From the NCBI GenBank assembly GCA_010356995.1, contig ML996705.1:610399-630398 (forward strand): 20,000 bases of DNA, in the 5' to 3' direction. Shown one piece after another: positions 1 through 20,000 of this stretch (positions are counted from its first letter, which is position 1; each line of letters opens with the position of its first letter). The position numbers were made by a program, and so were the translations under genes. The notes under the pieces were generated by a model that saw nothing but the letters and a program-made list of their open reading frames with translations, made no database searches and had not been told where the DNA came from. Source of the DNA: Trichodelitschia bisporula. Lineage: Eukaryota.

Positions 1-131
1 CCGCGGACGTTGGCGGGGCTGCGGGCGAGGATTATGATGCCGAGGATGAGGGCGTGGAGGAGGGCGGCGAACGTTAGGTTGCGGAGGAGGATGAGGATGT
101 TGCGCAGCCGGGGGCGCGCGTCGGGGGACAT
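1..131 (-). CDS. N-terminal part of a putative membrane protein, running off the left window edge
   Basis: My translation from the ATG at 131 (minus) is MSPDARPRLRNILILLRNLTFAALLHALILGIIILARSPANVR..., open to position 1. It has a long hydrophobic helix and C-ending codon bias like the other genes here. Not in the ORF track because it is truncated. Confidence 0.55.
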   Translation of the reverse strand, partial: MSPDARPRLRNILILLRNLTFAALLHALILGIIILARSPANVR

Positions 132-684
132 GCTGTCATGCGAGGGGGGGGGTGGGCAGCGGGGGCTGCAAGATGGTTGTTTGGTGTGTGCGCTGCGAGA
201 CGTTGAATGCAGATGTTGTGAGATGTGGTCGCGTTGTCTAGCCGGAGGGATTGAGGATTGCGTGTGCTTGTTGTAATGGTGGTCGCCGTTTTGACTAGCG
301 TGGAGGCGAGGGTGGAGAAGAGGAAGGGTTCGGTAGCGTGAGGCGAAGCGAAGCGACTTTTAGGGAGAGAGGAAGAGAGAAAGGGACCTGCGAGTTGGAG
401 GGGTTGGAGGAGTTGGAGGGCTGCAGCGGCTGGCAGGGCCAAGCTCGTGGCTGGCTGCAAGCTGATGGAGGGCGGGCGAGGATTAGGTACAAAAAGTATG
501 TACGGCGTTGCGGATAAGAGTACGAAGTTGAGTGTCGCGGCGTGTCAGAGAGACGGGAGAGGGAAAGCTGATTAGCAAGAGAGCGTGTAACAGTAGCATA
601 GACAGAAGAAGGAGAGCAATTGGACTGCAAGAGTCTCGAATAAAGTGAGCTTAGGTCTCGTTTGAGGGAGTGAAGTACGAGAAG

Positions 685-714
685 GAAGAAGAAGAAGAAG
701 AAGAAGAAGAAGAA
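685..714. repeat. (GAA)10 microsatellite inside a longer purine tract
   Basis: Ten perfect GAA units, read directly. Confidence 0.95.
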
Positions 715-887
715 GGAGAAGAAGAGGAGAGAGGAGAGGGACTGGGGAAAGTGAGGAGAAGGGGACGAGAGTTAGGGGGGGCGGAGTTGCGTGGGTGGTG
801 GGCGAATTGAGAGTGGAGCGGAGCAGAGGAGTGGGGGCGGCCAGAGGAGAGGAGAGCCTTGGCTTTGGGGTTGGTCTCCTAAATTGG

Positions 888-925
888 CAGGCAGCCAGGC
901 AGCCAGGCAGCCAGGCAGCCAGGCA
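888..925. repeat. 8-bp tandem repeat (CAGGCAGC) x ~4.75
   Basis: Read directly. Confidence 0.9.
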
Positions 926-970
926 CACTTGGCAAAAAGTCTTTGTTCCTTTTTATTTCTGGACTGCAGA

Positions 971-1023
971 GATGTGAAGATGTGACGACGTGACGATGTG
1001 ACGATGTGACGATGTGACGATGT
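971..1023. repeat. 8-bp tandem repeat (GATGTGAC) x ~6.6
   Basis: Read directly; two units carry one substitution. Confidence 0.9.
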
Positions 1024-1082
1024 TTCAACCTCCCGTCATAAGCTTCAACCACAACGCGATGAGATGGACAAACGGGACGGCA

Positions 1083-1139
1083 ACGACGGCAAGATGGCCA
1101 CGACGGCTAGATGGCCACGACGGCAAGATGGCCACGACG
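1083..1139. repeat. 17-bp tandem repeat (ACGACGGCAAGATGGCC) x ~3.3
   Basis: Read directly. Confidence 0.9.
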
Positions 1140-1467
1140 ACAACGCCAACCTTATGCCTCTCTTTATCGCTCCCCGCCAACAACCCAGAAGTCATGCCCT
1201 CCACACAGTATCGTCCAACCCGGTCACCCATCCCCCGTCCTCGCCGCCATCAGCAGGCCGAAAATCCGCCAGTCCCAGTCACAACCGCATCGCTTAGCCC
1301 CCCATCCCGTATTCTACTAACACGCGTACCCCACCGTCCACTTCGTATGAGCGGAGTATACTTCGTCCCAGATTCTGCCTTGCTTGTGCTCTGCGACAGA
1401 AAATGCGGGGACGCGCACGCTATCGACGCGTCCAGCAAAGCGGCCGCAGCTAGCTTTATGTCCAACC

Positions 1468-1481
1468 GTGTGTGTGTGTGT
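1468..1481. repeat. (GT)7 microsatellite
   Basis: Read directly. Confidence 0.85.
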
Positions 1482-1586
1482 GGATCACGGTATCCGACGT
1501 CAACTGTCTGTGAGACGTGAGCGCCGTTGCAGCAGCGTCGCGACACAGCAGCGAAGCGCACAGTGACGGACATGGCAGGTCATCGC

Positions 1587-1758
1587 ATCCTCCCATCTCG
1601 GCGCTCTACTTAGAGAAGGCACACAGAGTGCTCGGCATATCACCCGTAGCACACTCGGATCCTGCACGATCCTCCCATCTCGGCGCTCTACTTAGAGAAG
1701 GCACACAGAGTGCTCGGCATATCACCCGTAGCGCACTCGGATCCTGCGCGATCCTCCC
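1587..1758. repeat. 82-bp tandem duplication (2 copies plus 8 bp)
   Basis: 1587-1668 and 1669-1750 differ at only 2 positions; ATCCTCCC recurs at 1751. Confidence 0.95.
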
Positions 1759-2313
1759 CCCAAATCCTCTCACTCTATCCTATCACCACCAATCCTTCGC
1801 ACATGGAATAACCGCAACCTGCATACTGTCAAATCCCCTTGGCATAGATTGACCCTATCGCAGACTCTGACGTGCGATAATCCTCCGACCGCCCACTTAT
1901 TGATAAGAACATTCGGCCTGCGCAAACTGGGCATATGCAAGGCACGTCAGTTTCCCACACAACCAAACCTGCATGACGCTGTCCGCTCAACAAGGCACTT
2001 TGGCATACGACCAGTCTGGACCATGCACCATATTGCACCTTCATAACCTTAAATGGCCTCGACGCCCCATGGCGAAATTGCGTTCAATCAACACACCAAA
2101 GTCTAGCCGCGGCTAGCTATGCGAGTAGCAACGCCATCACGTGACCATTTCGATGGGAGCATCACCATCACGTGACGCCATTCAGAAGATCAGAAGGCTG
2201 ACATTCAACTTCAAGCTTACTACACAGTACAAACTACAAAATCCCCCTCCAACAGCGAATCATTTACAAAAGTTTTTGACAGAAAAATATCCACCCCACA
2301 CCAGACGACCCGC

Positions 2314-2838
2314 CTACTGCGCCTCCACCTCAGGCACCTCCTCCTCAACTTCCGGCTCAGCCGCCTCAACAGCCGGCTCATATGCGTCCTCAGCCTCATT
2401 CTCCGGCTCGGGCCGTTGCTGCTGCGGCCGTCCCTGCTGCGGGCGCCCCTGCTGCGGGCGCGGCTGATTCTGCCACTGCGGGCGCGGCTGGTTCTGCGGG
2501 CGCGGCTGGTTGCCGCTGCTCGGCCACGGGCGCACCTCGATGGTGACGCTGTCGTCGCTGTCGTCGTCGCGGCCGGGACGGCCCTGTTGAGGACGTCCCT
2601 GCTGGGGGCGGCCTTGCTGGGGACGACCTTGCTGGGGACGGCCTTGCTGCACGTACTCCTCGTCGTCGTCGTCGCGCGGTGCGCCGCCGCGGGGAGGACC
2701 GTTGCGCGGCGCGCCGCCGAAGCCGGCGAAGCCGCCGGGGCCGCCGAATTGGCGCGCCACGAGGGTGGAGGAGGACTCCGGGGCGGGGAGCGCGGTGGCG
2801 GCGCTGATGGCCAGGGCGAGGGCGAGGATGAAACGCAT
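2314..2838 (-). CDS. Secreted Cys-free low-complexity protein with QQGRP/NQPRP repeats (174 aa)
   Basis: Clear signal peptide MRFILALALAISAATA-LP and a pro-peptide ending LVAR|Q. It has a Gly-rich segment, 7 QQGRP and 3 NQPRP units with synonymous codon variation, and an acidic tail. CATAAAA lies ~110 bp upstream. Confidence 0.85.
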   Translation of the reverse strand: MRFILALALAISAATALPAPESSSTLVARQFGGPGGFAGFGGAPRNGPPRGGAPRDDDDEEYVQQGRPQQGRPQQGRPQQGRPQQGRPGRDDDSDDSVTIEVRPWPSSGNQPRPQNQPRPQWQNQPRPQQGRPQQGRPQQQRPEPENEAEDAYEPAVEAAEPEVEEEVPEVEAQ

Positions 2839-4284
2839 TTTGCTGGTTGGTTTGAGGGTTGGGTGAATGAGTGGATTGGGTTGGATGAAAGAGTGTGGTG
2901 TTGTTGGTTGGTGAGTGTGGGTTATTGAGAGTGGGTGAGGGGGGTTTTATGTCGCTCGCTCTCAACGGTTTTGCGGTTGTGGAGTGAGGGGGCGACGTAC
3001 ACTTACAGTGGCGAGCTTGCGTCCGTGAGAGGCTATTGTGGTTCCAGCTATTATTACTTCATTCCACGGACTGGGCGCTGCGCTTTCCACCTGTTGCGTG
3101 CGCGGGAGGGGGTGCGTGGCGCGTTCGCCAGAGTGTATTGCGCTGACGGCGGGTGTTAGATGAGGGGAACCAGTGGACGGGTTGGCGGGCGGCATATTGG
3201 GATGGGGGATGGGGTGTGGGGTGGGTTGAGAGCGGGGAAGTGGCGACCTGTTTGCGTACGATGGTCAGTCAATGAGGTGAGAGAGGGGTCAAACCTCGTG
3301 CTCGGTTTCTCCGAAGGATACTTTCCGAGAGTACTTTCGGGATGGATGGAAGCAATCTGGTTCCTGACGCAATATCTGGTTCCTGACAAGCTCGCCACCC
3401 GTGCCTGGCGATGCCCTTCTTTCCTGGCACGCTGTTGCGCCCTGGCTTCTTCGCCTGTGCTCCGGCCGGGAGATCGTGTGTCGGCACAAGCTGGCGGGGA
3501 GTTCGGGTTTGGCGCGGCAGTGACTCGCTTTGCTGGAGTGTGAGGCCACAGAATGCATCTAATGCACCAAGTGTAAGCCGAATCCAGGTCCCAAATCTCG
3601 AGGTAATTCTTAACTCAACTCTTGACACCACGCAAAGCCTTTTGGCACCTCTTCGCTCTGCCCTACGACCAGGTACGCATTCCCGGATTTCCCGGGTCCG
3701 CCGCCGTGGCAATAACGCGGGAAAATGGTCTGGGCACGAGCGTGATATTGCTGCCGGTCTGGCCTCACCTCGACCCGGCGCACATGTCAGCCGCGTGGCC
3801 TGGCTAGAACTAGCCCTGCGGACGGAATTACGTGCGTGCCAGCATCTCCGCATATCGTGGCTGGGCCGGGGCTGGGCTTAATATCGACGTCGTGCCTCGC
3901 TCGCCTCCACCACGCGTCACACGAGAATAGTCCTCGCTCGGGAATTAGCCCACTCGTCTGGTTTCTATTCTGGTCTCGAAACACGCCACGCCATGGTGGT
4001 GACATCGTGTACTTCGTGTTAGCGGCTCGTCTGTTTCTTCGATATGTATATGCCGACCTATGGCCCTGGATCGAGAGTTGTTCGGCGTCGGTGGTAGAGT
4101 GCCCAGGGTCTGGGCGCGGCCTCCGCGCGCACTGAGCGGATTAGGGTTCCGCGCTGTGCGGACAGCGGAAGCATTTCGGCTCGCTTGGTTAGCGGATGGA
4201 AAGTGAGAGGGGGATTGCGCGGATTTGTTTCACGCGGCCTTCTCCACATCGATCGGGCAAGCGGGTGGTGGGGGGAGGGGGGGG

Positions 4285-4290
4285 TATATA
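4285..4290 (+). promoter_or_regulatory. Putative TATA box of the HGPDGDDDH-repeat gene
   Basis: TATATA embedded in GC-rich sequence ~80 bp upstream of the ATG at 4370. Confidence 0.55.
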
Positions 4291-4369
4291 TCCCGCCCTG
4301 CACACGAAGCACGAAGCACCACCCACCACACACTCCCTTTCTACTACCAGCAAAGTCAGCGAAGTCAGA

Positions 4370-5096
4370 ATGAAACTCACTCTCCCCCTCCTCACTCTCT
4401 TCGCGTACGCACCTCTCTCTCTCTCTCTCTCTGTAGAACCCGACTAACCGAAGCAGCGCCCTCGCGGCCGCGCACGGCCCGGACGGAGATGACGACCACG
4501 CTCCTGCGCCGGTTCCTACAACGACTACGACGCCGGCCGTGGTTGTGAGGCGGCATGGCCCGGACGGCGATGATGATCACGCGCCGGTGCCTGCGCCGGT
4601 GACGACGGCTACGCCCGCGGTTGTAGTGCGGCGACACGGGCCGGACGGCGACGACGACCATGCCCCTGCGCCTGTGCCCGCCCCCGCGAACACGACTACG
4701 CCGGCGGTTGTAGTGCGGCGACACGGGCCGGACGGCGATGATGATCATGCCCCTGCACCGGTGCCCGCCCCCGCGAATACGACTACGCCGGCGGTTGTTC
4801 GGCGGCACGGGCCGGACGGTGATGACGACCATGCCCCCGCTCCTGCGACTACGGCTACCCCGGCTGTGGTGGTACGGCGGCATGGGCCGGACGGCGATGA
4901 TGACCACGCTCCGGCGCCGGTGACACCGGCTACGCCCGCGGTTGTGCTCCCTGCGCCGGTGACGACGGCTACGCCTGCCGTGGTTGTGAGGAGGCACGGC
5001 CCGGATGGAGATGACGATCATGCTCCGGCGCCTGTGCCGGCGACGCCTGCGCCTGCGCCGATACCCACGACGCTGGTGCCTGTTGTGAGGCGCTGA
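4370..5096 (+). CDS. Secreted Kex2-processed repeat protein (KEP) precursor with 7 x HGPDGDDDH-(Pro/Ala/Thr)-VVRR modules, 224 aa
   Basis: Exon 1 is 4370-4404 and exon 2 is 4457-5096. The intron 4405-4456 reads GTACGC...CTAAC...CAG. The spliced product is MKLTLPLLTLFAALAAA|HGPDGDDDHAPAPVPTTTTTPAVVVRR|HGPDGDDDH..., in frame with ORF 4539..5096. Every module ends in RR. Confidence 0.9.
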
Positions 5097-5630
5097 AGGC
5101 CGGGATTGTGATGAGAAAAAAGGCGCGAAGGAACTGTAATACTGAAGTTTTGAAGTAGAAGACAAAGAGAGGAGAGGAAGAGAGGAAGAGACTTAAATAC
5201 ACGATGCCGAGTATCCTCCTTTGCTCTTTCCCTCTGTCATGCGCTCATTAAATCGTGTCCCTCGATATGCCCCTTCCTGACATGACAATGCTCCTTTCAT
5301 CTCCACAGCAGATTGAATGGGGAGGTCTGGTGGAGATAGATGGTGGGAGATGCTTGTTGAGGGTGGAGAACGGCGGAGAAGGTGACTGAAGCTTGAATGT
5401 GTCAGCCTGCATTCGACGATGTTGAGTTCGGGGATGCGCCTATTCCATCATACACGGCTTATGGGCTCGGCCCGCACTTTGGCTTCACGTTCCCGATGCC
5501 GTTACCTACGCCGCTTCGAGATAACCCGGACTCGCCGATATCGCAGGCTGCCCTGAGTGTATCTATTCATCCACAGCCCATCAGTTCGGCCACCTCAGCC
5601 TCTTATTCTCATCACCGCCTCCCCACCACC

Positions 5631-6646
5631 TCACTCCCACATCTGCCTAACATTCAAATTCACCCTCTTCCCCCCCATCCATCCCCTCCACGCCTCATAC
5701 TCCGCCTCCCTCCCCGCCGGCCACTCCCCTAACTCTCTCGGACACGTCCCGGGCACCACCAGCGGAACCCCATGCCAGGCAAACCGCGCCGCACCCGTCA
5801 TATACACCGCATCGCCCGACCTCAACCTTACGGCGATAGCCTTATTCCCCTCGTCCCCCTCCTCGACCCCCACAACAAACACCCCCTCACACCCCACACT
5901 AACACTCACCAGCCCCGCCCCACACTCCTCGCTCACATCCCGATGCAGACTCAGCGTATCCCCGGGGGAGTAGAAATTCACAATCGCAGCCTCGGGTCTA
6001 AGTGCGGGATACAAGCCCGTCAACAAAGCCGCGATATCGGGCGGGAAGGGAGGAGGTGGGGTGGAGGGGTAGCGCTTTGCGGTCCAGTCATATTGCCCGC
6101 CCAGCGTCACCCAGCGCAGTTTCTTGCGCAGAAACGTCCCGTACTGGAGCGGCTTGTGCAGACTCGCGTCGAGCGGGGGTAGAGGCGGGGCCGAGCGCGG
6201 CAAGGCGAAGAAGGAGGTCCCGCTGGAGGGGAGCGTGTAGTGTAGGTGTGTGTTTGTGCGGTGGACGGGGTTGGAGAGGTCCCGGTGGAGGAGGCGGGTG
6301 AGAAGGGTGGTTTGGATGGCGGGGGGGAGGAGGGAGGGGGTTATGTAGAGGCCTGGGATGTTAGCTGGGGCTATTAGACAGTAGATATTGGAATACCTGG
6401 TACAGAGGGATGCTCCCACACCGGCGCATCATCCGTCTCCCCCGTCCAGTCCTCATCAAACGCACCGAAGACCTCGCGCAGCCGTGACCCCTCCACCGTG
6501 CCTACGCACCGCATCCCGTGCGCCTCGCCGCGGGGATCGACAACCAACTCATCGCGCTCCAGATCCTCGGCTGGCAGCTTCACATATCGTCGGTAAAGCT
6601 CCTTAAACGCATCGGGCGGCTTCGCGTGCGGATCGAGGTGTTCCAT
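5631..6646 (-). CDS. abh1: AlkB-family Fe(II)/2-oxoglutarate dioxygenase, ALKBH1/Abh1 type (323 aa)
   Basis: Exon 1 is 6646-6397 and exon 2 is 6352-5631; the intron 6396-6353 reads GTATTC...GCTAAC...CAG. Motifs: KLRWVTLGGQYDW, AAIVNFY, HxD (LHRD), distal His (AWHGVP) and RxNLNxR. Confidence 0.92.
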
Positions 6647-6777
6647 AGTGCTTGTTCGCCGTTACGCGGAAATGTCGTGTGGCGCGGCGCGGCGATCTGC
6701 GCGGCCCGCAAACTCGGCGATCGATCCAGGGCAGGCCAACCGCGCCGAAACCTCACTTCAACCACAAATACACCACA

Positions 6778-7839
6778 ATGGCCACATCACGAATCGCGCG
6801 GCCGCTGGCCAGACGGCTCAATGCGCGCCATGTGCTATCTACGCAGGCGACTCCGCTCCGCGCGTTTTCCTATGCGCTTCCTGCGCGCTCAGAGCAGCCC
6901 CCGCGCACGACACACTTCGGCTTCGAAACCGTGCCAGAGGACGTAAAGCAATCGCGCGGTACGCTCCCCAATACCCCCCCCCTCATCCATCCCTCCTCCC
7001 TCCCTCTCACCTCCTACTAACCCCCCCCCCCAGTCGCCTCAGTCTTCTCCTCCGTCGCCACATCCTACGACACCATGAACGACCTGATGTCGCTGGGCAT
7101 CCACCGCCTCTGGAAAGATCACTTCGTGCGCGCCCTCGACCCAGGGATAAACCCGCTCATCGCAACCCCGGGCGCGCCTCCTTTATCCATCCTCGACGTC
7201 GCGGGCGGGACCGGGGATATCGCGTTCCGCCTCCTCGAGCACGCGGGTCGGGTACACGGGGATAATACCGCGCGGGTCATGGTTGCGGATATCAATCCCG
7301 ATATGCTGGCCGAGGGGCGGCGGCGCGCGGCGGGTACGCCGTATCTAAGCCAAGGGAGGTTGGAGTTCGTGGAGGCGAATGCGGAGGTGCTGAGCATGGT
7401 CCCAGACGCGAGTGTGGATATTTACACCGTGGCCTTTGGGATCAGGAACTTCACGAACATCCGCAAGGCCCTGGCTGAAGCACACCGCATCCTGAAACCC
7501 GGGGGCGTGTTCGCATGCCTCGAGTTTAGTAAAGTGGGAAACCCGGTGTTGGATGCTGTGTACAAGAGGTGGAGTTTTGGGGCTATTCCGCTGATAGGAC
7601 AGGTTGTTGCTGGGGATAGGAAGAGTTATCAGTATTTGGTGGAGAGTATTGAGAGGTTTCCGAGTCAGACGGAGTTTGCGGGGATGATTAAGGAGGGGGG
7701 TTTTTTGCTTCCTGAGGGGGGCGGGTGGGAGGATTTGAGCATGGGGATTGCGTGTGTGCATAAGGGGATTAAGCCCGTGGAGGAGAAGGTGAGGGCGGAG
7801 GAGCCGGTGAAAGCGGAGGTGCCGCCCGTCATGGCGTGA
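6778..7839 (+). CDS. COQ5: Mitochondrial ubiquinone biosynthesis C-methyltransferase (UbiE/COQ5 family, 328 aa)
   Basis: Exon 1 is 6778-6958, with an Arg-rich targeting peptide and THFGFETV. The intron 6959-7033 reads GTACGC...CTAAC...CAG. Exon 2 is 7034-7839, with VFSSVATSYDTMNDLMSLGIHRLWKD, the SAM motif LDVAGGTGDIAF, AFGIRN, LKPGG and SYQYLVESIERFP. Confidence 0.97.
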
Positions 7840-8098
7840 GGGACTGCGAAATGTAATCATATTCCACTGCACATGCGTTTGAACTTAGAAGCCCATCTAT
7901 ATCCGCCCATCTAACCCAGCCCAAATCCCATACTAGAACTAAATGTCTCCAACATGAACTGCGCCCTACCGCCTACCTATGCTTTGAACGATGACCCATC
8001 ACGCCTTGCAACCAGCTCTGTGACACCCACGGAAACCCCTAAAAAGATCTCAAATTTTCCACCCCAAGACCCAACCAGATAACACCTAGCCAGAACCC

Positions 8099-9508
8099 CT
8101 AAAGCTCATCATCCTCCTCCTCATCCTCCCGCCCCATCTCACTCGACAAAATCACCCCCTTCCCCCCCCCAGGCGGCAGCGGAATCCGCCACCCCACCAA
8201 ACTCTGCGGCAACGCCCCCCTCCCCTCCCCCAGCAAACTATCCTGGCTCCACCACCACGCCTCCCCTTCTGCTCTCCCAGCCCCAGTCCCTCCAGTCCCA
8301 CCCGTAGACTGCGGCGCACTCGACGGCAACTCCTCGCCCTCGGTCTCCGTCTGCGAGGGCGGCGGTGAGTGGGCCGAGGGCGGGCGAGTAGAGCCTGGGT
8401 TCGTGGGCAGCGGGTGAGTGGAGAAGAAACTCGACCTCGGCGCACTCGACGGCGGATAGCTCGGATACCGCGGACTCGCACCCCCCTCCTCCTTCACCGG
8501 GCTCGGCCCTAGATCCGGGACCTGCGACTCCTGGAACCCGGTATCTCGCGCCCTATGTCTAGCCAAATAACTCATCTCCGTCTCGAGCTGCGAGTCTGGC
8601 TGGGAGTCCCAGAACGGGCCCCTCGGCCTGCCGAGCTCATTCCTTCCGAGCTCGTTCCTTGTCAGCTCGTTCCTTGCATGCTCGTACCTCGCAAGCTCGT
8701 CCCTCACTCGCCGCGGCGAGGGCGAGAGGTCCAGCGGTGGTGCTTCGGGGGACACGGAGCTGGGTACTGGGGGGCGGGATGAGAAGGGTGGGGTGCGGGG
8801 GGGTGGGAGCGTGTGTTGCGTCATGAAGAGGGGGGATTCGGTTGCGGCCTGGAGGGCTGCGGTGGCTTGGGTTGCTTCGCCGTTTTGGCCGAGGCCGATG
8901 TTGAAGCGGTCGAGGGGGGGTGGGGGGTAGGATTCTTCGTGCGAGTGGTGCGTTTCGTGCTCGTCGTGCTCCTCGTTGTGCTCCTCCTCGAGGTCCTCGT
9001 GCTCCTCATGCTCCTCGGCATGCTCCTCGTCGTGCGCCATCTCGTGGTCCTTGTTGTGGTCCATGTCGTGCTCCTCGTCGTGCTCCTCGTCGTGCTCCTC
9101 GTCATGCTCTTTCTCACGTTCCTCCCCGTGAACCTCCTCGCGCTCCCGGCCGAGGTGGCCATTAAACCGGGCCGGCGAGGCAGGGCGATACAACGAAAAT
9201 TTACCACGGTCCTTGTCCCCTGCTTCCGAGGGTGAGGATGAAGGTATTTCGGGAAGCTCTATCCAGGCCATTTGCGTAAGGGTAGTTTGATCGAGGGCCT
9301 TTTTGGGCGGGCGGGGGAGCCGGGCGGGTTGTGGTGAAGAGGGCCGGGCGAGACGTCGTGGCTGAACGAAGGGGAGTTGAGTTAGAGTTGATTGTGCTAG
9401 ATCACGGTCGCGCTTTTTAGGTTTGCGTCGCTGGGCGGTGGTGGGTGGTGTGTCGTTCTCGTCGTCGCCGGTGGTGGGGAGGGCGGCGCGCTTGCGCTTT
9501 GGGGCCAT
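8099..9508 (-). CDS. Intrinsically disordered, probably nuclear protein (469 aa) with QxTLTQ motifs and a His/Glu/Asp repeat
   Basis: Long open frame. The likely start is ATG 9508, giving MAPKRKR (NLS-like). It contains QSTLTQLPF and QTTLTQMAW, an HDEE repeat, and a Pro/Ser-rich C-terminus. I recognise no globular domain. Confidence 0.75.
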   Translation of the reverse strand: MAPKRKRAALPTTGDDENDTPPTTAQRRKPKKRDRDLAQSTLTQLPFVQPRRLARPSSPQPARLPRPPKKALDQTTLTQMAWIELPEIPSSSPSEAGDKDRGKFSLYRPASPARFNGHLGREREEVHGEEREKEHDEEHDEEHDEEHDMDHNKDHEMAHDEEHAEEHEEHEDLEEEHNEEHDEHETHHSHEESYPPPPLDRFNIGLGQNGEATQATAALQAATESPLFMTQHTLPPPRTPPFSSRPPVPSSVSPEAPPLDLSPSPRRVRDELARYEHARNELTRNELGRNELGRPRGPFWDSQPDSQLETEMSYLARHRARDTGFQESQVPDLGPSPVKEEGGASPRYPSYPPSSAPRSSFFSTHPLPTNPGSTRPPSAHSPPPSQTETEGEELPSSAPQSTGGTGGTGAGRAEGEAWWWSQDSLLGEGRGALPQSLVGWRIPLPPGGGKGVILSSEMGREDEEEDDEL

Positions 9509-10421
9509 GGTTAATATGGTGGTGGGATGCGGCGATACCGGAGTAGGAGATTCAGGTCCAGTTGTGTTAGACGAGGTCGATGGGCAGGGCCGGTGTGAGA
9601 GGCTACACTGTTTGGTGTGACTACTGTGCTGCACTGGAGCTGACATTGATATGAATGAAATGGATTTGAGGTCGTTGGGACGCGCGCCGCGATTGGTCGT
9701 GCGCGTCTCGCGTGGCGCGTGTGCACGTGGCACTGAGGGCTAGGCACATGGAGAGTTGGGGTTTGGGAGGCATAAGATAGGGAAGGAGGTGTTTGGATTT
9801 ATTGAATATGCTTTTGAATGCTTTTTGTGTGGTTTGGCTGGTCTTGTTTGGGGAGATTTTGTTGTGTGTGTTCTCTTGCTGTTTTGGGCGCCAAGTGGGC
9901 TCCGTCGCGGCAAGGCTGATGGATCGGGGACGACAGATCGTGCATTGCGTTGGGGAGTTTGGGCTCAGCCTGCGGGCTGGGAGGAGGGCTTGCTGATATT
10001 TATTAGAATATACTTCAGTAGTGGGGATGGTTTCCCTTCGTCTTTTGGGCCTTGTCATGATGGGTAGACAGAGATTTCTTGTTAGGCAAATGTCGTCGTG
10101 GGGGGCATCCTCTGCCTTGCGTTCGGCTACAGTGGAGGAATATCCGCATATGGCACACTAGTTTACTACTCATACACTTTATTACTTGCACAGAGACTAA
10201 AAGTACAACGTTTTGACAGTTCGCTCATACATCACTTCCGCTTTCCTCCCCCAAGTCCGGCAAGGGGCCTACCTTTTTAGGCGGGGGTCAGACCCCTTAC
10301 CAGGCTTCTACTCCGTCTCCGGTTTCTTAAGCCCAAGCATGACCTCCAGGTCATTGCTTAAGGCAGAAATTTCCTCGTTCATCCAACCATATGAGCTCGC
10401 AGCGGGATACGTAATCTCAGA

Positions 10422-13154
10422 TTAGACTCTGCCGTAAAGAACAGCAAACCGGTCATTTATGACCCGTTGCTGAGCCTGGGGTTTAATTCTGCCCCCATTC
10501 ATGAACGGTGCGATTTTTTTGATAAAGTTGAAGGGTATTTTCCTTCCGTTGGGCGACCGTAAGGACTTGCGAGCCAGAAGGCAGCGACCGGCCATCTTCA
10601 CAGCCAGCCTTATTTGCATCGCTGACTATCTTCATCAAGAGCCGGCGAGCGTTGTACAAATTGCCGCTAGCATCCTCGAAGGCCTTGCTCGCATTATTGC
10701 TCCTAAGCGCCTGCTGCATGATTTGTTTTATGTCGTTGAGTATTTTCGATGCCTCTCGGCACCGGACTTGCTCATCCTGGACCGTCCCTGCCAGTCGCTT
10801 GCTGAGATTCTCCTTTAGGGCAGCTGTCTTCTGCTGGGCCTCCGTCGGCGGTTTAAAGACAGGCCCCTTACGCTTCTTATGCCTATTTCCCTTTCCCTGG
10901 TGGGGCGTCTGTTGGAGAGATGACTGAGGCGGTGCCGAGCTCGGGCCGCTGCTCCACCCGCTCGCGCCCAACCCCCTGAGGGAGCTGGCGAGCTATGTGG
11001 AGAAGCAGCCGACGGAGTTTCCACCGGAGCAGGCTCGGAGCGCGAGAGTGCTGGAGGCGGAGCAGAGTGAACAGCGGGAGCAGTCTGGCTCCACCTGCTC
11101 TGGCCCAACCCCCCTGAGGGAGCCGGCGAGCGAGCCGGAGTCGCAGCCCGGGATGTTTGCCGAAACGCGCGCTTGGACGCCCACTGGGGTTTAGTGAGAC
11201 CGCGGGAAGGAGCAGGTGTTGAAGAGGTTTTCAGCCTCTTACACATCTCAAACTTCTTCTCAGGGTTCATCGTGTGCTTGCTGCCCGCCAGCTGTGCTGG
11301 GGGAGTGCGAGTCTGACGGGCGGGGTCGGCCGTCTGTGAGGCGGTAGTGGGAGTTGGGGGGGCAGGGGCGGGGTCGGCCGTCTCAATGGCGGGAGCGGTC
11401 GTCCGAGGGGCGGGGGCGGGGGCGGCCGTCTCAAGAGCGGGAGCGGACGTTTGAGGGTCGGGGGCGGGTACTGTTATGTCGGGGGCAAGTGTCTGAGCAG
11501 TAGTCGCGGCGTTATTGGCAGCGGAAGCTGGCGTCCGAGCGGTGGTAACCGGGTCGTACAGCCACTTCCCCAGCTTCGGCTTGGCTGAGGGCGCCGGTGC
11601 AGGGGGCGTGGCGGGCGTGGATGGTGTGGTACATCTCAATCCAGTCGCAGTCCTTCATTACCCTGAAAGATAGGCGGCGATTGGAGGTCTTGATTGGTGT
11701 GAAGTAAGGAGCGGAGTTGACGGAGGGCGCCGTAGGAGCCTCAGCGGTCCGAGCTGGCCCGCCAGGGAGGTTGTTCAGCATCTCATCTATGGCCGCCGTA
11801 AACATCGCGTCCTCACTGATGGCTTTTGACGCCGGCGCAGGCACGGGAGGCAGCGAGGCTGGCGCAGGCGCAGGTGGCGGCGAGGTCGGCGCAGGCGCGA
11901 GTGGAGGCGATGCTGGCGCAGGCGCGGGAGGCGGCGATGCTGGCGCAGGCGCAAGTGGCGGCGGGTCTGGCGCAGACGCAGAGGGCGGGCCACTCCGGAT
12001 GTCCTTTGAAATAGGTGCGCCAAAGATGTCCTGCAGCAACTCATGCTTCGCTGCTGCAATGGCCGCATCCTGGGCAATGGTCTTTGACGCTGACCCCTCA
12101 TTCGCGACCGCAATGTCCATCTCCCGGGTGACCTTGCGGACGCTTCTGCCACGTCCACTGTAGAACTAGCTTCAGTGACATGATCAACCACCTTACGCGC
12201 CTCGGGCTCCACATGCGTGGGAGCGGCCACTTCAACAGCTGGGACGTCCTCTGTTGTCTCGACCGAAACCATGTCAACTGGACTATCCACGTGCTGGATG
12301 GGGGTGGGTTCGACCTCCTCTTCATTATCGGCCGTACACAAGGTAGGCTTCGGCGTATCATCGGAAGTAGGCGGCGCCACCTCCCCCGTGATCTCGCAGG
12401 CGCTGGGCTCATTGACGTTCACCGCTTCCACCGTAGAAACAGTTTCAGCGATATTATCAATCACCTTACGCACCTCGGGCTCTATAACCAAGGCAGAATC
12501 GGGTACGATACCAGTCATAGGCAGGACCGTATTCGCAGTCACAGCCACTGGCTCAGCGTCCTTCATCTCTTCCAAGGGAGCGATCACTTCAGCGTTTTGA
12601 CAATCGGTCTGCTGTAGGGGGGTGGGCGAGACCTTCAGTTCGGCATCAGTCGTACACAAGGTAGACGTATCCGCATGATAGAAGGTCTCCTCGGGTTCGT
12701 CATCCGTCATGACCTCGGGGTTTTCACCCGTCGTGAGCACAGGCTCGGTCGTGCCGTTGGTGCCGTCTTCGGTCTCAACCACTGGTGCATCGAGGTCAAG
12801 CTGAAACTTGAACCCATCGATATCGGCAACTACTTGGGAGCCTCAGGTTCAGTCAACGTGTCATCGTCCTCCCAAGCCTGACCGAACTTCTGCCCGGATG
12901 CAAACACTGCTTAGTTAGCGAAGTGGACATTAGACAAGGCGAATGACTTACAGAACAATGCAGCAACGGCTGCCAGGAGAGGGAGAGGAGGCTGGGGGCC
13001 GTGAGCCGGGCGCATCGGGGCACCCGCCGCTGTCAAGTTAGCAATCCTGCGACGATAGTGGATGGGAAGACCTACAGAGAACTGCAACAAGCAGTTCAAA
13101 GAGAAAGAGAGCAAGGAAGATTCCTGGAATGACCCAGGTGAGATGCTTACCCAT
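10422..13154 (-). pseudogene. Frameshift-disrupted gene (pseudogene or assembly errors) for a membrane-anchored low-complexity protein
   Basis: ATG at 13154, with canonical introns at 13075-13030 and 12951-12907 that join two hydrophobic segments in frame. Then come consecutive overlapping ORFs (12782, 12120, 11639, 10971, 10619), linked by frameshifts near 12835, 12140, 11635, 10972 and 10517. Confidence 0.65.
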
Positions 13155-14283
13155 CTCCTGAAGGAGAAGGCAGAGAAGGCTCAAAACAGGAACATGTTGA
13201 TCACTTCGAAATCAAGGAATCAAAGAAACAAAATGCTGCTGTCCGGGGTGTTGTAACGTGTACGAGGTTTGGAGAAAGTCGGCGGCCAGCCTTTTAAAGG
13301 GGACCATTGCCGAGCACAGGCCACCCAATGTTTGCTCCATTCACTGAGCACTGACCAAAATAAGCCAAGCTCTGACAGAGATGGGAGAAGATGCTGAGCG
13401 ACGTTTCAACCCATACATGCTTAGGTCTGAAGAACAAGTCGAAGGAGTCCGCCCTAAGTACCAGCGGGTAACTACTTTCAGCCTTGCTGAGTCATCAGAC
13501 AAAAGGAGTATTCTCATCTCACACTTTCGACTCTGCACCCCAGTAGCGAAGCAACCCATCGTAAGGAGTTGGAAGAAGTAAGTAAGCATATAGAGATGCA
13601 AGGACACATGAACTTTGAATAAGATGAGATGTCAATGTTGTCGAGGTGGACGGAACGGAAAAACTCCTTCCCGATCGGGTTGCGGAGTAACCTTAACGGG
13701 CACCTTGATTTTGCATCCGGCCGAACTAGTTACACGAAAACAAAATCGCGAGATCCTGGACTGGAATCTTGACAAATACTTAAGCAGCTCATACGGCGCA
13801 CATAATGTTATAGCTTGCCAACTGGTCCCAGTGAGCTAGCTATCCGTGCCCAAGGGCTGGGTCTCGAACCGGTAAAGACAGTGTTGCTTGAAATGCCGTA
13901 GATAAGCATCATGTTAAAAAAGTACTGCACGTAATGACTTTACAGAGCCTAAATAGAGACAAGCTAAAGCTCCCTTGATCCTGCATTTCTTCCTGTTCTG
14001 TCATATTAATAGTACGACGTCCACTTAACGGCGCGCAAGAAATGGACCTCGGATCAACGCTGGCGTTAAGTGCATGGCGTATGAGACGGTTCAGATATGG
14101 GAGTCAGTCAAGACTTAATGCAAAGCTTCGGCATCTACACGACTTTGCTTCGTCAAAGAGTGACAGTCCATCGTATTAAGGTGAGCAAGCCTCCGAGTTC
14201 CTAGCCATCCAAGTTAAGAGACCGAATCCCCAGCTCAAACACGAAACCCTTCAGCGAACCCAAATCCTCGCCCATCGCCCCAA

Positions 14284-14883
14284 TCAGCACATATTCACGT
14301 TGGTCGAGCACCCTTTGAACCCATTCCCGCAAACATTGTAAATCCCCGTGCCAATAGGGCAAACACCCGGCTCCACCTTGCCCGAGCAGCGCACATCATT
14401 CTTATTCCCCAGGCAGCCAAGGTAACCCGTCGCGCAAACACCAGCACCAAAGTATGTGGTATCCGGGGGGCACTTCCAGCCCGCATTCTCCCCCACACCC
14501 TCTGCCACAATCGGAATCTGCACCGGCAGCGCCTCAGCCCCGCCCAGACCCTTCAAGTCACACACATTCGTCCGCGTGGTGCAGCCGATGAAGCCATTAG
14601 CGCAGTTGTAGAAGTTGCCCAGCCCCTGCTCGCCGCTGCAGTCGTTGTAGAAGCGCTTCGAGCCAGCGCACACGGAGGAATAGCGCGCAAAGTTGACGCA
14701 GCCAATGAATCCGCTGGGGCATTTGTCTTCCTTCGCCTGGTACCAGGTGCCCGTGGGGCAGAAGCTGGAGGGGTCGGCAGTGACGCCTGGGGCGGCGTTG
14801 GAGGGGACTTCGCTGATGGCGACGATGAGCATGGGATTCGCCGCGGCGAGGAGCGGGAGGAGGGTGAGGATTGGGATGTACAT
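14284..14883 (-). CDS. Small secreted cysteine-rich protein, 199 aa, 16 Cys in four CxxG[FY]xGC-containing repeats
   Basis: Signal peptide MYIPILTLLPLLAAA|NP; four regularly spaced 4-Cys units; TATATAAA ~90 bp upstream. Confidence 0.88.
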   Translation of the reverse strand: MYIPILTLLPLLAAANPMLIVAISEVPSNAAPGVTADPSSFCPTGTWYQAKEDKCPSGFIGCVNFARYSSVCAGSKRFYNDCSGEQGLGNFYNCANGFIGCTTRTNVCDLKGLGGAEALPVQIPIVAEGVGENAGWKCPPDTTYFGAGVCATGYLGCLGNKNDVRCSGKVEPGVCPIGTGIYNVCGNGFKGCSTNVNMC

Positions 14884-14972
14884 GGTGATTGGATGGTAGA
14901 TACTTTGTGGTTGTTTGGTTGAATGTTGTAGTTTGGCGACTGATGTGGAAGGAATTGCGTGATTTTCGGCTC

Positions 14973-14980
14973 TTTATATA
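14973..14980 (-). promoter_or_regulatory. TATA box of the Cys-rich protein gene
   Basis: TATATAAA on the minus strand ~90 bp upstream of ATG 14883. Confidence 0.6.
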
Positions 14981-16596
14981 ATTCTGATGCTCATCGCGGT
15001 CGAGTACGATTGCAGCTGTGGTTCAAGTCCCGCTCATGCTCTTCATCCGCCCTCGAGCTCCAGACCATCGAAGCCGCTGCGAGGCCGCCTGCCGCGCAGC
15101 CTTGGAGCTGCAAGTTACAGCGCGCTTAACCAATAGGGAGAAGATACATGCCCATGGTGCTGACGACAAGAAGAGCTGGAAACGGAACCTCCAATGAGGT
15201 CGAGGTAAACTCTCCGACCCAAGCATCTCGCTGGGGCTGCTGAAGTTGCGGGGTAGCTGAAGTGCTGCAAGGCTGAGAACGCATGAGTCGCTGGCTAATG
15301 TACTCATTAGCTATGTTTCTCATACCCGAGTACGCGTCATCAGACGCAGGATATCCTGCTTGAACCTACTCCCGACTGTGCCTGAACGGGCATCCGCTGT
15401 TCCACACTCGCCCTCAGGTATACACCAACCTCATTCACCCTCCAAGCCACCTAAGTACCAGCCGCCCAGCAATAAACGTTCAGCTGCCAAGTGGTGCCCA
15501 GAGACCTGAAAGCTGTCAGCGTCCACCAAACGCTTCTTCCTGCCTATCAATGGACAACACCGCGCACGGAGCTGTAACTCCGCTGACAGCAGCAACGTTT
15601 AGCAAAAGGTTCTGCCGCGCAAATACGCTCACCCACTCCCTACCTCAGCCCACGGCAAGACGGGATCCAGTCTCAGGTCCACGCAGCCGGGCGTCGACTT
15701 CAGCTCTTGAGTTGTCTGCAGTGGTACCTAAACGGAGAACGGTACATGCAGCGCAGATGCAACAAAAGTGCGGCAGACACGCAGTGACCCGCTTTTTTGA
15801 CGTTCAAAGGCCGAGATGCGGGAAGCTGAATCCCTATCCTGCGGACATGCGGAAGCTGAAGTCACATGATGGGGCGGCTGAGAGACATGCTGCAGCCCGG
15901 CGGTTCGAGCTCGGGGCGGGGTAAGGCGGGAGATCCCGCTGCCGCTGGCCTCGGTTAGCGTTTCGGAGCGTAGATCAGGAGAGAAGAATCGAGCAAAGCC
16001 GTGAGGGATCAGGGTTTTTGCCTGGTGGCAGTTTGGGAGTTCCTTCCGGATATGGACGGCACGTGATAGATTTGAGCCTTGCGGCCTTGCTGCCATCGTC
16101 CTCCATGTGGTGCCCGAAGGCCACTTGGGAAGTCATGGCCGTATGCCAGAAAAGCGTCGCTGCTCCGCACTGAAAGGTTTGCTGGGTGGTAAACAATGAT
16201 TATCAGGACGCCCGCCATGACTTTTGCAGGACGCCCTCGGCCCCTGTGCGGACGATGTCCATGCGAGAAGCTTTTGTAGCAAAAGCTTCATTCAACAGCG
16301 CACCAGACATCGCGAAGCCGCGAAGAAGTCTCTCATGATTAGAACCGGGCTTGTAAATAAACCTGTAGAAGAAAGAGGGTGCTGAGCCAAATGCTCGATT
16401 TTAACTAGATTTGAGAAAACTACAGAGTTGGATCAAAATATCCGTTCATACGATGTCACCGGATTAGTCGATTTCAGTGATTTCTTTTCGCCTTTCTTTC
16501 CCTCTGTCTAGGCGAAACTGATGTGTCCATTATCCAATTAGAACAAGGTAATTAACACAAGCTTGTATTTATAATTGTTATAATAACAAATCGCAC

Positions 16597-16714
16597 ACAT
16601 ACGGCCATAGATCAGAGAATGCACCAGTCCCCGTCTGCTCACTGAAGTTAAGCTCTGAATCGGTAGACTAGTAGTTGCGTGGGTGACCAGCAGCGAATCC
16701 CTGCTGCTGTATGT
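16597..16714 (+). rRNA. 5S rRNA gene, isotype A
   Basis: 118 nt, ACATACGGCC...GCTGTATGT, with terminal helix pairing and the AGTTAAGC and CTAGTAGTT...GGGTGACC internal control motifs. A T-run terminator follows, and TTATAA lies at about -28. Confidence 0.95.
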
Positions 16715-16908
16715 TTTAATCTTTTTGCACTCCAGGAGCTCGCAGATCGGCCCGTCCAACGGGGGAAGCTCCGAAACTCAAACCGAGTTGACTTTTGGTC
16801 TCAGGCCATAGGAGAAATTCGTGCCCGGCCTGGGGGTTCGTGTTCCTTTTGACAAGACTGGCCGTCAACCGCCCGTCATCACTAACTTGTTAATACAATA
16901 AGTCCATC

Positions 16909-17026
16909 ACATACGGCCACAGGTCAAAGAGAACACCAGTCCCCGTCTGCTCACTGAAGTTAAGCTTTGAACCGGTTGACTAGTAGTTGCGTGGGTGACC
17001 AGCAGCGAATCCCAACTGCTGTATGT
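16909..17026 (+). rRNA. 5S rRNA gene, isotype B
   Basis: 118-nt 5S sequence followed by T-runs (Pol III terminator). Confidence 0.95.
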
Positions 17027-17363
17027 TTTTTGTCTTTTTTGCACCCCGGAAGCTTGCTGATCGGCCCGTTCAGCGGGAGGAGCTCCGAAGCTTAACGTAA
17101 GCCGACACTTTGGCCAAAGGACCAGCCGAAAAAGTCATAGCTGTCCCGTCCACAAAATCAAGCAGGCGAGATGGCCATGATAATTTTTCAGGTGGCCCGT
17201 GAAGCTTTTTGCTCGGCCGGCTGATCGAGGGGAGATGCTCCGCAGCTTAACGCACGTCCCCTATTCCAACCCAAAAACGCTCTCGCTCGGAGAGCTAACA
17301 CTTCTTTTGACAATGCTTCCGTCTTCTTCGCCAGCTATTAGTTAACTGGCAGCACAGTCCACC

Positions 17364-17481
17364 ACATACGGCCATAGGTCGAAGAGTACACCAGTCCCCG
17401 TCTGCTCACTGAAGTTAAGCTTCGAACCGGTTGACTAGTAGTTGCGTGGGTGACCAGCAGCGAATCCCAACTGCTGTATGT
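17364..17481 (+). rRNA. 5S rRNA gene, isotype B'
   Basis: 118-nt 5S sequence with 4 differences from copy 2, followed by T-runs. Confidence 0.95.
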
Positions 17482-17702
17482 TTTTGCCTTTTTGCTTTTC
17501 TGCGGGTGGATTCACACGGCCGAGGGGTCGACAGAGTGCTGAGAAGTAAGGCGGGACTCGAAGCCCGGATAGGACGGTACAGTTCGGAATCAACATTTCG
17601 CACCGGTGGAGACTGACGGAACAGCCGTAATGACCTCAATGAATTCAACTTCCAGCCATTAGCAAGATGCCTCTTAGCCGCCAAAAACCCAAAGACGAGG
17701 AC

Positions 17703-19129
17703 CTAATCAAACGTAACCTTCGTCCCCTTAAACTCCATTTTCCCCATCGCCTCCTTAACCTTCTTCTTCGCCACCCAACTCGGATGCAACGGCCCCTCAT
17801 CATCCTTCCTCCTAGGAACAACCTTCTTCTCCCGCTCCACAACCGGCTCGGTATTCGCCCCCGTGCTCCTCCTCCCCCTCCCGTGTCCATCGGTCCCCTG
17901 GGCGCCGCGCTTCAGATCCCACCCCTCGTCCCTGCCTCCGCGTTCTTTAGGCGCGTTGGCGACGTGTTTGGCTTTGTCGCCGTATTTTTTTTCCCAGATG
18001 GCGCGGCGCGCGCGCTGGCCCCGTCTGTTTTTGCGAGGCGCGATTTCTTCGCCGAGGTCTGAGGGGGCGGAGTCGCTGCCGGACCAATAGCCGGCCATGG
18101 TGAGGGAGGGGAGGAAGGTTGAGGAGTTGGGTTTTGAGACGGCGGGATCGGCGGTGGGGAGGAGGGGGGCGGTGGCTTTGGCTTTGCGTATGGTGTCTGC
18201 GAGTTCGATGTGCAGTTGTGAGGCTGCGCTGTCGATGCTGGAGGGTAGGGAGGGGGCGTCGGACTCGTTGTCAGAGTCAGAGTCCGAGCCAGGTGCTAGC
18301 CGTGCATCGTAGGTACCGAAGTCGTCGCTTTCGGAGGCGGCGTCCTCGACCCCACTCCCGCTCCCGGCGCCGTCAGACGAGCTGAAACCGTTCCACCCCT
18401 CCTCCTCGGACTCTGAGTCCGCGTCCATATCCACATCGTCGGAGACAGGTGCTCGCGGCTTATTCGTTGTTTCGCTGGTCCGACCCACCGCCCCCAGCGC
18501 ACCCTTCACCCTCTCAACAATCCCATCAACGCACTCACGAACAGGCTGACTCGCACACAAGCGGGCTCGTATATTCGCCGCCGCAAGCTCTTCCAGCGCG
18601 TCCTTCTTCGGCGGATCCGTTGGCGCGGTTGGGAGTACGTCCGTATTCGCAATGGCCTTTACGCGGCCGAGCACGCGGAGCATGTACCCCTCTGCTAGGA
18701 CGGGGAAGTCGCATGCCTGCCAGCTACAATTAGCTCAATCCACATACGAGGCGAAAGATTTGCAGGGTTCCAAGTCGTCCAGTCGCGACCTCCTTCACCC
18801 GCACTCAAGGTGGGACATACCTTCAACGCGCGAATCTCGCGGCACACCTTCTCAACCCCCGGCTGATCCTTCCCCGCCTCCGCAGTCTTCTTCCTCCGAC
18901 TGAGTTTCTGCCGCTCAAACCCACGGGCTAGCTTCAGGGCCTTCGTCAAGTCCTTCTTCCCAGAGTTAAGAAGCGCGGCGATGGTCGTGCGCTGCCTGGA
19001 GGAGAGGCGCGGAGGGGAGGCGGGCGCTGCGACGGCATTGGGGTTCACTTTCGCGGCGCTGGTCGTCTCAGGCCTGGTACTAGGAGCCCCCTCGGCGGGG
19101 GAGGTGGGTTCGCGCTTGCGTTTGGGCAT
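17703..19129 (-). CDS. BUD22: Bud22 / SRFBP1-family ribosome biogenesis protein (~440 aa)
   Basis: Exon 1 is 19129-18821 (MPKRKR...LKLARGFERQKLSRR; alternative in-frame ATG at 19141). The intron 18820-18717 reads GTATGT...GCTAAT...CAG. Exon 2 is 18716-17703, with STFLPSL, KNRRGQRARRAIWEKKYG, LHPSWVAKKK and C-terminal FKGTKVTFD. Confidence 0.93.
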
Positions 19130-19408
19130 GGTGGTGGTCATGCGTGGGCGGGTGTTTGGTTGACGTTGAGATGGTGAAGTTTGAAGCACTTTTTGGGTGT
19201 GGCTGAAGGGTGGGCCAAGGCGCTAGCGCGCGTGGATGTGGCGGTACGGGGATGTCAGTCTTTTGCGCGCAATCGATGAACAGTCGCGCCGCTGGGTGCG
19301 GGCAGAGCCTGGATATCAAATATGAATATTACCACGGTTTTTCTAGCAGTCTTTCATCGGGGTAAAAAGATTGATCCCGAGGACATCTCCGAGTGCAAAA
19401 AGACAGAA

Positions 19409-19526
19409 ACATACAGCAGTTGGGATTCGCTGCTGGGCACCCACGCAACTACTAGTTAACCGGTTCAAAGCTTAACTCCAGTGAGCAGACGGGGACTGGT
19501 GTATTCTTTGGCCTGTGTCCGTATAC
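19409..19526 (-). pseudogene. Degenerate 5S rRNA copy (probable pseudogene)
   Basis: Full-length reverse-complement 5S with 9 substitutions versus copy 2. Three of them break helix pairs without compensation, and one falls in the box C region. Confidence 0.75.
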
Positions 19527-20000
19527 TTAGCTCAATGAGAAAGGTGCTTAATTTGGACTAGCCTGTGCATTGTCATCCTTGCTAGCCATTACTTTCCTCC
19601 GTCTTGCCGCTAAATCCAGCGCCAGATTTCCTCAATTGGAAATTACTGACGTGCTAAGTGATTTTAGATGGGCAGTAACATGTGCTCGTCCTGCCCTCCG
19701 CATTGAACCACAACGCCTCCCTCAAATCGCCTGGTCTTCGGCCTGTCGCCGGCTTCCCTCTCCAGAACCGGCCCGGTTGGACCTGCAAGCGAAGTATCAT
19801 GAGTATCGGAAGGGTCACATCTCAATTAAGCGGGGGCGCCTGTTAGGATCCCTATTTCGTCTTCGCAGTGTCAGCTCTGCCTCAACGTGACTCAGGCAAC
19901 ACTACCCCCGCACTCCGATTCTCCGAGTGGGGTGGCTAGGGGGCTAAGTGTGGAGTTGTACCGTGGTGAGGGAAGGGAAGACGAGCCGAGGCAGTGACGC

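Follow-up and report, generated by a model that had tools for sequence, protein, structure and literature searches.

The product of a spliced gene in Trichodelitschia bisporula is, taken as a whole, best explained as a Kex2-processed repeat protein (KEP), a precursor that would release seven peptides with cation-binding heads, for which copper is the best guess, a reading to which we assign a rough probability of 0.45. The evidence comes from the structure of the gene, the pattern of selection within its repeats, the architecture of the predicted protein and a small set of candidate relatives.

A spliced, two-exon fungal gene encoding a secretory precursor is present on the forward strand of the window (the 20,000-nucleotide stretch of DNA analyzed here). 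Exon 1 (4370..4404, 35 nt) covers Met1 through the second base of codon 12 and contains most of the signal peptide, while exon 2 (4457..5096) supplies the rest of it (to 4472), the seven repeat modules and a TGA stop codon (5094-5096). The intervening 52-nt intron (4405..4456) has a GTACGC 5' site and a CAG 3' site and contains a (CT)10 tract (4413-4432) and a CTAAC branch point (4444-4448). A script and a reading of the sequence agree on a spliced coding sequence of 675 nt and a protein of 224 amino acids; without splicing, the ATG frame ends at a stop at 4445-4447 (ORF 4196-4447), and splicing restores the frame. The sequence-only reading had posited this intron, which the ORF track misses, and had proposed a check of the 4405-4456 junction. 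The junction is present in assembled contigs from two sequencing runs, X3 and X4 (two runs of one sample in one study, whose RNA nature is a guess), in which 4100-4402 is joined to 4457-4646 with two letters between and no other difference; these contigs lack exactly the 52 nt of 4405-4456, with flanks identical over 303 and 190 letters. The contig from a DNA run, X1, covers 4100-4646 without gaps and retains the intron.

The ATG at 4370 has an A at position -3 and is preceded, 80 nt upstream, by a TATA-like element, TATATA (4285..4290), which occurs once per strand in the scanned interval 3370-4369 against about 0.25 expected. Since this element lies downstream of an in-frame ATG at 4196, the ATG at 4370 would be favored as the first AUG. 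The X3 and X4 contigs run through 4100-4370, that is, past the ATG at 4196; were the mRNA to begin still further upstream, this ATG would leave the signal peptide buried inside the protein. The same promoter scan, for consensus sites, found no Mac1 CuRE, ZRE, SreA GATA or CDRE site in 3370-4369, a result that we judge uninformative either way, as we do the single loose Ace1-type match (0.7 expected) and the four PacC GCCARG matches (1.6 expected) in this interval.

The first 17 residues of the spliced protein, MKLTLPLLTLFAALAAA, are followed directly by HGPDGDDDH. This leader has a basic n-region, a mean Kyte-Doolittle hydropathy of 2.1 over residues 3-17 and Ala at both -3 and -1, and is signal-like by these heuristic features; the 17-residue signal peptide proposed earlier is supported in the spliced protein at the level of a heuristic. 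The remainder of the protein consists of seven modules, each composed of the nonapeptide core HGPDGDDDH, a linker of Pro, Ala, Thr and Val, and a terminal VV(V)RR. Core 1 (4473..4499) directly follows the predicted signal peptidase site, between AAA and H, and each of the other six follows an Arg-Arg pair: core 2 (4554..4580; RR at 4548-4553), core 3 (4635..4661; RR at 4629-4634), core 4 (4722..4748; RR at 4716-4721), core 5 (4806..4832; RR at 4800-4805), core 6 (4881..4907; RR at 4875-4880) and core 7 (4995..5021; RR at 4989-4994). VVRR closes all seven modules, which gives six internal Arg-Arg pairs and one terminal pair (5088-5093) abutting the stop codon. Linker length is variable, so that modules span 25-38 amino acids, the sixth having the longest linker (a 38-residue module), and the linkers of modules 3 and 4 each contain an NTT sequon (4689-4697 and 4776-4784). 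A script reproduced each of these features as they had been described from the letters, namely variable linkers, VVRR at every module end and two sequons. The cores account for 63 of the 224 residues (28%) and the whole modules for 207 (92%); each unit carries a net charge of about -4, and the protein contains no Met, Cys or aromatic residue. The intact precursor would have a mass of roughly 21 kDa, plus glycan. No Pfam family was found for it, and AlphaFold2 returned a mean pLDDT of 39.4 with no residue at or above 70 and almost no secondary structure, which, as a single-sequence prediction, is weak evidence; on this model the precursor is without a confident predicted fold.

The seven cores are unchanged at the amino acid level while their codons differ, as had been noted, and the comparison is exact: eight of the nine third codon positions vary among them, with only the Pro CCG fixed, against none of the 18 first and second positions. 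At least nine substitution events are needed, all of them synonymous, even though silent changes make up just 15 of the 81 single-base changes that the core allows. The mean pairwise synonymous difference (pS) among the seven cores is 0.8 per synonymous site with a dN of 0, and synonymous sites look saturated between cores. The codons for RR and VV also vary synonymously (for RR, AGG CGG, CGG CGA, AGG AGG and AGG CGC). The repeats are under purifying selection. We accordingly give almost no weight to a non-functional chance ORF over a GC-rich tandem repeat, a reading for which one could cite an opposite strand that is also open (4392-5192) and the lack of an identical annotated protein in the collections searched. 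The precise spliced form and the strictly synonymous variation in the forward frame already refute it, and the signal-like leader, the TATA element and the relatives in other fungi speak against it as well.

By its predicted architecture, the precursor is a new member of the KEP class with a head motif that was previously undescribed. KEPs are recognized bioinformatically as secreted proteins with at least three repeats between KR, RR or KK sites, the repeats making up at least 15% of the length (PMC6339444, available text), and the 224-residue protein shows all three features, the leader by heuristic. Together with the presence of one relative, RDI81551.1, in a published KEP catalogue (as far as its accessible tables go), this upholds the KEP architecture put forward in the sequence-only reading. 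Like the MFalpha1 alpha-factor precursor and other KEPs, as described in the available parts of PMC6339444 and PMC7329392, the protein has a signal peptide, at least three near-identical units and KR/RR-type sites; as in those KEPs, repeats fill most of the protein and maturation by Kex2 and Kex1 would be expected. It differs from other KEPs in its long units (23-36 amino acids after trimming) with a glycosylatable Pro/Thr stalk, in having no Ste13 XA/XP signature, in the absence of a pro-region, the first unit abutting the signal peptide, and in that the selected part of the unit is its N-terminus. Neither the core string HGPDGDDDH, shorter HGPD-type strings, MEGMEGM nor MPGMEGM was found in the literature searched; the string GMAGMAGM occurs in one paper, which is unrelated. 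HGPD was also absent from the supplements of two KEP catalogues (Umemura and Le Marquer) in the portions available, a weak negative given that the Umemura tables hold accessions rather than sequences.

The precursor is probably cut into seven peptides with an identical His/Asp-rich start. Signal peptidase would cut between AAA and H, the Thr/Pro-rich linkers would be O-mannosylated and the two NTT sites N-glycosylated, and in the late Golgi Kex2 would cut after each VV(V)RR, with a Kex1-type carboxypeptidase then removing the Arg-Arg. The products would be seven peptides of 23-36 amino acids sharing the free N-terminus HGPDGDDDH-AP, each continuing from the head into a stalk of Pro, Ala and Thr and closing with the short hydrophobic stretch (T)PAVV(V). 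Ste13-type dipeptidyl peptidase takes off X-Ala or X-Pro, and should spare this head because Gly-Pro follows His1. The nonapeptides themselves had earlier been expected to be released, which the sequence contradicts: no basic site follows HGPDGDDDH, so the released units would be whole modules. RR is named among the usual fungal Kex2 sites (PMC6339444, in the text available), and a KR-HG junction is cut by Kex2 in Pichia to give an N-terminal HGYVDQ, as determined by N-terminal sequencing (PMC5086550, in the part accessible). Exposure of an N-terminal His, also proposed earlier, is consistent with the candidate relatives described below, as KR precedes the His in all five modules of three of them (P0016, P0017 and P0019).

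The alternative in which the Arg-Arg sites stay uncut or are only partly cut would leave an intact, heavily O-glycosylated, strongly acidic, disordered mucin-like glycoprotein that presents a His/Asp cluster seven times over; as part of the matrix or wall, for instance, it could bind Ca2+, other cations or minerals. We consider this distinctly improbable. It fits a composition rich in Pro, Thr and Ala, the absence of any confidently predicted fold and the likeness of DGDDD to DxDxD-type Ca2+ ligands, and it gains from two of the relatives: canonical dibasic sites are missing before the heads of a Venturia protein, and the P0017 module sits within an enzyme domain, where cleavage seems unlikely. 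Against this, Arg-Arg has been kept through synonymous change at all seven sites, and a pair just before the stop would have a purpose only if trimming is meant to leave every unit with the same end. The first head abuts the signal peptide site, so that every head would be N-terminal after cutting, and the protein ends in ...LVPVVRR followed by the stop, with no C-terminal hydrophobic signal of the GPI type.

A different kind of Kex2-dependent product, a ustiloxin-type (dikaritin) RiPP precursor with a core cyclized or tailored by clustered enzymes, we regard as very improbable; ustiloxin-type precursors were among the architectures named for comparison in the sequence-only reading, and this comparison fails. 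The two share a signal peptide and Kex2-bounded repeats (PMC7329392, available text), and a 2OG-Fe(II) oxygenase is the convergent neighbor downstream (5634-6428, reverse strand). Tyr is missing from the core, however, and aromatic residues are missing from the protein altogether. In the first ORF set, 4 of 14 ORFs matched Pfam, representing three genes (an AlkB-type 2OG oxygenase, PF13532, a UbiE/COQ5 gene and a BUD22 gene), and these named neighbors are all of housekeeping types. Of 126 stop-to-stop ORFs of at least 75 amino acids, the 22 set aside overlap the gene itself or the AlkB-like, COQ5 and BUD22 genes, and the 104 scanned against Pfam gave no match. DUF3328/UstYa, tyrosinase and other tailoring families were thus absent from the 20-kb window at the level of ORFs, at which exon-split genes could escape. 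The Venturia relative, RDI81551.1, is listed as a KEP of "type 0" with no DUF3328 gene nearby (Umemura 2020 Table S2, as far as available). Membership in the ustiloxin-type (ust-RiPS/dikaritin) group was rejected on the lack of both a DUF3328 gene in the window and a core Tyr.

Four proteins from elsewhere (P0016 to P0019) share the module of a basic site followed by HGPD and an acidic run. The best supported is P0016, with an E-value of 8.6e-4 in an exhaustive phmmer search and 5e-11 in BLASTP, with the motifs in register; its profile E-value of 2.1e-9, from profile queries built on two-core segments of 42-46 amino acids, is partly circular in that a 20-residue piece of P0016 is inside the profile. 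P0017 contains KR-HGPDGDDDD, in a module inserted into a secreted FAD/BBE oxidase inside the enzyme domain, and P0019 contains KR-HGPDGDDEE. P0018 (RDI81551.1) is the 150-residue hypothetical protein EG328_002821 of Venturia inaequalis and carries the exact HGPDGDDDH twice, with an E-value of only 2.5. The E-values of P0017, P0018 and P0019 range from 1.2 to 7, and these three were pre-selected by shared motif words; chance RHGPDGDD 8-mers are estimated to number in the tens for a database this large, and in these three the match of the motif, taken alone, could be due to chance. Pfam returned nothing for P0016, P0018 and P0019.

Other searches added little to this set. The exhaustive phmmer search gave 15 matches at E <= 0.001, of which 14 are unrelated repeat or low-complexity proteins. 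Five of these 14, bacterial proteins with LARHG[VI]DGDD repeats, were set aside as look-alikes, the four that were scanned all being BlaR1/M56 peptidases. A word-indexed search of protein sequences, queried with the exon-2 protein, gave no match at E <= 0.01, its 8000 scored candidates being crowded by low-complexity proteins, and the same search with P0016 returned P0016 alone. The ESM Atlas held no usable match for the window protein and, for P0016, only unnamed fungal clusters with scores of at most 0.80; a PDB sequence search with P0016 found nothing. A degenerate pattern (R-HGPD-[GD..]-D-[DE]-[DE]) scanned against metagenome DNA matched at least 120 loci; among the matches listed, the ORF holds a single HGPD in 118 cases and two in the other 2, none of the 120 shows the repeat architecture, and all look like chance occurrences in GC-rich contigs.

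Like the window protein, the Venturia protein is small, secreted and from an ascomycete; it has a signal-like leader followed by units that begin with HGP, five in number, and both of its exact nonapeptides are preceded by VVAR-KP, comparable to VVRR. It differs in that none of its five heads follows a dibasic site (the sites are AR, R-SA, R-QP and, twice, R-KP), such that exposure of the His would need another endoprotease together with X-Pro/X-Ala trimming, and in its C-terminal MPEMPGMAGMGHS run, of a kind absent from the window protein. Conservation of the His residues in homologs had been named beforehand as a point on which the metal-binding proposal could fail, and the outcome is mixed: just 2 of the 10 modules of the relatives retain the second His, three have Met instead, at position 9 or 10, and five have Asp, Glu or other residues. 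Met-rich runs of the form M-x(1-2)-M-x(1-2)-M occur in all four relatives (MAGMAGMAGMHM, MEGMEGMEGM, MPEMPGMAGM and MPGMEGMHM), although Met is not part of the conserved query motif; among the 14 unrelated phmmer matches, two had a single such run, and these proteins are 877 and 2107 amino acids long.

Met-rich MxGM runs are Cu(I)-type ligands, and because all four relatives carry them outside the query motif, they give metal binding circumstantial support that points specifically to copper. The few relatives thereby suggest, short of proof, that the gene takes part in copper handling; since Met is missing from the window protein, the pointer to copper depends wholly on them. That the head is a cation-binding site, with copper as the best guess, is a tentative assignment that we place a little below even odds. 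The candidate metal-binding head peptide is HGPDGDDDHAPAP, in which the N-terminal amine and imidazole of His1, together with His9 and the Asp carboxylates, could form a small, labile site resembling a histidine brace, while Pro3 would block amide-nitrogen coordination of the ATCUN kind. The DxDxD-like DGDDD would suit Ca2+ as well as copper. The gene in the window may be a head-only version, amplified seven-fold, of the head plus Met-run module of the relatives, and its products could act in extracellular buffering, capture or hand-over of copper.

Three known systems offer points of comparison, each from the available part of the source. A histidine brace consists of the amine and imidazole of an N-terminal His plus a second His, and the proteins that have it (LPMOs and the X325/Bim1 type) are secreted fungal proteins with a processing-made N-terminal His, often in His-Gly, and a second His (PMC10952591). 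His1 and His9 are present in all seven units, so the sequence allows a brace, His9 being found in 2 of the 10 relative modules. In the known proteins, however, the brace is held by a folded beta-sandwich, whereas the window peptide would be short and disordered (pLDDT 39); it has no sequence similarity to these proteins, and no immunoglobulin-like or beta-sandwich domain of the sort that holds the brace in LPMO, X325 and CopC proteins was found (AlphaFold2 pLDDT below 70 throughout, no Pfam match). The N-terminal ectodomain of Ctr1, a disordered extracellular peptide, has both a Cu(II) site based on His and a Cu(I) motif of Met only (PMC9117721), the same pairing of His head and Met run seen in P0016-P0019. 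Ctr1 is membrane-anchored and has an ATCUN site with His at position 3, unlike the window protein, whose products would be soluble, contain no Met and begin H-G-P, which puts His first and Pro third, an arrangement that does not match the ATCUN Cu(II)/Ni(II) motif. [quoted passage not shown]

A processed KEP whose peptides act without binding metal, as extracellular signals of a pheromone- or quorum-like kind, as anionic antimicrobial or anti-adhesive peptides, or at the wall surface, is a reading that we judge unlikely. For wall-surface peptides the comparison is with the Rep1 repellents of Ustilago. The architecture is that of the KEPs, most of which have no known function and very diverse cores, with 2560 of 7878 standing alone (PMC7329392, available text). 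Identical cores kept by selection would also be expected of a receptor ligand, and the conserved hydrophobic (T)PAVV(V) end has no part in the metal model. Peptides of the alpha-pheromone type, however, are 9-24 amino acids long and usually have the Ste13 XA/XP signature (PMC6339444, in the part available); the units here are 23-36 amino acids long and glycosylatable, with HG-PD rather than XA/XP after the Arg-Arg. The combination of the head with Met runs in all four relatives, and the insertion of the P0017 module into an oxidase, also fit a chemical-binding module better than they fit a ligand.

Taking the copper-binding reading further, the gene and its relatives could represent an undescribed family of unmodified, ribosomally made fungal copper peptides released by Kex2, that is, a peptide "chalkophore" or copper shuttle, in which the free His-Gly-Pro-Asp head would serve as a minimal histidine brace for Cu(II) and the MxGM tails of the relatives would bind Cu(I). 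We regard this extension as doubtful. The literature searched contained nothing of this kind, neither Kex2-released copper or N-terminal-His peptides nor fungal ribosomal chalkophores.

KEPs are widespread in fungi, and for almost all of them the architecture alone is known. In the protein described here, what stays invariant is the His- and Asp-rich N-terminus that each unit would show after processing, and the relatives found combine it with Cu(I)-type Met motifs, which makes this a KEP that offers a concrete and cheaply testable chemical hypothesis. Should the copper reading fail, the protein would be one more KEP whose role is not known. Known extracellular copper handling in fungi relies on folded LPMO-like proteins, Ctr transporters and small-molecule chelators. 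Confirmation of the copper reading would make this the first fungal system of secreted copper-binding peptides that are genetically encoded and unmodified, and would provide a function for a group of KEPs that stand alone, that of the apple scab fungus among them.

The gene layout proposed in the sequence-only reading, an ATG followed by an intron, a signal-like leader and repeated modules, agrees with the sequence. On the forward strand, exon 1 of the repeat-precursor gene contributes 35 coding nt from the ATG at 4370, and exon 2 runs from 4457 to a TGA at 5094-5096. The 52-nt intron between them (4405-4456, forward strand) opens with GTACGC, carries a (CT)10 tract and a CTAAC branch point (4444-4448), and closes with CAG. 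Without splicing, the frame ends at a stop at 4445-4447; the spliced coding sequence of 675 nt encodes 224 aa. Three sequencing runs aligned to 4100-5400 bear on the junction. X1, a DNA run from which the assembly may derive, spans 4100-4646 in a single contig without a gap and so keeps the intron. Contigs from X3 and X4, two runs from one sample of one study that are presumed to be RNA, match 4100-4402 and then 4457-4646 with two letters between and are otherwise identical, so that exactly 52 nt are absent between flanking matches of 303 and 190 letters. The (CT)10 tract is masked in the read alignment, and the splice call rests on unambiguous separate contig pieces. Splicing is the simplest reading of this gap and is favored over microsatellite slippage, which would not delete a GT..AG-bounded segment with a branch point.

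The X3 and X4 contigs reach some 2.3 kb further upstream, across the promoter region, and are thus uninformative on the transcription start. The contigs from X1 and X3 that end at 4646 measure 2944 and 2840 nt, a difference of 104 nt, of which the intron in the aligned part explains only 52 nt. Either a second short segment, which could be an intron, is missing in X3 and X4 upstream of 4100, or the contig ends differ near the 82-nt duplication (window about 1700-4100). This 82-nt unit is duplicated in exact tandem at 1587-1750 with 98% identity. An in-frame ATG at 4196 is followed by no stop before the ATG at 4370 (ORF 4196-4447), and its use would place 58 extra residues ahead of the signal peptide, burying it. 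The TATA element found by motif scan at 4285-4290, downstream of the ATG at 4196, and the A at -3 of the ATG at 4370 would favor the short form.

By heuristic criteria, residues 1-17 of the precursor, MKLTLPLLTLFAALAAA, resemble a signal peptide, with a hydrophobic core of mean hydropathy 2.1 and Ala at -3 and -1. The 207 aa that follow the leader are built from 11 amino-acid types and contain no Cys, Met or aromatic residues. Each of the seven modules consists of the head HGPDGDDDH, AP, a Pro/Ala/Val/Thr linker of variable length and (T)PAVV(V)RR; NTT is present in two of the linkers, and the final RR adjoins the stop codon. AlphaFold2, run on the single sequence, gave no confident fold (mean pLDDT 39.4, 0 residues at or above 70), and a Pfam search of the protein returned no family. 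When the seven 27-nt cores are compared, eight of nine third positions vary and none of the 18 first and second positions does. At least nine substitutions have occurred in the cores and every one is silent, while only 15 of 81 possible single-base changes would be silent. Synonymous sites are saturated, with a mean pairwise difference of 0.8 per site, against a non-synonymous change of 0. The Arg-Arg and Val codons of the cleavage sites likewise drift silently; strong purifying selection therefore acts on the peptide sequence of head and cleavage site in all copies. A chance ORF is hardly credible and is refuted by the spliced contigs together with the silent-only variation among cores.

An aliphatic P4 residue is favorable for Kex2. 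In the processing we propose, with steps drawn from the known secretory pathway, signal peptidase would expose His18 of the precursor, the linkers would be O-mannosylated, Kex2 would cleave after every VV(V)RR, and a Kex1-type carboxypeptidase would trim off the RR. RR is among the usual Kex2 sites of fungi (PMC6339444). The predicted products are seven peptides of 23-36 aa with a net charge of about -4 each, all starting with HGPDGDDDH, instead of the free nonapeptides first envisaged. The position of the first head directly after the signal-peptide site and the RR before the stop argue that the units may be meant to be identical once processed, the free N-terminus being what is conserved. 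The protein could alternatively remain an uncut, acidic, mucin-like glycoprotein, which we consider improbable.

An exhaustive phmmer search with the precursor at E <= 0.001 gave 15 matches, of which P0016 is the one relative and the other 14 are unrelated repeat proteins. P0016 (210 aa) begins with a signal-like leader and carries Met-rich stretches and, set in Pro/Ala-rich linkers, three KR-HGPD[DG]D[DE] units; a single BLASTP comparison with the precursor placed the motifs in register (5e-11). A profile made from two-core window segments and one P0016 unit, searched against longer proteins, picked out four of the 8000 candidates scored (E <= 10). The value for P0016 (2.1e-9) is partly circular, a piece of it being in the profile, and those for P0017 (1.2), P0018 (2.5) and P0019 (7.0) are not significant, the candidates having been pre-selected by shared words. 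These three are nevertheless credible because the features they share were outside the query: all four proteins have N-termini that look signal-like by eye, and all four carry M-x-G-M-type runs, which occur in two of the 14 unrelated matches, once each and in much longer proteins. P0018, a hypothetical protein of Venturia inaequalis identical to RDI81551.1, contains the exact nonapeptide twice with VVAR-KP before it. Umemura's catalogue of Kex2-processed repeat proteins (KEPs) assigns RDI81551.1 to type 0 and records no neighboring DUF3328 gene; type 0 presumably corresponds to the 'stand-alone' class of the abstract. P0019 contains ...DMPGMEGMHM-KR-HGPDGDDEE.... P0017, a secreted FAD_binding_4/BBE oxidase, has its FAD domain interrupted at residues about 150-262 by an insert reading LRKR-HGPDGDDDD-VPAPAP...GHSHGGMEGMEGMEGMGGHG; the head-plus-Met module thus occurs inside an enzyme too. 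Five bacterial proteins (P0005-P0008, P0010) were rejected as relatives, their RRHGPDGDD likeness being due to chance or convergence. The four of them that were scanned are BlaR1/M56-peptidase membrane proteins, and the C-terminal arrays of roughly 33-aa repeats, motif LARHG[VI]DGDD, lie outside Pfam coverage.

These relatives agree in part with an exposed N-terminal His. KR stands directly before the head in all five units of P0016, P0017 and P0019; in P0019, KR-HDAC also occurs, and the leader ends LPRP-HDAC. Kex2 cuts KR|HG cleanly: a recombinant LPMO was found by N-terminal sequencing to start with HGYVDQ (PMC5086550). The Venturia sites are non-dibasic, the residues before His being R, R-SA, R-QP or R-KP; speculatively, an N-terminal His could arise there via an endoprotease and X-Pro/X-Ala trimming.

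Across the 20-kb window, ORF-level Pfam analysis recognized just three genes: an AlkB-type 2OG-Fe(II) oxygenase (5634-6428, reverse strand) convergent with the repeat-precursor gene, UbiE/COQ5 (7021-7836) and BUD22 (17706-19222, reverse strand). Of 126 stop-to-stop ORFs of at least 75 aa, 104 were scanned in a further Pfam pass with 0 matches; the other 22 overlap the gene (7), were already named (4) or cover BUD22 in a different frame (11). The surroundings of the gene give no indication of a RiPP cluster, because no DUF3328/UstYa, tyrosinase or peptidase gene was seen in the window, with the proviso that small-exon genes could escape an ORF-level scan. The likeness to ustiloxin-type precursors drawn earlier is thus not sustained: such a RiPP precursor is very unlikely, as no DUF3328 gene was seen in the window and the core has no Tyr. 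Just 3' of the gene, at 5156-5290, summed X1 contig depth climbs from about 185 to 32,336 and many X1 contigs with unlike flanks terminate, which looks like a short dispersed element with very many genomic copies. A roughly 130-nt, MITE-like element flanks BUD22 on both sides (16589-17485 and 19395-19524) in three direct copies and one inverted, 87-96% alike. Coding-size tandem arrays at 11301-11465 (periods 21/27/48 nt) and 11801-12006 (27 nt) sit in reverse-strand ORFs 10818-11654 and 11790-12842, which have no Pfam family. A 12-nt-period repeat at 8954-9139 (reverse strand) encodes the His/Glu/Asp-rich run ...HDEEHDEEHDEEHDMDHNKDHEMAHDEEHAEEHEEHE... within P0021, a disordered 546-aa ORF (8102-9739, reverse strand) with a KRKR-type start and neither a signal peptide nor a Pfam family found. 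P0021 is probably a nuclear protein, and no link to the repeat precursor was seen.

The precursor is classed as a KEP because it shows every sequence feature of that class, its cleavage being predicted. For an alpha-factor-type pheromone, a dikaritin precursor, a folded histidine-brace protein and a GPI protein, a defining feature of each was checked and is absent, as is that of an ATCUN peptide, such a site being excluded by Pro at head position 3. Our best guess for the function of the head is cation binding, with copper favored. By definition, a histidine brace combines a second His with the amine and imidazole of an N-terminal His (PMC10952591), and the Met-rich runs of P0016-P0019 are Cu(I)-type ligands like those of the Ctr1 N-terminus (PMC9117721). 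Against copper, the window protein has 0 Met, and DGDDD is equally suited to Ca2+. The proposed metal-binding role of both His residues is weakened for His9, which just two of the relatives' ten units retain, three having Met at position 9 or 10. That the processed peptides are instead signals or anionic effectors is unlikely, though a serious alternative. No mention of the head motif was found in the literature searched, which covered the KEP catalogue supplements in part, and its pairing with Met-rich runs appears undescribed. KEPs are a known class of great diversity, whose catalogue already includes one relative, P0018; if the copper reading holds, the precursor would be a new functional variant of KEPs.
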